From Acidobacteriota bacterium (lineage in GTDB: Bacteria > Acidobacteriota > Thermoanaerobaculia > Multivoradales > Multivoraceae): a stretch of 64,000 nt of DNA. Position 1 is the stretch's first letter, and every line of letters starts with the position of its first letter. The notes beneath the pieces are model-generated. The model did not search any database. It saw only the letters and a program-made list of their open reading frames with translations, and was not told the DNA's origin. Where the stretch lies: the NCBI GenBank assembly GCA_028875725.1, contig JAPPCR010000006.1:272134-336133 (forward strand). The letters run 5' to 3'. The position numbers were made by a program, and so were the translations under genes. This document shows, piece by piece, positions 1 through 64,000 of the stretch.

Positions 1-57
1 TCCCATGCCGAGGATCTGATGGCCCGGGAGCTGCCGCGCCGCCTCGGGCTGTCCTGA
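1..57 (+). CDS. 3' end of an upstream plus-strand CDS (partial; only the last 18 codons are in the window)
   Basis: Open frame 1 from the window edge to TGA at 55-57. It is too short to assign a function. Confidence 0.2.
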   Translation, partial: SHAEDLMARELPRRLGLS

Positions 58-72
58 CCTCACCTCGCGGCG

Positions 73-393
73 TCAGACAGGGGTGCCGTCGTCGCGGAGG
101 CTGCGGTCGAGCGCCTCGCTCATCTGGCGCAGTCGCTCAGCTTCGGTTGGCGACAGCAGGCCGCCGTCCTGGCAGGCCTCGATCGTCGACGTCATCTCGT
201 TCAGACGGTCGAGCGCCTCGTCGGACGCACCGCGCCGCTCCGGTGACGCGTGAGCCGCCGCGAACAGCAGGGTCGACAGCGTCAGCGCGAGCCGGCGCAG
301 ACGCTGGCGCGGCGCCGGGGCGGACTCCGGCTCGGCGGTCGCGTCGTAGACGTCCGCCAGCAGGATGCGCGAGATCGCGTATGCGTCCTTCAT
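73..393 (-). CDS. hypothetical protein (106 aa)
   Basis: ORF directly downstream of apaH on the same strand. The composition looks protein-like, with no recognisable motif. Confidence 0.45.
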   Translation of the reverse strand: MKDAYAISRILLADVYDATAEPESAPAPRQRLRRLALTLSTLLFAAAHASPERRGASDEALDRLNEMTSTIEACQDGGLLSPTEAERLRQMSEALDRSLRDDGTPV

Positions 394-401
394 CTCATTG
401 G

Positions 402-1211
402 TTACAACGAATGGGAGGCCCGGTTGGTTTCCGGCAATCGATCGATCACCTTCTTCTGCATGACGCGCCGGTCTTCGAGCCGGATTGCAGTGAGCCCTTC
501 ACCCCAGACGCAGCCGCTGTCGAGGGCGATCAAGTCGGGTCGCAGGCGGAGTCCGAGGGCGGCCCAGTGCCCGACGACCGCCGTATGGTCCGGGCAGCTG
601 CGCGGCGCTAAGTCGAACCAGGGTCGGAGTCCTGGCGGCGCTTCCTCGAGAGGGCCGCTGTAGTCGTGGGGCCGGCTCTTCCCGTCGAGCATCCGCATGC
701 GAGTGAACGCCGCCAGCGACTTGTCGTTCCGGCGGCACAACAGGCTCCTCGCCTTCGGACCGCGGAGCTTTCGTTCGAGCCGCCTGGCCGCATTGGTGAC
801 GTCCTCCCGGGACCAGCCGGGCCGCAGGCCCGCGTGGACGAGGACGTAGTCGTGTCCTGCGACCCGTTCGATGTGAACGAAGGGCCGCCTGCGCAGCCAG
901 TCGACCAGCTCGGTTGCGTCCGCCGCCTTGAGGACCTTCTTCAGGGTGTCTCGCGGTTTCTTGCTGGTGACCCCGAGGTGCCGCGCGATCAGGTGCAGGT
1001 CGTGGTTGCCGAGGACGACCTGGAACCGATCGCCCATCTCGGCGTCCAGCGTACGTGCCCAGCGCAGCGTCTCGAGTGAGCACGGTCCCCTGTTTACCAG
1101 GTCGCCCACCATCCAGAGACGGTCCCGACTGCGGTCGAGGTCGATGTGCCGGATCAGCGCGTCAAGGGTGCGGAAGCAGCCGTGGACGTCGCCGATCGCC
1201 CAGGTCGCCAT
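402..1211 (-). CDS. apaH: bis(5'-nucleosyl)-tetraphosphatase (symmetrical), ApaH-type metallophosphoesterase
   Basis: The N-terminus MATWAIGDVHGCFRTLDALI...GDLVNRGP...GNHD matches the calcineurin-like phosphoesterase motifs GDxHG/GDxxxRG/GNHE typical of ApaH. Confidence 0.85.
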   Translation of the reverse strand: MATWAIGDVHGCFRTLDALIRHIDLDRSRDRLWMVGDLVNRGPCSLETLRWARTLDAEMGDRFQVVLGNHDLHLIARHLGVTSKKPRDTLKKVLKAADATELVDWLRRRPFVHIERVAGHDYVLVHAGLRPGWSREDVTNAARRLERKLRGPKARSLLCRRNDKSLAAFTRMRMLDGKSRPHDYSGPLEEAPPGLRPWFDLAPRSCPDHTAVVGHWAALGLRLRPDLIALDSGCVWGEGLTAIRLEDRRVMQKKVIDRLPETNRASHSL

Positions 1212-1236
1212 CGGAGACCGTCGCCCTCCGCGATCG

Positions 1237-2568
1237 TCAGTCGACGATGGCCTGGTACGTCAGGCTCTGGAGATCCTGGCGGATGTTCAGGTGCGTGTAC
1301 GGCCGGACTTGGGTCATCAGGATGCCGATCAGCTCTTCTACCGGATCGACCCAGAACACGGTGCAGTAGGCGCCGCCCCAAGAGTACGACCCGACGGAGG
1401 CCGGCATCGCCGAGGCGCCCTTGTCCATCACCACGCTGTAGCCGAGGCCGAAACCGTAGCCCGGTCCGCGCAGCCAGAGGCCGTGGTCACCGGTGTGGTT
1501 CGACGTCATCAGTTCGACCGTCTTGCGGCCGAGGATGCGGTGACCGCCCAGCTCGCCGCCGTTCAGCATCATCTGGTGGAAGCGGTAGTAGTCGGCGGCG
1601 GTGGAGACCAGGCCGCCGGAACCGCTGAAGTACTTGTGCGGCTCGCGGACGTGCCGGGCGTTCACGTTCGGCGCCTCGGTGAGGACGATCCTGCCGTCCT
1701 CGCCGGGCCGGTAGAGCGCGGCGAAGCGGCCGACCTTCGACTCGGGAAGGTAGAAGTACGTGTCGACCATGCCCAGGGGCTCGAAGATGCGCTCCCTCAG
1801 GTACTCGTCGAGAGCCTGGCCGGACAGCACCTCGACCATCCGCCCGACGACATCGACGGAGGGGCCATACTGCCAGGCGTCGCCGGGGTGGAACTCCAGC
1901 GGCAGTTCGGCGAGGGCCGTTACGAAGTCGCCGACGGTCCACTCGGGGTCACGATTCGTCCGCAGCTTCGTGTAGTCCGCGTTGAGCAACCCGCGATAGT
2001 TGTTCGCGAAACCGGCGGTATGGGTCAGGATGTGTTGCACCGTGATCGGCCGCGCGGCCGGGACCAGTTTGTACGGCGCACCCAGGTACTCGTCGGCGTC
2101 CGGCACCGTCGCGACCTGCATCTCGGCGAACTCGGGCAGGTACTTCGCGATCGGATCGCGAAGCTGGAACCGGCCCTCTTCGTACAGGGTCATCAGCGCC
2201 ACGGAAGCGATCGGCTTGGTCATCGACGCGATCCGGAAGATCGTGTCCCGGGTCATCGGGGCGCTCTGCTCGGGCCAGCGTTCGCCCTGGGCTTCGAAGT
2301 GGACGACCTTGCCGCGGCGGGCGACCAGGGTGACGGCGCCGGCGATCTGCTTGCGGTCGATGTAGCCGGCCATCGTTTCGGTCAGACGCTCCAGGCGCTC
2401 GCTCGACATGCCGGCGCTCTCGGGCTCGGCGATCGGTAGCGGAGCAGGCGCCGTCTGGTCGGCGGCTGTAGCTGGCGGAGCGGCCGCCAGGGCGCCGGCG
2501 AGGCAGCCTCCGAGGAGGAACGCGGCGGCGGACAGCATCGGGACACGGTTGCGTTGGTCGAGGTTCAT
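1237..2568 (-). CDS. serine hydrolase of the beta-lactamase/transpeptidase-like family; probable lipoprotein
   Basis: It has an SMTK (SxxK) active-site motif and class-C beta-lactamase-like length. The signal peptide carries a lipobox (LLGGC). A GGGAGG RBS lies 7 nt upstream of the ATG. Confidence 0.85.
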   Translation of the reverse strand: MNLDQRNRVPMLSAAAFLLGGCLAGALAAAPPATAADQTAPAPLPIAEPESAGMSSERLERLTETMAGYIDRKQIAGAVTLVARRGKVVHFEAQGERWPEQSAPMTRDTIFRIASMTKPIASVALMTLYEEGRFQLRDPIAKYLPEFAEMQVATVPDADEYLGAPYKLVPAARPITVQHILTHTAGFANNYRGLLNADYTKLRTNRDPEWTVGDFVTALAELPLEFHPGDAWQYGPSVDVVGRMVEVLSGQALDEYLRERIFEPLGMVDTYFYLPESKVGRFAALYRPGEDGRIVLTEAPNVNARHVREPHKYFSGSGGLVSTAADYYRFHQMMLNGGELGGHRILGRKTVELMTSNHTGDHGLWLRGPGYGFGLGYSVVMDKGASAMPASVGSYSWGGAYCTVFWVDPVEELIGILMTQVRPYTHLNIRQDLQSLTYQAIVD

Positions 2569-2615
2569 GGTGCGCCTCCCTGGGAGTGTGGCGGTGGTCG
2601 TCGGGACTTGGGCGT

Positions 2616-5498
2616 TCAGCGCCTCGCCCGGGGCGTCAGGGTCGTCGTATGCCTTTCGCCGTCGCGCATGTAGACGACCTCGATCGGCTCGTCGATCTTC
2701 ACGGCGTCGAGGGCGTACGTGTAGTCGTAGATGTTGGCGATCTTCTGGCCGGCGAACTCGACGATCACGTCGCCGCCCTCAAGCCCCGCCTCGGCCGCCG
2801 GTCCGCCTTCCATCACCCCGCCCAGCAGCAGGCCTTCCACTTCGCTGGCGTAGTCCGGGATCGTGCCGGTGTAGGCGCGTACGGTGTCGCGGCTGCCGCC
2901 CTGCTGGAGGCTCCGCTCGACCTTGACGAACTCGAGCGGCTCGTCCTGGTTCGCGGCCCGGCGTGTCAGCAGGGCGGCGAAGCGGGCCACGCGCTCCAGG
3001 CCGTCGTAGTTGATGCGATCCGGCGTGTCGGTCGGCCGGTGATAGTCCTCGTGGGAGCCGCTGAACAGGTTGACCGTCGGAACGCCGGCATTGTTGAAGC
3101 TCAAGGTGTCGGTCGGCAGGTACGGATCGGTCTGCACGCCGAGATCGAAACCGACCGGGACGTTGGAGGCTTCGACCAGCCCCGTCCAGTCGGGACTTGA
3201 ACCCACGGCCTGGACGGTCAGGCGATTGTCGCGGACGCGACCGACCATGTCCAGGTTCACGTAGGCCGCGATCCGGTCGGCCGGAATGACGGCGTCTTCG
3301 ACGAAGGCCGCGGAGCCCAGGAGCCCGAGTTCCTCGCCGGACCAGAAGGCGAGCGCGACGTTCCGGTCGTGGCCCATCTCGCGCAACTGCCTCGCGGCGT
3401 CGAGCACCGCGGCGATGCCCGAGGCGTTGTCGTCAGCGCCGAGGTGAATGGCGCCCTTCTCGTCCGCCCGCGCCAGCGAGTTGCCGCCGCGACCCCGGCC
3501 GAGGTGGTCGTAGTGGGCGCCGACGACGACCCACGGCTTGTCGAGGCTCTCAGCCTTGCCGCCGGCGAGGACGGCGACCACGTTCCGCGCCGTGCCGCGC
3601 TCCCGCTCGATCGCCGTTGTCAGGGTGACTCGCGTGTCGGGGATGGCGAAGCCCGCGGTGTGCGGGTTGCCGTCGTCGAAGCTCTTCTGGATCTCCTCGA
3701 GATCACGGCCGGTGCCGGCGAACAGCGCTCTCGCGACCTCGCCGTCCACACTGGCGGCGGCGACGCCGGAGCCGGCCGCCGCGGTGTCGAATGCCATCGG
3801 GATCGTCTCGCCGGCGTTCGGTGAGCGCGGTCCGGTCAGGACGAGGAGCCCCACGGCGCCCGCCTCGCGCGCGGTCAGTGCCTTGTAACGGAGTCCCGAG
3901 TAACGGTTGAGGATCGCCCGTGCCTCGCCCTCGACATCCTCGGGGACGTAGCGCAGAACGACGGCGATCTTGCCGCTGACGTCGAGCGTCGCGTAGCTGT
4001 CGTAGCCGAAGTCCTGGGAGTCCGGCACCCTGATGCCGTAGCCGGCGAACACCGCCTCTCCTTCGACCTCCGTCGAGTCGGAGAAGCCGAGCGCCTGGAT
4101 CTGCGTCTGGTCGCTGAATGCGGCGGTGCCGCTCTCGGTCTCGATCCGGATCGTCGAGCCCGTGTCGCGGGCGCCGGAGGTGAACTCGAAGTCGAGCAGC
4201 AGGTCGTCCTCGCCGGGGAGCGGCTCGGCGCCGAGCGCCCCAAGCTGCTCGACGAGGTAGGCGGCGGCTCGCTGCTCGCCCTCCGTGCCCGTCAGCCGGC
4301 CGCCGAACTCGGGCGAGGCAAGGGTGGTGACGTGGCTCTCGAGCGCTTCCCGGGGATCAGGCGGCGCGTCCGGTCGGCCGCCCGCGACGCGGGCAGGAGC
4401 GGCCGCCAGCGCGTCGAGTGCCGCCTCGTGGTTCCAGTCGGCGATGTAGAGCTGGCCGCCGTCGCCGCCGTGGCGGCTCGAAGTCCAGACGAGTTGTCGG
4501 CCGTCCGGCGACGGCACGGGCAGACCGTCGAAGCGGTCCGTGTAGGTGATCCGGACGGGTTCCTTCGTCCCCTCGGTGTCGACGATGAAGACCTCGAAGT
4601 TCTCGAAGCCGAGCTTGTTCGAGGCGAAGAGGATGTACTGCCCTGAGGGGTGCTGGTACGGCGCCCAGCTCATCGCGCCGAAGTCGGTCAGCTGCCGCTG
4701 ATCCGAGCCGTCGGGCTTCATCGACCAGACGTCGGCGATCAGGCCGTCCTCGCCGAAGCGTCGCCAGACGATGCGGGAACCGTCGGCGAAGAAGAAGGGG
4801 CCTCCGTCGTAGCCGGGAACGTTCGTCAGCCGGGTCTGTTCGCTGCCGTCGGCGCGCATGACGTAGATCTCGCCGAAGTAGGCGGGATCGACTTCCAGCA
4901 GGTTCGCCTCGCGCTCCGAGAGTTCCCGGTTGAAGGCGTCGCGGGTGGAGGCGAAGACGATCCACTCGCCGTCCGGGGAGTAGGCGCCTTCCGCGTCGTA
5001 GCCGCGGACGTTCGTCAGCCGGCGCGGCTCGCCTCCGGCCATGGGCACCGTGTAGATCTCCATCTCCGGGTCGTAGTCCCAGGCGTAGCGCCGTTCCTGG
5101 CCCGAGGCGCGGAAGTCGAGCTCCTGTTGCTGAAACTCGGCCGAGCGCGGGTCGTGGTGGGTCGACCCGTACAGGATCTCCGAACCGTCCGGGCGAATGA
5201 AAGCGCAGGTCGTCTTGCCGATTCCGGTCGACACCTCGCGGGTGTCACCGGTGGCCAGATCGAGCAGGTAGATCTGGTAGAACGGATTCTCGGGCCGCCG
5301 CTCGCTCTGGAAGACGAGGAGCCCGCCGTCGGCGGAGAAGTAGCCTTCTCCGGAGCGCCTGCCCTCGTAGATCAGACGCCGGGTGCGTTCCAGGAACGTG
5401 TTTTCGTCGAGTTCGCCGTCCGAGGCTTGGACCGGGGCGGCGCTGACGGCGAGAGCCACCGCTACCAGTGCGGCGGTTACGGACTGAGGTCTCGGCAC
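2616..5498 (-). CDS. secreted multidomain peptidase: TolB-like beta-propeller repeats, M28 family aminopeptidase domain and C-terminal PDZ
   Basis: It has a signal peptide and repeated TolB/WD40-like blades. The M28 zinc-peptidase region shows HYDHLG...DDNASG, and the C-terminus is PDZ-like. It has a GTG start with a GGGAGA RBS. Confidence 0.85.
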   Translation of the reverse strand: MPRPQSVTAALVAVALAVSAAPVQASDGELDENTFLERTRRLIYEGRRSGEGYFSADGGLLVFQSERRPENPFYQIYLLDLATGDTREVSTGIGKTTCAFIRPDGSEILYGSTHHDPRSAEFQQQELDFRASGQERRYAWDYDPEMEIYTVPMAGGEPRRLTNVRGYDAEGAYSPDGEWIVFASTRDAFNRELSEREANLLEVDPAYFGEIYVMRADGSEQTRLTNVPGYDGGPFFFADGSRIVWRRFGEDGLIADVWSMKPDGSDQRQLTDFGAMSWAPYQHPSGQYILFASNKLGFENFEVFIVDTEGTKEPVRITYTDRFDGLPVPSPDGRQLVWTSSRHGGDGGQLYIADWNHEAALDALAAAPARVAGGRPDAPPDPREALESHVTTLASPEFGGRLTGTEGEQRAAAYLVEQLGALGAEPLPGEDDLLLDFEFTSGARDTGSTIRIETESGTAAFSDQTQIQALGFSDSTEVEGEAVFAGYGIRVPDSQDFGYDSYATLDVSGKIAVVLRYVPEDVEGEARAILNRYSGLRYKALTAREAGAVGLLVLTGPRSPNAGETIPMAFDTAAAGSGVAAASVDGEVARALFAGTGRDLEEIQKSFDDGNPHTAGFAIPDTRVTLTTAIERERGTARNVVAVLAGGKAESLDKPWVVVGAHYDHLGRGRGGNSLARADEKGAIHLGADDNASGIAAVLDAARQLREMGHDRNVALAFWSGEELGLLGSAAFVEDAVIPADRIAAYVNLDMVGRVRDNRLTVQAVGSSPDWTGLVEASNVPVGFDLGVQTDPYLPTDTLSFNNAGVPTVNLFSGSHEDYHRPTDTPDRINYDGLERVARFAALLTRRAANQDEPLEFVKVERSLQQGGSRDTVRAYTGTIPDYASEVEGLLLGGVMEGGPAAEAGLEGGDVIVEFAGQKIANIYDYTYALDAVKIDEPIEVVYMRDGERHTTTLTPRARR

Positions 5499-5665
5499 AA
5501 TGGATCTCCCTCGCCAGTTCTCGACGGGCCTGCGAGGCCAGGAGATCCCGCCGCGGAACGAAGTCGGGCGAGTCTACTAACGGTGCTCGCACACGCCGGG
5601 ATCCGTGCCATACTCAGGAGGCCAACTCGCCGGTTCTCCGGGGCGCCTCGTGGAGGCAAAGTGAC

Positions 5666-5881
5666 ATGACGACCGCGAACGTGACGACCGCCGATCCGCC
5701 CCGGACGGACGACTGGGTTGCGTGGCGCGCCCGGATCGACGAGCGCATGCAGCACATGGCGACCAAGGCCGACCTGGCTGATCTCAAGGTGTGGATGCTG
5801 AAGACCATGGTTACGACGATGGTCACGACGATGATCGGCTTCGGCGCCTTGATCGTTGCGGCGATCAGGTTGCTGCCGTAA
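5666..5881 (+). CDS. small hypothetical protein with a C-terminal transmembrane helix (71 aa)
   Basis: A GGAGG RBS lies 8 nt upstream of the ATG. It has a coiled-coil-like N-terminus, an MVTTMVTTM repeat and a hydrophobic C-terminus. Confidence 0.4.
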   Translation: MTTANVTTADPPRTDDWVAWRARIDERMQHMATKADLADLKVWMLKTMVTTMVTTMIGFGALIVAAIRLLP

Positions 5882-5938
5882 GCCGCCTGGTTGGGGCACC
5901 ACGGCTAGCCTGACGGTGGTGGCCAGCGGCCGCCACTA

Positions 5939-7183
5939 CTACGGCGGCGTCAGCGGGGTCAGGGCGAAGGCGCGGCTGGCGATGTCGATGGCCTCCTCGA
6001 TGTCGTCCGGCTGGTGCGCCAGCGACAGGAACCAGTTGAGCCGGGGGTGGAAGATGGCGCCGAGCCGGGCCGCTTGGCTGCCGAAGATGCGGGCGCGCTT
6101 GGCCTTCACGTCGCCGCGAAAGAGAAAGGTGGGCATGGTCGGTGGCCCGGACATGACGACGTCCTCGTGGCCATGCGCCCGTCCGGCGGCGACGATGCCC
6201 TCCCTGAGCCGCGTGCCCATTCGCACCATGTGCTCGAAGACGTTGTCCCGCCCGTAGATCTCGAGCGTCTTCATGCCGGCGCGGAAGGCGACCGCGGAGA
6301 ACATGTAGGTCGCGGTGAAGGCGATCCGTTCCGCGCCCTCCCGCAGTTCGTTGCGGCCGAGTACGGCCGAGACGGAGTAGCCGTTCGCCAGGGGTTTGCC
6401 CAGGCAGATGAGATCAGGCTCGAGGCCCATGCCGAGGTGGGAGCCCTTCGGGTGCATCCGGAAACCGGCGCGGACGTCGTCCAGGGCCACGCGGCACCCG
6501 GTCCGTTCGCGCGCGGCGTGAATCGCCGCGACGATTTCCGGGCTCGCCTCCCGCGTCTCCTGGCTCGGGTTCTGGTCGAGGGGGCTGATCATGATGCCGG
6601 CGAGGCGGTCTCCGAGTTCCTCCACCGCGCGCTCCAGGGCCCCGGCGTCGTTCCAGGGGACGCGCGCGACGTGCCGCTGCTCGCCGGTGGCCGGGGTTTC
6701 CGGGTGGAGCGCGATCTCGGTCCCGAAGCCGTGGTAGGAGTCCCGGAACAGGATGACGACCGGCCGGTGGGTCGAGGACCGCATGGTGCGTAGCGCGAGG
6801 TTCGTGCTGTCCGATCCGTTCTTGGTGAAGATCATCCAGTCGAAACCCGCCACCGCCTCGAGCAGTTGCTCGGCGTAGATCGGCATCGCCTCCGGGAAGA
6901 AGGCGCTGAGGTCCATCTCGCCGGCCTGCTCGGCTGCCGCGGCGTCGACCTCGGGGTGGCAGTAGCCCAGGATGTTCGGCCCGTTCCCGCAGTTGAAGTC
7001 CAGGTAGGAGCGGCCGTCCGCGTCCTCGATCCGGCACCCCTTCGCCGAGCGGATGAACCCCGGTAGCACGTCCCGACCGGCGAAGCGCGCGGACCGGGTC
7101 AGGTAGATGCCGCCGCGCGGGATGACTGTGTCCGTTCTCTCCCAGAGTTCCCGGCCCCGCGGACCGTCGACGGAGTCGTTCAT
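5939..7183 (-). CDS. class III (PLP-dependent) aminotransferase
   Basis: It shows aminotransferase class-III features (glutamate-1-semialdehyde aminomutase-like). The start was chosen at the internal ATG, which has an AAGGAG RBS. The upstream part of the long ORF is a low-complexity extension. Confidence 0.85.
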   Translation of the reverse strand: MNDSVDGPRGRELWERTDTVIPRGGIYLTRSARFAGRDVLPGFIRSAKGCRIEDADGRSYLDFNCGNGPNILGYCHPEVDAAAAEQAGEMDLSAFFPEAMPIYAEQLLEAVAGFDWMIFTKNGSDSTNLALRTMRSSTHRPVVILFRDSYHGFGTEIALHPETPATGEQRHVARVPWNDAGALERAVEELGDRLAGIMISPLDQNPSQETREASPEIVAAIHAARERTGCRVALDDVRAGFRMHPKGSHLGMGLEPDLICLGKPLANGYSVSAVLGRNELREGAERIAFTATYMFSAVAFRAGMKTLEIYGRDNVFEHMVRMGTRLREGIVAAGRAHGHEDVVMSGPPTMPTFLFRGDVKAKRARIFGSQAARLGAIFHPRLNWFLSLAHQPDDIEEAIDIASRAFALTPLTPP

Positions 7184-7187
7184 CGGG

Positions 7188-8603
7188 TCAGGCTCCTTCC
7201 GTTCCGGCCGCGGTGGCGCGCGAAGTCTCAGCTTCTTCGGCGTGGATGTCCCCCTTGACGCCGGGGCCGGCTCCTCGCGGCGGGACGTGAGGGCACTTGG
7301 CGACGGAGACGTGGTAGTCGCGCATGAGCCCGTTGATCGGCTCCGCAATCCAGGTGTTGGGTTCCATGATGTCCCACTCTTCCTTCGGGTCCTGCTCGAC
7401 ATTGAACAACTGGGGGTTGTTCAGGGAGATGCGCGTGCGCCGTCCCGCTTCCGGCTGGAACTCCACGAAGTGCATCTTGAACTGCCGCCACTTGATGGCC
7501 GCGAGTTCGTCCTTGATGAAGCACAGAAGGTGCTCACGCGGCCCTTTGTCGGTGTTCCCCAGGAAGACCCCCGACTGGTCCACGCTGTCCAGGACCCGGT
7601 CGTCCGGCACCAGGTTCCCGGCATCCGCCAGGTGGGCGAGGGTGCGGTAGAAGTCCAAGACGCTCACGATCTGGTCGCTGACGGCGCCCGCCGGCACGCG
7701 GCCGGGCCAGCGCAGGATGCAGGGCGTGCGCAACTGGCCTTCGTAGGCGGTGCCCAGGCAGCCGCGCCAGGGACCCGAGTCCGCCTGGGGGCCGAGACTG
7801 GGGATCAATACAGGTCCGTTGTCGCTGGCCCACACGACGAGCGTGTCCCGCGCTATGCCGGCCTCCTCGATGGCGTCGAGGATCTGGCCCGAGCGATGGT
7901 CGCACTCGACCATGCAGTCGGCGAAGTCGCCGCCGCGGGTCCGGCCCTTGAAGTCGGGGTGTGGCATGGCCGGATGGTGCACGAGTGAGTAGGGAATGTA
8001 GAGGAAGAAGGGCTTGTCGCCGCGCGCGTGTTCGCGGATGTAGGCCACGGACTTCTCGGTGATGATCGAGTCGACGAACGGGCGGCTTTCCAGGTTGTAG
8101 GGCTGCACCGGCACACACGGTTCGCCGAGGCGGCCCTCCCACAGCATGGGATTGTCCATCTCGTCCGGATCGAAGCCGATCAGGTCGCCGTAGATGGCGG
8201 GCGCGGTGCTGTCGCGTACGCCCCACCACTCCTCGAAGCCGAAGCGGGTGGGCATGCGCGTCTGGACGTTACCCAGATGCCACTTGCCGAAGATGGCGCA
8301 GCGATAGCCGGCATCCCGGAGCAGCTCGGCCAGGGTGTACTCCCAGGGCGCCAGCCCCTGCTTGATGCCGGGTGGAATCACCCGGTGGCAGCCGGTGCGG
8401 ATGGGCATTCGACCGGTGAGCAGGGCGGATCGGGTCGGCGTGCACTCGGCTTCCACGTTGAAGTTCGTCAGTCTCAGGCCTTCGGCGGCCAGTGCGTCGA
8501 GGCGGGGAGTCGGGGCGCCCCGCGTGATGCCGCCGCCGTAGCAGCCCAGGTCGCCGTAACCGACGTTGTCGGTCAGCATGAAGACGATGTTGGGTGGTTT
8601 CAT
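7188..8603 (-). CDS. sulfatase (arylsulfatase family), no signal peptide
   Basis: MKPPNIVFMLTDNVGYGDLGCYG...CTPTRSALLTG is the sulfatase signature region around the C/S-x-P-x-R formylglycine motif. Confidence 0.9.
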   Translation of the reverse strand: MKPPNIVFMLTDNVGYGDLGCYGGGITRGAPTPRLDALAAEGLRLTNFNVEAECTPTRSALLTGRMPIRTGCHRVIPPGIKQGLAPWEYTLAELLRDAGYRCAIFGKWHLGNVQTRMPTRFGFEEWWGVRDSTAPAIYGDLIGFDPDEMDNPMLWEGRLGEPCVPVQPYNLESRPFVDSIITEKSVAYIREHARGDKPFFLYIPYSLVHHPAMPHPDFKGRTRGGDFADCMVECDHRSGQILDAIEEAGIARDTLVVWASDNGPVLIPSLGPQADSGPWRGCLGTAYEGQLRTPCILRWPGRVPAGAVSDQIVSVLDFYRTLAHLADAGNLVPDDRVLDSVDQSGVFLGNTDKGPREHLLCFIKDELAAIKWRQFKMHFVEFQPEAGRRTRISLNNPQLFNVEQDPKEEWDIMEPNTWIAEPINGLMRDYHVSVAKCPHVPPRGAGPGVKGDIHAEEAETSRATAAGTEGA

Positions 8604-8848
8604 GCCTGCCTCTCGTTCCTCGTGCGGTGGCTGCCGCGAGGTGTCGCCGTGCGCCGTGCTGCCGGATGCGGACTGATCCTGCCACGGCGACTGCTAGCCT
8701 GACGGCCCATGTGGGCCGGCCTGCCGATCTCGACCTGGGCTCTGCTCGCGGTGTCGGTCGGCAGCGGACCGGCTCTGGTCCTGCTGCGGTGGTGGCTTGA
8801 GCGGCGTGGTCGCCGCCGCGGTCACGGGACCGCGCGGAGCGGTGCGGC

Positions 8849-10327
8849 GTGACGGCAAGCGCGCTGGTCCTCGTCCCCCTGGGCCTCTACATGCTGGTCC
8901 TGATCGGGCTCGGCCTGTGGGGCCGGCGCGAAGGAGGGAGCCTGGAGGGCTACTACGTGGCCGGCAAGAAGCTGCCCTCCTGGGTCATTGCCTTCAGTTC
9001 GAACGCCACCGGCGAGAGCGGCTGGCTGCTGCTCGGTCTGACCGGCATGGGCTACGCGGTGGGCTTCCACGCGCTCTGGGTCGTGTTCGGCGAGGTGATG
9101 GGCGTTGCGATCGCCTGGACCCTCGTTTCGCGGCCGTTCAAGGAGTACACCGACCGCTACCGGGCGATTACCGTTCCCGACTACCTGGAGGAGCGGTTCC
9201 GGGACCGCCGGCAACTGCTGCGGAAGCTGAGCATCGCGATCATCCTGTCGATGGTCGCGGTCTACTGTTGCGCGCAACTTGTCGCGACGGGCAAGGCCTT
9301 CTCGTCCTTCCTGGGCTTCAGCTACGTCCACGGCGTTTTTCTGGGCGCGGGCGTGACGATCGTCTACACGGCGGTCGGCGGCTTCAAGGCGGTGGCCTAC
9401 TCGGACCTGGTGCAGGGCCTGCTCATGGTGGGCGGGCTCGCCATGCTCCCGATCGTTGGCGTCGCGGCCGCGGGCGGTTGGCACGAAGTGATCGGCGCGC
9501 TCCAGGCGGCCGATCCCAACCTGTTACGTGCGATGGGCAGCCACGGCGCGACCTGGGCCGGCGTGCTTTCGGCTGCGAGCTTCGCCGGCATCGGCCTCGC
9601 CTTTCTTGGCGTGCCGCAGCTTCTGACCCGGTTCATGTCGGCGGCTTCCGGCCGCGAACTGGTCCGCGGCGGCCGGGTCGCGGTCGTGTGCATGGTCCTG
9701 TTCGACGTCGGTGCCGTGTTCACCGGGATCGCCGGACGGGCCCTGTTCCCGTTGCTGGACGATCCGGAGACCGTGATGCCGACGATGAGTGCGGAACTGT
9801 TCCCGGCCCTCTTCACCGGCATCTTCCTGGTCATCGTTCTGGGCGCGATCATGTCGACGGTCGATTCCCTGTTGATCCTCGCCTCGTCTTCGGTGGTGCG
9901 GGATTTCGGACAGAAGATCCTCGGTGCGGCGCGTGGCGGGGGGCGCCTGTCGCGCTACGGGAAGTTCGTCACCGCGCTCGTGGGCCTGGTGGCCATCCCC
10001 TTCGCCCTGTCCGAACCGCCGCTGCTGTTCTGGTTCATGCTCTTCGCCTGGTCAGGGCTGGGCGGCGCCTTCGTTCCGGTCATTCTCTGCTCCCTCTTCT
10101 GGAAACGGACGACGTTGCCGGGTGCGCTGGCCGGGATGGCGGCGGGATTCGCGGTGACGGTGATCTGGGTCGTACTGTTCAAGGCGTCCTACTACGACCT
10201 GTACGAGCTGATCCCGGGGCTCATCGCCGGGACGGCGGCGACGGTGGTCGTCAGTCTGTGGACGAGTCCGCCCGAAGGCGCGGCGGCGGAGTTCGAGGAC
10301 GTTCACGCGGTGGTCAGAGGTTCGTAG
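8849..10327 (+). CDS. sodium:solute symporter family (SSS) transporter
   Basis: It has multiple TM segments, and its N-terminal architecture and conserved regions are typical of SSS (PutP/SglT-like) carriers. Confidence 0.88.
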   Translation: MTASALVLVPLGLYMLVLIGLGLWGRREGGSLEGYYVAGKKLPSWVIAFSSNATGESGWLLLGLTGMGYAVGFHALWVVFGEVMGVAIAWTLVSRPFKEYTDRYRAITVPDYLEERFRDRRQLLRKLSIAIILSMVAVYCCAQLVATGKAFSSFLGFSYVHGVFLGAGVTIVYTAVGGFKAVAYSDLVQGLLMVGGLAMLPIVGVAAAGGWHEVIGALQAADPNLLRAMGSHGATWAGVLSAASFAGIGLAFLGVPQLLTRFMSAASGRELVRGGRVAVVCMVLFDVGAVFTGIAGRALFPLLDDPETVMPTMSAELFPALFTGIFLVIVLGAIMSTVDSLLILASSSVVRDFGQKILGAARGGGRLSRYGKFVTALVGLVAIPFALSEPPLLFWFMLFAWSGLGGAFVPVILCSLFWKRTTLPGALAGMAAGFAVTVIWVVLFKASYYDLYELIPGLIAGTAATVVVSLWTSPPEGAAAEFEDVHAVVRGS

Positions 10328-10342
10328 GACTACACTCGCGCG

Positions 10343-12973
10343 ATGCGCCTTAGACTGCCCTTCGTTCTTCTCATCTTCAGCACCGTAGCTGCGGCTGCCG
10401 CCGAAGATCTGTCGTACTACCTGCCGGACGCCCGCGACCCGGCGGGCTACGACCCGGGCGTGCCCCGTCCGTCCGCCGTGCTTGGCTACGAGGTGGGCGA
10501 GTGGCACGTTCGTCCCGATCAGCTCAACGCCTACATGCGGGCCGTGGCCGCGTCCTCGCCACGGGTGACCATCTCCGTGCAGGGGCACAGCCACGAGCAG
10601 CGTCCCCAGCCCCTGCTGACGATCACGTCGCCGCGCAACCATGCCCGGCTCGACGAGATCCACGAACAGCGGCGCGGCGTCGTCGACCCGCGGCAACCGG
10701 CGCCGGAACTCGAGGACCTGCCGGTCGTCATCTGGCTCGGCTACAGCATCCACGGCAACGAGCCGAGCGGCGCGAGTGCCTCGATGCTGGTTGCCTACCA
10801 CCTGGCCGCGTCGCTCTCCGACGTCGTCGCGGAGCAACTGGAGCAGGCGGTCATCCTCCTGGATCCGAGCCTGAATCCGGACGGGATCGGCCGCTTTGCC
10901 CATTGGGCGAACACGAACCGCGGCATGGTGCTGAATGCCGATCCTGCCCACCGGGAGCACCGTGAACCGTGGCCGGGGGGCCGCACGAATCACTACTGGT
11001 TCGACCTGAACCGGGACTGGCTGCTGCTGCAGCACCCCGAGTCGCGGAACCGGATGGTGACCTGGAAGGCCTGGCAGCCGAACCTGGTCGGCGATTTCCA
11101 CGAGATGGGCTCCGACGCCACGTTCTTCTTTCAGCCGGGCGTTCCGAGCCGGCGCAATCCCCTGATTCCCGAGCGCAACGTGGAGCTGACGGAAGCGATC
11201 GCGGCGCATCACGCGGCCGTGTTCGACGGCGCGGGCCGGCTCTACTACAGCCGGGAGGGCTTCGACGACTTCTACCTCGGCAAGGGCTCGACCTACCCGG
11301 ACGCACACGGCGCGGTCGGTTTCCTGTTCGAGCAGGCGAGAGCGGCGGGGCACCGGCTCGAGACGGCGAACGGCGAACTGGCGTTCGTGTACGGGATCAA
11401 GAACCAGTTACTGGCCTCGCTGTCGATGGTCGAGGGCGGCGTGGCGAAGCGCCTGGAACTGCTGGAGCACCAGCGCGACTTCTTCCGCGGCGCTCTGGCC
11501 GAGGCGGAGGCGGCCGGTCCGGCCGCCTGGGTGTTCCACGTGGACGGCGACCACGGCCGCGCCCACCGGATGCTCGACCTGCTGCTGAGGCACGAGATCG
11601 AGGTCTACGGGACGGCAGAGGAAATCGCGGTTTCCGGCCGGGCCTACACGCCGGGCACGTCATGGCTGGTGCCGCTGGCGCAGCCCCAGTCGACGCTCGT
11701 GCGCTCCCTCTTCGAGAAGGTCACCGAGTTCAACGACTCCGTGTTCTACGACGTCTCGGCGTGGACGCTGCCGCTCGCCTTCGGCGCCGAGTACGACTTG
11801 CTCGAAGGCGGCGTCTACCGGCCCGAGTTGCTGGGGACGGCGGTTACCGACGCCGCGATCGAGCCGGGCGCGTTCAGTGCCCCTCCCCGAGGTACGTCGA
11901 CCTACGCCTACGCCTTCTCCTGGGACGGCTACTTCTCGGCCCGCACCCTCAACCGCCTGCAGCGGGCGGGCGCGCGGGCCCGGGCCGCGACGGCTTCGTT
12001 CATCGCCGAGACCCCCGACGGCCCTCAGGCTTTCGAGCCGGGAGCGATCGTCGTGCCGGTCGGCCGGGACGGCGAGCCGGGCGCCAATGCCCGGGTCGCG
12101 CTGGAGGCGCTGTTCGCGGAGGCGGCGGCCGCGGACGGCGTCGACGTCCATCGCCTGATCAGCGGTCAGGCGGCGGCCGGGATCGACCTCGGCAGTCCGA
12201 GTCTGCGGCCTCTGGTCGCGCCGCGTCCCCTGCTCGTGACCGGCAGGGGCGTTTCCGCGTACCGGGTCGGCGAGGCCTGGCACGTGCTCGACGAACGCTT
12301 CGGCGTTGAGGCGTCCCTGGTCGATCTCGGAGCGCTCGGCGGCGTGGACCTGGACCGCTACACCCATGTCGTGCTGACTCTTGGCGGCTTCGGCGGCGGG
12401 GCCCCGCGGGACGACGTTCGGGATCGCCTCCGGAACTGGGTGCGGAGCGGCGGCGCGGTCGTGGCCATCGGCGCGGCCAGCCGTTGGGCAGGCGTCGAAC
12501 TTCTGGGCCGCGAAGCGGAGGTCGACGAGGGTGAGGACGCGGGCGCGTCCGAAGCGTCGGAGCGTCACCGCTACGCCGACTACCGGGACCAGCGAGCCGA
12601 GCAGCTCATGGCCGGCACGATCGTCGGCGCCGAACTCGATCTGACGCATCCGCTGGCTTACGGCTATAGGCGGTCGGCCCTCGCCGTGATCCGCACCGGC
12701 GAGTGGATCCTCCCGCCCAGCTCCGATCCCTTCGAGAACGTCGCCCTGTACCAGGACCCGCCGCGGCTCTCCGGTTGGATTTCACCCGAGAACCAGCGTC
12801 GGCTGGCCGGCAAACCGGCCGTCATCGCCAGTCGGATGGGCCGCGGCGTCGTGATTCAGCTTCTCGACAATCCAAACTTCCGCGCCTACTTCTACGGTGC
12901 CAACCGGCTGTTCCTGAACTCGATCTTCCTCTCCGGCCTGATCGACGCAACGTCGGCGCCGGATACCTGGTAG
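10343..12973 (+). CDS. secreted M14 family zinc carboxypeptidase (large multidomain form)
   Basis: It has a signal peptide. The M14 zinc-binding region GYSIHGNEPSG is present, and the N-terminus is Peptidase_M14-like. Confidence 0.85.
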   Translation: MRLRLPFVLLIFSTVAAAAAEDLSYYLPDARDPAGYDPGVPRPSAVLGYEVGEWHVRPDQLNAYMRAVAASSPRVTISVQGHSHEQRPQPLLTITSPRNHARLDEIHEQRRGVVDPRQPAPELEDLPVVIWLGYSIHGNEPSGASASMLVAYHLAASLSDVVAEQLEQAVILLDPSLNPDGIGRFAHWANTNRGMVLNADPAHREHREPWPGGRTNHYWFDLNRDWLLLQHPESRNRMVTWKAWQPNLVGDFHEMGSDATFFFQPGVPSRRNPLIPERNVELTEAIAAHHAAVFDGAGRLYYSREGFDDFYLGKGSTYPDAHGAVGFLFEQARAAGHRLETANGELAFVYGIKNQLLASLSMVEGGVAKRLELLEHQRDFFRGALAEAEAAGPAAWVFHVDGDHGRAHRMLDLLLRHEIEVYGTAEEIAVSGRAYTPGTSWLVPLAQPQSTLVRSLFEKVTEFNDSVFYDVSAWTLPLAFGAEYDLLEGGVYRPELLGTAVTDAAIEPGAFSAPPRGTSTYAYAFSWDGYFSARTLNRLQRAGARARAATASFIAETPDGPQAFEPGAIVVPVGRDGEPGANARVALEALFAEAAAADGVDVHRLISGQAAAGIDLGSPSLRPLVAPRPLLVTGRGVSAYRVGEAWHVLDERFGVEASLVDLGALGGVDLDRYTHVVLTLGGFGGGAPRDDVRDRLRNWVRSGGAVVAIGAASRWAGVELLGREAEVDEGEDAGASEASERHRYADYRDQRAEQLMAGTIVGAELDLTHPLAYGYRRSALAVIRTGEWILPPSSDPFENVALYQDPPRLSGWISPENQRRLAGKPAVIASRMGRGVVIQLLDNPNFRAYFYGANRLFLNSIFLSGLIDATSAPDTW

Positions 12974-13088
12974 GCCGGCGGTCCGAGGTCAGCTCGCGAC
13001 TTCGCCAGGAATCTTGCGCTCCCTCGCAGGGTTGTGCTGAGATCCTGCGTCGAAAACTGGTGTCCACTGTTCACGGAGAACGTCGAGA

Positions 13089-14099
13089 GTGACCGAAACC
13101 GACCACCCCGACTCCGTCCCGTCCGCGGTAGCGGCGGAGACCGAGGCCGCATTGCCCGAGGCCGACGCGCCTGGCGAGGTCCTGATCTCCGTCGCCGACC
13201 TGACCAAGCACTATGGTGCGATCCGCGCCGTCGACGGCATCAGCTTCCAGGTGCGCCGCGGCGACGTGCTCGGCTTCCTGGGGCCGAACGGCGCCGGCAA
13301 GACGACGGCGATGAAGATGATCACCGGTTTCCTGGAGCCGGACCGGGGTTCGGTCGCGGTCGCCGGCATCGACGTCGCCGCCGACCGCCTGGCCGTCAGC
13401 CGGCGGATCGGGTACCTGCCGGAGGACGCCCCCGCTTACGGCGAGATGACGGTCGAGGCGTTCCTGCGGTTCATCGCCGAGGCCCGGGAGCTGGAGGCGG
13501 CGGATGAGGCGATCGACAGGGTGCTCGAGACGGCCCACCTGCGGAGCGTGCGCGGCCAGACGATCGAGACCCTGTCGAAGGGATACAAGCGCCGCGTCGG
13601 TCTGGCGCAGGCGCTGATCCACGATCCGGACGTGCTGATCCTGGACGAACCGACGGACGGCCTCGACCCGAACCAGAAGGCGGTGGTCCAGGACCTGATC
13701 TCCAGCCTTTCCGCGAATCGCTGCATCGTCCTCTCGACCCACATCCTCGACGAGGCCGAGCGAGTGTGCAACCGCGCGGTCATCCTCTCGGAAGGGCGCA
13801 TCCTGGTCGATTCGACGCCGGACGCCCTGGTCGCCCAGGCACCGGGCCACAACGCCGTCCGTTTCCGGGTGACCGAGGGCGACGCCGCCGACGTGGCGGC
13901 GATCCTGTCCGCCGCCGACTGGTGCGCCGGCGCCCGCGTGTTGCCCGGTGGCGAAGTCGAGGCGGAGCCCAGGGACGGTCAGAACCGGCTGAACGACTTG
14001 CTGGCGGCGGTCGGCGAGCACCGGGTCGCCGATGTCAGGGTGCGTGAAGGCCGGCTCGACGAGCTGTTTCGCGACGTGACCAGGGGAGTGGCGGCATGA
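13089..14099 (+). CDS. ABC transporter ATP-binding protein (GldA-like)
   Basis: It has Walker A (GPNGAGKTT), an ABC signature and Walker B. It is the first gene of a GldA/F/G-type cluster. Confidence 0.9.
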   Translation: MTETDHPDSVPSAVAAETEAALPEADAPGEVLISVADLTKHYGAIRAVDGISFQVRRGDVLGFLGPNGAGKTTAMKMITGFLEPDRGSVAVAGIDVAADRLAVSRRIGYLPEDAPAYGEMTVEAFLRFIAEARELEAADEAIDRVLETAHLRSVRGQTIETLSKGYKRRVGLAQALIHDPDVLILDEPTDGLDPNQKAVVQDLISSLSANRCIVLSTHILDEAERVCNRAVILSEGRILVDSTPDALVAQAPGHNAVRFRVTEGDAADVAAILSAADWCAGARVLPGGEVEAEPRDGQNRLNDLLAAVGEHRVADVRVREGRLDELFRDVTRGVAA

Positions 14100-14857
14100 G
14101 CGGTCTGGCACGCCGGTTCACCGGCATGAGAGCGGTGCTGCGCCGGGAGTTCCACGGCTACTTCGCCTCGCCGCTGGGCTACATCTTCATCGTCATCTTC
14201 CTGATCGCCAGCGGCTACTTGATGGTGTCGCGCGACTTCGGCCGTTTTCTGGAACTCCGCGAGGCGAATCTCGACGCATTGTTCAGCTACCTGCCGTGGA
14301 TCTTCGTCGTGCTGGTGCCGGCGGTGGCGATGCGGCTCTGGGCCGAGGAACGCCGGTCCGGCACCGTCGAGCTGCTGCTTACCCTGCCGATCACCCTCGA
14401 GGGTTCCTATCTCGGGAAGTTCCTGGCCGGCTGGGCCTTCCTCGCCGTCTCCGTGTTCCTGACCTGGCCGGCGGTGTTCCAGGTGGCCCGCCTCGGCGAC
14501 CCGGACTGGGGCGCGATCTTCGCGAGCTACGTCGCGACGCTGCTGGCGGCGGCGGTGCTGCTGGCGATCGGCCTTCTGTTCTCGGCGCTGTCGAAGAACC
14601 AGGTGGTGGCATTCATCCTGGCCGTGGCGGCGTCGGTCGGCTTCCTACTGATCGGCGTGCCGCAGACACAGGAGTTCGTGGGCAAGTGGTTCGGCGGCTA
14701 CGTCGAGCGGGTCGTCTCGTCGCTGAGCCTGCTCGATCACTTCGAGACGCTGACCCGGGGTCTGTTGCAGTTGAACTCGTTGCTGTTCTTCGTGTTGTTT
14801 ACCGTCGGCTGGCTGGTCTGCGGCATGTTGGTGCTCGGCCAGACGAAGACGAACTGA
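14096..14857 (+). CDS. ABC-2 type permease (GldF-like)
   Basis: It has about 6 TM helices. Its start overlaps the ATPase stop, and its position is the typical one in the cluster. Confidence 0.85.
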   Translation: MSGLARRFTGMRAVLRREFHGYFASPLGYIFIVIFLIASGYLMVSRDFGRFLELREANLDALFSYLPWIFVVLVPAVAMRLWAEERRSGTVELLLTLPITLEGSYLGKFLAGWAFLAVSVFLTWPAVFQVARLGDPDWGAIFASYVATLLAAAVLLAIGLLFSALSKNQVVAFILAVAASVGFLLIGVPQTQEFVGKWFGGYVERVVSSLSLLDHFETLTRGLLQLNSLLFFVLFTVGWLVCGMLVLGQTKTN

Positions 14858-14869
14858 GGGTGTGGGCAG

Positions 14870-16954
14870 ATGACTGACGAACCGAGGACGAAGCAGAGCC
14901 GCGTGCTGACGCTGGCACTGATCGGCCTGATGACCGCGCTGTCGATCCACGTCGCGAACGAGTGGTTCGAGGGCCTCCGCGTCGACCTGACCGGCGACGA
15001 CCTCTACTCCCTGACGGACGGATCCCACGTCATCCTCGATCGGATGCAGGAGGAGGGGATCAAGCCGCTCGACATCCGGCTCTACTTCTCCGAGACGACG
15101 GGCAAGACGCTGCCCAAGTTCGTCAAGGACTTCATCGGATACGAGCGCTACCTCCGCAGCCTGCTCGGCGAGTACGAGCGGGCTGCTGCGGGGAAGATCC
15201 AGGTCGAGTGGATCGACCCGATTCCGGACAGCGACGCCGCCGACCAGGCCGCCGAGGACGGCCTCGACGGCAAGCTGATCAACCAGAACGGCGACCTCTT
15301 CTACTTCGGCCTCGCCTTCGAGACCCAGACCGGCAGCCGGGAGACCATCGAGTTCCTGTGGCCTCAGGAGCAGGGGAACATCGAGTACGAGATTTCGAAG
15401 AAGATCCACGGCCTGCTCTGGCCGACACGCCAGCGGGTGGGGGTCCTGTCGAGTCTCGAGGTGTTCGGCGGCGCCCAGGATCCGATGATGGCGCAGATGC
15501 TGGCCGCCCAGGGACGGACGCCTTCCCAGAAGTGGATTCTCGTCCAGGTCCTCGAGGATCTCTACGACGTCTCGCAGGTCCCTGCCGACGTCGACGAGAT
15601 CCCGCGCGAGGACTACGACCTCCTGGTCGTGCTTCATCCGAAGGCGCTGCCGGACAAGACCGTCTTCGCGATCGACCAGTGGGTGGCCGGGGGCGGCAAC
15701 ACGCTGGTCTTCGTCGATCCCTACGCGTTGGGCGACACGCCGCCGCAGAACCCGCAGCAACCCTGGGCGGCGCTCCAGTACCAGCCGGCCTCGAACCTGG
15801 CGCCGTTGCTCGACGCCTGGGGCCTGGAGCTCCTGGACAACGAGTTCGCGGCCGACTTCGAACTGGCGGCGCGCCGGCCGATGAGCCAGTTCGGCGCGTC
15901 GGAGTCGGTGATCATCGACCTGGTGGTCGACTCGAGCCGGCACGACGATGTGCTGGATGGGGAGAGCCCGATGCTGAGGGGCCTGTCCGAGCTGCGTTTC
16001 TTCCTTTCCGGAGTGCTGCGCGAGAGCGAGAGTCGCGAAGAGGCAGTCGCGGAGGCCGGCGCCGCCGAGGAAGAAGAGGACGCGGCGGATGTCGCCGAGC
16101 AGGCCGGGGGCGTCGAGCGCCGTCCGCTGATCTCGACCACGGCCGCCGGCAACACCCTCGAGGTGCTGCCCGGCTTCGGCGGCGGCGATGCCCTCGCGTA
16201 CACCGACCTGAACGACGGCGCCAAGCTTCGCGACGCCTTCATGCCGGGGGAGGAGCCCCTGGTCCTCGCCTACGTGGTTCGCGGCAAGCTGCCGACTGCC
16301 TTCCCGGAGGGCGTGGACTACCCGGACAGGGAGGCGGTGCGGCCGCCGAACCTGCCGCCGGAGATCGAGGTTCCGCCGCCCGACGACGTGGAGATCATTC
16401 ACCGCGATCCGCTGCCCGACGAGGAGCGTGCAGAGGCGGCGGTGGTCGTGTTCGCGGACGTGGACTTCGTCCACGACCAGATCGCCTTCCTGCAGAACCC
16501 GTTCGGCATCGTCCAGGCCCAGAACGACAACCACAAGGTCGTCCTGAACAGCATCGACTACCTGCTTGGCTCCCAGGACCTGATGGCGGTCCGGGCCAAG
16601 AGCGGAATGAGTCGGCCCTTCCTCCGTTTCGACGAGATCGAAGCCCAGGCGGAACTCGACACGCTCGACCGCGAACGGCAGATCCGCGAGGAAATCGAGA
16701 GCTTCCAGGAGGAGCTGCGGGAGAAGCAGGGCGAGATCACTCAACGGAACGCGGCACTGTTCGAACGGCAGTTGCAGGACGAGGTCGACGAGTTGAACGA
16801 GCGGATCCTGGAGGCGAACCGCGAACTCCGGGACATCCGCAAGGGCCGTCGCGAGGCTCTGGAGCGCGAAGAGTCGGCGGTGCGCTTCGCCGTCATCGGC
16901 TGGATGCCGATCGTCGTGCTGCTGGTCGGCCTGTACCGGGCCCGAAGGCGTTAG
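14870..16954 (+). CDS. ABC-type auxiliary component (GldG-like)
   Basis: It has N- and C-terminal TM anchors. Its large periplasmic domain is of the GldG family, with a coiled-coil C-terminal region. Confidence 0.85.
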   Translation: MTDEPRTKQSRVLTLALIGLMTALSIHVANEWFEGLRVDLTGDDLYSLTDGSHVILDRMQEEGIKPLDIRLYFSETTGKTLPKFVKDFIGYERYLRSLLGEYERAAAGKIQVEWIDPIPDSDAADQAAEDGLDGKLINQNGDLFYFGLAFETQTGSRETIEFLWPQEQGNIEYEISKKIHGLLWPTRQRVGVLSSLEVFGGAQDPMMAQMLAAQGRTPSQKWILVQVLEDLYDVSQVPADVDEIPREDYDLLVVLHPKALPDKTVFAIDQWVAGGGNTLVFVDPYALGDTPPQNPQQPWAALQYQPASNLAPLLDAWGLELLDNEFAADFELAARRPMSQFGASESVIIDLVVDSSRHDDVLDGESPMLRGLSELRFFLSGVLRESESREEAVAEAGAAEEEEDAADVAEQAGGVERRPLISTTAAGNTLEVLPGFGGGDALAYTDLNDGAKLRDAFMPGEEPLVLAYVVRGKLPTAFPEGVDYPDREAVRPPNLPPEIEVPPPDDVEIIHRDPLPDEERAEAAVVVFADVDFVHDQIAFLQNPFGIVQAQNDNHKVVLNSIDYLLGSQDLMAVRAKSGMSRPFLRFDEIEAQAELDTLDRERQIREEIESFQEELREKQGEITQRNAALFERQLQDEVDELNERILEANRELRDIRKGRREALEREESAVRFAVIGWMPIVVLLVGLYRARRR

Positions 16955-16966
16955 GAGTCAACCGGC

Positions 16967-18028
16967 ATGAACCAGATGAACCAGCGACTGGCGGCGGCCG
17001 CCGCGGTGCTGCTCGCCCTTTCCGTCTTCAGCTACTGGAACAGCGTGTCGCGCGCGGAGCGCTTCGAGACCGGCCAGAGGTTCCTGCCCAACCTGAACCC
17101 GGACGAGATCGCGCAGGTAGAGGTGATCCAGGGCGGTGAGCAGGTGACGCTGACGCGTGACGGCGACCGCTACGTCGTCGAGGAGGTCCACGACTACCAG
17201 GCCAGGAACGAAGGAGTGAACCGGCTGGTGCGCAACCTGCTCGACATCGAGCTGGCCAAGGATGTCGGCTCCGGCGAGAGTCTGGCCGCGGAGCTCGGGA
17301 TCGAACCACCCGGTGAGGACACCGTCGAGGTGGCGCTCAGGAACGCGGCCGGCAGCGACATGGTCCGGCTACGGGTCGGCGACCGCTTCGCCGATGGCAG
17401 TGGCAACTACGTGCGGCGCCTCGACGGCGAGGACGACCCGATCTATCTGACCGCAGCGACCGTGCTGATCGACAGCACCGCGGATCAGTTCCTGCAGAAG
17501 GAGATCGTCGATGTCGCCTCAGGCGACGTGGTGCGCATCGAGGGTCCCGACTTCACGTTCAGCAAGGACGGCGAAGAGGGCGCGGATCTCGCACTCCAGC
17601 GGGTGCCGTCCGGGCGGCGTGAGAAGACGAGCGAGGTCGGCCGGGTCAAGAACTTCCTGTCCCGCCTTCGGTTCTCCGAGGTCCATCTGGCCGACGACGA
17701 GGAAGTGACCGATCTCTCCTTCGATGGCGAGTTCCGCTACGAGCTGGCGGATGGCTCCGGCTACGCCGTCGCGGTCGCCGCGCGCGAGGACGACCGCTAC
17801 ATCCGCATCGGCGGCTACCACACGGTGCAACAGGTGGAGATCGAGCGGGACACGCCGGAGGAGGAGCTCCAGGAGAAGGCGGACATCCTGAACCGGGCGG
17901 AGGAGATGCAGGAGTTCAACGACTACCACGGCTCCTGGGTCTACAAGCTGGACAGCTTCACCGGCGAGAAGCTCGACCTGCGCCGCGCCGACCTGATCGA
18001 GGACATCGGAGGCGACGAGGAGAGCTGA
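16967..18028 (+). CDS. DUF4340 domain-containing protein
   Basis: It has an N-terminal TM. The family is conserved downstream of GldG-like genes. Confidence 0.75.
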   Translation: MNQMNQRLAAAAAVLLALSVFSYWNSVSRAERFETGQRFLPNLNPDEIAQVEVIQGGEQVTLTRDGDRYVVEEVHDYQARNEGVNRLVRNLLDIELAKDVGSGESLAAELGIEPPGEDTVEVALRNAAGSDMVRLRVGDRFADGSGNYVRRLDGEDDPIYLTAATVLIDSTADQFLQKEIVDVASGDVVRIEGPDFTFSKDGEEGADLALQRVPSGRREKTSEVGRVKNFLSRLRFSEVHLADDEEVTDLSFDGEFRYELADGSGYAVAVAAREDDRYIRIGGYHTVQQVEIERDTPEEELQEKADILNRAEEMQEFNDYHGSWVYKLDSFTGEKLDLRRADLIEDIGGDEES

Positions 18029-18147
18029 GAGCAGGGCTCGTAGCGGGCTCTCGGAGCGCTTCGCGCGCGGTCGATTCGGGCTGCTATCTTTCGGCTCCGC
18101 ACGTCGCGGCTGGTTGCGACGGTAGCGACTTCAAGGGAGCACTCTCG

Positions 18148-18516
18148 ATGTTGGGATACTGCACGATCGGCGTGAACGACATGGACCGGGCAACGGCCTT
18201 CTACGATGCGCTGCTCGGCGAGCTGGGCGCGAAGACGATGTTCGACATGGGCCGGATCAAGGGCTACGGCGTCGCGCCCGGACAGCCGATGCTCGCCATC
18301 TGCATTCCCTACAACGAGGAGCCGCAGGTACCCGGAAACGGGAACATGGTGGCGATCGCCGCGGCTTCGCAGGAGCAGGTCAACCAGCTCCATGCCAGGG
18401 CGCTCGAGCTGGGCGGCACCGACGAGGGCGCGCCCGGAACGCGGGTGGCCACGTTCTATGGCGGCTATGTGCGGGACCTGGACGGCAACAAGCTCTGCTT
18501 CTTCAAGATGGGCTGA
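18148..18516 (+). CDS. VOC (glyoxalase/bleomycin resistance/dioxygenase) family protein
   Basis: Its length and sequence pattern are those of a VOC domain. An AAGGGAG RBS lies upstream. Confidence 0.8.
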   Translation: MLGYCTIGVNDMDRATAFYDALLGELGAKTMFDMGRIKGYGVAPGQPMLAICIPYNEEPQVPGNGNMVAIAAASQEQVNQLHARALELGGTDEGAPGTRVATFYGGYVRDLDGNKLCFFKMG

Positions 18517-18588
18517 AGCTCGGACGGCCGTCGGGCGATTCGGCTGGCAGCGCGTCGCCCCCGGGAGTTGTTCGATGTCGCGCAGTTG

Positions 18589-18610
18589 ATTTTTAGTAGG
18601 AACTAAAAAT
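18589..18610. promoter_or_regulatory. AT-rich perfect palindrome ATTTTTAGT-AGGA-ACTAAAAAT; candidate operator or terminator
   Basis: It has perfect 9-bp inverted arms with a 4-nt spacer, AT-rich in a ~70% GC genome. It lies 14 bp upstream of the TonB-dependent receptor start. Confidence 0.35.
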
Positions 18611-18623
18611 AAGATTCGCGACC

Positions 18624-20933
18624 ATGGAAAGGCTGCGGATGTCCGAGCTTGTGCCGAGCGGCGCTGCCGTCGTTGCGGCCGGAGCGCTGGCGCTTCTGGC
18701 AACCGGGCAGGTGATGGCGACGGTGTGTCCGACCGACAGCGGAGTTCACGGCACGGTGAAGTCGCTCCAGGGCCAGCCGGTAGCCGGCGCCGCGGTGACC
18801 TTGACCTCGTCGTCCGCTACGGCGGTGACGTCGGTGGACGGTCGGTTCTGCCTCCACCCGGTGACCGCGGGCGAACACCGCCTGGTGGTCTACGCGGAGG
18901 GTTACGGCCTCGCAGAGCAGGGATTCCTGATCGAGGACCGGGAACCGGTTCAGCTCGACGTGCAGCTTCGCCCTTCCTTCGGCGCGGAGGTCGTGATCAG
19001 CGCGACGCGGACGGAGAAGCGGTTGGCGGACGTGCCGCTCCACATGCAGACGGTGCCGCGCTCCCGGATCGAGAGCGCGGCCGCCCGGACCCTGGCCGAC
19101 GCGGTCGAGTGGACGCGCGGCGTGCGCGTGGAGTCGACTTGCCAGACCTGCAACGCCTCGCAGGTCCGGCTGCTGGGGCTCGAGGGACCGTATTCGCAGC
19201 TCCTGGTCGACGGACAGCCGGCGCTGTCTTCGCTGGCGATGGTCTACGGCATCGAGCAGTTGCCGGCGCGCCTGATCGACAGTATCGAGGTGGTCAAGGG
19301 AGGTGGCTCTCCGGCCTATGGCGCGGGCGCCGTCGCGGGCGTGATCAACCTGATTCCACACCATCCGGACCACACCCACGTCGAGGCGGACGCCCGTTCG
19401 GAGAGGATGGGCGGCGCCGCCGGTACCGCCGAGACGCCGTCGTACAGCCTGGTCGCGGACTGGATTCCGAGCGAAGGGACTCCGAGTTCAGGGCGTGCCG
19501 CGACGTTTCATGGCCAGGTCGACCGGGTGGCGCCGGTCGACGTGGACGGCGACGGCTTCAGCGAGGTGTCGATCCGCGATCTCGACGCCGCCGGTGCGCG
19601 CTACCACGAGTTCTTCCTGGACGGCTCGGCGCGGCTCGCGGCCGAGGTCAGCTACATGTCCGAGTTCCGTCGCGGCGGCGACCGGTTTCACCTGCCGCCC
19701 GAGCAGGCCGAGGTCGCCGAGCAGTTGGACTCGAACCGGAGCGGCGGCGCTGTCTCCTGGCTGCACACCGTCTCGCCGCTTTGGGACTGGCGCGCTACGG
19801 TGTCGCATGCCGCCACCGGTCGGGCCAGCTACTACGGCGCGGGCGGTGATCCCGGCGCGTTCGGCGCGACCCGCAATCCGCTGTGGGTGTTCGACTCCCA
19901 CGTCAACCGCGGCGGCGACCGGGGAACCGTCAGCTTCGGCGTCCAGGCCGGGCACGACCTGATCGACGACCGGCAACCGGCCTATGGGCGTCTGATCCGG
20001 GAGACCTACCGGAGTGTCTCGGGCTTCGTTCAGGACGACCGCCGGATCGGCGATCACGTGACCTTGCTGTACGGGCTGCGGGCGGACCGGCACAGCGCGG
20101 TCGACGGGTCGATCGTCTCGCCGCGGGCGGCACTGATGTGGACGCCCCGAAGCGACCTGACCCTGCGCGTCTCCCACAGCGCCGGCTTCCTTCCGCCCGC
20201 GGTGTTCGACGAGGAGCTTCACATCGCTCTCCTGGGCGGCAGGGCGATGGTCGTGCGCGACGACACCGGCCTGCGCGAGGAGACGTCGGCTTCGCGCATG
20301 GCGAGCCTGGAGTGGCGGCCGACCGTGGGCCGGCGCATGTCGATGGCGTTCGACGCGACCGTCTACGACACCAGGATCGACGACCTGTTTCACCGCCTGG
20401 AGGCCGACGATCCAGCGACCCCGGAACTCGAGTTCCTGCGCGCGAACTTCGGCCGCGCGCGGGTGCGGGGCGTAGAGGTCGGCTGGGGGCTTCGTCGCGG
20501 CGGCCTGACAGTCGACGCGGGCTACGCCTGGCAGAGGGCGGAGTTGGGCGAAGCGGAGCCGGACTTCGGCAGCATGACGATGTTCCGGACCCCCGAGGAG
20601 TACGGCACGGCGAGCGTCCAGTGGCCGTTGCCACGCGAACTCACGCTCTTCGCCGGGCTCCGGTACACCGGTTCGATGCTGGCGCCTCACTACGCGGGCT
20701 ACATCGCCGAGGACCGGCTGGAAGTCACCGCGAGCTTCCTGACCTGGGACCTCGGCCTGTCCCGCCGGTTCGCACTCGGCGGCGAGCGCCGGCTCACGGC
20801 CACCGTTGCGCTCAAGAACCTGACCGACGAGTACCAGCGCGACCTGGACCGCGGGCCGTTCAGGGATGCGGGTTACGTCTACGGACCCCGGTTCCCGCGG
20901 AGCCTCGTCGTCGGCCTGAAGGCGGTTCTGTAG
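18624..20933 (+). CDS. TonB-dependent receptor with N-terminal carboxypeptidase-regulatory-like domain
   Basis: It has a signal peptide, a CarbopepD_reg-like segment, a plug domain and a C-terminal beta-barrel ending in an aromatic residue. Confidence 0.9.
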   Translation: MERLRMSELVPSGAAVVAAGALALLATGQVMATVCPTDSGVHGTVKSLQGQPVAGAAVTLTSSSATAVTSVDGRFCLHPVTAGEHRLVVYAEGYGLAEQGFLIEDREPVQLDVQLRPSFGAEVVISATRTEKRLADVPLHMQTVPRSRIESAAARTLADAVEWTRGVRVESTCQTCNASQVRLLGLEGPYSQLLVDGQPALSSLAMVYGIEQLPARLIDSIEVVKGGGSPAYGAGAVAGVINLIPHHPDHTHVEADARSERMGGAAGTAETPSYSLVADWIPSEGTPSSGRAATFHGQVDRVAPVDVDGDGFSEVSIRDLDAAGARYHEFFLDGSARLAAEVSYMSEFRRGGDRFHLPPEQAEVAEQLDSNRSGGAVSWLHTVSPLWDWRATVSHAATGRASYYGAGGDPGAFGATRNPLWVFDSHVNRGGDRGTVSFGVQAGHDLIDDRQPAYGRLIRETYRSVSGFVQDDRRIGDHVTLLYGLRADRHSAVDGSIVSPRAALMWTPRSDLTLRVSHSAGFLPPAVFDEELHIALLGGRAMVVRDDTGLREETSASRMASLEWRPTVGRRMSMAFDATVYDTRIDDLFHRLEADDPATPELEFLRANFGRARVRGVEVGWGLRRGGLTVDAGYAWQRAELGEAEPDFGSMTMFRTPEEYGTASVQWPLPRELTLFAGLRYTGSMLAPHYAGYIAEDRLEVTASFLTWDLGLSRRFALGGERRLTATVALKNLTDEYQRDLDRGPFRDAGYVYGPRFPRSLVVGLKAVL

Positions 20934-21499
20934 TGCAACGGACCGACGTTCTCCGACTGGCGCTTGTCGCAACGCTGGGTGTCGCATCGGCGACGCCGGC
21001 GGCGTCTGCCCTGGAGGGTGGAGAGACTCCGGCGAGCGTCGAGTCGTCGGCGCCAGGGGAACTGCGCGGAGTTCGGCTTGCCGACCTCTGGTCGGACCTG
21101 GAGGCGCGCGACATCGACGGCCGGGCATGGACAGGTGCCGACTTCGAGGATCGTGTCGTCCTGGTCGAGTTCTGGGGCACGTGGTGCGCTCCCTGCCTCG
21201 CCGACTTTCCGCACATCGAGCGTGCCCGGGCGGCATACGCCGACCGGGGACTCGTCATTCTGTCCGTCTCGCTGGACCGCTCCTCGCGCCGCAGGCTGCG
21301 GAGTTTCGGCCGGCGGCAGGGCATCACCTGGCCCGTCCTCTTCGACGGGCTCGGCGCGGCCGGCGCCGTAGCCAGGCGCTTCCAGGTGGAGTATCCGCCG
21401 CGCTCCCTGCTGTTCGACCGGGAGGGTCGGCTGGTCGCGCTCGATCCTCGTGGAGAGATGCTCGGCGCGGCGCTGAGGGTCCTTTTCGCCGCGGAGTGA
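20933..21499 (+). CDS. TlpA-like thiol-disulfide oxidoreductase (thioredoxin/redoxin fold), secreted
   Basis: It carries the WCAPC active-site motif. A signal peptide follows a GTG start that overlaps the receptor stop (taGTG). The exact start is uncertain. Confidence 0.75.
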   Translation: MQRTDVLRLALVATLGVASATPAASALEGGETPASVESSAPGELRGVRLADLWSDLEARDIDGRAWTGADFEDRVVLVEFWGTWCAPCLADFPHIERARAAYADRGLVILSVSLDRSSRRRLRSFGRRQGITWPVLFDGLGAAGAVARRFQVEYPPRSLLFDREGRLVALDPRGEMLGAALRVLFAAE

Positions 21500-21517
21500 C
21501 TGCTACGCTGACTGCCC

Positions 21518-22954
21518 GTGTCCGGGCCAGCCGCCAAACCCGTCGCAGGCTCCGTGTCTGGCCTCGGCCGCGCGTCGATCCTGCCGTGCAGCCTCGTGGC
21601 CGCCCTCCTGGTGGGCGCGGCCGTGCCGGTCACACCTGGCTGGATCGTTCCCGGCGAGGGTGAATCCGCAGCGCGCGACCCGGTCGAGTCCCTGGCGCAG
21701 GCCCGTGCGGCGGTGGAGCGCGCGCCTTCGGAGTTCGGGCCTGTCCTGGCGCTGGCCCGGGCTTTGCTGACGCTTGGCCGCGCGGACGATGCCCTGGCGG
21801 CGTTCTCCCGGGCGCGAGAGCTTGAGCCGGATGGTCTGGCAGCCGCCGGTAGCGGGGCGGCCCGCGACGTGGCGTCGGCCTACCTGGCGCCAGCGCTGCT
21901 GCTTCGCGACCTGGACCGCACTGGCGAAGCGATCCGGCTGCTGGAGCAGGGTGCGGCCCGGGGGCTTGGCAGCGCAGACATCTACGAGCAACTGGCCCTC
22001 CTGCGGCTGGCCGACGGTCAGGCGGGGGAGGCGCTGGCGGCCGCCTCGGCGGCCGCGGCCGAGAACGTCACGAGTCCCGGCCTCGACCTCGCCCGCGGGC
22101 TGGCGCTGGCGCGCGATCCGAGCCGCCGCGTGGAGGCCCTGGGCTACCTGCAACGCGCTCTCGACGTTGGTGTAGGCGAGGCGGTCGTCGTGCGTCTGGA
22201 AGCGGCGGACCTTCTCGTGGCCGAAGCACGCTACCCGGAAGCGCTCGAACACCTGCGCGTCGCCGCGGAACTGGCGCCGGAGGAACCGGAAGTGGTCTAC
22301 CGGCTCGGGCGGACGCTTGCCGCCGCCGGAGACCGGCAAGCCGCCCAAGCGGCGCTCGACCGCTACCGGTCGCTCGAGGAGGCCGGGGAACGTGCGGCGG
22401 AGAGTGAGCGTCTGGCCTCCACGGGGACGGTGTCGGCCCTGTCGGAGGCGCAACGGTTGGCGGCGGCTGGCGACCTGGAAACCGCCCTTGAACGCCTGGC
22501 GGGCGTGCCGGGACGCCTGGACGATCCGCGTGCCGCGGACGTTCACTCTCTGCGGGCCAAGGTGCTGTTCTCCCTGGGTCGGGCCGCCGATGCCGCGGCC
22601 AGCGCTCGTGAGGCGCGCCGACTTGAACCGAACCGGGTCGAGCACCACTACCTGGAGGGGATGTTCCTGCACACGAGTGGGCGTGCCGAGGGCGCCGCGT
22701 CCGCGCTTCAACGCGCCCTGGCGCTCGATCCCGATCTCGGCGAGGCCCACGCCCTTCTCGGCATGATCGCCGCGGAGGCCGGCCTACACGCCGAGGCCGC
22801 CGAGCGGATGGAGAGGGCGCTCGACCTCGGGCTCGACGACAACCCGCCGCTCCGTTTCAATTATGCCCGAGTGCTCGAGGCTCTGGGGCGCAGCGAAGAG
22901 GCGAGCGCGCAGATGGAGGTGTACGAGCGCTTGCGAGCAGACGGGCCGCCGTAG
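21518..22954 (+). CDS. tetratricopeptide repeat (TPR) protein
   Basis: It has multiple Ala/Leu-rich 34-residue TPR-like repeats and an N-terminal hydrophobic segment. Confidence 0.8.
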   Translation: MSGPAAKPVAGSVSGLGRASILPCSLVAALLVGAAVPVTPGWIVPGEGESAARDPVESLAQARAAVERAPSEFGPVLALARALLTLGRADDALAAFSRARELEPDGLAAAGSGAARDVASAYLAPALLLRDLDRTGEAIRLLEQGAARGLGSADIYEQLALLRLADGQAGEALAAASAAAAENVTSPGLDLARGLALARDPSRRVEALGYLQRALDVGVGEAVVVRLEAADLLVAEARYPEALEHLRVAAELAPEEPEVVYRLGRTLAAAGDRQAAQAALDRYRSLEEAGERAAESERLASTGTVSALSEAQRLAAAGDLETALERLAGVPGRLDDPRAADVHSLRAKVLFSLGRAADAAASAREARRLEPNRVEHHYLEGMFLHTSGRAEGAASALQRALALDPDLGEAHALLGMIAAEAGLHAEAAERMERALDLGLDDNPPLRFNYARVLEALGRSEEASAQMEVYERLRADGPP

Positions 22955-22966
22955 CGGTTCGCGGCT

Positions 22967-25510
22967 CTACTCGCAGTTGAACGCCTGGTTGTTGGCGACC
23001 GGCTGGAACAGCTCGCCGAGCGGACTCGTGATGACGCGTCGTCGCTGGGTCACCGGGTCGGCGACTTCCAGCTCGACCTCGAGGTCGGTGAGGCCGGCTG
23101 CGTAGAGCCAGTACTGCCCGCTCAGCACGCAGGCGTCGAGGACCTTCAGCACGATCTCGATGTTCTCCGGGTCGAAGAAGGTGAAGTAGCCGGTGTCCCC
23201 GGTCAGGCGGGTGCCGGCGGCTGAGGCGTAGTCCCCCCCGACGGCCGTGGCAAAGCGGGCCCGGATCCGGAAGCGGCCGTCGTTGAGGCAGAGGGTGGTC
23301 GGGTCCGGCACGCATTCCGCGATCGGCCCGGTCGGAGCGTCCGCCTCCTCGACCGTGACGACCATGCGGCGCTCGCCGAGGGCCGCGCCGCCCAGTGCAT
23401 CGTGAAGTTCGAGTTCAATCGTCTCCGGTCCCTCGCCGGCGCCGTCCTCGAGCAGCCGGAGCGTGAACATCCGGCTGGCCGAATCGCTGTGAGCCCAGGC
23501 GAGTGTGCGGGCGATCGGCTCGTAGTCGGTTCCCGCCGTGGCGGTACCTCCAGCGGTCCGCACGGAGGCGGCGACCGCCCCGTCGCCGCCGCCGGCGCGG
23601 ACGACGCTCAGCGTGATCTCACCGTCTGTTTCCCGGGCCGTCACGGACGGCGGGGAGAAGCCCAGGGTGCCGGGACGCTGCTCCGGCAGGTCCGACGCCA
23701 GGGAAAGGGCGACGAGTTCGGCGTCGAAGGACCCGGCGCCGACCGCGACGACGACGTACTGGCGGCCGTCCACGGTGTAGCTCATCGGGGCGCCCGAGGC
23801 TGCCGCCGGCAGCGCGATCGTGCGGACGACGTCGCCGTTCGCGGGATCGAGGACGGTCAGTGAGGGCCGGCTACGGTTGGCGTAGAAGAGCAGATCCTGA
23901 GTGGCGAGCAGGGACGGAGTGCCGGCGTAGCCGTTCGCACCGTCGTTTACCCGCTGCCAGAGGATCTCGCCGCGGTCGAGGTCGTAGGCCGCGACGTGCC
24001 CCCAGGGCGGCTTCAGCAGATAGCGGTTGCCGGACGCCCACAGGATGCCCGAGTCGTACAGGTAGTAGCCGGAGATCGCGGTCTGGTACAGGCGGATCCA
24101 GAAGGGAACGACCCCCTGGACCGGAACGTAGAGCCTCGAGCGGGTCGGATCGAAGGCGGCGCCGCCCCAGTTCGCGCCGCCGCCGAGACCCGGGTAGATG
24201 ACGGCGCCGCGGGTGGACAGGGGCGTGTAAATCGGCCCCCAGTCCAGGTCGGCGAGCACCTCTTCGGCGCCGTCGCCCAGATCCTCCGGCGCGATCCCCA
24301 GCCGGTCAAAGGGCGGCGGTTTCGTCGGCCGCGGCTGGGTCAGCGCGGTTCGCTCGCCGGGCACGGACGACTGGGGAACCGGAACCTCGTGGATCGGCCA
24401 CACGGGCCTGCCGTTCCGCCGGTCGAACACGAACACCCAGCCTTGCTTGGTGACCTGCGCGACCGCGGGGATCTCGCGGCCTCCGACCGTGATGTCGACC
24501 AGGTTGGGCGGCGCCGGCAGGTCGAAGTCCCAGATGTCGTGGTGAACGATCTGGTAGTGCCAGACGCGGCGGCCGGTCCTCGCGTCGAGACAGACGATGC
24601 TGTTGGCGAACAGGTTGTCGCCCTTGCGGTGGCCGCCGTAGAAGTGGTTCGACGGGGCGCTCACCGGCAGGTAGACATAGCCGAGTTCCGGGTCGGCGGT
24701 CATCGGCGCCCAGACGTTGGCCCCGCCGACCCGTTCGGCGGAGCCGTTCTCCCAGGTCGAGTAGCCGAACTGGCCGGGGCGGGGCACGGTGTGGAAGGTC
24801 CAGAGCAGCCGTCCCGTGCGGGCGTGGTAGCCGCGGACGTCGCCCGGCGGCCATTCCGGCTGCGGCGCCCAGTCCATGACCGACGAGCCAACGACCACCA
24901 CGTCGCCAACGACGGTCGGCGGCGAGGTGTGTCCGTACTGGTCGGATCTGCCGTTCAGGGAGCGGATGCCGGCTGTGAGGTCCACGGTGCCGCGGTTGCC
25001 GAACTCCCGCCGGGGCCTTCCGGTCGCCGGATCGAGCGCGATCAGGCGGGCGTCGCCGGTGGCCAGGTACACCGTCTCCGTCTCGCCGTCCGTCCACCAG
25101 GCGAGTCCGCGGTGGAGGAAGCCGTTGTTCGGAGGGCGTCCGGAGTCGTAGCTCCTCGGGTCGTGAAGCCAGAGCTGCCGGCCGGTCGCGGCGTCGATGG
25201 CGGCCGCCTGGCTGAATGACGTGCTGGTGTAGAGGACGCCGTTCCTCATCAGCGGGGTGGACTCGAAGGCGACGTTGTCGAGACCGGCGTCGGGGTCCGC
25301 GATCGAGTTGTCTGGCGATTCCCAGCGCCAGCGGATGGCCAGATCGTCGACGTTGCCGCGGTGGATCTGACCGAGCGGTGCGTACTTCGTGCCGCCGGCG
25401 TCGCCGCCGTACTCGTGCCACTCTCCTCCGATCGCGCCGTGCTGTCCGGCCGCCGGCGCCACGGTCGCCGCGGCGACGAGCAGGATGACGGCGGCCGGCG
25501 CGCGGGTCAC
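22967..25510 (-). CDS. PQQ-dependent dehydrogenase (quinoprotein, 8-bladed propeller) with C-terminal Calx-beta domain
   Basis: It has a signal peptide, PQQ-repeat motifs (W-motif blades, DIWDFD) and a C-terminal Calx-beta-like segment (TAGTDYEP...TLAW). Confidence 0.85.
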   Translation of the reverse strand: MTRAPAAVILLVAAATVAPAAGQHGAIGGEWHEYGGDAGGTKYAPLGQIHRGNVDDLAIRWRWESPDNSIADPDAGLDNVAFESTPLMRNGVLYTSTSFSQAAAIDAATGRQLWLHDPRSYDSGRPPNNGFLHRGLAWWTDGETETVYLATGDARLIALDPATGRPRREFGNRGTVDLTAGIRSLNGRSDQYGHTSPPTVVGDVVVVGSSVMDWAPQPEWPPGDVRGYHARTGRLLWTFHTVPRPGQFGYSTWENGSAERVGGANVWAPMTADPELGYVYLPVSAPSNHFYGGHRKGDNLFANSIVCLDARTGRRVWHYQIVHHDIWDFDLPAPPNLVDITVGGREIPAVAQVTKQGWVFVFDRRNGRPVWPIHEVPVPQSSVPGERTALTQPRPTKPPPFDRLGIAPEDLGDGAEEVLADLDWGPIYTPLSTRGAVIYPGLGGGANWGGAAFDPTRSRLYVPVQGVVPFWIRLYQTAISGYYLYDSGILWASGNRYLLKPPWGHVAAYDLDRGEILWQRVNDGANGYAGTPSLLATQDLLFYANRSRPSLTVLDPANGDVVRTIALPAAASGAPMSYTVDGRQYVVVAVGAGSFDAELVALSLASDLPEQRPGTLGFSPPSVTARETDGEITLSVVRAGGGDGAVAASVRTAGGTATAGTDYEPIARTLAWAHSDSASRMFTLRLLEDGAGEGPETIELELHDALGGAALGERRMVVTVEEADAPTGPIAECVPDPTTLCLNDGRFRIRARFATAVGGDYASAAGTRLTGDTGYFTFFDPENIEIVLKVLDACVLSGQYWLYAAGLTDLEVELEVADPVTQRRRVITSPLGELFQPVANNQAFNCE

Positions 25511-28500
25511 GGCGAGTGGAGCACGTAGCGGATCAGGTCCTGGACCTCGGACGGCTGGAGAGTGCTGAGCAGGCCGCTCGGCATGGGCGAGAGAGACGAC
25601 TCGTCGAGACTCTCGATCTCCTCGCGTGGAATCGACTCGATGTGGTTCGGGTCGAGCGGGTTCGAGCGGATGCGCACGGCCTCCTCGCCGGCCTCGACCA
25701 GAAGACCGGAGTAGAAGCGGCCGTCGCGGGTCTCGACCAGGCTCGTGCGGTAGTCCTCGGCCACCTCGTCAGAGGGCTCCAGGATGTGCCGCAGGGTGTC
25801 CAGCGCTCCGAGACGCTCGCGCACGTCGTCGAGGGCCGGGCCGATCTCGCCGCCGGCGCCGCCGAGTTGGTGGCAGGTGGCGCAGCCGGCCTCGAGGAAG
25901 AGCAGACGGCCGCGCTCGAGTTCCTCGTCGCTTGCCGGCGGCGCGGCATCCAGGGGAGCGACGTCGGTCTCCAGCATCTCGTACTTCCAGTCGGCGACGA
26001 AGGCGCGCTGGGGAACGTCCGGGGCGAGCCGGGGAGCGGCGTAGCGGGTGACCGCCGCGCCGTCGAGGCGCTCGACCACGCGCATCGTGCCCTTCATCAG
26101 GATCCAGTGTCCGGGGAAGGTGCAGACGAAGGGATAGAGGCCGGGTTCCGTTGGGGCGTTGAAGCTCAGGACCTCCGTTTCGCCCGGCTGGACCAGGCCG
26201 GTGCGGAAGAGGACCAGGGGCGTCTTCGGGACGTAGCCCGACGCCTCGGCTCCGGCCGGATTGCGCTCCGCCTCCGCGTCGGCGGCGCGGCCGACCTCTT
26301 CAAGCGCCCCGGGCCTCGTGACGACGACGTTGTGGGGCATCACGTCGATGTTCTCGAAGGTGATCTCGACCGGCCCGCCGGCGCGCACCGTGAACTCCTC
26401 GAGGTCGAACAGCATCTGGTGAGGGACGGGTCGGAGCGTGACGATCGCGGCGCCGAGGTTGACGATCTCTTCGCGGAGGTCGCCGCCGCCCTCGCCGTCG
26501 CTGCGATCGATCTGCCGGTCGGCGAGGCGCAGGCCCAGGTCGTGGATGCGCCGGTAACGCGGCGAGGTCAGTTCGCGGGGCGGCGCGTCGCGGAGGGCGG
26601 CCAGGATCGGACCGGCGAGCGCGTCCTCACCGCCGGCCGCGGGCCAGGCGTCGGAGGCCTCGGCGGTCAGCTGGCCGAGACCTTCGAGTGCCGCCAGCCC
26701 CATCGCTGGATCGGAGACGAGATCGGCCAGTCTCCGGAAACTGCGGCCGGCGTCCCGGGTAATGCCGGCGAGCGTCCGGACCGCCGCGTCGAGCGCGCTC
26801 CGGTCGCGTCCGCGGCGCTCGTCGAACAGGGAAGAGACGGCAGGGTAGGCCTCTCCCCGGAGCGCCGGCGGCAGGGAGTCCACGGCGCGCAGCCAGTCGA
26901 TCAGCCGGTCGTCCGTCCGCCGGCGAGGCAGCACGTTGCCCGGCGAGGGGTCGCCGGTGGCGACGATCAGGGCGGCGATGGCGGCGCTTCGTGTGCCCTG
27001 CCGGGCGCCGTTCCCGGCCAGCGCTTCGAACTGGCCACGGGCGGCGAGCAGGGAGGGTGCGTCCTGTTCCATCAGGTGCAGGATGATGCGGTCGAAGCGC
27101 TCCGGGTCGGCGGACCCAGCCTGGTCCAGCTCCGCCAGCTCCCCGGCCAGGAGCATGGCCGGCGTTTCCCCGCTGCTGCGTTCGCCGCTGGTCAGGCTGG
27201 TGAGCGCCTGGCGCTGGCGTTCCACGCTGGCGTCGGCACGACGGAGCACGGCGCGGTCGGTGAGCGGGTGGGCGGGCAAGCGCTCGAGTTTGCGGGTCGA
27301 CAGGCGACTCAGCAGGTAGCCGGCCAAGGGCGGCGCCAGGGTGTCGAGCAGCGCCGGTTCGCGGTCCGACTCGAGCGCCGGGAGCCAGAAGTCCTCCAGG
27401 GTGTCGACCGTCTCGCCGAGGACGTAGTCGAGGTAGTAGTCGGTCTGCTGGTCCAGCGTCTTGAGGGCCGCCAGCGCCGCCGGCTCCGATTCCAGGTAGC
27501 TCAGACCGAGCAACGCTTCCAGGCGGGTCCGCGGGAAGGAATCCTCGGTGCGGGCGGCCAGGATGGCCAGGGGATCGTCCAGTTCGCGCCGCCAGAAGCG
27601 GGCGACCCGGGTCGCCGCCGCGCGCGCCTGCGGTTCGGGTGAGTCGAGCATGCGGTCGAGCAGTTCGGGTTCGACGACGTTCAGGTTCTGGTAGAGCCAC
27701 AGGGCTTCCAGGCGGTGGTGCTCCAGATCGGAAACGTTCGCGTCGTCGCCGGCCCCCAACTCGCGGGTGTCCAGCTCGCGGGCGTCGACGTCGTCCAGCC
27801 ACGCCTCGACCGCGGCCAGCACCTCGTCGCGCGGGCGTTCCCGGAGTTCGCGGCGGACGCGGTATCGGGTGCGGTCTTCGTAGCTCTCCAGCAATCGGAC
27901 GAGTCCCGGCGTCGAGGCGCCCGCGATCTCGGGCGGATCGAGCAGCGGCCGCGAGCCATGCCGCACGCGCCAGATCCGGCCGTGGTCGTGGTCGCGGCGC
28001 TCGTCCCGGAGCGAGTACTGCATGTGGCCGATCAGCGGGTTGAACCAGTCGACGACGTAGAGCGAACCGTCCGGTCCGAACTGCAGGTCGACGGGCCGGA
28101 AGTTGATGTCGGTCGAGTAGAGGAGCGGCTCGACCTCCTCTGAGGTGAAGCCGGAGTCCTCCTCGATCACCCGGTGCTGCTTGATGCCCTGGAAGCCGAT
28201 CGTGTTGTTGATCAGGAAGTTGCCCTGCGCCTCGTCCGGGAAGTGGCGCGAACTGACGATCTCGCAGCCGGACGTCGGCCGGACGATCGAGGTGAACACC
28301 TTCATCCGCCGCCGCTTCGTCGGGTAGGGCGCGTTGCCGGTGATCGGGGCGCCAAAGTAGTTCGAGCCGCCGGAGGCGTCGGCGATGAAGTTCTGTCCCC
28401 AGCGGTCGAAGACGTGGCCCCAGGGATTGGCGAAGGGGTAGGAGACGAAGACCTCGAGGTGGAAGCGGTTCGGCTTGTAGCGGAACACGCCGGCATCGAC

Positions 28501-29127
28501 CAGCCGCACCGGGCCGTGGGGTGTCTCGACCTGGCTGTGATGGAACACGCCCTCCTGGAAGTAGAGCGCGCCGCCGGGTCCCCAGGTGAAGGCGGAAATC
28601 GAGTGGTGGCTGTCCTCCGTGCCGAAGCCGTGGAGGATGACCTCGTAGCGGTCGGCCACATCGTCACCGTCGGTGTCCTCGATGAACATCAGGTTCGGCT
28701 GCTGGGCCACGTAGACGCCGCCGTCGCCCAGTTCGAAGCCGGTCGGCACGTGCAGGCCGCGGGCGAAGACGGTGTGGTGGTCCGCGCGCCCGTCGCCGTT
28801 GCGGTCTTCGAGGATCACGATCTTGTCGTCGGGTTCCTCCTCCGGCAGTCGCTGGGGATAGGAGGGCATGGTCGCCACCCAGAGGCGCCCTCGGGAGTCG
28901 AACGCCAGCGCCACCGGGTTGCCGATCGGGAAGTCCTGCTCGGAGGCGAACAGCGAGACCTCGTACCCCTCGGCCGGGTGCAGGTGTTCCAGCGCGTAGG
29001 CGGGATCGCGGGCTTCGTAGCGGGCCTCGCCGCCGCGATTCGGTTCCTCGTCGGCGACGTTCTGGGCGATCGCCGGACCGGTAGTGAGCGCCGCCGCCAG
29101 GAGCGCCAGGAGCGGGGCGCGGTTCAT
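25507..29127 (-). CDS. PVC-type heme-binding protein: glucose/sorbosone-dehydrogenase-like propeller, HEAT repeats, cupredoxin domain and C-terminal cytochrome c (CxxCH)
   Basis: It has a signal peptide, a propeller N-terminus and HEAT-like helical repeats. An azurin/plastocyanin-like block is present (HNVVVT...FVCTFPGHW). The C-terminus has GCATCH heme c. Confidence 0.85.
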   Translation of the reverse strand: MNRAPLLALLAAALTTGPAIAQNVADEEPNRGGEARYEARDPAYALEHLHPAEGYEVSLFASEQDFPIGNPVALAFDSRGRLWVATMPSYPQRLPEEEPDDKIVILEDRNGDGRADHHTVFARGLHVPTGFELGDGGVYVAQQPNLMFIEDTDGDDVADRYEVILHGFGTEDSHHSISAFTWGPGGALYFQEGVFHHSQVETPHGPVRLVDAGVFRYKPNRFHLEVFVSYPFANPWGHVFDRWGQNFIADASGGSNYFGAPITGNAPYPTKRRRMKVFTSIVRPTSGCEIVSSRHFPDEAQGNFLINNTIGFQGIKQHRVIEEDSGFTSEEVEPLLYSTDINFRPVDLQFGPDGSLYVVDWFNPLIGHMQYSLRDERRDHDHGRIWRVRHGSRPLLDPPEIAGASTPGLVRLLESYEDRTRYRVRRELRERPRDEVLAAVEAWLDDVDARELDTRELGAGDDANVSDLEHHRLEALWLYQNLNVVEPELLDRMLDSPEPQARAAATRVARFWRRELDDPLAILAARTEDSFPRTRLEALLGLSYLESEPAALAALKTLDQQTDYYLDYVLGETVDTLEDFWLPALESDREPALLDTLAPPLAGYLLSRLSTRKLERLPAHPLTDRAVLRRADASVERQRQALTSLTSGERSSGETPAMLLAGELAELDQAGSADPERFDRIILHLMEQDAPSLLAARGQFEALAGNGARQGTRSAAIAALIVATGDPSPGNVLPRRRTDDRLIDWLRAVDSLPPALRGEAYPAVSSLFDERRGRDRSALDAAVRTLAGITRDAGRSFRRLADLVSDPAMGLAALEGLGQLTAEASDAWPAAGGEDALAGPILAALRDAPPRELTSPRYRRIHDLGLRLADRQIDRSDGEGGGDLREEIVNLGAAIVTLRPVPHQMLFDLEEFTVRAGGPVEITFENIDVMPHNVVVTRPGALEEVGRAADAEAERNPAGAEASGYVPKTPLVLFRTGLVQPGETEVLSFNAPTEPGLYPFVCTFPGHWILMKGTMRVVERLDGAAVTRYAAPRLAPDVPQRAFVADWKYEMLETDVAPLDAAPPASDEELERGRLLFLEAGCATCHQLGGAGGEIGPALDDVRERLGALDTLRHILEPSDEVAEDYRTSLVETRDGRFYSGLLVEAGEEAVRIRSNPLDPNHIESIPREEIESLDESSLSPMPSGLLSTLQPSEVQDLIRYVLHSP

Positions 29128-30326
29128 CGGTCGACGCGCTCCAGGCGCCAGACTTCGTCCGACCGGGCGAGCGCCGCGGCCTCGTCGTCGAGTTCGCCGA
29201 CCAATTCGTCGAAGCGGACCATCTCGGGCGGGAAGGAGTGAACGCCGAAGGGCTCCTTGCGCCCGCCGTAGATGTAATAGCCGTTCACCGCGCGGTAGCG
29301 GTCGAAGAACAGCCGGCTCTTGTGCAGCACCACGCGGCGCAGGCCGTCGCCGGTCTCCATCAGGGCGGTGATGGCCGACGTCTCCTGGACTTCGAGTCCC
29401 TTCGCCCAGTCTCCGTCGCTGGCGGAGGCCAGGGTCTGGTCGCCGCGCCGCAGGGCGTAGTAGCCGGGCGCCAGGTCGCGGACGCTGATCCGGAGCCCGT
29501 CCGGTTGCGGGTTGGGCCCCGGTGGCAGGACCGGCGGGCGGATCTCCAGCCCCGCCCCGCCTTCGGCCGAGGCGACCACGGTGCCCGGCGCCGAAGCGCC
29601 GAGCGCGTCGAGCAGCACCCGGGAGACGTGCCAGTAGCCGGCCTCGTTCAGATGCAGACCGTTGACGGTCAACGGCGCGGGTGCGCCGGCGAAGGCGGCC
29701 GCGACGCCGTCGAAGATGTCGACGAAGGGCACGCCGTTCCCGGCCGCGACGGCCTCGGCCGCTTCGGCGTAGGCGCGCAGGTCGGTGTTGCGCCGTTCGA
29801 CCGCCTCCGGACCGAGCCCGCGACCGGAAGGCAGCGCCTGCTGCGGTATTGGCGAGACGAGGGCGATGCGCGCCGGCTCGGAGCCGTTGTAAAGCTGCTT
29901 CGAGACATGGCGGAGCAGCCTCCCGAGGTCGTTCCTGAAGGCCGGCAGGCCCTCGCTGCCGGCGAACGACTCGTTGGCGCCGTAGAACAGCAGGACGACG
30001 TCCGCGCCCTGCGCCTCGAGATGACGGTCGACCGCGCCGAAGTCCAGGGGTCGCGGCCGCAGGGCCGCTTCGTCGGCCGACCAGGCGAGGTTGCGTACCG
30101 ACAGCTCCAGGTCAGGGAATGCCGCCAGCAGCCCGCTCTCGAAGTAGCCGAAGAGCTGGAATCGCTCGGCGAACGTGTTGCCCACCAGGCAGATCCGGTC
30201 GCCGCGGCGAAGGTCAAGCGTGGCGGCGTCCGTCGCGGAGGCGCCGGTCGCGACCATTGCGAGCAGAAGGGCGGACAGTTTCTTCACGCGCGGTCGAGGA
30301 TCGTAACAGCCGGCAGTCGGCCGCAC
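29124..30326 (-). CDS. SGNH/GDSL hydrolase family protein
   Basis: It has an SGNH-like fold, a signal peptide and a 4-nt overlap with the downstream heme-protein gene. The start codon is non-ATG and uncertain; an alternative GTG is at 30287. Confidence 0.75.
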   Translation of the reverse strand: MRPTAGCYDPRPRVKKLSALLLAMVATGASATDAATLDLRRGDRICLVGNTFAERFQLFGYFESGLLAAFPDLELSVRNLAWSADEAALRPRPLDFGAVDRHLEAQGADVVLLFYGANESFAGSEGLPAFRNDLGRLLRHVSKQLYNGSEPARIALVSPIPQQALPSGRGLGPEAVERRNTDLRAYAEAAEAVAAGNGVPFVDIFDGVAAAFAGAPAPLTVNGLHLNEAGYWHVSRVLLDALGASAPGTVVASAEGGAGLEIRPPVLPPGPNPQPDGLRISVRDLAPGYYALRRGDQTLASASDGDWAKGLEVQETSAITALMETGDGLRRVVLHKSRLFFDRYRAVNGYYIYGGRKEPFGVHSFPPEMVRFDELVGELDDEAAALARSDEVWRLERVDR

Positions 30327-30361
30327 CCGTCCACTGCGCTTCGATAGGGTTGCCGCTTCCG

Positions 30362-32137
30362 ATGAGCAGAATGCGACTGGAGTGGATGGCCTCCGCGTTG
30401 CCGATGCTGATGGCGCTGGCCGCGCTGGCCGCCTGCGCGCCGGCTCCGGACGCTCGCGACGAGCTCTACGCGCTGTTCGACGAGGACTGGGCGGCCAGGC
30501 TCGTCGAGAGCCCGCAGTTCGCGACGAGCGTCGGCGATCACAGCCGGAACGACGAACTGGCGGACATGAGCCTCGAGGCGATCGAGCGCCGGGTGGAACG
30601 GCGCCGCGAGCTGCTGCGGCGTCTCGAGGAAATCGATGTCTCCGGGCTCACGGCGGCGGACCGGATCAACGCGCGGATGTTCGAGCGCCAGCTTCGGAGC
30701 AGCGTGCAGGGCTTCGAGTTCGGCGGCTACGAGATGCCGCTCAACGCGGATTCCGGCTTCCACATGGGGTTCGCCCGCATGCATCGCCCGATGCCGTTCC
30801 GGACCGCGGACCACTACGAGGACTACATCGCCAGGATGCTGGCGATCCCGGCCTACTTCGAGCAGCAGCAGGGCCACATGCGCGCGGGGATCGAGCGCGG
30901 CTTCACCCTGCCGCGGGTGACGCTAGAGGGCTACGAGGACACGATCTCGGCTCACATCGTCGACGACCCGCAGGACAGCGCCTTCTGGGCGCCTTTCGAG
31001 GAAGTGCCGGCGACCGTGGGAGAGATGGACCGCGAGCGGATCCTGACCGATGCCGAGGCCGCGATAACCGACGCGGTCGTGCCGGCCTACCAGGGTTTCC
31101 ACGACTTCTTCGTCGGCGAGTACCTGCCCGGGGCCCGAAAGACCATCGGCGCATCCGACCTGCCGAACGGCGAGGCCTACTACGCGGACCAGGTGCGCTG
31201 GTTCACCACCCTCGACGTCACGCCCCAGGAGGTGCACGAGATCGGCCTCAGCGAAGTCGCGCGGATCCGGGCCGAGATGGCGGACGTGATCCGCGAGATC
31301 GGCTTCGAGGGCTCCTACGCCGAGTTCCTCGACTTCCTGCGCACCGATCCGCGCTTCTACCCGAAGACCGCGCAGGAACTGCTGGAACGCGCCGCCTGGA
31401 TCGCCAAGACGATGGACGGCAAGCTGCCGTCGCTGTTCGCCACCTTGCCGCGGGTCCCCTACACGGTCGAGCCGGTCCCGGACCACATGGCGCCGAAGTA
31501 CACCGCCGGCCGCTACGTGTCCGCTCCGTACAACAGCATCCAGCCCGGCATCTACTGGGTCAACACGTACAACCTCCCGAGCCGGCCCCTCTACGCGCTC
31601 GAAGCGCTCACCCTGCACGAGGCGGTGCCGGGGCATCACCTCCAGACCGCGCTCGCGGCCGAGATGGACGCGGTCCCCGAGTTCCGTCGCCACGACTATC
31701 TCTCCGCTTTCGGTGAGGGGTGGGGGCTTTACGCCGAGTACCTCGGGCTCGAAGCGGGCATCTACGAGGATCCGTACAGCAACTTCGGCCGCCTGACCTA
31801 CGAGATCTGGCGGGCCTGCCGGCTAGTCGTCGACACCGGAGTACACGCTCTGGGCTGGACGCGCCAGCAGATGCTCGACTACCTGGCCGAGAACACGGCG
31901 CTTTCGTTGCACGAGGTCACGACCGAGACGGACCGCTACATCAGTTGGCCGGGCCAGGCCCTTGCCTACAAGATCGGCGAACTGAAGATCCGCGAGTTGC
32001 GGGCAAGGGCCGAGGAGGCGCTCGGCGCGGACTTCGACGTCCGCCACTTCCACGATGCGGTGCTCGCCAATGGCTCCGTACCGCTCGACATCCTGGAAGA
32101 GCTGATCTCCGACTGGATCGAAGAACAGCAGCCGTAA
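30362..32137 (+). CDS. DUF885 family protein (probable lipoprotein)
   Basis: It has DUF885 characteristic conservation and a lipobox-containing signal peptide (LAACAP). Confidence 0.8.
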   Translation: MSRMRLEWMASALPMLMALAALAACAPAPDARDELYALFDEDWAARLVESPQFATSVGDHSRNDELADMSLEAIERRVERRRELLRRLEEIDVSGLTAADRINARMFERQLRSSVQGFEFGGYEMPLNADSGFHMGFARMHRPMPFRTADHYEDYIARMLAIPAYFEQQQGHMRAGIERGFTLPRVTLEGYEDTISAHIVDDPQDSAFWAPFEEVPATVGEMDRERILTDAEAAITDAVVPAYQGFHDFFVGEYLPGARKTIGASDLPNGEAYYADQVRWFTTLDVTPQEVHEIGLSEVARIRAEMADVIREIGFEGSYAEFLDFLRTDPRFYPKTAQELLERAAWIAKTMDGKLPSLFATLPRVPYTVEPVPDHMAPKYTAGRYVSAPYNSIQPGIYWVNTYNLPSRPLYALEALTLHEAVPGHHLQTALAAEMDAVPEFRRHDYLSAFGEGWGLYAEYLGLEAGIYEDPYSNFGRLTYEIWRACRLVVDTGVHALGWTRQQMLDYLAENTALSLHEVTTETDRYISWPGQALAYKIGELKIRELRARAEEALGADFDVRHFHDAVLANGSVPLDILEELISDWIEEQQP

Positions 32138-32216
32138 GGACCGCATGATGTTGGAAGACATGAGCCGGGCCTGGATCGAAGAGCAGCGTCAGTAACGGAC
32201 CGCGCGGACTGCGAGG

Positions 32217-32720
32217 GTGATCGACTTTCTGATCTGGCTTGAGGAAACACGCCCGTCCACGTGGATGCGGGAGTCGGGTGGGGCGTTCTTCTCGAGCCTC
32301 GTCTTCCATTCGATCGGGATGGCCTTCGTGGCCGGTATCCACGTGGTGACGGACCTTCGCATCCTGGGCGTCGCTCCGGGCGTGCCCCGGTCGCTCATGC
32401 GGCGATACCTGCCGGTGCTGTGGGCGAGCCTCGTGGTGGTCACGTTGTCGGGACTCGCGCTGCTCCTGGCGTACCCGGCCAAGGCGCTGACCAACCCCGT
32501 CTTCTACTTCAAGCTGGCGGCGATCGTCGCGGCTCTCTGGATCATGAGAGCGCTGATGCGCGGCGTGCTGGGGGACTCACGCCACGACCCCGTCCCGGCG
32601 CCCAGGAGGGAGAGAGTGCTGGCGGCGGTGTCCCTCGTGCTCTGGGTTGCCGTCATCACTTCCGGTCGCTTCCTCGCCTACACCGCGAAGGTCATGTTGG
32701 CTTCGCACCTTCTGTACTGA
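32217..32720 (+). CDS. hypothetical polytopic membrane protein
   Basis: It has 4-5 predicted TM helices and is a tandem paralogue of the next gene. Confidence 0.6.
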   Translation: MIDFLIWLEETRPSTWMRESGGAFFSSLVFHSIGMAFVAGIHVVTDLRILGVAPGVPRSLMRRYLPVLWASLVVVTLSGLALLLAYPAKALTNPVFYFKLAAIVAALWIMRALMRGVLGDSRHDPVPAPRRERVLAAVSLVLWVAVITSGRFLAYTAKVMLASHLLY

Positions 32721-32739
32721 GACGAGGCCGACGGAAGCC

Positions 32740-33246
32740 ATGGAAGACCTGCTGTACTCGATCGGCCAGGAGAGCGGCATCTACAGCTTCATGCACACCT
32801 CCTGGGGCTGGCCGACTGTGGAATCTCTCCATTTCCTGGGCCTCTCCCTGCTGATCGGCTGCATTGGCCTCTGGGACCTCCGCCTGCTCGGGATCGCCCG
32901 GGGCGTGCCGATGGGCGCGCTGCACCGGCTCGTGCCCTGGGGCGTCGGCGGCTACGCCCTGAACCTATGCACCGGTTTCCTGTTCGTGGTCAGCGCTCCG
33001 AACCAGTATCTCTACAACCCGGCGTTCCAGATCAAGCTGTCGCTGATGGCGATCGCCGGCCTGAACATCCTCGTGTTCTACCGCTTCGCGTTCCGGCCGG
33101 TGCGGGCGGCCGCGGCGGGAGCGCCTGCACCGCCGGGCGCCCGGGCCGCGGCGGCGATCTCCCTGGCCTGCTGGATCGGCGTCATCGTCTGCGGCCGGCT
33201 GATCACCTACTTCCGGCCGCCCTACCACTGGTGCTTCTGGTGTTGA
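32740..33246 (+). CDS. hypothetical polytopic membrane protein (paralogue of the upstream gene)
   Basis: It shares the DLR(I/L)LG(V/I)A(P/R)GVP and NP(V/A)F motifs with the preceding ORF. Confidence 0.6.
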   Translation: MEDLLYSIGQESGIYSFMHTSWGWPTVESLHFLGLSLLIGCIGLWDLRLLGIARGVPMGALHRLVPWGVGGYALNLCTGFLFVVSAPNQYLYNPAFQIKLSLMAIAGLNILVFYRFAFRPVRAAAAGAPAPPGARAAAAISLACWIGVIVCGRLITYFRPPYHWCFWC

Positions 33247-34035
33247 CTACGACCCGGGCGGGTCGTCTTCGTCAATGAAGCGGAACGGCGGTCGATCCGC
33301 GGGGTCGCCTTCCTCGACGGGCGCCCGCGCTTCCGGTTGGCCCGGCACTTCGGGGGTCGTCGGGCTGACGGGGCGGGCGAGCTCGGCTTCGACCTGCTCG
33401 ATCAGCTCTTCCGCGGATTGCTGTTGATCGAGCCCTGCCGCGGCGAGTTCCGCGTCGATCAGGGCAAGCAGTTCGTCCGTCGTCAGGTCGTCGAGGTTCT
33501 GCAGTTCGCTGCCGGTCGGAGCCGGCGACACGGGAGAGATCGCCACCGCCGGCTGTCCGGCTGGCGCGGCCTCGACGGCGACGTCGACGACCGGCGCGGC
33601 GGCAGCGCGAGGCGCCGATGGTGATCCGGGATCCGGCGACTCCCCGATCAGGACGCCGGTCGCGGATGGCGGCAGGGTGCCGGAGCCGAGACCGACCTCG
33701 ACGAGTCCTTCCGACTGGCGTACCTGGTAGGACGGCAGGGCCGCTCGCAGGTCCACGACCACGCGAAGGAAATCGGCATGCTCGCCGGTACGCACTTCGA
33801 AGGCCGGGCTGCCCTGTGGCGGTTGCGGCATCTCGGCGGCCGACTGGTCGACTCCGAAGATGTCGATCACGACGCGCGGCGGGCTTGACAGGGGGAAATG
33901 CCGAACGGCCTGTGGATTCCGGGAGACGTCCAGCCGCAGGACATCGCCGTCCAGCCGGGCCGACGTGAGCCGGTTCGGCTGGGCCGTGACGGCCGAACTC
34001 AGGAGCGCCGAGGCAAGGAGGATGAGAACTCTCAT
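33247..34035 (-). CDS. AMIN domain-containing secreted protein
   Basis: It has a signal peptide and an AMIN-like N-terminal domain (PRVVIDI), followed by a Pro/Ala-rich low-complexity region. Confidence 0.6.
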   Translation of the reverse strand: MRVLILLASALLSSAVTAQPNRLTSARLDGDVLRLDVSRNPQAVRHFPLSSPPRVVIDIFGVDQSAAEMPQPPQGSPAFEVRTGEHADFLRVVVDLRAALPSYQVRQSEGLVEVGLGSGTLPPSATGVLIGESPDPGSPSAPRAAAAPVVDVAVEAAPAGQPAVAISPVSPAPTGSELQNLDDLTTDELLALIDAELAAAGLDQQQSAEELIEQVEAELARPVSPTTPEVPGQPEARAPVEEGDPADRPPFRFIDEDDPPGS

Positions 34036-34107
34036 GATGGGTAAGTATCGGGGGGCACTCTAGCACCTGCCCGCTCCGGATCCGTGCGATAGCGTGCGCG
34101 TTAGCCA

Positions 34108-36149
<2,042 letters not shown>

Positions 36150-36177
<28 letters not shown>

Positions 36178-36878
36178 ACCGACCCTTCGGGAGGCCTGCG
36201 GCCGTCGCCGCGGCGGTGGTGGCCGCGCTGGCGTTCGGGTTCGCCCCGGCGGCGGCTCAGACCGCCGCCGACCCGGGTGTTTACAAGGGCCGGAAGATCG
36301 CCGACGTGATGTCCTTCCGGGGCGCCGGCTGGCTGGAGCGCGCCTCGCGCATCCAGGAGGAGAACCCCGACGCGCTGATGGCCGCTCTGCCGATCGAGGA
36401 AGGGATGCTGGTCGTCGACATCGGTTGCGGCTCGGGCTACTACGCCCGCCGCATGGCCGCGGTGGTCGGCCCGGAAGGCAGCGTGCTGTGCAACGACATC
36501 CAGCCCCAGATGCTGCGCATCGCGGAGGAACTTGCCCGGCGCGAGGGCGTCACGAACATCTCGTCGGTGCTTGGCACGGAGGACGATCCGAAGTTGCCCG
36601 AGGGCGAGGTCGACCTGATGCTGCTGGTCGACGTGTACCACGAGTTCTCGAAGCCCGAGGCGATGCTCGAGGCGATGCGGGAGGCGCTTTCGCCCGACGG
36701 TGTGATCGCTCTGGCGGAGTTCCGGCTGGAGGGCCGCACGGCGGCCCACATCAAGCTCGACCACCGGATGTCGATCGACCAGGTGATGAAGGAGTGGATC
36801 CCGGCGGGCTACGAACTCGTCGAACGGATCGATTCGCTGCCGACCCAGCACCTGTTCCTGTTCCGCACCGCCCGGTAG
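36150..36878 (+). CDS. class I SAM-dependent methyltransferase with N-terminal signal-peptide-like segment
   Basis: The VVDIGCGSGYY motif I is present. A GAGGAGG RBS lies 8 nt upstream of the ATG at 36150. It overlaps the peptidase 3' end by 28 nt. Confidence 0.8.
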
Positions 36879-36902
36879 AGTCGCCAGACGGGTCGCAGGC
36901 TT

Positions 36903-38507
36903 CTACCGGGTCGTCGGCATCGCCGCCGACACGGACTCGCGCCAGGCGTGGAGCCGGTCACGCAGTTCAGCGGCCTTCGCGGACTGCTCGGCGGCGAGAT
37001 CGTGCTGCTCGCCCAGGTCGTTCTCCAGGTCGAAGAGCTGCACCGTGCCGTTCTCGAAGTACTCGAGCAGCTTGTAGGTGCCATCGCGGACAGCGCCGCC
37101 TGGGCTCTGCATCCCGTGATTGCTGTAGTGGGGGAAGTGCCAGTAGATCGCTCCGCGCTCGAAGTCTTCGCCCCTGACCGCCGCGGCGAAGCTCGTGCCG
37201 TCTAGGTGTTGCTCGGGCCTGGCGGGAAGGCCGGCCATCTCCAGCAGCGTGGGATAGAAGTCGGGGCTGATGACCGGCTCGTCGCGAACCGCGCCGGCTT
37301 GCCCCGCGCCCGGCCAGCGGACGATGAGCGGCACCCGGATCCCGCCCTCGTACAGCCAGCCCTTGGCGCCGCGCAACGGCAGGTTCGACGTGGAGTAGGC
37401 GACGTCCAGCAGGTCGGGGGGTATCTTCCTCGCGGGATTGCCGAGATTGGCCGCCGCCATTCCTCCGTTGTCCGAGTAGAAGACGACGATCGTGTTCTCG
37501 GTCAGTCCCAACCGATCGAGGGTGCTTTGCACGCGCCCGAGGCTGTCGTCGATGGCGGTGACCATCGCCGCGAACTCGACGTTGTCCTGGTGCTGCCTGA
37601 TCTTGACGGTGTTCTGGGGCAGTACGCGGTGCTCTTGATGCGATGGCTGCTCCAGTAACGCGTTCAGTTGCGCGCGCGAAAGTGGCTCGGGATCGTCGGG
37701 GTTGCCTTCCAGGAGAAAGGCCGGCCCGGCGGGCGGCTCCGTTCGCGCCGCCTTCTCGCGGTACTTCAGGACGAGATCCGGGCGTCCCTCGATCGGGTCG
37801 TGCACGGCGAAGTGTGACAGGTAGAGGAAGAAGGGGCGGTCCTGGCTCTGCTCGATGAACTCGACGGCGAAGTCGGTCAGGCGATCGGTGAGGTACTCGT
37901 CTTCCTCGCCTTCGACGACCAGGCCGGCCATCAGGTACGGCGGGAAGTAGCCGCCTCGAGGGGTCGAGCCGGGGAAGTCGGGCGCCTGCACGTCGAAGCC
38001 CTGGTGGAGAGGCCCCGCCTCGTCGCCGCCGAGGTGCCACTTGCCGAAGATCGCCGTGCGGTAGCCGTGGTCCTGGAGCGCTTCGGCGAGCGTCACTTCC
38101 TCCAGCGGCAGGGCCGCGAGCTTCTCGGCGCTCAGCAGCCGTTCGAAGGCGTGCTCCCTTCGGCCCGGCAACCAGTCCGTCAGGCGCAGCCTTGCCGGGT
38201 ACTTGCCCGTCATCAGTGAGGCCCGAGTAGGCGAACAGACGTGCGTCGCCGCGTACGCGTCGGTGAAGCGCACGCCCCGCTCGGCGAGTGCGTCGATGTG
38301 GGGCGTCTCGTAGAACGTGCTGCCGAAGACGCCGACATCGCGCCATCCCATGTCGTCGACCAGGAAGAAGACGATGTTTGGCGATCGCTCGGCGGCCGCG
38401 TCGACAGCGGGCGAGGACGCCGGCGCATCCGGTTCCGCGGCGCAGGCTCCCAGGACGAGAGGCACGCCGAGCGCGACGAGGCAAGCTGGGAACAGGTCGC
38501 GTTTCAT
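36903..38507 (-). CDS. sulfatase (secreted lipoprotein)
   Basis: SPNIVFFLVDDMGWRD...CSPTRASLMTG is the sulfatase formylglycine motif region. A lipobox (LGAC) is present. Confidence 0.9.
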   Translation of the reverse strand: MKRDLFPACLVALGVPLVLGACAAEPDAPASSPAVDAAAERSPNIVFFLVDDMGWRDVGVFGSTFYETPHIDALAERGVRFTDAYAATHVCSPTRASLMTGKYPARLRLTDWLPGRREHAFERLLSAEKLAALPLEEVTLAEALQDHGYRTAIFGKWHLGGDEAGPLHQGFDVQAPDFPGSTPRGGYFPPYLMAGLVVEGEEDEYLTDRLTDFAVEFIEQSQDRPFFLYLSHFAVHDPIEGRPDLVLKYREKAARTEPPAGPAFLLEGNPDDPEPLSRAQLNALLEQPSHQEHRVLPQNTVKIRQHQDNVEFAAMVTAIDDSLGRVQSTLDRLGLTENTIVVFYSDNGGMAAANLGNPARKIPPDLLDVAYSTSNLPLRGAKGWLYEGGIRVPLIVRWPGAGQAGAVRDEPVISPDFYPTLLEMAGLPARPEQHLDGTSFAAAVRGEDFERGAIYWHFPHYSNHGMQSPGGAVRDGTYKLLEYFENGTVQLFDLENDLGEQHDLAAEQSAKAAELRDRLHAWRESVSAAMPTTR

Positions 38508-39484
38508 CGGTTCAGAACCTGCGCGCAGTGGCGTGCGAAGTAGGTCAGGATCATGTCGGCGCCGGCGCGGCGAATCGAGGTCAGGGTCTCCAGCATCAGG
38601 GCGTCGCCATCCATCCAGCCGTTCGCGGCGACCGCCTGGATCATCGCGTACTCGCCGCTGACCTGGTAGGCGGCGACCGGAAGGTCGACCGCCTCACGGA
38701 CCGCACGGATCACGTCGAGGTAGGCGAGGGCGGGCTTGACCATGATCACGTCGGCCCCTTCCTCGACGTCGAGCCGGGCTTCGCGCACGGCCTCGCGGAC
38801 GTTCGCCGGGTCCATCTGGTACGTCTTCTTGTCGCCGGCGCGCGGCGCCGAGTCCAGGGCGTCGCGGAACGGCCCGTAGAAGCTCGAGGCGTACTTCGAG
38901 GTGTAGCTCAGGATCCCGACCTGGTCGTGGCCGGCGCCGTCGAGGGCGGTGCGGATGGCTCCCACCCGGCCGTCCATCATGTCCGAGGGGGCGATGACGT
39001 CGGCGCCGGCGTCCGCCTGGGATACGGCGGTCGCGGCGAGGATCTCGAGCGTCGGGTCGTTCACGATCTCGCCGTCCTCGACCAGGCCGTCATGGCCGTC
39101 GCTGGAGTACGGATCCATCGCGACGTCGGTGATGACGAGCAGCTCCGGCAGCGCCGACTTGAGTTCACGCACGGCGCGCTGGACCAGCCCGTCCGGGTCC
39201 AGGGCGCCGCTGGCGGTGCGGTCCTTCAGTTCGTCGTCCACGGCCGGGAACAGCGCTACGGCCGGCACGCCGAGCGCGTGCGCGGCACGGCTCTCTGCGA
39301 CCAGACGGTCGATCGTCAGCCGCGCCTGCCCCGGCATCGAGTCGATCGGGACGGCCGCGTCCCGGCCCTCCATGACGAAGAGAGGATAGATCAGCCGGTC
39401 CGGGCCGAGGTTCGTTTCGCGGACCAGGGAGCGGATGGCTGCGGAGCGCCGGTTGCGGCGGGGACGGATGGGCAACTGGCGCAT
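38504..39484 (-). CDS. hemB: porphobilinogen synthase (delta-aminolevulinic acid dehydratase)
   Basis: The RPRRNR...LIYPLFV and IMVKPA motifs are present and the length is correct for hemB. Its stop overlaps the sulfatase start (ATGA). Confidence 0.9.
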   Translation of the reverse strand: MRQLPIRPRRNRRSAAIRSLVRETNLGPDRLIYPLFVMEGRDAAVPIDSMPGQARLTIDRLVAESRAAHALGVPAVALFPAVDDELKDRTASGALDPDGLVQRAVRELKSALPELLVITDVAMDPYSSDGHDGLVEDGEIVNDPTLEILAATAVSQADAGADVIAPSDMMDGRVGAIRTALDGAGHDQVGILSYTSKYASSFYGPFRDALDSAPRAGDKKTYQMDPANVREAVREARLDVEEGADVIMVKPALAYLDVIRAVREAVDLPVAAYQVSGEYAMIQAVAANGWMDGDALMLETLTSIRRAGADMILTYFARHCAQVLNR

Positions 39485-39583
39485 GGCCGGGGATTCTACG
39501 CGCATGGAGCCGGCCGCGACCGCGTGCGCCGGCGCGCTCTTCGACGCCGCCGGTTCCATGGGACCGGACCTATACTTGCCGCC

Positions 39584-40315
39584 ATGGCGCTCAGGGAGAT
39601 ATGCCGGGATCTCTGGATCGCCGACCACGACCAGAAGATCCCCATGGGCTTCACGGTGCCCGCCCGCATGACGGTTGTTCGCCTGGGCGACGGAGAGCTG
39701 TGGTTGTACTCGCCGGGGCCGATCGACGACCGGATGGCGGAGGAGCTTCAGAGCCTCGGCCCGGTTCGATACCTGGTCGCGCCGAACCGCTTCCACCACC
39801 TTCATCTGCCCGCGGCCACGGCGCGCTTTCCGGAGGCTGATGTTCTTGGCGCTCCCGGTTTGGCGGAGAAGCGCAAGGACATTGCGTTTACGGGAACGTT
39901 GGGCGTTGCCTCCGCGTGGGGCACGGAGTTGCAGCCGATTCCCATCGACGGCATGCCCTCCTTCAACGAGGTCGCCTTCTGCCACCGCACGAGCGGGACA
40001 CTGCTCGTGGCCGACCTGCTGTTCAACCTGCAGCAGGACCTGGGCTGGCTTGCGTCCCTCTACTTTCGGCTCACCGGCGTAAGCCGTCGGGTCGCGATGA
40101 GCCGGATGTTCCGGCTCTCCATCCGCGACCGCGCGGCCTGCGCGGCGAGCTGCCTGCGCCTGTTGCAGTGCCCGTTCGACCGTCTGATTCCGTGCCACGG
40201 CGATGTGGTGGAGGAAGGGGCGAAGCCTCAGGTCGAGGCGGCGCTTGGTTGGATCTTCAAGGAACTCGAGACGCCTCCCGAGCCGACGCCGGCCGGGGCG
40301 GTGCCCGAAGTCTGA
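39584..40315 (+). CDS. DUF4336 domain-containing protein (metallo-beta-lactamase-like fold)
   Basis: It is the C-terminal part of a long artefactual ORF. It starts at an in-frame ATG, divergent from hemB, and the assignment is by family resemblance. Confidence 0.65.
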   Translation: MALREICRDLWIADHDQKIPMGFTVPARMTVVRLGDGELWLYSPGPIDDRMAEELQSLGPVRYLVAPNRFHHLHLPAATARFPEADVLGAPGLAEKRKDIAFTGTLGVASAWGTELQPIPIDGMPSFNEVAFCHRTSGTLLVADLLFNLQQDLGWLASLYFRLTGVSRRVAMSRMFRLSIRDRAACAASCLRLLQCPFDRLIPCHGDVVEEGAKPQVEAALGWIFKELETPPEPTPAGAVPEV

Positions 40316-40324
40316 GCCCTCGCG

Positions 40325-41503
40325 ATGTCACTTCCCCTGGCGGACCTGCGGGTCCTCGACCTGACGATCGCCCGAGCCGGGCCGACCGCGGTGCGGCAGC
40401 TCGCGGACTGGGGCGCCGACGTCGTGCGGATCGAACGCCCGCCGGCGCCCGGCAAGGAGATTGGCATCTCCCGCCGGCTCGGCCACGACTACCAGAACCT
40501 CCACCGCAACAAGCGCTGCCTGACGCTGGACCTGAAGAAGAACGAGGGCCGCGAGGTGTTGCTGCGCCTGGCGCGCGACGCGGACGTGCTGATCGAGAAC
40601 TACCGCGCCGACGTGAAGCACCGGCTCGGTTTCGACTACGAGACCGTGCGGGCGATCAACCCGCGCATCGTCTACGCCAGCGTGTCGGGCTTCGGCCAGA
40701 CCGGACCGTACCGGGGACGCGGCGGCGTCGACCAGATCGCCCAGGGCCTGGGCGGGTTGATGTCGGTGACCGGTCTTCCCGGTCAGGGTCCGGTGCGGGT
40801 GGGCACGGCGATCTCCGACCTGGCGGCCGGGCTCTACCTCGCCTTCGGCATCATGACGGCCCTGCGCGAGCGCGACCGGTCGGGCGAGGGCCAGTGGGTG
40901 AGCACGTCCCTGCTCAAGGCGATGATCGGCATGCTCGACTTTCAGGCCGCGCGTTACCTGGTCGAGGGCGAAGTTCCCGGCCAGCAGGGCAACCACCACC
41001 CGACGATCTCGCCGATGGGGACGTTCCCGGCGGCCGACGGTTGGGTCAACATCGCGGCCACCAGCGGCAAGCACTTTCGGGCGATGTGCCAGGCGCTCGG
41101 AGGCGAGGAGCTTCTTGAGTGTTCGGAGTACCGGAATTCGGCCGGACGAGTCGCCAACCGGGACCGGCTCGAGGACGAAGTCGCGGAGCTGACGCGGCGC
41201 TTCAAGGTGGATGAGATCGTCGAGCTGCTCAACGAAGCCGGTCTTCCCTGCGGTCCGGTCTACGACGTGGGACAGACCTTCGCCGACCCGCAGGTCGAGC
41301 ACTGCCGGATCGCGGTGCCGCTCGAGCACCCTGAACTCGGAGATGTTCGTCTCGTCGGCCAACCGGTCCGGCTGCGCCGAACGCCCTTCGAGCTGCGGCG
41401 CCGTGCGCCCGGCCCTGGCGAGCACACCGACGAGATCCTCACCGAGGTTGGACTCAGCGCCGCGGAGATCGGCGAACTTCGGGCCGGAGGAGTGGTGGCG
41501 TGA
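40325..41503 (+). CDS. CoA transferase family III (CaiB/BaiF)
   Basis: The N-terminus LRVLDLT...AGP and the overall conservation are CaiB/BaiF-like. Confidence 0.9.
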   Translation: MSLPLADLRVLDLTIARAGPTAVRQLADWGADVVRIERPPAPGKEIGISRRLGHDYQNLHRNKRCLTLDLKKNEGREVLLRLARDADVLIENYRADVKHRLGFDYETVRAINPRIVYASVSGFGQTGPYRGRGGVDQIAQGLGGLMSVTGLPGQGPVRVGTAISDLAAGLYLAFGIMTALRERDRSGEGQWVSTSLLKAMIGMLDFQAARYLVEGEVPGQQGNHHPTISPMGTFPAADGWVNIAATSGKHFRAMCQALGGEELLECSEYRNSAGRVANRDRLEDEVAELTRRFKVDEIVELLNEAGLPCGPVYDVGQTFADPQVEHCRIAVPLEHPELGDVRLVGQPVRLRRTPFELRRRAPGPGEHTDEILTEVGLSAAEIGELRAGGVVA

Positions 41504-42321
41504 GCGCGACTGCGGAAGGGACGGTTGTCGACCTGCCGACGCCGAAGATTCTGGCCGAGATCCAGGACGGCGTCGGCTGGCTCACCTACAACAACCCGGA
41601 GCGGCGGAACGCGCTCTCGTTCGAGATGCAGGTCGCTCAGGCGGAAGTCTTGCACCGGTTCCAGGAGGACGACGCCGTGCGCGTCGTCGTACTGCGTGGA
41701 GCGGGCGACCGGGCCTTCGTCTCCGGTGCCGACATCTCGGAGTTCGAGAAACTGCGGACGACCGTCGAGGCGCGCGAGCGCTACGACCGGGCCGGCCGCG
41801 AGACCGGTATGGCCTTCGCCGCGCTGGAGAAGCCGCTGATCGCGATGATCCGCGGCTACTGCCTGGGCGGCGGCTTGGCCACGGCACTCAACGCCGATCT
41901 GCGCATCGCCTCCGAAGACTCCCTGTTCGGGATCCCGGCCGGCCGCCTTGGCGTGGGCTACGGCTTCGCCGGGATCAAGGTGCTGGTCGATCTCGTGGGG
42001 CCATCCCGCACCAGCGAGATCCTGCTGACGGCGCGGCGGTTCACGGCCGCCGAGGCGCACCACATGGGGCTCATCGACCGGGTCACGACCGTCGATGAGC
42101 TGGAGGGCGCCGTCCGCGACCTGGCGGGAAGAATGGCTGCGAACGCCCCGTTGACGCTCCGGGCCGCCAAGCGCGCGATCAAGGAAGCCACGAAGGACCC
42201 GGAACGCCGCGACCTGGACCGCGTGAAGCAACTCGTCGAGGCCTGCTTCCGCTCCGAGGACTACGTCGAGGGCCGGAAGGCGTTCCTCGAGAAGCGGCCG
42301 CCGCGGTTCCAGGGGCGGTGA
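41500..42321 (+). CDS. enoyl-CoA hydratase/isomerase (crotonase) family protein
   Basis: It shows crotonase fold motifs (GAGDRAFVSGADI...GGGL). Its start overlaps the CoA transferase stop. Confidence 0.9.
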   Translation: MSATAEGTVVDLPTPKILAEIQDGVGWLTYNNPERRNALSFEMQVAQAEVLHRFQEDDAVRVVVLRGAGDRAFVSGADISEFEKLRTTVEARERYDRAGRETGMAFAALEKPLIAMIRGYCLGGGLATALNADLRIASEDSLFGIPAGRLGVGYGFAGIKVLVDLVGPSRTSEILLTARRFTAAEAHHMGLIDRVTTVDELEGAVRDLAGRMAANAPLTLRAAKRAIKEATKDPERRDLDRVKQLVEACFRSEDYVEGRKAFLEKRPPRFQGR

Positions 42322-42361
42322 CGGCATCTCCCGTCCTGCCGCAGCGGGCACGACGACCGCA

Positions 42362-43147
42362 TTGAACGAACCGCTGCTTGAACTCGCCAACGTGACGGTC
42401 GTGCGCGGCGGCCGCCGGGCGCTCGACGGCGTGACGCTTTCGATCCCGCGCGGAGAGAACACGGCCGTCCTCGGTCCGAACGGCGCCGGCAAATCGACCC
42501 TGCTGCGGATGCTGAACGGCGAGTTCTTTCCGGTTCGGGGACCCGGCGTCCGGATGCGGTTGCTGGGCCGGGATCGATGGAACGTGTTCGATGTCCGCCG
42601 GCAACTCGGTGTCGTGTCGCACGACCTGCAGGTGACGCATCACGGCTGGCTCAAGGGCAGGGATGTGGTTTGCTCGGGCTTCTTCGCCAGCGTCGGCGTC
42701 TACCGGCACCAGGGCCTGACGGACGCGCAGCGGCGCCGGGCTATGGCGGCGGCGGCCAGCCAGGGCGCCGGCGACCTGCTGGAGCGCCGCTTCGACACAC
42801 TCTCCTCGGGTGAGCAGCGTCGCCTGCTGTTGGCTCGGGCCCTGGTTCACGAGCCGCACACCCTGCTGCTTGACGAGCCGGCGACCGGCCTGGATCTGCG
42901 AGCCGCGTTCGGGCTGATGGAGCGGCTGCGGGCCCTGGTGTCGGCTGGCACGACGCTGATCATCGTCACCCACCATGTCGATCTGATCCCGCCGGAAGTC
43001 GAGCGGATCGTGCTGCTGAAGGGCGGTGGAGTGTTCGCCGACGGACAGAAGGACCAGGTCCTGACGAGCGCGACGCTGTCCGACCTGTTCGACGTCGGCG
43101 TGCAGTTGGTGGAGCGGGACGGCCACTTCCAGGTGCTGCCCGGCTAG
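42362..43147 (+). CDS. ABC transporter ATP-binding protein (orphan, ModF/YlmA-like single NBD)
   Basis: It has Walker A (GPNGAGKST), an LSSGEQRR signature and Walker B. No adjacent permease gene is present. Confidence 0.85.
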   Translation: MNEPLLELANVTVVRGGRRALDGVTLSIPRGENTAVLGPNGAGKSTLLRMLNGEFFPVRGPGVRMRLLGRDRWNVFDVRRQLGVVSHDLQVTHHGWLKGRDVVCSGFFASVGVYRHQGLTDAQRRRAMAAAASQGAGDLLERRFDTLSSGEQRRLLLARALVHEPHTLLLDEPATGLDLRAAFGLMERLRALVSAGTTLIIVTHHVDLIPPEVERIVLLKGGGVFADGQKDQVLTSATLSDLFDVGVQLVERDGHFQVLPG

Positions 43148-43171
43148 CCAGCCGCGCTACGATGCCGGCGA

Positions 43172-44215
43172 ATGCTCCCACTGCGACTGTCCTTTCTCGC
43201 GGCGCCGGCGCTGCTAGCCGTCGCAGGCCCGCTCGCCGCCGCGGACAGCCCGGGCTGTTCGTCCGGCGGCGGCAACGTATCGGTCGAGCCCGGAACCAGC
43301 GTCGACCTGGAGCTTGCCCACGGCGGCCTGATCCGGAGCTACCGCCTCCACCTGCCGGCCCGCTACGACGGCGCTTCGCCGGCGCCGCTGTGGCTGCACG
43401 TCCACGGCTACACGGGCAGCGCGCGGCACAGCGACGGCTGGACGGGCCTGTCCGAGCTCTCCGACCGCGAGGGCTTCGTGCTCGTGTTCCCGCAGGGCAC
43501 GTCGTTCGAGGCCTCCATGGGTCCGCCGGGCCAGAGCCGGAACGCCACGATCACGTCCTGGAACGACCTCGCCTGCAGCGCGACGCTCCAGCCGGAGGCG
43601 CCGGCCTGCCGGGAGGACGCGGATCCGTATCCCTGCCCGCCGGAGTGCGGGACGTGCGGGCCGTGCAACTGGTGCTCGTGCCATGACGATGTCGGTTACG
43701 TCGCCGCCCTGATCGACGAGCTCTCGGCGGAGCTCTGTATCGACACGGACCGCGTCTTCGCCTCCGGCTACAGCAACGGCGGCATGTTCGCCCACCGGCT
43801 TGGCTGCGCCCTCGGCGACCGTCTGGCCGCGGTTGCTCCGATGCACGGTTACCTTGCGCGGGGCTTCAACTGCGTAGCTGAAGCACCCGGCCCCTCGATG
43901 CTGCTGGTCGGCGGCACGAGCGATCGCACCGTTCCCATCGACGGTTCGCACGCCAGCGACGGCTACATCTACACGTCGCAGGAAGGGGTAGCGGAGGAGT
44001 GGGCTCAGGCCCAGTCCTGCTCAGCCGAACCGGTCGCGGTCGAGACTCCCTGGGACGGCCGGCGGGAGTTGAGTTGCGTCGAGTATCCCGGTTGCGCCGG
44101 TGGCCGGGCCGTCCGCAGTTGCTCCTGGGACGGCGCCCACGTTTGGCCGCGCGACGAAGCCGGCAACTTTGGCGGTGAGTTGATGTGGCGCTTCTTCGGC
44201 GGGGCGACGCGCTAG
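43172..44215 (+). CDS. secreted esterase of the poly(3-hydroxybutyrate) depolymerase (LpqC-like) alpha/beta-hydrolase family
   Basis: It has a signal peptide, a GYSNGG nucleophile elbow and Cys-rich insertions typical of the family. Confidence 0.7.
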   Translation: MLPLRLSFLAAPALLAVAGPLAAADSPGCSSGGGNVSVEPGTSVDLELAHGGLIRSYRLHLPARYDGASPAPLWLHVHGYTGSARHSDGWTGLSELSDREGFVLVFPQGTSFEASMGPPGQSRNATITSWNDLACSATLQPEAPACREDADPYPCPPECGTCGPCNWCSCHDDVGYVAALIDELSAELCIDTDRVFASGYSNGGMFAHRLGCALGDRLAAVAPMHGYLARGFNCVAEAPGPSMLLVGGTSDRTVPIDGSHASDGYIYTSQEGVAEEWAQAQSCSAEPVAVETPWDGRRELSCVEYPGCAGGRAVRSCSWDGAHVWPRDEAGNFGGELMWRFFGGATR

Positions 44216-45285
44216 GCGGCGATCGCCTCGAGTCGCCCGGCCGGCACACCCAGCCGTTCGCCGGCGGCGACGATCTGGCGCCAGGACTCGGCATCGACCG
44301 GGATCGCTTCGGCGCGCTCGACGCGGCTGGCCCGCTCGGGGTCGCCCGGCACGAGTACGGGTTCGTCCGGGTCGGCGGCCGGTGACGCTTTGACGTGGGC
44401 GACCAGGGCGGCGAGCTCGTCTTCCATCGCCGAACGGGGGACCAGCCGCTCGGGGTCGAACACGATCATGAACATGTTGTTGCAGATCGTGCCCTCCACC
44501 CCGTGCTCGGGCTGGGAGGTGCGGCCGCCGCTCATCATGCCGCCCAGGAGTTCGCAGAACACGGCCAGGCCGTAGCCCTTGTGGTCGCCGAAGGAAGTGA
44601 GCGCGCCGACAGGCTGCTTGAACAGGACGCCCGGGTCGCGGGTCTTGCGGCCGCGGTGGTCGATCAGCGAGCCTTCGGGCGTTTGCTCGCCCTTGTTGTG
44701 GGCCACCCGCGCCTTGCCGTGGGCGATCCGGCTGGTCGCCATGTCGAGAAGGACCGGCGGCTGCGCGTTGCTGCCGGGCAGCGACAGGCAGATCGGATTG
44801 GTCGAGTAGCGGGCGTCTGTGCCCCGGTAGGGCGCGACCAGGGCCTGGTGGCCGACCACGTTGACGAAGTGGAGCGAAGCCAGGCCGGCGTTCGCCACCT
44901 GCTCGCCGTAGGTGCCGATCCGGCCCAGGTGGTGGCAGAAACGGACCGGCGCCAGGACGATGCCGGTGCCGCGACAACGGTGGATCGCCGCCGCCGTGGC
45001 CTCACGACCGACCACCTGGCCGTAGCCCATGCCGCCGTCGAACATCATGATGGCGCCGTCGTCGCGAACCAGTTCGACCTTCCGGTTCGGATTCAGGGTT
45101 CCGTTGCCGAGGCTCCGCTCATAGGCGGGAAGCATGCCGACGCCGTGGCTGTCGTGTCCCGAGAGGTTCGCCAGCACGAGGTGGTCGGCGACGATCCGGG
45201 CTTCCTCTGGCTCGCTGCCGCCGGCTTCGAGGATCATCGTGGCTGCCTCGCGCAGCGCCCGTGGATGGATGTCGATCGAATCCAA
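44212..45285 (-). CDS. Ldh_2 family (malate/L-lactate/sulfolactate dehydrogenase type 2) oxidoreductase
   Basis: Its conservation is Ldh_2-like (SHG, GxGxG region). The start is assigned to a TTG 6 nt downstream of an AGGAGG RBS. Confidence 0.85.
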   Translation of the reverse strand: MDSIDIHPRALREAATMILEAGGSEPEEARIVADHLVLANLSGHDSHGVGMLPAYERSLGNGTLNPNRKVELVRDDGAIMMFDGGMGYGQVVGREATAAAIHRCRGTGIVLAPVRFCHHLGRIGTYGEQVANAGLASLHFVNVVGHQALVAPYRGTDARYSTNPICLSLPGSNAQPPVLLDMATSRIAHGKARVAHNKGEQTPEGSLIDHRGRKTRDPGVLFKQPVGALTSFGDHKGYGLAVFCELLGGMMSGGRTSQPEHGVEGTICNNMFMIVFDPERLVPRSAMEDELAALVAHVKASPAADPDEPVLVPGDPERASRVERAEAIPVDAESWRQIVAAGERLGVPAGRLEAIAA

Positions 45286-45641
45286 GGGTTGCCTCCTTCT
45301 GTCTTGCCCCAAGGCTCGGAGCGGCGATCCTATGCGGCCACATCGGCGCCGTCGGCAGCGGCGTTTGCATCGGGAAGCCTGCTGACGCGCGTGCGAGGGG
45401 GCCTATAGGGAGAAGTAGCCAGTAGTCGTCACGGCGGCTCCGTCGCGTCGGTGGTGTAGGGTGGCGACAGTGAGACCGAGAGCGCGCCTGCCTGCCGGGC
45501 CGCTCGCAGAATAGCCGCCATCAAGGCGACGGGTAGCTCCCGGGCCGGGCGGTGAACACGCGGGAGTCGCATACAGCGCGCTGTCGGTCTCACGGACGGC
45601 CCGGCACCAATCCAGGCGTCGGCGCCTCACCGGAACCGTGA

Positions 45642-46490
45642 GTGGCGACCGCCAGTTCTCCCGCAGGCTACGAGCATCCCGCGCGTCAGACCAAGTTGGC
45701 TTTGGTCGAGACCGCCCATCGGATCACCGAGTTTCGGTCGTTCGCGGACCTCGGGGGGTGCTGGGGAGTCAATGGCGCGTACTCGTTCCACGCGGCCGAA
45801 CTCTGCGGCCCGAGCCTCGAACGGGCCTTCATCCTCGACGGGAGCATCACGCCGCAAACCCGCGACCGAGCGGGCCAACACCCGAGGGTCCAACTCGTCG
45901 AGACGCTGCTCGGCTCCCGCGAGGCCCACGAGGCGGTAGGCCACGTGGGCGCGGTCATCATGTTCGACATCCTGCTCCACCAGGTCGATCCCGACTGGAA
46001 CGACTTCCTGCTCGCGTGGTCGCGCCAGACCGACACACTCGTGATCCACAACCAGAACTGGCTCAAGACGCCTCGGACGATCCGCTTCGTCGAGCGCGGT
46101 CTGGAGTGGTATCGCCGCAACGTCGTGGTGTGGGAGGACGAGTACGCGCCTTCGGTGGAGCGCTGGTTCGCACGCCACCACGAACGTGACTCGCGGGGTC
46201 GGCTGGAGCGTGACAGCTACGACTTCTGGCAGTGGGGCATCCGGCCGCTCGAACTCATCAACCTGCTGGCCCGTCACGGCTTCGAGTTAGTCCACATGGA
46301 CAGAGACGCGCTGCCGTTCGGCCCGCACTACCCCTGGATCGTCAACGACGGCATGGTGTTCCGGCGTGCTGCGTTCCCCGAGGCATCGCGACGGTCCCGC
46401 ATTCGTGCGACCGCGCGAGCGCTGTTGTCCAGACGCGCCGTGACCTCTCGCCCTACCGAGACCATGCGCTTGACTGAAGTAAGGACTTGA
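45642..46490 (+). CDS. hypothetical protein, possibly a class I SAM-dependent methyltransferase-like fold
   Basis: It is a long ORF with a GTG start and a DLGGCWGVNGAYSF motif resembling methyltransferase motif I. The start is uncertain. Confidence 0.55.
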   Translation: MATASSPAGYEHPARQTKLALVETAHRITEFRSFADLGGCWGVNGAYSFHAAELCGPSLERAFILDGSITPQTRDRAGQHPRVQLVETLLGSREAHEAVGHVGAVIMFDILLHQVDPDWNDFLLAWSRQTDTLVIHNQNWLKTPRTIRFVERGLEWYRRNVVVWEDEYAPSVERWFARHHERDSRGRLERDSYDFWQWGIRPLELINLLARHGFELVHMDRDALPFGPHYPWIVNDGMVFRRAAFPEASRRSRIRATARALLSRRAVTSRPTETMRLTEVRT

Positions 46491-46863
46491 AGCACTTCTT
46501 CGTTCCTGATGGCGGGATGTTGCGACCGCACAGCGGCGGTCGGCGCTACTGGTGCCCGTGACGGTGGGGCGAGTGCGTCACCGAGAGCCTCTCGGCTGGT
46601 TCGGCACTATGACCGCCGTGGTGTTCGGCAACCTGGTCGCGTGGGCGATCGTGACCGCTGTGGTGTTGATCCTCTGGATCGGCGCCTGTGGGCTGGCACT
46701 GTCCGAGGCCGGGCGGATCCTCGAAGGAGTAGAGAGCTTGCCGTAGCTAGCGCACCGCGTTGACGGGCACGGAATCCGTCTATGCCGGTACAGGTTGGAA
46801 GAGCCGTAGGGGTTCTTCCGCTAGAGTCGCGGAGACACTCAGTCCAGCAAAGGGAGACCCGCA

Positions 46864-46920
46864 ATGCGCCCCACCGAACACACCGACAAGAAACCAGAGG
46901 CTGCGGAACCAGCCGCGTGA
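46864..46920 (+). CDS. 18-codon upstream ORF (leader-peptide-like) coupled to the downstream gene
   Basis: An AAGGGAG RBS lies 7 nt upstream of the ATG. Its TGA stop overlaps the GTG start of the next ORF (GTGA). Confidence 0.25.
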   Translation: MRPTEHTDKKPEAAEPAA

Positions 46921-47636
46921 CCGTCACAGTGTGGGCCGTGATTGCTGCGGCCGGAGCGAGCGGGGGTTCCGCCGGTTGGACGACAGCGGTGCGCGAGTGG
47001 GGACCGGTGATCGCAGCGGCAACGATCGCTGTTGTGGCGGTTCTGACGTTTCGCAGATTGAAGAAGACCGACACCGAGGAGGCGCTAGCCGCTGCCAAGA
47101 AGGAAGGCGAGTGGAAGGGCCGCATGGACGCGTTCAAGAAGAACACGACCAAGAGGCTCAAGGGGATCGACAAGAAGGTCGGTGGCATCGACAAGAAGGT
47201 CGGGGTCGTCGAAGCAACGGTTCTCCAGATCGAAGCTTGGTTTCAGCGCGCAGGAATCTCCAAGGTGAATAGCCCGCTGACACTGAACGAACTAGCCGAG
47301 AGAGCGTGGCGTGAGTTGGACGCCGAGAACTGGCTCGAGCAACACGCGGTAGAAGTGTCGGAGAAGGTCACGGACATGGGCGAGTACGATGTACAGGAAT
47401 TCTGCTTCGCCCACATGGCGACTCTGGAGTTGGAGCCTGAGCGCCAACGGCGTCTACGGAATGTCGCCTACCACAACGGCCTGACCGAGTTTCAGGTTCG
47501 CCAGATCATGGCGATCAAGCTCCGCGATCAGCTCCTAGATCTTGCGGGCTTAGACCGCCCCACTGACGAGAGAGAGCTGCCAGCGCCCCTACCAGGCCCT
47601 TGGGATCAACCTCAACAGCGACGGGGCGACCAATGA
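46917..47636 (+). CDS. hypothetical membrane-anchored protein with KK(V)GGIDKKVG repeats and a C-terminal globular domain
   Basis: A hydrophobic N-terminal helix follows a GTG start. Its stop overlaps the start of the next gene. It lies in lower-GC DNA. Confidence 0.5.
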   Translation: MTVTVWAVIAAAGASGGSAGWTTAVREWGPVIAAATIAVVAVLTFRRLKKTDTEEALAAAKKEGEWKGRMDAFKKNTTKRLKGIDKKVGGIDKKVGVVEATVLQIEAWFQRAGISKVNSPLTLNELAERAWRELDAENWLEQHAVEVSEKVTDMGEYDVQEFCFAHMATLELEPERQRRLRNVAYHNGLTEFQVRQIMAIKLRDQLLDLAGLDRPTDERELPAPLPGPWDQPQQRRGDQ

Positions 47637-47977
47637 GAGTTCACTGGAACAAGTGTGGAGACGGGGTTTGGTGCGACCTGCTCAACCTCAATCTGAACCA
47701 CCCTCACTTCAACGACCTCAAAGGTGTCTACGTGATCTGGCGAGCCTCAGACGGCCGCGTCGTCCGCGTGGGCGCTGGCGAAGTCGCTGCCCGCTTGATG
47801 GTGCACCGAAGAGCAACTTGGGCGAAGGCGCACGGCGGACTGCTGGCAACATGGACGAGGATTGAAGACAGCCAACAAGCGGGAGTTGAGCGCTTCCTTG
47901 CCGACCAACTCAACCCACTTGAAGGGAGGGCGTACCCCGACGCCGTCCCGATTCCCGTCAATCTGCCTGGACAGTGA
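47633..47977 (+). CDS. small protein with GIY-YIG-like nuclease motif (114 aa)
   Basis: GVYVIW-x8-VVRVGAGEVAARLMVH matches the GIY-(x9-11)-YIG spacing, with the conserved Arg/His downstream. It has an ATGA overlap with the upstream gene. Confidence 0.4.
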   Translation: MRVHWNKCGDGVWCDLLNLNLNHPHFNDLKGVYVIWRASDGRVVRVGAGEVAARLMVHRRATWAKAHGGLLATWTRIEDSQQAGVERFLADQLNPLEGRAYPDAVPIPVNLPGQ

Positions 47978-48125
47978 GACTCGTAGCGTCTTGATCGCCG
48001 GCACGGCACGGCACGACGGCGACCGCCCCTAGCGGATCAGCGATACGGCGAACAGGATCATCGCGGCTCCGACCACGACCGTTCAGCGGTCTGTCATCGG
48101 ACGCCCAGTAAGGTAGGCCGTCTGC

Positions 48126-48154
48126 TTGACCTATCCGCAACACAGGCTGATAAT
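48126..48154 (+). promoter_or_regulatory. near-consensus sigma70 promoter (TTGACC -17 nt- GATAAT)
   Basis: The -35 hexamer is 5/6 to consensus and the -10 hexamer is 5/6. The spacing is 17 bp. It lies about 55 bp upstream of an RBS-supported small ORF. Confidence 0.45.
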
Positions 48155-48210
48155 GAGCGGGCCTGTCAACAACCGCAGGCACCGATGGGACGACCGAAGG
48201 AGACCAGCCG

Positions 48211-48405
48211 ATGAGCCGTCGTGAGGCGGCACCGCGGAACACGTCCGCCAACGCCGCGCGGCCGACCGAGCGCTCGCGGACCGTCAAGAAGGCCGAGCGA
48301 GAGGCCGAGTTTCCCGCCCGAATCGAGGAGGCGACGCCAGAGCAGATCGCGAAGGCGATGTTCGCTGCTACGGATCTCCGTCGCCAGAAAGCGTCTGACG
48401 GCTAG
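48211..48405 (+). CDS. small hypothetical protein (64 aa)
   Basis: An AAGGAG RBS lies 8 nt upstream of the ATG. It is the first ORF downstream of the predicted promoter. Confidence 0.4.
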   Translation: MSRREAAPRNTSANAARPTERSRTVKKAEREAEFPARIEEATPEQIAKAMFAATDLRRQKASDG

Positions 48406-48476
48406 AACTGCGATACGATGCTCGGTTTCCTCGGTCCCACCGAGGCGCTTCCAGTGACTCACTTCTGGAGGTCCAA

Positions 48477-48821
48477 ATGACGACCAACATTATCCATCTT
48501 GATGCCAATCTGGCGTGGCGAGTAGCTCGCTTGGACGAGCGGCACGAGTTCCGCTGGCTCGGCATCTGCGACGAACTGAAGCTGACAGTCGAGTCCTCGA
48601 CCTATCAGGAACTCCTGGAGGACATCGGGGACGCGCTTGACGCGGTGTTTCTGGACCTCTGCCTAGAAGGCCGCTTGAACGACTTCCTGACCCAGCAAGG
48701 ATGGAAGATCGTCGATGGTGGCCAGCACTGGCTGGAGACCGACCCGAACGAACTCTCGTTCGACCTCCCCTTCACCCCTCAGCAGATGTCAAGCCGTGAT
48801 CTCGAGGCGAGTATTCACTAA
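48477..48821 (+). CDS. HicB-like antitoxin domain protein (candidate)
   Basis: A GGAGG RBS lies 7 nt upstream. The block FRWLGICDELKLTVESSTYQELLEDIGDAL resembles the HicB N-terminal domain. It lies immediately 5' of, and overlaps, the HicA-like ORF. Confidence 0.45.
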   Translation: MTTNIIHLDANLAWRVARLDERHEFRWLGICDELKLTVESSTYQELLEDIGDALDAVFLDLCLEGRLNDFLTQQGWKIVDGGQHWLETDPNELSFDLPFTPQQMSSRDLEASIH

Positions 48822-49017
48822 CAAGGTTCGGTCTCTCGGTTACAAGCGGCGTCCCGAGAAGAAGCGGTCCTACCCGTACCGCCACCCTGAAACGCTGCAC
48901 ATCATCCCGATCCCGAAGAGGCAGCAGATCACCGAACCGTTCGTCCGTTCGGCGCTCCGACAAGCTGGACTTGAACCGGAGGAGATCGAGAAGTTCATCG
49001 GTGAAGCGACTGCCTGA
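48796..49017 (+). CDS. HicA-like toxin (mRNA interferase family) candidate
   Basis: YRHPE...ITEPFVRSALRQAGL parallels E. coli HicA RHP...IKEPLRKAILKQLGL. It has a GTG start inside the upstream ORF, and the GSxH motif is degenerate. Confidence 0.5.
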   Translation: MISRRVFTNKVRSLGYKRRPEKKRSYPYRHPETLHIIPIPKRQQITEPFVRSALRQAGLEPEEIEKFIGEATA

Positions 49018-49019
49018 CC

Positions 49020-49995
49020 TTCGCTGTGCGTTAGGCCACCAGATCCCGATAGCGCAGCCGCTTCCCCTCCATGCCGCGCCACGTTGCGGCCATGCGGTCG
49101 AGCGCCGGTAGGCGCCGCAGGTTGTGGCGTCCCGCCGCCGCTTCGACGTGGCGCCGCAGGTGCTTGCGGCTCCACCAGTGGTGGACGCCGATGTAGGAGC
49201 GCTTGAGGCCGCTCCAGCTCTCGATGCTCTGAGAATGGGTCTCGGGGTTGTCGCGGTTCACGTACTCGCCGCGGGAGTGCTTGACCGTCCGGTGGCGGTA
49301 GGACTCCATCAGATCCTCGTAGCCCCCGTGGTCATCGGTGTAGACGTTGCTGCCGTGGCGGACGTGGCGCTCGCCGAACCGCGTGAGCGTGTCGGCGTCT
49401 GGCGTGTCGATCACCGCCACCACCACCGGCCCGTCGCGCTGGATCGCGCCCACGACCGGCTTCTTGCCCCAGAAGTTCTCGCCCGAGTGGAGGAGTCGCT
49501 TGGCCCGGTGGCGGTTCCGCTGCTTCCCGCCCACGTAGGTCTCGTCGACCTCTACGGTGCCGCGTGGCTTCGCGGCCCCGACCGGGAACGCCTCGCGGAT
49601 CCGGTGGAGCATGTATCAGGCGGTCGGCTGCGACCCCGATGTACTCCGCGAGCCGACCGCTCGGGATGCCCTTCGGTTCTGAGTTGAAGAGGTAGATCGC
49701 GAGCGCCCACGCGCGGTAGCCGAGCCGACTGGACTGCATGATCGTGCCCTTGCGGACCGAGAAGTGCTTCCGGCAGGCCCGACAGCGGTACGGCATCGTC
49801 GGATGGTTGACGGCGCCGTACTCGCACGACCCGCAGTCTGGACACACGGGTCCGTCGGGCCACCGCTGCTCCTCGAACCAGCGCTCGGCCGCCGCGTCGT
49901 CAGGGAACTGTGCGACCAGTTCAACGACGCTCAGATTCGGCTTGCTGGCCCGTGACTCCGGTTGTTGGTTCATGGGTGTTCGAGTCGATCAGCGC
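49020..49995 (-). mobile_element. IS1595-family insertion sequence remnant (ends not defined)
   Basis: It contains the disrupted transposase gene. Terminal inverted repeats could not be recognised by eye. Confidence 0.55.
49031..49973 (-). pseudogene. IS1595-family (ISXO2-like DDE) transposase split by a frameshift near 49613-49650
   Basis: The N-terminal zinc-ribbon part (CPDCGS...YRCRACRKHFSV) and the C-terminal part (MLHRIREA...VEVDETYVGGK) lie in different frames. A TGA sits immediately before the second-frame ATG. Confidence 0.8.
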
Positions 49996-50364
49996 CCAGC
50001 CGACGCCGGCGTGGTAAAGGATTTCGTCAGACCTCGACATCGCACTCGACACGGTCGTTCGGGTCACCTCGAGGCCGGCCTCCAGGACGGCCCTATGAAC
50101 TGCGCTGACGGGGGCCGGCGCACTGCGAGCCATCAAGAACGGCCTCACGATCTCGAGGACTTGTGCTTCGCGTGAGCCACGCACGCTCCTCTTCTTCGTG
50201 GCTCGCCTCGGTGTACGTCCGACGGGGAGTTCGAGTTGTTCTCCCAGCAGCGACGCGAGGTCGGCGGTACGGAGCCGCTCGAGAGCCGCGATCGCCTCGT
50301 CAATCGCCTGATCCAGAACCTCCTTCTTCATGGTACTCAGAAGGGCAGCAGTCAGCTTGTCCAT
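49921..50364 (-). CDS. hypothetical protein with N-terminal coiled coil and basic linker (possible DNA-binding protein)
   Basis: A GAGGAG RBS lies 6 nt upstream of the ATG. Its 3' end overlaps the transposase start in another frame, so the C-terminus may have been altered by the IS insertion. Confidence 0.4.
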   Translation of the reverse strand: MDKLTAALLSTMKKEVLDQAIDEAIAALERLRTADLASLLGEQLELPVGRTPRRATKKRSVRGSREAQVLEIVRPFLMARSAPAPVSAVHRAVLEAGLEVTRTTVSSAMSRSDEILYHAGVGWALIDSNTHEPTTGVTGQQAESERR

Positions 50365-50577
50365 TTGGCGCTCCTCGGATTCCTGTGCTACAACTGACAA
50401 AGAGAAACGTGTGGGGGGCGGTTTCCCGACCCCCGCCCCATTCCCCGGGGCCCAGTCTTCTGGCCATTGGTTTCTCCCGGTTCGAGCCGGGCGCTGACCT
50501 CATCTCCGAATGACGCGGTAGTGCCCGGCTCGTCCTTCGTTACGACAGTGTATCAGGCGTTCGGCGCAATGCAAGCG

Positions 50578-50613
50578 TGTCACGAAGAAAAATTCGTGAC
50601 ACGATCCGTGACA
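50578..50613. promoter_or_regulatory. operator-like inverted repeat TGTCACGA-N8-TCGTGACA plus a third half-site CGTGACA
   Basis: It is a perfect 8-bp inverted repeat with an extra direct copy 5 bp downstream. It sits in the divergent intergenic region about 40 bp upstream of a small RBS-supported ORF. Confidence 0.4.
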
Positions 50614-50649
50614 TGCGATGCGTGGCGGAACGCCAGCCAAGGAGAGTGC

Positions 50650-50865
50650 ATGTCCGACACTACGACCTACAGCCGAACCACAGAGAACGCTGAGATTGAG
50701 ATTGACCCCACGCCTGACGGCGAAGTCCAGATCGAGTTCCCGTCCGCGGTTCTCCCGCTGGATACGTCCCTCGTCCTGAGACTCACTCCCGAAGGGGCTA
50801 AGCGCTTCGGGGAGGAACTGATTCGCGTCGCCGATATCGCCGCTCAGGGTTCCGGCGGCGGCTGA
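50650..50865 (+). CDS. small hypothetical protein (71 aa)
   Basis: An AAGGAG RBS lies 6 nt upstream of the ATG. Confidence 0.4.
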   Translation: MSDTTTYSRTTENAEIEIDPTPDGEVQIEFPSAVLPLDTSLVLRLTPEGAKRFGEELIRVADIAAQGSGGG

Positions 50866-50975
50866 ACTTCTAGGGCGTTGGCTCACGCTCTAGGCTGCGA
50901 GTCCCTTGCGCCTCGCATTTGGCTACTCTCCCGATAGCCCCCCGTGCGAGCGCGGGACGCTAAGCTGACGCTTCG

Positions 50976-52364
50976 ATGCGTCACTTCGCAGCCTCGTCGT
51001 TCCTGCCGGCCGGTTTGCTGGTTCTTGTCGGTGCGACTGCACCCGGGCTTTCACAACCCAATCCGGATTCGGGCTGGATCGACCTGACCGCGGGTGGCAT
51101 CGAAGACGGGTGGCGGCAGCTAGGCGGCGTGGCCGAGTACGCGCTGGAGGACGGTGTCGTCGTCGGCACCGCGGTCATCGAGACGCCCAACTCCTTTCTC
51201 GCCACGACGGAGGAGTACGGTGACTTCGCGCTGCAACTGGAGTTCAAGATCGACGAGGGACTCAACGCGGGAGTCCAGATCCGCAGTCACAGCGATCCCG
51301 ACTATCGCAACGGCACGGTGCACGGCTACCAGGTCGAGATCGATCCGAGCGAGCGGGCGTGGAGCGCCGGGATTTACGACGAGGCCCGGCGCGGCTGGCT
51401 GTTTCCGCTGTCCGTGAACCCCGCGGCGAGCCGGGCGTTCCGGCAGGGAGACTGGAACCACCTCTACATCGAGGCGATCGGTCCCGAGATCCGGACCTGG
51501 CTGAACAACGTGCCGGCGACGTTCCTGATCGACGAGATGACGCCGCGCGGCTTCATCGCGCTCCAGGTCCACTCGGTCGGACCGGAGCAGGGTGGACTGC
51601 AGGTTCGCTATCGGAACGTCCTGCTGCGAACCGAAGACCTGGCGCCGAGCGGACGATCTTTCCCGTACGTCGTCGACACGCGGCCGAACCGCCTCTCCGA
51701 AGCGGAGGCGGCAATGGGTTGGAAACTGCTCTTCGACGGCGAGAGCACGGAGGCCTGGCGCGGCGCCCACCGCGAGGACTTCCCCGCCACCGGCTGGGAA
51801 GTGCGCGACGGCGAGTTGACGGTGCTCGGCTCGGAAGCAGGCGGGCAACGGGGTGGCGGGATCGTGACGAGGGAGTCCTTCTCGGCGTTCGAGCTCCAGT
51901 TGGAGTTCCGGATGACAGAGGGCGCGAACAGCGGCATCAAATACCTGGTCACCGAGGGCTACGGCTCCGCGCCCGGTACGGCGGTAGCGTTCGAGTACCA
52001 GATCCTCGACGATATGCGTCATGCCGATGCGGAAGCTGGACGCGACGGCAACCGGACGCTCGCCTCGCTCTACGATCTGCTGCCGGCCACCAAGACCGGG
52101 CGCTTCGTCCACGGACCGGGCCGCTACAACCACGCGCGGATCGTCGTTCGCGCCGACGGCGCCGTGGAGCACTGGCTGAACCATCAGCTGGTGCTGGCGT
52201 TCGACCGGAAGTCGGCGGAACTCGACGAGGCGATCGCCCTGAGCAAGTTCGCCGGTCGGGAAGGGTTCGGCAAGTGGCCGGAGGGCCGCATTCTGATCCA
52301 GGACCATGGCGACGAGGTCGCGTTCCGCAGCATCAAGGTGCGCCGCCTCGACGGCACGGAGTAG
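50976..52364 (+). CDS. secreted protein with two tandem DUF1080 (3-keto-disaccharide hydrolase) domains
   Basis: It has a signal peptide. Two repeats of about 200 aa share W...G...W and L/I-Q-x-H blocks typical of DUF1080. Confidence 0.8.
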   Translation: MRHFAASSFLPAGLLVLVGATAPGLSQPNPDSGWIDLTAGGIEDGWRQLGGVAEYALEDGVVVGTAVIETPNSFLATTEEYGDFALQLEFKIDEGLNAGVQIRSHSDPDYRNGTVHGYQVEIDPSERAWSAGIYDEARRGWLFPLSVNPAASRAFRQGDWNHLYIEAIGPEIRTWLNNVPATFLIDEMTPRGFIALQVHSVGPEQGGLQVRYRNVLLRTEDLAPSGRSFPYVVDTRPNRLSEAEAAMGWKLLFDGESTEAWRGAHREDFPATGWEVRDGELTVLGSEAGGQRGGGIVTRESFSAFELQLEFRMTEGANSGIKYLVTEGYGSAPGTAVAFEYQILDDMRHADAEAGRDGNRTLASLYDLLPATKTGRFVHGPGRYNHARIVVRADGAVEHWLNHQLVLAFDRKSAELDEAIALSKFAGREGFGKWPEGRILIQDHGDEVAFRSIKVRRLDGTE

Positions 52365-52393
52365 GCGGTCCGGAGAGACCTGGGATTCCGGAC

Positions 52394-53668
52394 ATGCGCG
52401 TGCGCCTCGCCTACGGCCGCGGAGGCCTCATGATCGACGTCCCGAGTGAGCGGACGACGGTCATCATGCCGGTCCAGGCGCCCGCGCTGGCGGATCCCGA
52501 CGCCGCCCTGACCGCGGCGCTTCGTGCTCCGGTGGCCGGCCCGCCGCTGCGGGAACTGGCAAGCCCCGGTCAGACGGTGGCGATCTCGGTATGCGACATC
52601 ACGCGGGCCCAGCCGCGGCGGGAGATGGTCGCCGCGGTGCTGCGGGAACTCGAAGGCGCCGTCCGCCCGGAGGACGCCACCATCCTGATCGCGACCGGCA
52701 CCCACCGGGCGAACACGCCGGCCGAACTCCAGGCGATGCTCGGCAACGAGATTCTCGGCTCATGCCGCGTGATCAACCACGACGCTCGCGATGACTCTTC
52801 TCTTGTTGACCTGGGGGAGACCGGCAACGGCGTTCCGACGCGGCTCTGCCGGCACTGGCTGGAGGCGGACCTGCGGATCACGACCGGCTTCGTCGAGCCC
52901 CACTTCTTCGCTGGTTTCTCGGGCGGTCCGAAGATGGTCGCCCCGGGGCTCGCCGGGCTCGACACCGTGCTCACCCTGCACGACGCCGTCCGCGTCGGCG
53001 ATCCCCGGTCAACGTGGGGGATCGTGGAAGACAACCCGCTGCACAGCGACATCCGGGCGATCGCGGCGCGGCCGGAGGCGAAGCCCCACTTCAGTGTCGA
53101 CGTGCTGCTCGACCGGCAGCAGAGGATCACGCACGTCTTCGCGGGCGAGCTCTTCGAGATGCACCGCCGTGCCTGCGCGGCCGCGAAGCCGATCGCCATG
53201 CGGGAGACCAATCACCGGTTCGAAGTCGTGGTGACGACGAACTCCGGCTATCCGCTCGACCAGAACCTCTACCAGGCGGTCAAGGGGATGTCGGCGGCGG
53301 CGCAGGTGGTTGCCGACGGTGGAACGATCCTTTGCGCGGCCGAGTGCAGCGATGGCATTCCGGACCACGGCCGCTACGCCGAACTGCTCGGTCGCGGCGG
53401 CTCGCCCGAGGAACTGCTCCGGCAGATCGAGGCTCGGCAGGAAGCCGAGCCGGACCAGTGGCAGGTCCAGGTCCAGGCGTTGATCCAGCGGCGCGCCCGG
53501 GTGCTGGTCAAGGCGGACGGGCTGAGCGGGGACCAGCTTGCCGCCGCTCACTTCGAGCCGGCGCCCAACCTCGATGCCGCGCTCGCCGAGTGCGTGGCGG
53601 CCCGGCCGGACGCGCGTATCTGCGTGCTGCCCGAAGGGCCGCAGACGATTCCCTACGTCGCGGACTGA
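52394..53668 (+). CDS. LarA-like protein (nickel-dependent lactate racemase family, DUF2088)
   Basis: Its length and the conserved blocks (ATGTHR, GGPK, ECSDG) match the LarA family. It is the C-terminal portion of a longer artefactual ORF. Confidence 0.8.
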   Translation: MRVRLAYGRGGLMIDVPSERTTVIMPVQAPALADPDAALTAALRAPVAGPPLRELASPGQTVAISVCDITRAQPRREMVAAVLRELEGAVRPEDATILIATGTHRANTPAELQAMLGNEILGSCRVINHDARDDSSLVDLGETGNGVPTRLCRHWLEADLRITTGFVEPHFFAGFSGGPKMVAPGLAGLDTVLTLHDAVRVGDPRSTWGIVEDNPLHSDIRAIAARPEAKPHFSVDVLLDRQQRITHVFAGELFEMHRRACAAAKPIAMRETNHRFEVVVTTNSGYPLDQNLYQAVKGMSAAAQVVADGGTILCAAECSDGIPDHGRYAELLGRGGSPEELLRQIEARQEAEPDQWQVQVQALIQRRARVLVKADGLSGDQLAAAHFEPAPNLDAALAECVAARPDARICVLPEGPQTIPYVAD

Positions 53669-53737
53669 TCGTCGCCGCTTCGCGGCGCAGTATCTAGGCC
53701 GCCTTCGGCGGCAGCGGGTCAGAGGACCCGCGCACCC

Positions 53738-53769
53738 AGAAAAAGGGCCTCCCCGTCGCCGGGGAGGCC
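53738..53769 (-). terminator. rho-independent terminator for the TonB-dependent receptor gene
   Basis: It has a perfect 11-bp GC-rich stem (GGGCCTCCCCG/CGGGGAGGCCC) with a 4-nt loop. On the minus strand it is followed by TTTTTCT. Confidence 0.6.
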
Positions 53770-53823
53770 CTGAATCTTCGGCCACGGCATCAGGCGCCGT
53801 GGCTTCTTCCGGAAGAGCTCAGC

Positions 53824-56739
53824 CTAGAAGCTGAACCGGCCGCCGATCTGCAACTGGCGCGGCCTCGTGGTCAGGAACGACGGAATCCCGAGAGTGTCGG
53901 GCACGACTTCGTTCCTGATGTTGCGCTGACCGAAGCCGACGCCGAAGCTGTTCTGGTCGAACAGGTTGAACGCCTCGACGAAGACGTCGAGGCGCATGCC
54001 GTCGCCGAAGCGGAAGAACTTGCCGACCCGTAGGTCAATCGTCTGGATCGACTCGTTCCGCTCCGTGTTCCGGCCGACAACGAGGCCGCCCATGACCGCC
54101 CGGTAGTCGGGGCAGTTCCAGCCGACCGAGCTGCAGTAGGCGAAGTCGACGCCGGAGTCGACCAGCGTGTACGGGTAGCCCGACTGGTAGTTCAGGATGC
54201 CCGAGATCTGGAAGTCGAGCGGCAACTGGATCATGCCCGTGACCACCAGGCGATGCTCGATGTCGCGATCCGACAGTCCCCAGTCGTAGTCCAGGTTGCC
54301 GGTGTCGGAGATCGTGACGCCGGTCGCCGAGCGTTCGTTCGAGTCGGTGTCGCGGTCCTTGCCCCAGGTGTAGTGGGCGCCGAACTGGTAGCGGCCGGTG
54401 AAGCGCCTGTTCGCCTTGATCGTGATCGCCTGGTACTCGGACTCGCCGCGGGACTGCCGGACGAGGATCTCGGCTACGTCGTCGCGCACGCGGCCGTCCC
54501 ACATCGGGCGGCCGTACTCGTCGTAACCACCGAACTGGCGGTTCCAGTCCGTGTTCCGCTGCAGGCCGGTCGCCTCGGCGTAGACTGCATCGACGCCCGC
54601 GCTCCAGCCGGAGCCGAGTTCCCGCTCCCAGCCGAGGCTGGCACGAATGGTCTGCGCGTCGTCGAACGCGGGATCGACGTAGGAGATCGCGGGGGTGATC
54701 CCCGGCGGCGGGTTCTCGTTGTCGATCGGCGTTCCGAGAGGCACGTAGCCGTTCTCGCCCGCGCGAACGTTGATGCGGCCGTAGTTCGGCGGTACGCCGT
54801 TGGCCTGCACCTGGTTGGCGAACAATAGGGTCGGCGTGCGACCGAAGAAGAAGCCGACGCCGCCGCGAAGAACGGACCGGCCCTCATCCGACGCCATGGC
54901 GAAGCCGAAGCGAGGCGCCAGGTTCTCCGTATCCGGGATCTGGCGACCGTCCGGCTCGATGTGGTCGAGGCCGTCGGGGTTGTCCGTGGACGTGTAGCGG
55001 AGGCCGTAGCTCAGCGTCAGGTTGTCACGCTTCAGGCTGTCCTGGCCGTAGAACGCGAGCGCGGCCTGCGTCTCGTCGTAGTTCGGATAGGTCGAATCTC
55101 CGAACCAGATCCGGGCGTTGCTCGCGTTGTTGTTCAGGAAGTCCTCCGGCGACTGGAAGTCGTATCGACCGTCCCGGCTGCCGGCGAAGAGTTGCGCGAG
55201 GTCATCCTTCGAGTAGTCGACGCCGAACTTCATGTCGTGGGCGCCGAACAGGTAGGAGAAGTCGTTCTTGATCTGAAGCTGCGACTCCTCGACGAAGATC
55301 GGCAGGAAGTCGAACTTGCCCACGCTGTCGCGGGAGCCGAACCGGAACCGGACCTGCGCCTCGATCGGCGTGCCGACCCGCAGGGACAGACGGTCCAGGT
55401 TGTCGTCGGCCGACTGGATGCGGAACTCGTTCACGCCGCGGCTGCCGATGACGGAGGTCATCGACGCGATGAAGGACAGCGTGTCCTCCGTCTTGAGCGA
55501 CTCCTCATCGAGATAGCTGCTCTCGCGCTCGAAGTCGGTCAAGTTGGCTCGCAGGGTGATCAGGTTCGCGTCGCTGATCTGGTGGTCCAGCTTGCCGAAC
55601 AGGATCTGATTGCTCACCGAGCGCAGGAACAGGCCGGTGGCGGAGCCGTCGGCGTTCCGGTCGAAGCCGTCGACCAGAGCCGCGAAGGCGGGCTCGTTCT
55701 GTGCCCGCTGCATGATCAGGTCGTATGTGCTGAAGTCGCCGGTCGACCGCAGCGAACGCGTGAACGGAATGTCCTGGTCGCGCTGGTCGATGCCGAAGTA
55801 GTAGTGGGTGCGGTCGCGCTTGAACGGACCACCGATCGAGAAGCCGTAGTTCTGGGTGTCGAACTCGTCGACCGGCCGCGAGCCGTCGTTGCCGAAGTGG
55901 TCGTCGAGCGGCGACGAAGGCAGATCCTCGGCCATGCTGTCATCACGGAAGAACGCGAAAGCCGACCCTCTGACCTCGTTCGTGCCGGACTTCGTGACGA
56001 CGTTGACGAAGGCGCCGCCGTGCCGGCCGTACTCGGCTGAGAAGCCGTTGGTGATGACCTGGAACTGGCGGACCGTGTCCTGAGCGACGATCAGGCCGTC
56101 GTTCTCGGTGGCTTCGCCGCCGCGGCCGTAGCCGAAGAAGGTGCTCTTGTTGTCCGCGCCGTCGACCGAGAGTCCGCTGTACATGCCGCGCTGGCCGGCC
56201 ATCGTCAGGAAGCCGCGGGAGCGGTCGCGCTGTACGCCGGGAGTGAGAATCGCGAAGTCCGTGAAATCGCGGCCCACGGTGGGCAGGCTCTCGATTGCCA
56301 CCTCGTCGATGTAGTTGGCCGCGCCGGAGCGGCTGACCTCGATGATCGGCGCCTCGGAGGTGACGGTGATCACTTCGGAGGTCGACTCGATCTCGAGCGT
56401 CAGGTTGACGTCCTTGATTTGACCGACGAGAACGGAGACGTCGGCTTGCTGTGTGGTCTGCATACCGGAGAGCTCGGCGTTCACCGTGTAGGTGCCGACC
56501 TGGAGCGCCTTGGCGCTGTAGAAGCCGTTGGCGTCCGAGATCACGGCACGGGCGATGCCGGTGTCCTGGTTGGTGACGGTCACCGTGGCGCCGGGAATGG
56601 CGCCGCCCTCGACATCCGAGATGTAGCCCTGGACGGTGCCGGTGATGGTCTGGGCGAAGCCGGCACCGCCGATCAGGAGGGCGCAGGCCGTTGCCAGGAG
56701 GATCGCAAGAAGACGTGCCCGGGGGCGGGTCGACTGCAT
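53824..56739 (-). CDS. TonB-dependent receptor with carboxypeptidase-regulatory-like N-terminal domain
   Basis: It has a signal peptide, a CarbopepD_reg segment, a plug, and a barrel ending in RFSF. The start is at the internal ATG, which has a GAGGAG RBS. Confidence 0.9.
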   Translation of the reverse strand: MQSTRPRARLLAILLATACALLIGGAGFAQTITGTVQGYISDVEGGAIPGATVTVTNQDTGIARAVISDANGFYSAKALQVGTYTVNAELSGMQTTQQADVSVLVGQIKDVNLTLEIESTSEVITVTSEAPIIEVSRSGAANYIDEVAIESLPTVGRDFTDFAILTPGVQRDRSRGFLTMAGQRGMYSGLSVDGADNKSTFFGYGRGGEATENDGLIVAQDTVRQFQVITNGFSAEYGRHGGAFVNVVTKSGTNEVRGSAFAFFRDDSMAEDLPSSPLDDHFGNDGSRPVDEFDTQNYGFSIGGPFKRDRTHYYFGIDQRDQDIPFTRSLRSTGDFSTYDLIMQRAQNEPAFAALVDGFDRNADGSATGLFLRSVSNQILFGKLDHQISDANLITLRANLTDFERESSYLDEESLKTEDTLSFIASMTSVIGSRGVNEFRIQSADDNLDRLSLRVGTPIEAQVRFRFGSRDSVGKFDFLPIFVEESQLQIKNDFSYLFGAHDMKFGVDYSKDDLAQLFAGSRDGRYDFQSPEDFLNNNASNARIWFGDSTYPNYDETQAALAFYGQDSLKRDNLTLSYGLRYTSTDNPDGLDHIEPDGRQIPDTENLAPRFGFAMASDEGRSVLRGGVGFFFGRTPTLLFANQVQANGVPPNYGRINVRAGENGYVPLGTPIDNENPPPGITPAISYVDPAFDDAQTIRASLGWERELGSGWSAGVDAVYAEATGLQRNTDWNRQFGGYDEYGRPMWDGRVRDDVAEILVRQSRGESEYQAITIKANRRFTGRYQFGAHYTWGKDRDTDSNERSATGVTISDTGNLDYDWGLSDRDIEHRLVVTGMIQLPLDFQISGILNYQSGYPYTLVDSGVDFAYCSSVGWNCPDYRAVMGGLVVGRNTERNESIQTIDLRVGKFFRFGDGMRLDVFVEAFNLFDQNSFGVGFGQRNIRNEVVPDTLGIPSFLTTRPRQLQIGGRFSF

Positions 56740-57059
56740 GGTTGGGTTTCTCCTCTGTGTCTTAGTAGGCGCCGTCGAACTCAACACGAATTCACCGGCG
56801 TGCTGTTCACGCTTGGGAAGGACTGTCTTGTCTGTGGATGTGGCGGTGGTGGGGCGCTCGCGCGCAAGGCCACGGACCGGACACGACTATAGAGACCGCT
56901 TCGCCCCCCGTCAAAGGAGCGGCTTTCGCTTCAAGATGTTGAATCGGCGGGTCGAGCCAGGGCCTCATGCTGCGAGTCTCGTCCAAGGCGTTGAAGCCAT
57001 CGTGAAGGGAGGGGGATGCGGGCAAGGATGCCCGTGTTGCCAGGGTTGTCCGGAACGCC

Positions 57060-58559
57060 CTAAGTCGTTGAGCAAACTGGCAGTTCGGTGCTGCCGGTCA
57101 GATACTCGTCGATCCGGGCTGCCGCGCCGCGGCCCTCGTTGATCGCCCAGACGATCAGGCTCTGGCCGCGGCGGCAGTCGCCGGCCGCGAACACGCCCTC
57201 GACCGAGGTGGCGTACTGCCCGGGCTCGGCGGCGAAGTTGCTGCGCCGGTCGGTGGCGAGCCCCAGTTGCTCGGCGAGCGTCGCTTCGGGGCCGAGAAAG
57301 CCCATCGCCAGCAGCACGAGTTCGGCCTCGAAGGTCTCCTCGGTACCCGGCACCTCCTCCATCGTGAACCGGCCGGCGCTGTCCCGCCGCCAGACGACAC
57401 GGACCGTCTCGATGCCGGCGACTCCGCCGGCCCCGTCGTCGACGAAGCGCTTCGAGAGGACGGAGAACACCCGCGGGTCGGCGCCGAACCTGGCCGCTGC
57501 TTCGGCGTGCGCGTACTCGACGCGGAAGATGCGCGGCCACTCCGGCCAGGGGTTGTCGAGCGCCCGGCCGTCCGGCGGCCGGTCCAGCAGTTCGAAGTTG
57601 ACAAGCGAAGCGCAGCCGTGCCGGATCGCGGTCGCGATGCAGTCGGCGCCGGTGTCGCCGCCGCCGATCACGATGACGTTCCTGCCTTCGGCGTGAATCG
57701 GTGCTTCGACGGGATGGGCACCATCGCTGGGAAGGTCAGCATCGAGGAGCGCGCGGGTGTGCTCGGTCAGGAAGTCCATCGCGAAGTGGATGCCCGAGAG
57801 CTCGCGGCCCGGGATGGGCAGATCGCGCGGACGCGTCGCGCCGGCGGCGAGCAGGATCGCGTCGTGGTCGCGACGGAGCTCGCCTGCGTCGACGTTCACG
57901 CCGACATGGGCGCCGGTGACGAACCCGATCCCCTCCGCGCGCATCAGGTCGATCCGCCGGTCGACGACCAGGCGCTTGTCGAGCTTCATGTTCGGGATGC
58001 CGTACATCAGCAGGCCGCCGATGCGGTCTTCGCGTTCGAACACGGTGACCGAGTGGCCGGCGCTGTTCAACTGCGCCGCAGCGGCAAGGCCCGCGGGCCC
58101 GGAACCGACGATTGCCACCTTCTTGCCGGTCCGCTTCGCCGGCGGCCGGGGGACGATCCAGCCCTCCTCGAAACCGCGGTCGACGATCGCGTTCTCGATG
58201 TTCTTGATCGTCACGGCCGGATCGGTGATCCCGAGCACGCATGCGCCCTCGCACGGCGCGGGGCAGACGCGACCGGTGAACTCGGGGAAGTTGTTCGTCT
58301 GCTCGAGCCTCCGGAGCGCCTCGCGCCAGCGCCCCTGGTAGACGAGGTCGTTCCATTCCGGGATCAGGTTGTCGATCGGGCAGCCGTCGTTCGACTGGCA
58401 GAAGGGGACGCCGCAGTCCATGCAGCGGGCGCCCTGCGTGGCCAGGTGCTCTTCGGGCACCGGTCGCAGGAACTCGTCGTAGTGACTCAGGCGGATCAGC
58501 GGATCCTGGTACGGAACCGCGGCGCGCGCGTACTCCTTGAAGCCGGTGTCCTTGCCCAT
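57060..58559 (-). CDS. gltD: glutamate synthase (NADPH) small subunit
   Basis: It has an N-terminal Fe-S Cys cluster and GxGxxG FAD/NAD(P) motifs. It lies immediately downstream of gltB. Confidence 0.92.
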
Positions 58560-58589
58560 GCTCCGCCTGTCCGCGTCGGTCCGCCGACC

Positions 58590-63178
<4,589 letters not shown>

Positions 63179-63182
<4 letters not shown>

Positions 63183-64000
63183 GCCGCCTCTCCGCGCTCT
63201 GCTATTGCCTCGTCGTCCGCGGGCATCGGCCCGGCGTTCTCGGTCAGGAAGGCGGCGAATTCTTCGGCGGCCTGACGGAGGCGGCCGCGGGCGTAGACGA
63301 TTCCCACCGGCCGCTCGAGCGGCGGGTCGAGCGGCACCGCGGCGAGCAGTCCCGCGCGCACTTCGGCGAGAAACGTCCTGAGCGGCAGGATCGCGGCGTA
63401 GTCGGTCGCCTGCAGCATGCTCTTGAACGTGTCGATGTTGTCGAGCCGCTGGGCGAACACGGCCTCGGCCCCGTTCCCGACCAGGTAGCTGCGAATGTGG
63501 CGCGCGGCGGGGAGTTCGTGGGTGAAGTGGATCAACTCGCGGCCGTCGAGGTCGGCGGCCAGCACGCGCTTGGCGCCGGCCAGTTCGTGGTTCACGCCGC
63601 AGGCCAAGCACATCCGCTCCTCCCGCAGCGGGCGCGATTGCAGGCCGGGCCACTGCTCCGGGTAGGAGACGATGCCGAAGTCGCAGCGGCCGGTTCGCGC
63701 CGCCTCGGCCACCGCGGCCGGCGGTTCGTACTCGATCTGCACGTCGAGTTCCGGTCGCTGGAGCTGGAACTCGGCCCGCAACTGGTTGAGCAGGGCGATG
63801 CCGGCGGAGTAGATCGCGTGGACCCGGACCGTCCCGCCCCGCTTCGGATCGAGACGGGAGACACTGCGCGCCAGGGCGTCGTAGCGGGCGACGAGTTCGC
63901 GTCCCTCGCGGGACACGAGTTCGCCGGCGGGAGTCAGCACGAAGGGCCGCTTGGAGCGGTCGAGGAGCCGCGTTCCGAAGAGCTCCTCCAGGTGCTGGAT
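63179..64000 (-). CDS. LysR family transcriptional regulator (5'-partial; HTH begins near the window edge)
   Basis: It has a LysR substrate-binding domain pattern, and an HTH-like segment is visible at the window end. Its stop overlaps the gltB start (ATGA). Confidence 0.8.

Follow-up and report, generated by a model that had tools for sequence, protein, structure and literature searches.

Metal-dependent repressors of the DtxR/IdeR and MntR type bind AT-rich inverted repeats of about 19 to 22 bp, as at C. diphtheriae tox, B. subtilis mntH and mntA, and E. coli mntH. Metal-loaded dimers occupy these operators, which overlap core elements in the promoters of metal-uptake genes, and the covering of an uptake gene's promoter by a metal repressor is a textbook principle. 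The E. coli MntR box has a 9-4-9 layout, which is also that of the palindrome described here.

A closely related arrangement has been described in S. maltophilia Sm18, where MntR controls a module made up of mntH, mntP and the bicistronic locus orf2357-orf2358, which encodes a TonB-dependent receptor of the CQNC type (CQNC-TBDR) together with a thioredoxin-fold protein of the periplasm (pTFP) (PMC13217887, 2026). The MntR box of this operon, whose pTFP carries a CAPC motif, is an inverted repeat of 25 bp and lies between the -35 and -10 elements, and the operon is induced upon combined Mn and Fe limitation (PMC13217887). Synteny of this gene pair was reported only in Lysobacterales, Sphingomonadales and Opitutales, and the authors suggested that the thioredoxin-fold protein reduces the disulfide of the CQNC motif in the receptor plug (PMC13217887).

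The locus that we compared with these systems lies in a 64-kb stretch of acidobacterial DNA, referred to as a whole as the window. Its features are as follows.

18586 to 18591, + strand: putative -35 hexamer TTGATT, assigned by column conservation in an alignment of 28 promoters; it abuts the left arm of the palindrome.
18589 to 18610, no strand assigned: candidate operator, the 22-bp perfect palindrome ATTTTTAGT-AGGA-ACTAAAAAT, conserved at the same promoter position in 27 orthologous loci (L001-L027).
18610 to 18615, + strand: putative -10 hexamer TAAGAT, spaced 18 nt from the -35, with its first base doubling as the last of the palindrome.
18624 to 20933, + strand: TonB-dependent receptor (TBDR) of 769 aa, assigned by Pfam CarboxypepD_reg (N-terminal), Plug and beta-barrel domains and by its orthologues.
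20933 to 21499, + strand: secreted periplasmic thioredoxin-fold protein of 188 aa, TlpA/ResA-like, with the motif WCAPC; NCBIfam ResA and TlpA are its best matches, below cut-off.
21518 to 22954, + strand: TPR-repeat protein gene, 19 nt after the thioredoxin gene; a TPR gene also adjoins the module in L007 and L012.

The palindrome consists of two 9-bp arms, ATTTTTAGT (18589-18597) and ACTAAAAAT (18602-18610), around the 4-bp spacer AGGA (18598-18601), and its conserved core is TTTAGT-N4-ACTAAA (18592-18607). Eighteen of its 22 bases are A or T, in a window with a mean G+C content of about 0.69. The sequence and a repeat search both agree with the original prediction of an AT-rich palindrome with perfect 9-bp arms ahead of a TBDR gene. 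The interval of about 70 bp then given from the stop codon of the upstream Glyoxalase/VOC open reading frame (18148-18516) also holds (72 nt), whereas the interval to the receptor ATG at 18624 is 13 nt rather than 14 bp. The repeat search extended the dyad to arms of 21 nt with 81% complementarity (18577-18597 and 18602-18622); we rejected these longer arms as a functional unit, the outer part of the extension showing no conservation in orthologues.

When up to three mismatches were allowed, TTTTAGT-N4-ACTAAAA occurred once in the 64 kb, compared to 0.03 occurrences expected from shuffled sequence. The further copies that the original prediction had proposed to look for are thus not present elsewhere in the window, but a matching box family was found at other metal-uptake genes in related lineages. 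Promoters in GC-rich genomes are often AT-rich, and one could suppose that the palindrome is a functionless promoter spacer or an UP-like tract that is symmetric by chance. However, this is scarcely credible given the rarity of such palindromes and given that the arms are fixed, with a free center, among orthologues down to 73% protein identity and persist as TTTTGA-N4-TCAAAA down to about 50%.

We examined conservation at 35 loci with genes related to the receptor, using the sequence upstream of them. The closest relatives (73-94% identity) come from MAGs labelled Thermoanaerobaculia, Holophagales or 'Candidatus Multivorans' (Acidobacteriota). All 27 loci in this range carry the box TTT[C/A/T]G-N6-C[G/T/A]AAA at the matching promoter position, with L011, L014 and L017 counted through a one-mismatch match to the pattern, and the consensus of these orthologues is TTGACT-TTTCGT-N4-ACGAAA-AA-TAnGAT. 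Across 28 promoters conservation covers the arms and both flanking blocks, TTGAC and TAnnnT, while the 4-bp spacer varies. TTTNG-N6-CNAAA occurs 32 times in 710 kb (the window and L001-L038), and each match in the Multivorans-group loci sits at a TBDR promoter, one per locus in L001-L027. In the more distant orthologues (about 50% identity, L029-L035) TTTTGA-N4-TCAAAA is found instead. The original prediction had named as evidence against it a motif that occurs only once and is not conserved in orthologous intergenic regions; the window does hold a single copy, but conservation in those regions is clear.

Both half-sites are altered in the window and in L027, being TTTAGT and ACTAAA as compared to TTTCGT and ACGAAA, and the affinity of the regulator for the altered sites could differ. 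In three loci with tandem receptors the box precedes the first TBDR copy (L007 at 3509, L012 at 3517 and L016 at 3347), about 4.5 kb upstream of the copy matched in our search. The order there is box, TBDR, redoxin (in some), TPR protein and second TBDR; the second copy directly follows the TPR gene, and the box is found at the first copy only.

Although a strict consensus promoter scan of the window did not call the -35/-10 pair, conservation in the alignment of 28 promoters allowed us to infer the receptor promoter. The consensus reads (G/T)TTGAC(T) - TTTCGT - nnnG - ACGAAA - AA - TA(A/T/G)GAT - TCGC. The -35 element is TTGACT or TTGACA in most orthologues, and downstream of the box the most conserved columns are T1, A2 and T6 of the -10 element, for which TATGAT, TAGGAT, TATAGT and TATAAT are variants. 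We infer that the box fills the 18-nt spacer of a sigma-70-type promoter between the -35 and -10 elements, where repressors classically sit.

Receptor translation starts at ATG, or at GTG in some orthologues, and this codon keeps a constant distance of 7-8 nt from the -10 element (8 nt in the window), with no Shine-Dalgarno sequence between the two in the alignment of close orthologues. This short, constant distance without a Shine-Dalgarno sequence suggests that the receptor mRNA is probably leaderless or nearly so. The same TATGAT-N8-ATG layout recurs at MntR-like genes, among them those of L054 and L047.

Two further elements were noted near the promoter. An inverted repeat flanks the start codon (18617-18623 and 18631-18637), reading CGCGACC...GGCTGCG in the window, a perfect CGCGGCC-ATGGAAG-GGCCGCG in L001 and CGCCG-..ATGGAA-CGGCG in L003-L009, with a conserved loop (A/G)TGGAA. 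The repeat looked compensatory in two subclades, but RNAalifold returned no consensus structure over 23 promoters and we rejected it as an RNA structure; if the mRNA is leaderless, its 5' arm would not be transcribed. Upstream, a conserved TTC(G) block at 18569-18575 (TGTTCGA in the window, GTTTCGG in many orthologues) lies 21 bp, or two helical turns, from the left half-site. This block resembles a third TTTCG half-site and might provide auxiliary binding or act as an UP-like element.

A palindrome in this location might instead act as a hairpin, either as a weak terminator or stabilizer for the VOC gene or as a 5' structure of the receptor mRNA. The RNA fold of the region (-12 kcal/mol, z = -3.9 compared to shuffles) favors such a role, as does the A-T to C-G exchange between TTTAGT/ACTAAA and TTTCGT/ACGAAA, which would keep the pair. 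However, the pair is broken in intermediate loci, which have TTTCGT/ACTAAA (L001, L002, L024 and L025) or TTTAGT/ACGAAA (L008), and arm position 6 is non-complementary in many orthologues, for example TTTCGA...ACGAAA. This is the half-site drift expected of a protein-binding site and not of a maintained stem. The A/T-rich stem is followed by AAGATTCG with no T-tract and no predicted terminator, in agreement with the original view that a typical intrinsic terminator is unlikely. Moreover, the box stays with the receptor where the upstream gene differs (L014, L017, L007 and L012), and it is therefore an element of the receptor promoter and not of the VOC gene. Its position between conserved -35 and -10 elements would place it outside the transcript of this promoter. 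The region has no Rfam family, the sole match being a chance snoRNA (E = 0.64) inside a coding region, and we consider a hairpin very improbable. Cis-regulatory RNAs such as the yybP-ykoY Mn riboswitch or the cobalamin riboswitch were also considered and rejected, there being no Rfam covariance-model match.

The palindrome is thus very probably a protein operator. We compared it with the consensus boxes of known regulators, and none of them fits: those of Fur, Zur and FNR, the Irr ICE, and the boxes of LexA from Xanthomonas, of DtxR, and of MntR from E. coli and from B. subtilis. The nearby regulator that the original prediction had suggested seeking by comparative genomics was not encountered: tblastn detected no DtxR-family gene in the 64-kb window or in L001-L035, and the window and orthologous loci contain no Fur homologue.

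Two receptor homologues annotated as fusions with DtxR-type domains led us to three loci outside this group, L036, L037 and L038. In L036, from soil, TTTTGACTGGTCAAAT is followed by a DtxR-family gene, a TBDR gene and a redoxin gene. The best NCBIfam match of the L036 regulator is MntR, and both L036-type and L037-type regulators have higher scores with the models and structures of MntR than with those of DtxR.

As an independent test, we assembled 80 metagenome loci (475 kb) selected by the L036 regulator protein alone. The receptor-derived box pattern occurred 43 times in these loci, compared to 1.7 occurrences expected from shuffles (about 25-fold enrichment), and almost always as TTTTGA-N4-TCAAAA. 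Upstream sequence of 130 bp or more was available for the regulator gene in 71 loci, and in 31 of these a box lay no more than 130 bp upstream of that gene. The genes adjoining the boxes encode Nramp/MntH (449 bits), Porin_O_P-like and MetA-type outer-membrane proteins and DUF411, or form a cluster of multicopper-oxidase-like, ZIP and cupredoxin genes. L090 has the regulator followed by TTTTGAGTAATCAAAA, a TBDR and a redoxin, the last two being 46% and 44% identical to their counterparts in the window. L028 has the order box, multicopper oxidase (MCO), ZIP and TBDR; a regulator gene was not seen in that locus. Hybrid boxes such as TTTTGA-N4-ACGAAA lie near porin genes in L063, L073 and L080.

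The MCO cluster, in which a two-domain multicopper-oxidase-like gene is joined by ZIP and small cupredoxin genes, was seen at L048 362-3043, L036 5236-7912 and L028 5143-7397. It lies under TTTTGA-N4-TCAAAA, divergent from the MntR-like gene; copper proteins are unusual company for a putative Mn regulon. A conserved AAAGTCAA block about 20 nt from the box was also observed in L054 (approximately 5958-5985) and in L047, L048, L077, L083, L101 and L113. Read on the other strand it is TTGACTTTT, a -35 and T-run junction like that of the Multivorans receptor promoters. This block probably serves the divergent mntH or MCO promoter, with the box covering its -10/+1 region.

A second subfamily of regulators is represented by L037. 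The L037-type protein has 249 aa, with a DtxR N-terminus and a C-terminal FeoA/SH3-like domain, and heads dtxR-feoB operons in conserved synteny. A CGAAA-type box lies just behind the regulator's own TTGACA-17-TAnnnT promoter, as TTTCGTTGCGGCGAAA in L127, TTTCGTCTAGCCGAAA in L130 and TTTTGGCGTGACGAAA in L123, with one-mismatch versions in L037 and L125, and the dtxR-feoB loci have a second copy at the start of feoB. In L135 the genes of the FeoA-domain regulator and of a CQNC-TBDR with 44% identity to that of the window diverge, and the intergenic region that they share contains TTTCACCATGGTGAAA on the regulator side and, 25 nt ahead of the start of the TBDR, TTTCGTCATAGTGAAA.

In the marine loci L037 and L038, what comes after the DtxR-family gene with the FeoA domain is a TBDR to which a remnant of feoB is fused. 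At L037 8001-8260, and likewise in L038, a fragment of about 65 aa from the N-terminal G domain of FeoB is in frame with the TBDR and is 66% identical to the FeoB of L127. The flanking synteny of L037 (LNT ... CoA-transferase, ECH) is that of intact dtxR-feoB loci. By these comparisons the receptor appears to have replaced feoB in the L037 lineage.

In related lineages, then, the box family is found upstream of regulator, mntH, ZIP, porin and feoB genes. Because it sits at DtxR-family genes and metal-uptake genes in independently chosen loci, we consider it likely that a dimeric, metal-dependent DtxR/MntR-family repressor uses the palindrome as its operator on the TBDR-pTFP operon. The nutrient-responsive repressor operator overlapping the receptor promoter that was originally predicted is supported on three counts: the arms are kept and the spacer is free in 27 promoters, the box lies between the -35 and -10 elements, and the box family is enriched at DtxR/MntR-family genes. 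The prediction named neither a regulator family nor a nutrient, and our evidence points to a Mn/Fe sensor of the DtxR/MntR type.

Another possibility is that a regulator of a different family (Fur/Zur/Mur, MarR/AdcR, Rrf2, TetR or others) binds the palindrome and that its likeness to the DtxR-linked boxes is convergent or accidental. TBDRs are classically regulated by Fur, and, as described above, the window and the 27 close loci showed no DtxR-family gene. Regulation of this receptor family is also evolutionarily labile. The TBDR homologues of L133 and L134 (48% identity) have no box, and the coupling of box and receptor is therefore not universal. These receptors have sigma-54-type promoters (TGGCAC-N5-TGCA / TTGC, at approximately 1990-2010 in L133 and 5590-5610 in L134), no thioredoxin gene behind them, and an NtrC-like response regulator and histidine kinase upstream; going by these features, sigma-54/NtrC gives this receptor family another mode of control. 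These homologues (P0113 and P0103) share their contigs with an FeoA-type regulator, and a box had been expected at them; with sigma-54/NtrC in its place, the comparison was uninformative for the box. However, the consensus boxes of Fur, Zur, Irr, FNR, LexA, E. coli MntR and DtxR differ from the region by 3 to 10 mismatches at their best match, and a Fur homologue was absent from all loci examined. In addition, the enrichment described above was obtained in loci chosen by a DtxR-family gene alone, and the box links that gene to this receptor in five independent arrangements (L036, L037, L090, L135 and, by box type only, L028). We therefore regard control by another family as unlikely.

For the DtxR/MntR-type repressor that we favor, the following mechanism can be proposed. 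With ample metal (Mn2+ and/or Fe2+), the repressor dimer in its metal-loaded form would bind the half-sites TTTAGT and ACTAAA, or TTTCGT and ACGAAA in most relatives, and its presence in the -35/-10 spacer would exclude RNA polymerase. Under metal scarcity the apo-protein would leave and the operon would be transcribed, probably as a leaderless mRNA, so that the derepressed receptor could serve metal acquisition across the outer membrane.

Our favored candidate for the regulator is the FeoA-domain subfamily heading dtxR-feoB, because its half-site sequence matches the Multivorans boxes best. Position counts place the Multivorans boxes, TTTTCG-N3-G-A-CGAAAA, closer to the TTTTCG-N3-G-C-CGAAAA set than to the TTTTGA/TCAAAA set; the consensus of the FeoA-type set is TTTTCG-N3-G-N-CGAAAA, and its spacer G is shared with the Multivorans TBDR boxes. 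Among the best 120 matches for either regulator subfamily, no Multivorans homologue was present, the relatives there being from soil and marine sources.

The signals for the metal sensed are ambiguous, and it may be Mn and/or Fe. Mn is suggested by the neighboring MntH and ZIP genes and by the MntR-like sequence scores, Fe by the feoB context and by a Cys at the DtxR Cys102 position of the L037-type protein. In the alignment the L037-type protein also has an Asp at the position of B. subtilis MntR Asp8, and with this Asp and the Cys it bears a mixed signature.

The genes downstream of the box are consistent with a receptor-thioredoxin operon. The GTG of the thioredoxin gene overlaps the TBDR stop codon (TAGTG, 20931-20935) and, as judged from this overlap, it is the second gene of the receptor operon; a redoxin gene follows the TBDR in L036, L039, L040 and L090 as well. 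The TPR gene may be a third member. The plug of the window receptor carries the motif CQTC (CQTCN), which makes it a CQxC-type TBDR. C-Q-x-C-N was found in 113 of 120 homologues (71 CQNCN, 34 CQSCN and 6 CQTCN), with both cysteines and the Gln kept and the third residue variable. Elsewhere in the window, the segment 47001-51000 has a G+C content of 0.60-0.62, compared to approximately 0.69 in the rest, with few high-GC3 open reading frames between 46490 and 49031, and it may be foreign or non-coding.

It could be speculated, tentatively and with some doubt on our part, that FeoA-domain DtxR-like proteins in several phyla recognize a previously undescribed operator, TTTCG-N6-CGAAA, and that in Thermoanaerobaculia they recruited the CQxC-TBDR and thioredoxin as an outer-membrane Fe(II)/Mn(II) arm, which replaced feoB in L037 and is perhaps expressed from a leaderless mRNA. 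If this is true, the TTTCG-N6-CGAAA regulon and its sister TTTTGA-N4-TCAAAA, which belongs to the MntH-linked subfamily, would be the first metal regulons of Acidobacteriota. A targeted literature search found no description of these acidobacterial boxes, and metal regulation in this phylum appears to be uncharacterized. The two box types offer a handle for predicting Mn/Fe regulons in the abundant soil Acidobacteria and in sponge-associated Thermoanaerobaculia. Since repression of this kind is a textbook principle, we regard the finding as useful rather than surprising.

Compared to Fur control of TBDRs, the proposed system is alike in that a metal-loaded repressor would cover the promoter of an outer-membrane uptake gene. 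It differs in that no Fur gene is nearby, in that the associated regulators are of the DtxR family, and in the box itself, which has 9 mismatches in 19 positions to the Fur box, GATAATGATAATCATTATC, and 5 in 14 to the 7-1-7 core TGATAAT-N-ATTATCA. Like the operators of DtxR and MntR, the window box is an AT-rich inverted repeat, about 16-22 bp long, in which the arms are conserved and the center is free, and it overlaps the predicted core promoter. It is nevertheless unlike the boxes of DtxR, E. coli MntR and B. subtilis MntR in sequence, with 9-10 mismatches to them.

The S. maltophilia module differs from the one described here in several respects. It belongs to the Gammaproteobacteria and not to the Acidobacteriota (Thermoanaerobaculia), its box has 25 bp as compared to 16-22 bp with other half-sites in the window, and its plug motif is CQNC instead of CQTC. 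The distance from box to start codon there is 75 bp, whereas in the window the start codon lies 8 nt past the -10 element, and the candidate regulators here have a C-terminal FeoA/SH3-like domain. On the other hand, the two modules have the same two genes, corresponding cysteine motifs (CQTC and WCAPC in the window), a box between the -35 and -10 elements and a regulator, here a candidate, of the DtxR/MntR superfamily; this likeness to V8P27_002357 and V8P27_002358 is one of motifs, gene order and box placement. These comparisons would extend the MntR-type module of CQNC receptor and periplasmic thioredoxin well beyond the taxa previously reported (PMC13217887), and this wider spread supports a role for the module in the response to metal limitation.

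Follow-up and report, generated by a model that had tools for sequence, protein, structure and literature searches.

How did a stretch of lower-GC DNA come to separate two housekeeping genes in the genome of an uncultured acidobacterium associated with sponges, and where does it begin and end? The question arose from a 64,000-nucleotide stretch of DNA (the window), in which a first-pass annotation had placed a horizontally acquired mobile island at 46491-50950, with an unclear mode of acquisition and an IS1595 transposase as one cargo item. We found that the whole segment is itself an IS1595-family element, bounded by the terminal inverted repeats (TIRs) of its own transposase lineage and by an 8-bp duplication. 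Very probably, positions 45398-50942 (5,545 bp) are one transporter insertion sequence (tIS) of that family, with a transposase and passenger genes inside a single TIR pair (Table 1).

The insertion site is the short spacer that separates two divergent genes, one of the Ldh_2 family and one for a 3-keto-disaccharide hydrolase (DUF1080). As to whether the segment is an indel, it is absent from this spacer in 23 related Candidatus Multivorans/Thermoanaerobaculia genomes, where the two flanking genes abut; with blastn, ~45332-45396 of the window was found joined to ~50943-50955 in 23 of 46 related loci. The empty site in L001 reads ...GCGCGTGCGAACGCGGGACGC..., with the target present in one copy (CGTGCGAA). 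The two TIRs of 24 nt are imperfect, with 21 of 24 positions matching and one gap, and the left TIR matched only itself within the window (chance expectation 0). A VapBC-like pair occupies the same spacer in five other genomes, indicating that the site tolerates insertions. The ten contigs that carry the element share one site and are 100% identical. As only one copy was seen, and no transposition was observed for this copy or its lineage, activity is inferred from the structure of the ends and from sister elements.

One of these sisters, in L047, measures 4.6 kb; its transposase (P0001) is intact and its cargo is unlike that of the window element. A near-identical TIR, GGGGCCTATCTAGGAGAGTAGCCAG, bounds it on both sides, first at 45 bp before the transposase ATG and a second time 3.6 kb downstream, and the 8-bp duplication AGTGCGGC flanks the element. 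Since the same TIRs and an 8-bp duplication thus surround an intact transposase with other cargo, the window element was assigned as an IS1595-family tIS. Complete IS1595 tISs were also found in L088 (3,135 bp, duplication GATTTTAG) and L141 (4,280 bp, duplication AAGACGTA). An 8-bp target duplication is a hallmark of the IS1595 family, and all four elements measured here have one. With 5.5 kb and about nine passenger ORFs, the window element is far above the size of a simple IS.

The transposase of the window element had been described as a frameshifted remnant, and its Pfam domains are indeed split over two frames of the minus strand, Zn_ribbon_IS1595 at 49332-49973 (E 3.9e-9) and DDE_Tnp_IS1595 at 49031-49612 (E 2e-29). 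Compared to P0001 (84% amino acid and 86.6% nucleotide identity), its gene has lost 2 bp near 49633, and a TGG codon at 49616-49618 has become a TGA stop; judging from these two lesions, the transposase is dead.

The composition of the element is foreign to the window. Within the segment GC drops to 0.585-0.63, compared to ~0.69 outside; the true element as a whole has a GC of 0.639 and the remainder of the window one of 0.689 (z = -4.0; 190 same-size windows). Similarly, its tetranucleotide L1 distance was 0.270 compared to 0.120 ± 0.020 for other windows (maximum 0.151). Both the lower GC and the horizontal acquisition claimed by the first-pass annotation were borne out and, set against the uniform GC and conserved synteny expected of resident DNA, the outcome clearly favours insertion. 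The proposed right limit was correct, as 50950 is the end of the right duplication, but the left limit was not. The insert starts 1.1 kb further left, at 45398, so that the 'MTase-like' gene that had been placed outside the island is part of its cargo.

Table 1. Features of the IS1595-family element and its borders, in window coordinates.
Feature	Position	Strand	Basis or remark
Left 8-bp target-site duplication CGTGCGAG	45390..45397		exact second copy at 50943-50950
Left TIR GGGGCCTATAGGGAGAAGTAGCCA	45398..45421	+	aligns with reverse complement of 50919-50942
282-aa cargo protein of an unannotated family, predicted class I SAM-methyltransferase fold	45642..46490	+	predicted structure
45-aa hydrophobic (membrane) peptide	46609..46746	+	first of three-gene cassette; gene callers
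239-aa membrane-anchored protein	46917..47636	+	GTG start agrees with 239-aa gene call
114-aa GIY-YIG-fold protein	47633..47977	+	ATG overlaps upstream stop (ATGA)
Promoter-like site TTGACC-17-GATAAT	48126..48154	+	upstream of 64-aa ORF; 10/12 consensus positions
64-aa ORF	48211..48405	+	backbone gene; its presence next to related IS1595 transposases is conserved
114-aa HicB/DUF7387-like candidate antitoxin	48477..48821	+	similarity to L055 DUF7387 protein
73-aa HicA-like ORF	48796..49017	+	GTG start; 26-nt overlap with upstream gene
IS1595-family transposase pseudogene	49031..49973	-	Pfam domains split over two frames
147-aa ORF	49921..50364	-	upstream of and overlapping transposase start; gene callers; GAGGAG Shine-Dalgarno
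Perfect palindrome CGTGTCACGAA-N6-TTCGTGACACG, 11-nt arms	50576..50603		divergent spacer; operator-like
71-aa ORF	50650..50865	+	gene callers; AAGGAG Shine-Dalgarno
Right TIR, reverse complement GGGGGGCTATCGGGAGAGTAGCCA	50919..50942	-	pairs with left TIR
Right 8-bp target-site duplication CGTGCGAG	50943..50950		directly outside right TIR

The three-gene membrane/GIY-YIG cassette of the cargo also occurs outside the window. The 45-aa peptide (Kyte-Doolittle maximum 2.56) is syntenic and 87% identical at the amino acid level in L141 and L142, with a remnant in L143. In the 239-aa protein, an N-terminal transmembrane segment at about residues 27-48 precedes a coiled coil that contains a 21-nt tandem repeat, and the C-terminal domain is conserved and without assigned function; no Pfam domain was found in its family of 651 representative relatives, and its L055 orthologue is 89.5% identical. 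As previously annotated, this membrane-anchored protein overlaps a GIY-YIG-like one, and the ATGA start/stop overlap (47633-47636) is conserved in L055/L056 and L071. Positions 46768-47978 are 87% identical in nucleotides to L055, an unrelated locus, and 46586-47973 recurs in L141/L142. No relatives were found in the viral contigs and plasmids searched. No known-system model backs a function for the cassette, and PADLOC gave only a weak RT_UG4 match (E 3e-4).

The 114-aa protein shares its fold with the GIY-YIG nuclease superfamily (R.Eco29kI, the UvrC N-terminal domain, T4 EndoII, PD-T4-3, I-TevI), but it has no match to Pfam PF01541. In the GIY-like proteins the 'YIG' Tyr is not conserved (the window copy has Arg), the spacing from Glu to Asn is longer, and a unique W/C-rich N-terminal hairpin of 30 residues is present; each is a stand-alone protein of about 115 aa, and often its gene shares an operon with genes for membrane proteins. 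Among 83 GIY-like loci, an Ion_trans_2 channel-like protein is located immediately upstream in 16 and a small two-TM protein downstream in five; overall, a membrane partner is adjacent in under half. IS1595 or IS1 transposases were detected in 10 of the 83 loci (406 kb) compared to none of 46 control loci (895 kb). The transposase-linked loci are spread over at least seven branches of the family tree, and the cargo of the L088 tIS is a channel-like/GIY-like pair.

Our working reading is that a membrane-associated partner may control or localise a small GIY-YIG nuclease. It is unlikely, though not negligibly so, that the GIY-YIG-fold gene is instead a free-standing selfish (homing-type) endonuclease gene that spreads its own cassette, with the membrane genes as bystanders. 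Homing-type enzymes such as I-TevI and the Seg proteins have a DNA-binding domain, whereas the protein of only ~115 aa lacks one, and the conserved 4-nt overlap also argues against bystanders. Additionally, the type of partner follows the clades of the GIY-like tree, a pattern suggestive of operons that are inherited as units.

The 282-aa protein at the left end had no match in Pfam, NCBIfam, PADLOC or PHROG, and every one of its 185 homologues is named 'hypothetical'. Its AF2 model (pLDDT 90.7) gave 480 PDB matches below 1e-3 with Foldseek, the top ones all being SAM methyltransferases. An R-M island and a Mu-like prophage contain relatives of this protein.

A HicB/HicA-like gene pair, as proposed by the first-pass annotation, is plausible, although its matches stay below every curated threshold. 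The HicB-like ORF had no family match; it is similar to an L055 DUF7387 protein (28% identity over 65 aa, E 1e-4), the gene of which sits ahead of a genuine HicA. The 73-aa ORF, which the gene callers omit, matched Pfam HicA_toxin with E 0.019 (15.5 bits versus a 27-bit cut-off), PHROG 353 'toxin' with E 0.0019 and PDB 1whz with E 0.11; Ser replaces the canonical catalytic histidine of G-[SG]-H, and the ORF is probably degenerate. As in HicAB, the genes are small and overlapping (by 29 nt in L055) with the antitoxin-like gene first, but given the thresholds and the replaced histidine the pair may be decayed. Tn3-family transposons (PMC7157771) likewise carry a small two-gene TA-like pair beside a transposition gene; the transposase family and mechanism of the window element differ from theirs.

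The near-consensus sigma70 promoter that had been assigned to this pair is present; however, it would drive the 64-aa ORF first and is not directly before the HicB-like gene. It was the only such site found in the island (0.4 expected by chance), and both hexamers are conserved in L047. The 64-aa product is 79% identical in amino acids to that of a 60-aa gene in L047 and 68% identical over 25 aa to that of a 72-aa gene in L051, which abuts the transposase stop. The tiny ORFs with Shine-Dalgarno sequences (AAGGAG/GGAGG) and the operator-like palindrome were also found as annotated. No family match or PDB sequence match was obtained for the 147-aa ORF, and none in PHROG and Pfam profiles for the 71-aa ORF. 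The 'defence locus' label remains a guess from context; no known system was matched in PADLOC, PHROGs or NCBIfam.

These features suggest a history in which the transposase would have bound both TIRs and, cutting with an 8-bp stagger, inserted the 5.5-kb unit as a whole, in the manner general to DDE transposases and to the IS1595 family. The 2-bp deletion and the nonsense codon were gained after insertion, and the present copy is mobile only with transposase supplied by another copy. The cargo is a mosaic assembled from smaller cassettes: the SAM-methyltransferase-fold gene, the membrane-peptide/membrane-coiled-coil/GIY-YIG-fold cassette, the 64-aa backbone gene with its promoter, the degenerate DUF7387/HicB-like and HicA-like pair, and the two small ORFs without annotated function beside the transposase. 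The distance from the transposase-side TIR to the transposase, ~950 bp with two extra ORFs between compared to ~45 bp in L047, indicates that the element was remodelled.

The remodelling, the dead transposase and the sharp cassette borders would also suit another origin of the TIRs, from two different events or from a non-autonomous derivative; for instance, a small IS may have inserted first, the 5.5 kb then being built in place by later insertions and by recombination of the IS ends with neighbouring DNA. This is very unlikely, as is the variant in which the unit was mobilised entirely in trans, in the way of a mobile insertion cassette: one 8-bp duplication surrounds the entire unit, no part of it is present in L001, and the sister tISs of 3.1-4.6 kb, whose transposases are intact, indicate that whole-unit transposition is normal in the group. 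Growth in place would leave the outer structure unchanged, so it differs from whole-unit insertion only in the timing of cargo capture. A generic genomic island that arrived by integrase, phage or recombination, with the IS1595 remnant as one cargo item, is less probable still: heterogeneous GC (0.58-0.68 per cargo gene), modular cassettes and an insertion-tolerant spacer suit such a patchwork, but profile searches of the locus found no integrase domain or tRNA gene, as annotated before, nor any Rfam or phage-family match, and an unrelated route does not predict edges that are exactly the TIRs and 8-bp duplication of the transposase lineage.

Insertion of the whole unit as a tIS fits a kind of element that is already known (Siguier, Gagnevin and Chandler 2009, cited in PMC3129680; TnCentral preprint 10.1101/2021.05.26.445724). 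In common with other IS1595-family tISs, the window element carries its passenger genes inside a single TIR pair flanked by an 8-bp duplication, and its DDE_Tnp_IS1595 transposase has a zinc ribbon at the N terminus. It differs in its inactivated transposase, in the two ORFs between transposase and nearer TIR, in its sponge-associated acidobacterial host and in having no classical resistance or metabolic gene among its cargo. Some of its passenger genes are uncharacterised. If a membrane-associated partner does control or localise the GIY-YIG nuclease, the cassette would be a conflict-type module that serves element maintenance or defence and is carried along by IS1595 and IS1 elements.

We observed the ends of an inserted element, its target duplication, the corresponding empty site in relatives, the inactivated transposase of the window copy and sister elements whose transposase is intact. 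The island was accordingly acquired by transposition of a passenger-carrying insertion sequence, and its limits are known at single-base resolution. The 3-keto-disaccharide-hydrolase (DUF1080) gene (50976-52364, PF06439) was used as the query for related loci and yielded 46, of which 30 showed 79-95% protein identity and belonged to Candidatus Multivorans, Thermoanaerobaculia or Holophagales genomes assembled from metagenomes. In a blastn comparison of window positions 38-56 kb with the 46 loci, the stretch at approximately 45332-45396 directly adjoined that at approximately 50943-50955 in 23 loci, and the left flank was unlinked in four. These patterns indicate that relatives lack all of the DNA between approximately 45.4 and 50.94 kb, and therefore that the 282-aa 'MTase-like' gene, which the first-pass annotation had placed outside the island, actually lies inside the inserted DNA. 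The closest empty site, in the related locus L001, reads ...GACGCGCGTGCGAACGCGGGACGCTAAGC... and holds a single copy of the octamer CGTGCGAG. Since the window has two octamer copies with inverted repeats immediately inside them, the element was delimited as 45398-50942, a length of 5,545 bp. The number of chance matches to the terminal repeat expected within the window is 0, and the pattern was not found in the 46 related loci. A generic inverted-repeat finder overlooked the repeats (1-nt indel), and it was the empty-site comparison that revealed them.

The insertion was recovered with 100% identity over 5,700 nt in contigs of several further samples, which brings the total to ten contigs, and its recurrence there shows that this population has it fixed. 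The element was not seen at a second genomic site among the ten contigs. The spacer between the Ldh_2 and 3-keto-disaccharide-hydrolase genes is a recurrent insertion spot, because in five relatives (L017, L018, L020, L023 and L035) it is occupied by a VapBC-like pair of 0.7-1.2 kb (PIN domain E 3.3e-13). In L017, among the more distant relatives, this pair consists of a 148-aa PIN protein and an 81-aa partner at 9164-9852, equivalent to the window spacer 45313-50975. A second variable spot was observed at 53665-53742, where relatives hold 0 to about 6 kb of extra DNA (e.g. L004, L012, L023, L029) and the window only a short spacer. Searches for tRNA genes and with Pfam and NCBIfam agreed with the earlier remark that the island holds no tRNA gene and no integrase domain, and an integrase- or tRNA-linked island was dropped since neither feature is there. 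A prophage remnant was dropped as well, as no phage families were found. Rfam gave no family in the island, and its two matches with E < 1, both eukaryotic lncRNA models, were treated as chance.

The drop in GC content noted earlier proved real. In 400-nt windows, the GC content was 0.585-0.63 at approximately 46.8-48.9 kb and again at 50.0-50.9 kb, compared to about 0.69 in the flanks, and the 2-kb window with the lowest GC in all 64 kb was 47001-49000 (0.608). The element as a whole has a GC content of 0.639 compared to 0.689 for the remainder of the window (z = -4.0), and its strand-symmetric tetranucleotide distance to the rest was 0.270, whereas other windows of the same size gave 0.120 +/- 0.020 with a maximum of 0.151.

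Features of the element in the window and of its sister elements (window positions unless a locus is named).
Feature	Position	Remarks
Target duplication CGTGCGAG	45390-45397 and 50943-50950	8 bp, exact two copies
Left terminal inverted repeat GGGGCCTATAGGGAGAAGTAGCCA	45398-45421	immediately inside left octamer
282-aa gene	45642-46490	predicted methyltransferase fold
45-aa hydrophobic peptide	46609-46746	cassette gene 1
239-aa protein	46917-47636	cassette gene 2, GTG start
114-aa protein	47633-47977	cassette gene 3, ATG overlaps preceding stop codon
64-aa ORF	48211-48405	behind TTGACC-17-GATAAT, the island's only promoter-like site
HicB-like 114-aa ORF	48477-48821	no Pfam or PDB sequence match
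HicA-like 73-aa ORF	48796-49017	GTG start, skipped by gene callers
DDE_Tnp_IS1595 (PF12762)	49031-49612 (-)	E 2e-29, 103 bits against a 27-bit cut-off
Zn_ribbon_IS1595 (PF12760)	49332-49973 (-)	E 3.9e-9, 36.8 bits against a 25.4-bit cut-off
147-aa ORF		minus strand, overlaps transposase start by 53 nt
71-aa ORF		plus strand, between transposase and nearer repeat
Right terminal inverted repeat GGGGGGCTATCGGGAGAGTAGCCA (reverse complement)	50919-50942	immediately inside right octamer
L047 element	L047 7932-12541	flanked by 8-bp duplication AGTGCGGC
L088 element	L088 3672-6806	3,135 bp, 25-nt repeats, duplication GATTTTAG; complete IS1595 tIS
L141 element	L141 6787-11066	4,280 bp, repeats GGGGATTATAAAGTAGGGTT, 8-bp duplication AAGACGTA; complete IS1595 tIS

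The two Pfam domains of the transposase fall in two frames, as expected from the frameshifted IS1595 transposase of the first-pass annotation. The repaired translation had 6,650 homologues, the best of them named IS1595 family transposase, and the best intact homologue was P0001 (304 aa, 84% identical), the transposase of the contig L047. Compared to L047, the window gene has a 2-bp deletion near 49633, an additional in-frame 3-bp deletion and, in the downstream frame, a TGG to TGA change at 49616-49618 that turns ...TQSSAWYMLHRIREAFP... into ...SQPTA*YMLHRIREAFP.... With these lesions the window copy no longer has an intact transposase and is a non-autonomous relic. A replaced N-terminus was also considered and dropped, as the extra 11 codons are within the normal length variation of relatives. 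The transposase-side repeat lies approximately 950 bp from the transposase start with two ORFs between, of 147 and 71 aa, which are separated by a perfect palindrome; the PDB sequence search gave no match for the 147-aa protein.

L047 shares with the window the transposase gene (86.6% nucleotide identity, window 49029-49908) and the region of the 64-aa ORF with its promoter (78%, window 48125-48389). Its terminal repeat GGGGCCTATCTAGGAGAGTAGCCAG was found 45 bp upstream of the transposase ATG, with an inverted copy 3.6 kb downstream. The terminal repeats of the window element are thus those of the IS1595 transposase lineage, with the L047 element bounded by the same repeat. Besides the 64-aa gene, the L047 passengers differ from those of the window. 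They comprise a reprolysin-like protein, a 185-aa ORF and a membrane protein of 179 aa, the last with a relationship to the C-terminal domain of the 239-aa protein encoded in the window. An inverted 20-nt copy of the right flank was noticed some 100 bp beyond the left repeat (L047 7809-7830 and 12542-12563), and this element may have inserted into a palindromic (REP-like) sequence. Two further complete elements, in L088 and L141, turned up through following the cargo. L088 belongs to an unrelated low-GC organism and has a NikA/RHH-like 76-aa ORF between transposase and repeat. The L141 element carries an intact 323-aa transposase and six unannotated passenger ORFs, and ThsB_TIR and DUF4365 genes lie just outside it. 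The element ends of the more distant L051 and L052 were not found. The surroundings of the 71%-identical IS1595 transposase in L051 (1-11230) include a NotI-type restriction enzyme, a D12-class methyltransferase, an SLFN/AlbA_2-HATPase_c_4 protein and a second Zn_ribbon_IS1595 fragment. Summed tblastx statistics for the comparison with L047 were disregarded as noise.

The IS1595 family usually produces a target duplication of 8 bp, and this length was found in all four elements measured (window, L047, L088 and L141). A DDE transposase, a zinc ribbon, inverted repeats at both ends and a short target duplication are all present in the window element, and inside its repeats lie approximately nine ORFs besides the transposase that are unrelated to transposition. 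Insertion sequences with passengers inside the repeats are called transporter IS (tIS) in the passage of PMC3129680 that cites Siguier, Gagnevin and Chandler 2009, and according to TnCentral the class is confined to two IS families (10.1101/2021.05.26.445724). The element is therefore an IS1595 tIS, a kind already known.

Three of the passenger genes, encoding a 45-aa peptide, a 239-aa protein and a 114-aa protein, form a cassette. The segment 46768-47978 is 87% identical at the nucleotide level to an unrelated locus (L055) of another Multivorans-type genome, where the strong match does not extend past the 114-aa gene's stop codon, and 46586-47973 was found again in L141/L142 beside a reprolysin-like gene and partly in L143. 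Because of this recurrence the cassette (approximately 46586-47978) is considered movable in its own right. The 239-aa protein combines a single clear membrane segment with a conserved C-terminal domain and a coiled coil whose coding sequence includes a 21-nt tandem repeat, and its family (651 representative clusters) is typically 160-200 aa long with the same layout and no Pfam domain. The tandem repeat at 47164-47212 (GGATCGACAAGAAGGTCGGTG / GCATCGACAAGAAGGTCGGGG) encodes a GIDKKVG repeat in the coiled coil, and the number of such repeats varies widely across the family. No relative of the 239-aa or the 114-aa family was seen in viral contigs, and plasmids gave no tblastn match.

The 114-aa protein was described earlier as GIY-YIG-like, which holds at the level of fold and motif, while Pfam PF01541 gave no match at E <= 0.1 and the PDB sequence search no useful match. 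Its family comprises about 50 clusters (90% identity), all of approximately 115 aa and without a Pfam domain, and keeps the order GIY ... YIG ... R ... H ... E ... N (Y33, G47, R54, H58, E86, N110). Y33, G47, E86 and N110 are invariant and R54 and H58 are kept in at least 90% of 47 sequences, so the catalytic-type residues (Tyr of GIY, Arg, His/Tyr, Glu, Asn) are all represented; the Tyr of YIG is not conserved. The predicted model (pLDDT 93.2, pTM 0.87) has the GIY-YIG alpha/beta fold, and with Foldseek only GIY-YIG nucleases were at the top, ranks 1-9 being the UvrC N-terminal domain. By hhalign, GIY, YIG and R..H were in register with those of a Pfam-positive GIY-YIG neighbour. One family member, in L064, lies 71 nt downstream of a Pfam-positive 91-aa GIY-YIG gene (3765-4040; PF01541, E 3.5e-5), giving two small GIY-YIG genes in tandem.

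We surveyed the contexts of this GIY-like family in 83 metagenome loci, using a 10-sequence subset for the locus searches as the 47-sequence alignment was too diverse. In 16 of the 83 loci a channel-like Ion_trans_2 protein of 310-350 aa (Pfam E 3e-11 to 3.5e-13, with an SLGYGD filter-like motif) is encoded immediately upstream on the same strand, five have an approximately 120-aa two-TM protein just downstream, and one has YdjM downstream. A partner of the 239-aa type occurs in the window, L055/L056, L141/L142 and L143. In the GIY-like tree the partner type follows clades, and in L088 the channel-like/GIY-like pair is the entire tIS cargo and is arranged as in the window. A C-terminal domain homologous between the channel-like partners and the 239-aa protein was considered and dropped, as the HMM search found none. 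More than half of the 83 loci are without such a membrane partner. A functional link of the GIY-YIG-fold protein with its membrane partner is proposed. The main rival explanation is that the endonuclease gene is selfish and free-standing and that its neighbours are bystanders. Ten of the 83 loci (406 kb) contain IS1595 or IS1-type transposases, compared to 0 of 46 control loci (895 kb), and the transposase-linked loci fall on at least seven different branches of the tree. GIY-like genes are thus enriched near IS1595/IS1 transposases. The literature gave nothing usable on GIY-YIG proteins with ion channels in defence.

The 282-aa protein has 185 homologues, every one named hypothetical, and it gave no family match in Pfam, PADLOC, NCBIfam or PHROGs and none in the PDB sequence search. 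Its AlphaFold model (51 sequences, pLDDT 90.7) matched 480 PDB entries below 1e-3, the top ones all SAM methyltransferases at probability 1.0, including DnrK, EvdMO1 and MrsA. The D-x-G motif I and the acidic residue after strand 2 are conserved in the family, with D36, G38 and D66 invariant or nearly so. The Rossmann-type fold of the model with a motif I of the D-x-G-x-G type supports a predicted class I SAM methyltransferase fold. Two settings were seen for close relatives, a restriction-modification island (L138) and the early region of a Mu-like prophage (L140).

Of the HicAB-like module proposed earlier, the operon layout stood, whereas all scores were below curated cut-offs and the histidine is replaced. 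The two genes are adjacent and co-oriented with a 26-nt overlap, the same layout as in L055, where the overlap is 29 nt. The HicB-like ORF has 28% identity over 65 aa (E 1e-4) with the DUF7387 protein of L055, which precedes a genuine HicA and whose own HicB_lk_antitox match is weak (E 0.08); the literature gave nothing usable on DUF7387. The HicA-like ORF reached E 0.019 with HicA_toxin (15.5 bits, below the 27-bit cut-off), E 0.0019 with PHROG 353 'toxin' and E 0.11 with PDB 1whz. The catalytic histidine of HicA sits in a G-[SG]-H motif. In a weak alignment, a Ser of the HicA-like ORF (in KRSYPYRHP) is opposite the His of GGH in 1whz. We read the pair as a probably divergent or decaying HicAB-type module. 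Similarly, toxin-antitoxin pairs are found inside transposons of the Tn3 family (PMC7157771). The 64-aa ORF is conserved beside three related transposases (window, L047 and L051) and looks like a backbone gene.

The suggestion that the island is a defence locus found no backing from models of known systems. PADLOC-DB 2.0, NCBIfam and PHROGs gave nothing above threshold for any island ORF, and the sole PADLOC match was RT_UG4 (DRT) to 51 residues of the GIY-like protein (E 3e-4, 18 bits). Positions 62-112 of RT_UG4 match the GIY..YIG..R..H stretch.

From established knowledge of DDE and IS1595 transposition, a transposase of the P0001 type would have acted on the two repeats it recognises and, through cuts staggered by 8 bp, inserted the unit as a whole. 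The cargo would have been gathered earlier, cassette by cassette, and the mosaic GC is proposed to result from this. After insertion, the transposase would have decayed and the copy become fixed. For the cassette we suggest, with low confidence, that the membrane-associated partner controls or localises a putative small GIY-YIG nuclease and that the two would act as a conflict-type module benefiting the carrier element. It is a rather unlikely possibility that this 45-aa/TM-coiled-coil/GIY-YIG cassette and the Ion_trans_2/GIY-YIG cassettes are undescribed membrane-coupled small GIY-YIG nuclease modules, serving element maintenance or abortive-infection-type defence and spread mainly by IS1595/IS1-family transposons.

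The IS1595 tIS class gains four complete examples of 3.1-5.5 kb from uncultured bacteria, three in sponge-associated Acidobacteriota and one in a low-GC metagenome contig of unrelated origin. Among the mobile cargo, three unannotated families are encountered repeatedly, namely the approximately 115-aa GIY-YIG-fold, the membrane/coiled-coil and the SAM-methyltransferase-fold proteins. For the GIY-YIG-fold gene, an association with membrane proteins and with IS1595/IS1 transposases was seen repeatedly. If the pairing of membrane partner and GIY-YIG protein is not functional, the island would be an ordinary decayed transposon; if it is functional, it would represent a new two- or three-gene conflict module.

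What the first reader, a model, noticed from the sequence alone, without database searches (positions are those of the whole stretch)
46864..47977. uORF, membrane-anchored repeat protein and small GIY-YIG-like protein translationally coupled: candidate two-gene defence or abortive-infection-like module
An 18-codon uORF with an AAGGGAG SD ends in a GTGA overlap with the start of a 239-aa N-terminally anchored protein containing KKVGGIDKKVG repeats. The stop of that protein overlaps (ATGA) the start of a 114-aa protein. The 114-aa protein's core GVYVIW-x8-VVRVGAG-x3-AARLMVH resembles the GIY-YIG endonuclease motif, with a conserved downstream Arg/His. This membrane-sensor-plus-nuclease gene arrangement inside a mobile island is reminiscent of phage-defence pairs. 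I do not recognise this combination as a described system. Alternatively, the uORF may mark the true start of the membrane-protein gene with a sequencing frameshift.
Basis: partly seen in the sequence, partly recalled or inferred. Interest (0 to 1): 0.65.

Follow-up and report, generated by a model that had tools for sequence, protein, structure and literature searches.

The report
Membrane anchor plus mini GIY-YIG nuclease cassette
A small mobile gene cassette encodes a membrane-anchored protein and, translationally coupled to it, a very small nuclease of the GIY-YIG type; neither family is named in Pfam or NCBIfam and the pair is in no defence catalogue searched, and it most resembles a two-piece version of a recently described membrane-bound anti-phage nuclease, but its function is untested.

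Summary
An 18-codon uORF (46864-46920), a 239-aa gene (46917-47636) and a 114-aa gene (47633-47977) follow each other with GTGA and ATGA overlaps.

The 239-aa protein consists of one strong transmembrane helix, a coiled coil, a confident five-helix bundle with no PDB relative, and a Pro-rich tail.

The uORF is not a frameshift artefact. It recurs in five diverged loci with 18-19 codons and always ends on the anchor's start codon.

The whole cassette, including an upstream 45-aa membrane peptide gene, moves between unrelated, defence-type neighbourhoods. However, the pairing is confined to a narrow clade. Most nuclease relatives have other tightly linked partners: three other membrane-protein families, an aspartic protease and small proteins. 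Many anchor relatives stand alone.

My best reading, at about 0.4, is a split, membrane-tethered nuclease conflict module analogous to SNIPE. It is not a SNIPE member. The main rival is a toxin-antitoxin-like module.

The parts
46609..46746 (+). 45-aa hydrophobic (single transmembrane) peptide gene, MTAVVFGNLVAWAIVTAVVLILWIGACGLALSEAGRILEGVESLP. It is the leftmost conserved part of the cassette.
   Evidence: It is called as a gene in public assemblies. A closely similar 45-aa homologue (6 substitutions, by eye) lies directly upstream of the box in L100. DNA is conserved over window 46551-46746 against L100, L101 and L006. It has no Pfam or PHROG hit.
46809..46837 (+). Conserved leader box GGGGTTCTTCCGCTAGAGTCGC(G/A)GAGACA. 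Its role is unknown: promoter or operator, or the 5' arm of a hairpin that could mask the uORF's SD.
   Evidence: It is nearly invariant in the window, L013, L012 and L100 and partly conserved in L006. RNAalifold pairs GGGGUUCUUCC with the SD region, but there is no covariation and the pairing is broken in L006. No sigma-70-like promoter was found here and there is no Rfam match.
46850..46856 (+). Shine-Dalgarno AAGGGAG, 7 nt upstream of the uORF's ATG.
   Evidence: Read directly from the sequence. GGAGACC is conserved in five loci.
46864..46920 (+). 18-codon uORF (MRPTEHTDKKPEAAEPAA). Its stop overlaps the anchor's start codon (GTGA).
   Evidence: Homologous uORFs of 19 codons occur in L013, L006, L012 and L100, all ending in NTGA at the anchor start. 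The peptide is weakly conserved (M-H/R ... [K/R][K/R]-P-E). Variability is flat across codon positions (11/12/12 of 19), so the conserved features are the ORF and its end point, not the peptide.
46917..47636 (+). 239-aa membrane anchor protein with a GTG start.
   Evidence: ORF seen. Six close homologues. The C-terminal domain defines a family of about 44 proteins of 160-200 aa with no Pfam domain, nearly all beginning with a hydrophobic N-terminal segment. AF2 model.
46998..47054 (+). Main transmembrane helix, residues 28-46, followed by RRLKK. This predicts N-terminus out and C-terminus in the cytoplasm.
   Evidence: Kyte-Doolittle maximum is 2.0 for residues 28-44. A weaker hydrophobic stretch covers residues 1-17. 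The orientation comes from the positive-inside rule and is an inference.
47073..47252 (+). Long helical, coiled-coil-like linker (residues about 53-112). It contains the 21-nt tandem duplication 47162-47212 (GIDKKVG twice).
   Evidence: AF2 helices 53-88 and 97-112 at low confidence. Tandem repeat found by TRF. The duplication is absent from other homologues.
47268..47552 (+). C-terminal five-helix bundle (residues about 118-212), with motifs SPLxL, YD[IV]QEF, AYxNGL and ELRDQLL.
47553..47633 (+). Pro-rich C-terminal tail (LAGLDRPTDERELPAPLPGPWDQPQQRRGDQ). It is found only in anchors that are followed by the nuclease and is a candidate docking peptide.
   Evidence: The tail, with invariant P224, W229 and P232, is present in the window, P0052-55, P0058 (L006), P0059 and P0060. 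The nuclease gene was seen directly downstream in the window, L013, L006 and L100/L101. For P0052, P0054 and P0055 this is inferred from matching contig lengths. Tail-less homologues checked (L014, L016) have no nuclease. The docking role is an inference.
47633..47977 (+). 114-aa minimal GIY-YIG-fold nuclease. Its ATG overlaps the anchor's stop (ATGA).

Best explanation
Window 46551-47977 is a compact, horizontally mobile cassette. It encodes four products in order.

- A 45-aa membrane peptide.
- A short leader ORF.
- A bitopic inner-membrane protein. Its cytoplasmic part is a coiled coil, a five-helix bundle and a Pro-rich tail.
- A 114-aa stand-alone GIY-YIG nuclease with a complete catalytic set.

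The last three ORFs are linked by 4-nt stop/start overlaps. I infer that they are translated by termination-reinitiation. The uORF's strong SD would load ribosomes for the anchor gene, which has no obvious SD of its own, and anchor and nuclease would be made together.

I propose that the anchor holds and controls the nuclease at the cytoplasmic face of the membrane, probably through its tail or bundle. DNA cleavage would then be confined to DNA entering through the envelope, or would be released after envelope perturbation. This would be a two-polypeptide analogue of the membrane-bound GIY-YIG defence nuclease SNIPE.

Shown here: the ORFs, the overlaps and their conservation, the nuclease fold and catalytic residues, the anchor architecture, the mobility of the cassette, and its defence-type neighbours. 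Inferred: physical interaction, nuclease activity, membrane topology and a defence role.
For: Nuclease.
- The AF2 model is confident (pLDDT 93.4).
- Foldseek's top nine hits are UvrC GIY-YIG domains.
- hhalign against I-TevI aligns Y33/Y6, R45/Y17, R54/R27 and H58/H31.
- Over 267 unique relatives, Y33 is kept in 98%, R54 in 96%, H58 in 93%, E86 in 98% and N110 in 89%.

Anchor.
- It has a strong transmembrane helix followed by RRLKK.
- Its helical bundle has pLDDT above 90.

Coupling and cassette.
- The uORF and its overlap are conserved in five loci.
- The anchor/nuclease 4-nt overlap is conserved in L006, L013 and L100/L101.
- DNA similarity to L013 starts at the leader box and ends at the nuclease stop. 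Similarity to L100 starts at the 45-aa gene and ends at the nuclease stop. The flanks are unrelated.
- The C-terminal tail is present exactly in anchors followed by the nuclease. This prediction was confirmed on P0060/L100.

Recurrent link between membrane proteins and mini nucleases.
- 19 of 73 distinct nuclease groups have an adjacent same-strand membrane protein from four unrelated families: this anchor, K+-channel-like proteins (Pfam Ion_trans_2, 1.8e-12), a roughly 120-aa protein with two hydrophobic stretches (judged by eye) immediately downstream, and a 73-aa transmembrane/coiled-coil protein.
- One relative, P0246, appears to have two hydrophobic N-terminal segments fused to the nuclease domain (judged by eye).
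- A distant anchor homologue (L017-19) is followed by an overlapping 107-aa protein with GIY-/YIG-like motifs.

Context.
- Window: GC dip, IS1595 transposase and a HicAB-like pair.
- L006: N6_N4 methylase-HNH fusion, AAA_21/AAA_15 ATPase and a weak nucleotidyltransferase match (E 0.0034, below cut-off).
- L013: type I S-subunit-like protein and AAA_15/21 ATPase.

Precedent.
- SNIPE is a transmembrane-anchored GIY-YIG nuclease that cuts phage DNA during injection (bioRxiv 10.1101/2025.11.03.685801).
Against: - There is no experimental evidence and no test of interaction.
- The pairing is narrow. 0 of 80 metagenomic nuclease loci carry an anchor-family ORF. The anchor homologues in L014 and L016 stand alone. 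L012 has the leader, uORF and anchor but a Cys-rich extension instead of the nuclease.
- Most nuclease relatives have non-membrane partners. These are an aspartic protease, a 50-aa hydrophilic protein and a convergent 90-aa protein. The family therefore does not need a membrane partner.
- Neither protein matches PADLOC's PD-Lambda-1 (SNIPE) or any other system model convincingly.
- There are no homologues in the phage or plasmid collections.
- The second motif Tyr is Arg in the window protein.
- The nuclease has no recognisable DNA-binding or specificity domain.
- The GIY-YIG nature of the 107-aa protein in L017 is only suggestive (Pfam E 0.047, hhalign E 0.044).
Confidence: 0.4

Rival explanations
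1. Toxin-antitoxin or abortive-infection-like module. The mini GIY-YIG nuclease is a toxin that is kept in check by whatever small gene is tightly linked to it. In this window that gene would be the membrane anchor. Growth arrest or death would follow when the partner is lost, degraded or perturbed.
For: 56 of 73 distinct nuclease groups have one tightly linked partner drawn from at least seven unrelated families. Many have gaps of -7 to +26 nt. This mix-and-match pattern, an upstream small partner and a toxin of about 115 aa are typical of type II toxin-antitoxin loci (established knowledge). A 50-aa hydrophilic upstream protein occurs in 11 groups, beside ImmA/Xre-like genes and a serine recombinase (these neighbours were named from sequence motifs, not scanned). 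The window cassette lies next to a HicAB-like pair.
Against: A 239-aa membrane-anchored antitoxin would be unusual. No partner shows a recognisable antitoxin DNA-binding fold. K+-channel-like proteins and aspartic proteases are not typical antitoxins. No GIY-YIG toxin family turned up among the listed titles of one literature search.
Confidence: 0.22
2. The nuclease is a selfish or restriction-type element. It could be a free-standing homing-endonuclease-like gene that has inserted behind various host genes, or the nuclease half of a very small restriction-modification system. In either case the anchor would be only the gene it happens to sit behind.
Against: The protein is only a catalytic core plus about 28 N-terminal residues. 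It has no DNA-recognition domain like those of I-TevI, the Seg enzymes or Eco29kI. No DNA methylase was found beside the window cassette; the 282-aa upstream ORF has no Pfam hit. Leader, anchor and nuclease move together as one unit. The anchor's tail co-varies with the presence of the nuclease.
Confidence: 0.12
3. The adjacency is fortuitous. The two are unrelated accessory genes, and the nuclease has a housekeeping or repair role like other small stand-alone GIY-YIG proteins.
For: Both families mostly occur without each other.
Against: The 4-nt overlap, gene order, leader and uORF are conserved across at least four distinct lineages down to 48% anchor identity. The tail correlates with the nuclease. 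The locations are mobile and defence-type rather than core-genome.
Confidence: 0.06
4. The uORF is an artefact: a sequencing frameshift has cut off the true N-terminus of the membrane protein.
For: The anchor's reading frame happens to be open upstream to ATG 46782 in this window.
Against: The same separate, out-of-frame uORF ending on the anchor start occurs in five diverged loci from different samples. In L013 the anchor frame has no start upstream of its ATG. The upstream extension has no counterpart in any homologue. The identical nuclease gene sits on 8 contigs, and two loci from different samples read in full show the same gene calls.
Confidence: 0.02

Closest known systems
SNIPE / PD-lambda-1 (membrane-bound GIY-YIG defence nuclease; Saxton et al., bioRxiv 10.1101/2025.11.03.685801)
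   Same: Both combine an N-terminal transmembrane anchor, an elongated helical region, a cytoplasmic globular domain and a GIY-YIG nuclease. The predicted topology is the same, N-terminus out and the rest cytoplasmic. Both have variable N-terminal anchors; SNIPE homologues resemble PspB, FtsB or PilO, and the window anchor gives a weak PspM/Rv2743c-like hit.
   Different: SNIPE is one polypeptide, whereas here anchor and nuclease are separate, translationally coupled proteins. SNIPE's middle domain is DUF4041; the five-helix bundle here shows no DUF4041 match in 45 members and no PDB relative. The nuclease here is a distinct mini family: Pfam T5orf172, a family I recall (own knowledge, not tested here) as belonging with GIY-YIG, matched in only 1 of 49 members at 7e-4. 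There is no PADLOC PD-Lambda-1 hit. Function is untested.
GIY-YIG nuclease superfamily (UvrC N-terminal domain, I-TevI, T4 EndoII, R.Eco29kI, R.Hpy188I, PD-T4-3)
   Different: The window protein is below all Pfam and NCBIfam thresholds. It is only 114 aa with no accessory DNA-binding domain. It has a characteristic N-terminal W-x2-C-x5-C segment and a C-terminal PIPVNLP motif. The YIG Tyr is Arg in the window protein.
PADLOC candidate PDC-S14 (uncharacterised single-gene 'phage defence candidate')
   Same: Up to 13 of 49 relatives of the nuclease give weak hits to PDC-S14 models (8, 3, 1 and 1 across four models, which may overlap), best E 6e-5. This hints at remote relatedness to a defence-island-associated family.
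   Different: The window protein itself has no PDC-S14 hit at E <= 1. PDC-S14 has no described mechanism. It appeared in only three papers, and from their titles these are genome or phage-resistance surveys; I did not open them.
Type II toxin-antitoxin operons and translationally coupled leader ORFs
   Same: The genes are small and overlap by 4 nt. The nuclease family combines with many partner families. The cassettes are mobile. The uORF with a strong SD ending on the next start codon is the classical arrangement for termination-reinitiation coupling (established knowledge).
   Different: No antitoxin-type DNA-binding domain is present. The partner is a 239-aa membrane protein. Toxicity and neutralisation are untested.

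Membership tests
GIY-YIG nuclease superfamily | Core fold: a three-stranded sheet flanked by helices | tested here: met
GIY-YIG nuclease superfamily | Tyr of the 'GIY' half-motif | tested here: met
   G31-V32-Y33. Tyr is kept in 263 of 267 unique relatives.
GIY-YIG nuclease superfamily | [quoted passage not shown] | tested here: not met
   The window protein has R45 (VRVGAG). Across the family the position is R 48%, Y 44% and K 5%. A basic residue at this position is known in active R.Hpy188I (K73; PMC2630997), so this does not exclude activity.
GIY-YIG nuclease superfamily | Conserved Arg and His/Tyr on the first helix, metal-binding Glu, and C-terminal Asn | tested here: met
   R54 is kept in 96%, H58 in 93%, E86 in 98% and N110 in 89% of relatives. 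R54 aligns with I-TevI R27 and H58 with H31. The E86 and N110 equivalence is inferred from spacing and fold, not from a residue-level superposition.
GIY-YIG nuclease superfamily | Match to Pfam PF01541, or to T5orf172 (a family I take to be related to GIY-YIG from my own knowledge), above threshold | tested here: not met
   The window protein has no hit at E <= 1. Among 49 relatives, one hits T5orf172 at 7e-4 and one hits GIY-YIG at 0.34.
SNIPE / PD-lambda-1 | Single polypeptide carrying anchor, DUF4041 and nuclease | tested here: not met
   There are two separate ORFs with an ATGA overlap, and they remain separate in all homologous loci.
SNIPE / PD-lambda-1 | DUF4041 middle domain | tested here: not met
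SNIPE / PD-lambda-1 | N-terminal membrane anchor with cytoplasmic nuclease | tested here: inconclusive
   There is a strong hydrophobic helix at residues 28-46 followed by RRLKK. The nuclease has no hydrophobic segment. Topology and tethering are inferred, not measured.
SNIPE / PD-lambda-1 | Match to a PADLOC PD-Lambda-1 model | tested here: not met
   No PD-Lambda-1 model appears in the PADLOC hit lists for either window protein or for 49 nuclease relatives at E <= 1. That PADLOC v2.0.0 contains a PD-Lambda-1 model is my own recollection, not checked here.
SNIPE / PD-lambda-1 | Protects against phage by cutting DNA during injection | not testable with these tools
   This needs plaque assays and DNA-injection assays.
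Type II restriction enzyme of GIY-YIG type (Eco29kI/Hpy188I-like) | Adjacent cognate DNA methyltransferase | tested here: not met
   No DNA methylase domain was found in the 45642-48821 ORFs that were scanned. Methylase-like ORFs occur near only 5 of about 90 family loci.
Homing endonuclease (I-TevI/Seg-like) | C-terminal DNA-binding or targeting domain | tested here: not met
   The protein ends 4 residues after N110. Its total length is 114 aa.
Type II toxin-antitoxin pair | Small upstream antitoxin with a DNA-binding fold that neutralises the downstream toxin | tested here: inconclusive
   The gene arrangement fits. No HTH, RHH or AbrB-type domain was detected in the anchor. Neutralisation cannot be tested here.
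Translationally coupled leader ORF | Own SD, conserved ORF, and a stop codon overlapping the downstream start | tested here: met
   AAGGGAG lies 7 nt before the ATG. The ORF has 18-19 codons and ends in NTGA at the anchor start in 5 loci. That coupling actually takes place is inferred.

The most novel reading that the evidence does not exclude
The unnamed mini GIY-YIG family, with at least 1,469 clusters at 50% identity, may be a plug-in nuclease effector. It would be controlled by interchangeable, tightly linked partners, many of them membrane proteins: this anchor, K+-channel-like proteins, roughly 120-aa proteins with two hydrophobic stretches, and transmembrane/coiled-coil peptides. The window cassette would then be the first recognised example of a split, membrane-tethered nuclease immunity system. 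It would be mechanistically parallel to SNIPE but evolutionarily independent of it. The conserved uORF and leader would set expression and stoichiometry.
Probability: 0.25. Interest if true: 0.75.

Novelty: new variant of a known kind. Interest (0 to 1): 0.55.

Why it matters
Membrane-localised nucleases that tell foreign DNA from self by location rather than by sequence were described only recently (SNIPE). If this cassette works the same way, three things would follow.

- The principle has arisen more than once.
- It can be built from two separate proteins.
- It exists in poorly studied soil and sediment phyla. The relative L006 comes from a Thermoanaerobaculia MAG.

Whatever the mechanism, the work defines two protein families that have no Pfam, NCBIfam or PHROG model. 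One is a large mini GIY-YIG family, among the smallest apparently complete GIY-YIG enzymes. The other is a membrane-anchored five-helix-bundle family. The nuclease family's modular partner repertoire is also catalogued. This gives concrete targets for defence-system screens and for studying minimal nuclease cores.

Tried and rejected
**Searches that found no match to a known family**
- Pfam, NCBIfam, PADLOC and PHROG scans of both window proteins gave no significant family.
- The weak PADLOC hit RT_UG4 (E 2.8e-4) occurred in only 1 of 49 relatives. I treat it as chance.
- A profile search of PDB sequences gave only a spurious gp41 coiled-coil match.
- An Rfam scan of 46400-48600 found nothing meaningful.

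**Searches for relatives elsewhere**
- tblastn of the nuclease against plasmids and phages, and of an anchor relative against plasmids, gave no match.
- Anchor family against viral contigs: none.
- Anchor family against JGI metagenomes: 52 pattern matches, none a relative.
With the single protein it found only one locus, L006.

**Structural and regulatory tests that were inconclusive**
- A leader hairpin that masks the SD is predicted but has no covariation support. I leave it open.
- No sigma-70-like promoter or terminator was found inside the cassette.

**Ideas rejected**
- The uORF as a frameshift artefact, for the reasons given under the rivals.
- 'Repeat protein' as a defining trait, because the duplication is lineage-specific.
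- A restriction-modification reading for this window, because no DNA methylase is present.

**Test that stayed weak**
- Whether the 107-aa protein after the distant anchor homologue in L017 is GIY-YIG. Pfam E 0.047, hhalign E 0.044, and no PDB sequence hit.
Full report
**1. Observation**

- An AAGGGAG Shine-Dalgarno lies at 46850-46856.
- An 18-codon uORF runs from 46864 to 46920.
- A GTG at 46917 overlaps the uORF stop (GTGA) and opens a 239-aa ORF ending at 47636.
- An ATG at 47633 overlaps that stop (ATGA) and opens a 114-aa ORF ending at 47977.

Public assemblies of the identical sequence call the same 239-aa and 114-aa genes.

There are two corrections.
- The motif spacing is GVYVIW-x6-VVRVGAG-x2-AARLMVH.
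- The 'KKVGGIDKKVG repeats' are one 21-nt tandem duplication (47162-47212). Only the closest relative shares it.

**2. The 114-aa protein**

No Pfam, NCBIfam or PHROG model matches it. It does have about 50 homologues of about 115 aa.

Their alignment has these invariant or nearly invariant positions:
- G31-V32-Y33
- G47
- R54
- H58
- T73-W74
- E86-R87
- N110

Structural evidence:
- An AlphaFold2 model built on that alignment is confident (pLDDT 93.4, pTM 0.87).
- Foldseek's nine best PDB hits are UvrC GIY-YIG domains.

A profile-sequence alignment to I-TevI pairs Y33 with Y6, R45 with Y17, R54 with R27 and H58 with H31.

[quoted passage not shown] Across the family the position is R 48%, Y 44% and K 5%. 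A Lys at this position is known in active R.Hpy188I (PMC2630997).

An exhaustive profile search found 1,469 cluster representatives at E <= 1e-3, of which 1,058 are at <= 1e-10. Nearly all are 110-130 aa. This is therefore a large family of minimal, apparently catalytically complete GIY-YIG proteins that has no Pfam, NCBIfam or PHROG model.

**3. The 239-aa protein**

- It has one strong hydrophobic helix (residues 28-46) followed by RRLKK, and a weaker hydrophobic N-terminus.
- Long low-confidence helices follow. Then comes a five-helix bundle (about residues 118-212) modelled at pLDDT 90-97.
- Only six close homologues exist. A profile of the C-terminal domain retrieved about 44 proteins of 160-200 aa.
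- Nearly all share the same plan: a hydrophobic N-terminal segment, a W-x-G-x-V-D/N motif, a short helical linker, then SPLxLT, YDIQEF, AYxNGL and ELRDQLL.
- No Pfam family, and specifically not DUF4041, recurs among them.

**4. The uORF and leader**

The same arrangement is present in four other diverged loci: L013, L006, L012 and L100.
- Each has a conserved 25-29-nt box, GGGGTTCTTCCGCTAGAGTCGCAGAGACA.
- Each has a GGAGACC Shine-Dalgarno.
- Each has an ATG-initiated ORF of 19 codons that ends in NTGA at the anchor's start.

The peptide is weakly conserved (M-H/R ... [K/R][K/R]-P-E). Substitutions are spread evenly over the three codon positions. What is conserved is therefore the act of translating up to the anchor's start, which fits termination-reinitiation coupling.

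In L013 the anchor's frame has no start upstream of its ATG. The frameshift alternative is therefore rejected.

The box could pair with the SD, but nothing supports this beyond complementarity.

**5. The cassette**

- Similarity to L013 begins at the box and ends at the nuclease stop (window 46811-47973).
- Similarity to L100/L101 covers 46551-46746, 46803-46901 and 47495-47973. The first segment is a 45-aa membrane peptide gene.
- In both comparisons the flanks are unrelated.
- The unit therefore consists of the 45-aa peptide (in some loci), the leader with its uORF, the anchor and the nuclease. It is about 1.4 kb and moves as a block.

Neighbourhoods:
- In the window the cassette lies in a GC dip (0.60 against 0.69).
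- It is beside an IS1595 transposase split into two ORFs and a HicB/HicA-like pair.
- In L006 it lies beside a DNA methylase-HNH fusion, an AAA_21/AAA_15 ATPase and a weak nucleotidyltransferase match (E 0.0034, below cut-off).
- In L013 it lies beside a type I S-subunit-like protein and an AAA_15/21 ATPase.
- L006 comes from a Thermoanaerobaculia MAG.

**6. Is the pair conserved?**

Within the clade, yes. The nuclease follows the anchor with a 4-nt overlap in the window, L013, L006 and L100/L101. Anchor identity there falls to about 48%.

The Pro-rich tail of the anchor, with invariant P224, W229 and P232, occurs only in anchors that have the nuclease downstream. I used this as a prediction for P0060 and it held.

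Outside the clade, no.
- None of 80 metagenomic loci carrying a nuclease relative has an anchor-family ORF.
- Tail-less anchor homologues in L014 and L016 stand alone.
- L012 carries a Cys-rich extension instead of the nuclease.

**7. What the wider family shows**

The 94 nuclease loci collapse to 73 groups at 90% identity. Of these, 56 have one tightly linked partner.

| Partner | Groups |
|---|---|
| This anchor | 4 |
| K+-channel-like membrane protein upstream (Pfam Ion_trans_2, 1.8e-12) | 4 |
| Roughly 120-aa protein with two hydrophobic stretches (by eye), 9-41 nt downstream | 10 |
| 73-aa transmembrane/coiled-coil protein upstream | 1 |
| Retropepsin-like aspartic protease upstream, gap -7 to +24 nt | 8 |
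| 50-aa hydrophilic protein upstream (neighbours look like ImmA/Xre and a serine recombinase by motif, not scanned) | 11 |
| Convergent 90-aa 'EPPWAWYQY' protein overlapping the nuclease's 3' end | 18 |

- About a quarter of the groups therefore pair with a membrane protein from one of four unrelated families.
- One relative appears to have two hydrophobic N-terminal segments fused to the nuclease domain (P0246, judged by eye).
- Conversely, a distant anchor homologue (L017-19) is followed by an overlapping 107-aa protein with GNYIF/LYIGET motifs. Its GIY-YIG assignment is only suggestive.
- Other family members sit in integrative elements, plasmids and prophage-like regions.

**8. Mechanism**

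The best-supported reading is a membrane-tethered nuclease module.
- The uORF loads ribosomes.
- Anchor and nuclease are made together.
- The anchor's cytoplasmic bundle or tail holds or gates the nuclease at the membrane.

This parallels SNIPE. SNIPE is a single protein with an N-terminal transmembrane segment, DUF4041 and a C-terminal GIY-YIG domain, and it cuts phage DNA during injection (bioRxiv 10.1101/2025.11.03.685801).

The cassette is not a SNIPE member.
- It is split into two proteins.
- It lacks DUF4041.
- It has no PD-Lambda-1 hit.

Up to 13 of 49 nuclease relatives weakly hit the uncharacterised PADLOC candidate PDC-S14, but the window protein does not.

The main rival is a toxin-antitoxin/Abi-like module. 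The mix-and-match partner pattern favours that reading. The nature of the partners argues against a classical type II system. The selfish-endonuclease, restriction-modification, chance-adjacency and frameshift readings are less likely, for the reasons listed under the rivals.

**9. Verdict**

- The GIY-YIG call is right.
- The 'defence pair' idea is plausible but unproven, and the co-occurrence is clade-limited.
- I rate it a new variant of a known kind, a membrane-associated GIY-YIG nuclease.
- Interest is moderate to high, because both families lack a Pfam, NCBIfam or PHROG model and the nuclease family is large and modular.

Noticed in passing
window 48477-49017 (+): A 114-aa ORF (48477-48821) is overlapped by an ORF whose C-terminal part weakly matches the HicA toxin (PF07927, E 0.032). 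It looks like a reversed-order HicB/HicA pair directly downstream of the cassette. The HicB assignment is by eye only.
   Followed up: partly
window 49031-49973 (-): An IS1595-family transposase is split into two overlapping ORFs. The Zn-ribbon N-terminal part is at 49332-49973 and the DDE part at 49031-49612. This is probably a frameshifted or programmed-frameshift gene. IS1595-like genes also lie near nuclease relatives in L068, L094 and L099.
   Followed up: partly
window 46747-46802: About 56 nt lie between the 45-aa gene's stop and the leader box. They are absent from L100, where the box follows the stop directly. The motif GCCGTAG occurs at both ends of this stretch, so it may be a small insertion or duplication.
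   Followed up: no
window 45642-46490 (+): A 282-aa ORF has an FADLGGCWG motif that resembles SAM-methyltransferase motif I, but it has no Pfam, NCBIfam or PADLOC hit. It is not conserved next to the cassette in L100 or L013.
   Followed up: partly
L007-L011, L064, L068, L076 and others (e.g. L008 6218-6493, minus strand): In 18 of 73 nuclease groups, a conserved convergent gene of about 90 aa (REWA..GSEPPWAWYQYMKLIE) overlaps the last 125 nt or so of the nuclease gene on the opposite strand. It has no known family. This suggests antisense or overlapping-gene regulation.
   Followed up: partly
L046, L055, L060, L063, L065, L066, L069-L074, L077, L078, L080, L091, L092: A 50-aa hydrophilic protein (MSKESKTFPLGRDSKTGEFIPVREAERRPNTTTVERIPKPG) lies 8-26 nt (1 nt with L078's longer ORF call) upstream of the nuclease. 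It is preceded by ORFs that look like an ImmA-type (HEAGH) protein and an Xre-type protein, and faces an ORF that looks like a large serine recombinase. These three were named from sequence motifs, not scanned. This is a prophage lysogeny-module position. No Pfam or PHROG hit.
   Followed up: partly
L035, L037-L039, L042, L043, L045, L047-L049, L052, L057: A three-gene string recurs: a 105-aa protein (KGKYVALDFE...YWIGDT), a 141-aa retropepsin-like aspartic protease (DTGF motif; Pfam matches E 2e-4 to 5e-4, just below the gathering cut-offs), and the mini GIY-YIG. Gaps between the last two are -7 to +24 nt.
   Followed up: partly
L021, L022, L026, L029: K+-channel-like proteins of about 320 aa (selectivity-filter-like SSLGYGD, Pfam Ion_trans_2) carry a long cytoplasmic helical tail. 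They lie directly upstream of the nuclease, overlapping it in L022. In L022 an ORF that looks like a DNA methylase by sequence (not scanned) precedes them.
   Followed up: partly
L023, L025, L027, L031, L033, L036, L040, L041, L044, L054, L058, L061: A protein of about 120 aa with what look like two hydrophobic stretches (PEIVTYRIPRIEVYQVTDDEL...IRSR) lies 9-41 nt downstream of the nuclease on the same strand.
   Followed up: partly
L017/L018/L019 5001-5844: A distant anchor homologue (177 aa) is followed by an overlapping 107-aa protein with GNYIF...LYIGET...H...E motifs, a different GIY-YIG-like mini protein. The pair lies between a PAAR-like toxin gene cluster and an ADP-ribosylglycohydrolase gene.
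   Followed up: partly
L012 6001-6903 (P0057; also P0056): These anchor homologues keep the leader box and uORF. They replace the Pro-rich tail and nuclease with a Cys-rich C-terminal extension (CPVCG...WNCTSGCG). The next gene encodes a hydrophobic protein.
   Followed up: no
window 46809-46860: The 5' half of the leader box (GGGGUUCUUCC) is complementary to the uORF's SD region (GGGAGACCC). This could be a hairpin that sequesters the SD. There is no covariation and it is not conserved in L006.
   Followed up: partly
window 47633-47977 (protein residues 31-81): The protein gives a weak PADLOC hit to the reverse-transcriptase model RT_UG4 (E 2.8e-4, profile positions 62-112). Only 1 of 49 family members shows it, so it is probably chance.
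   Followed up: yes
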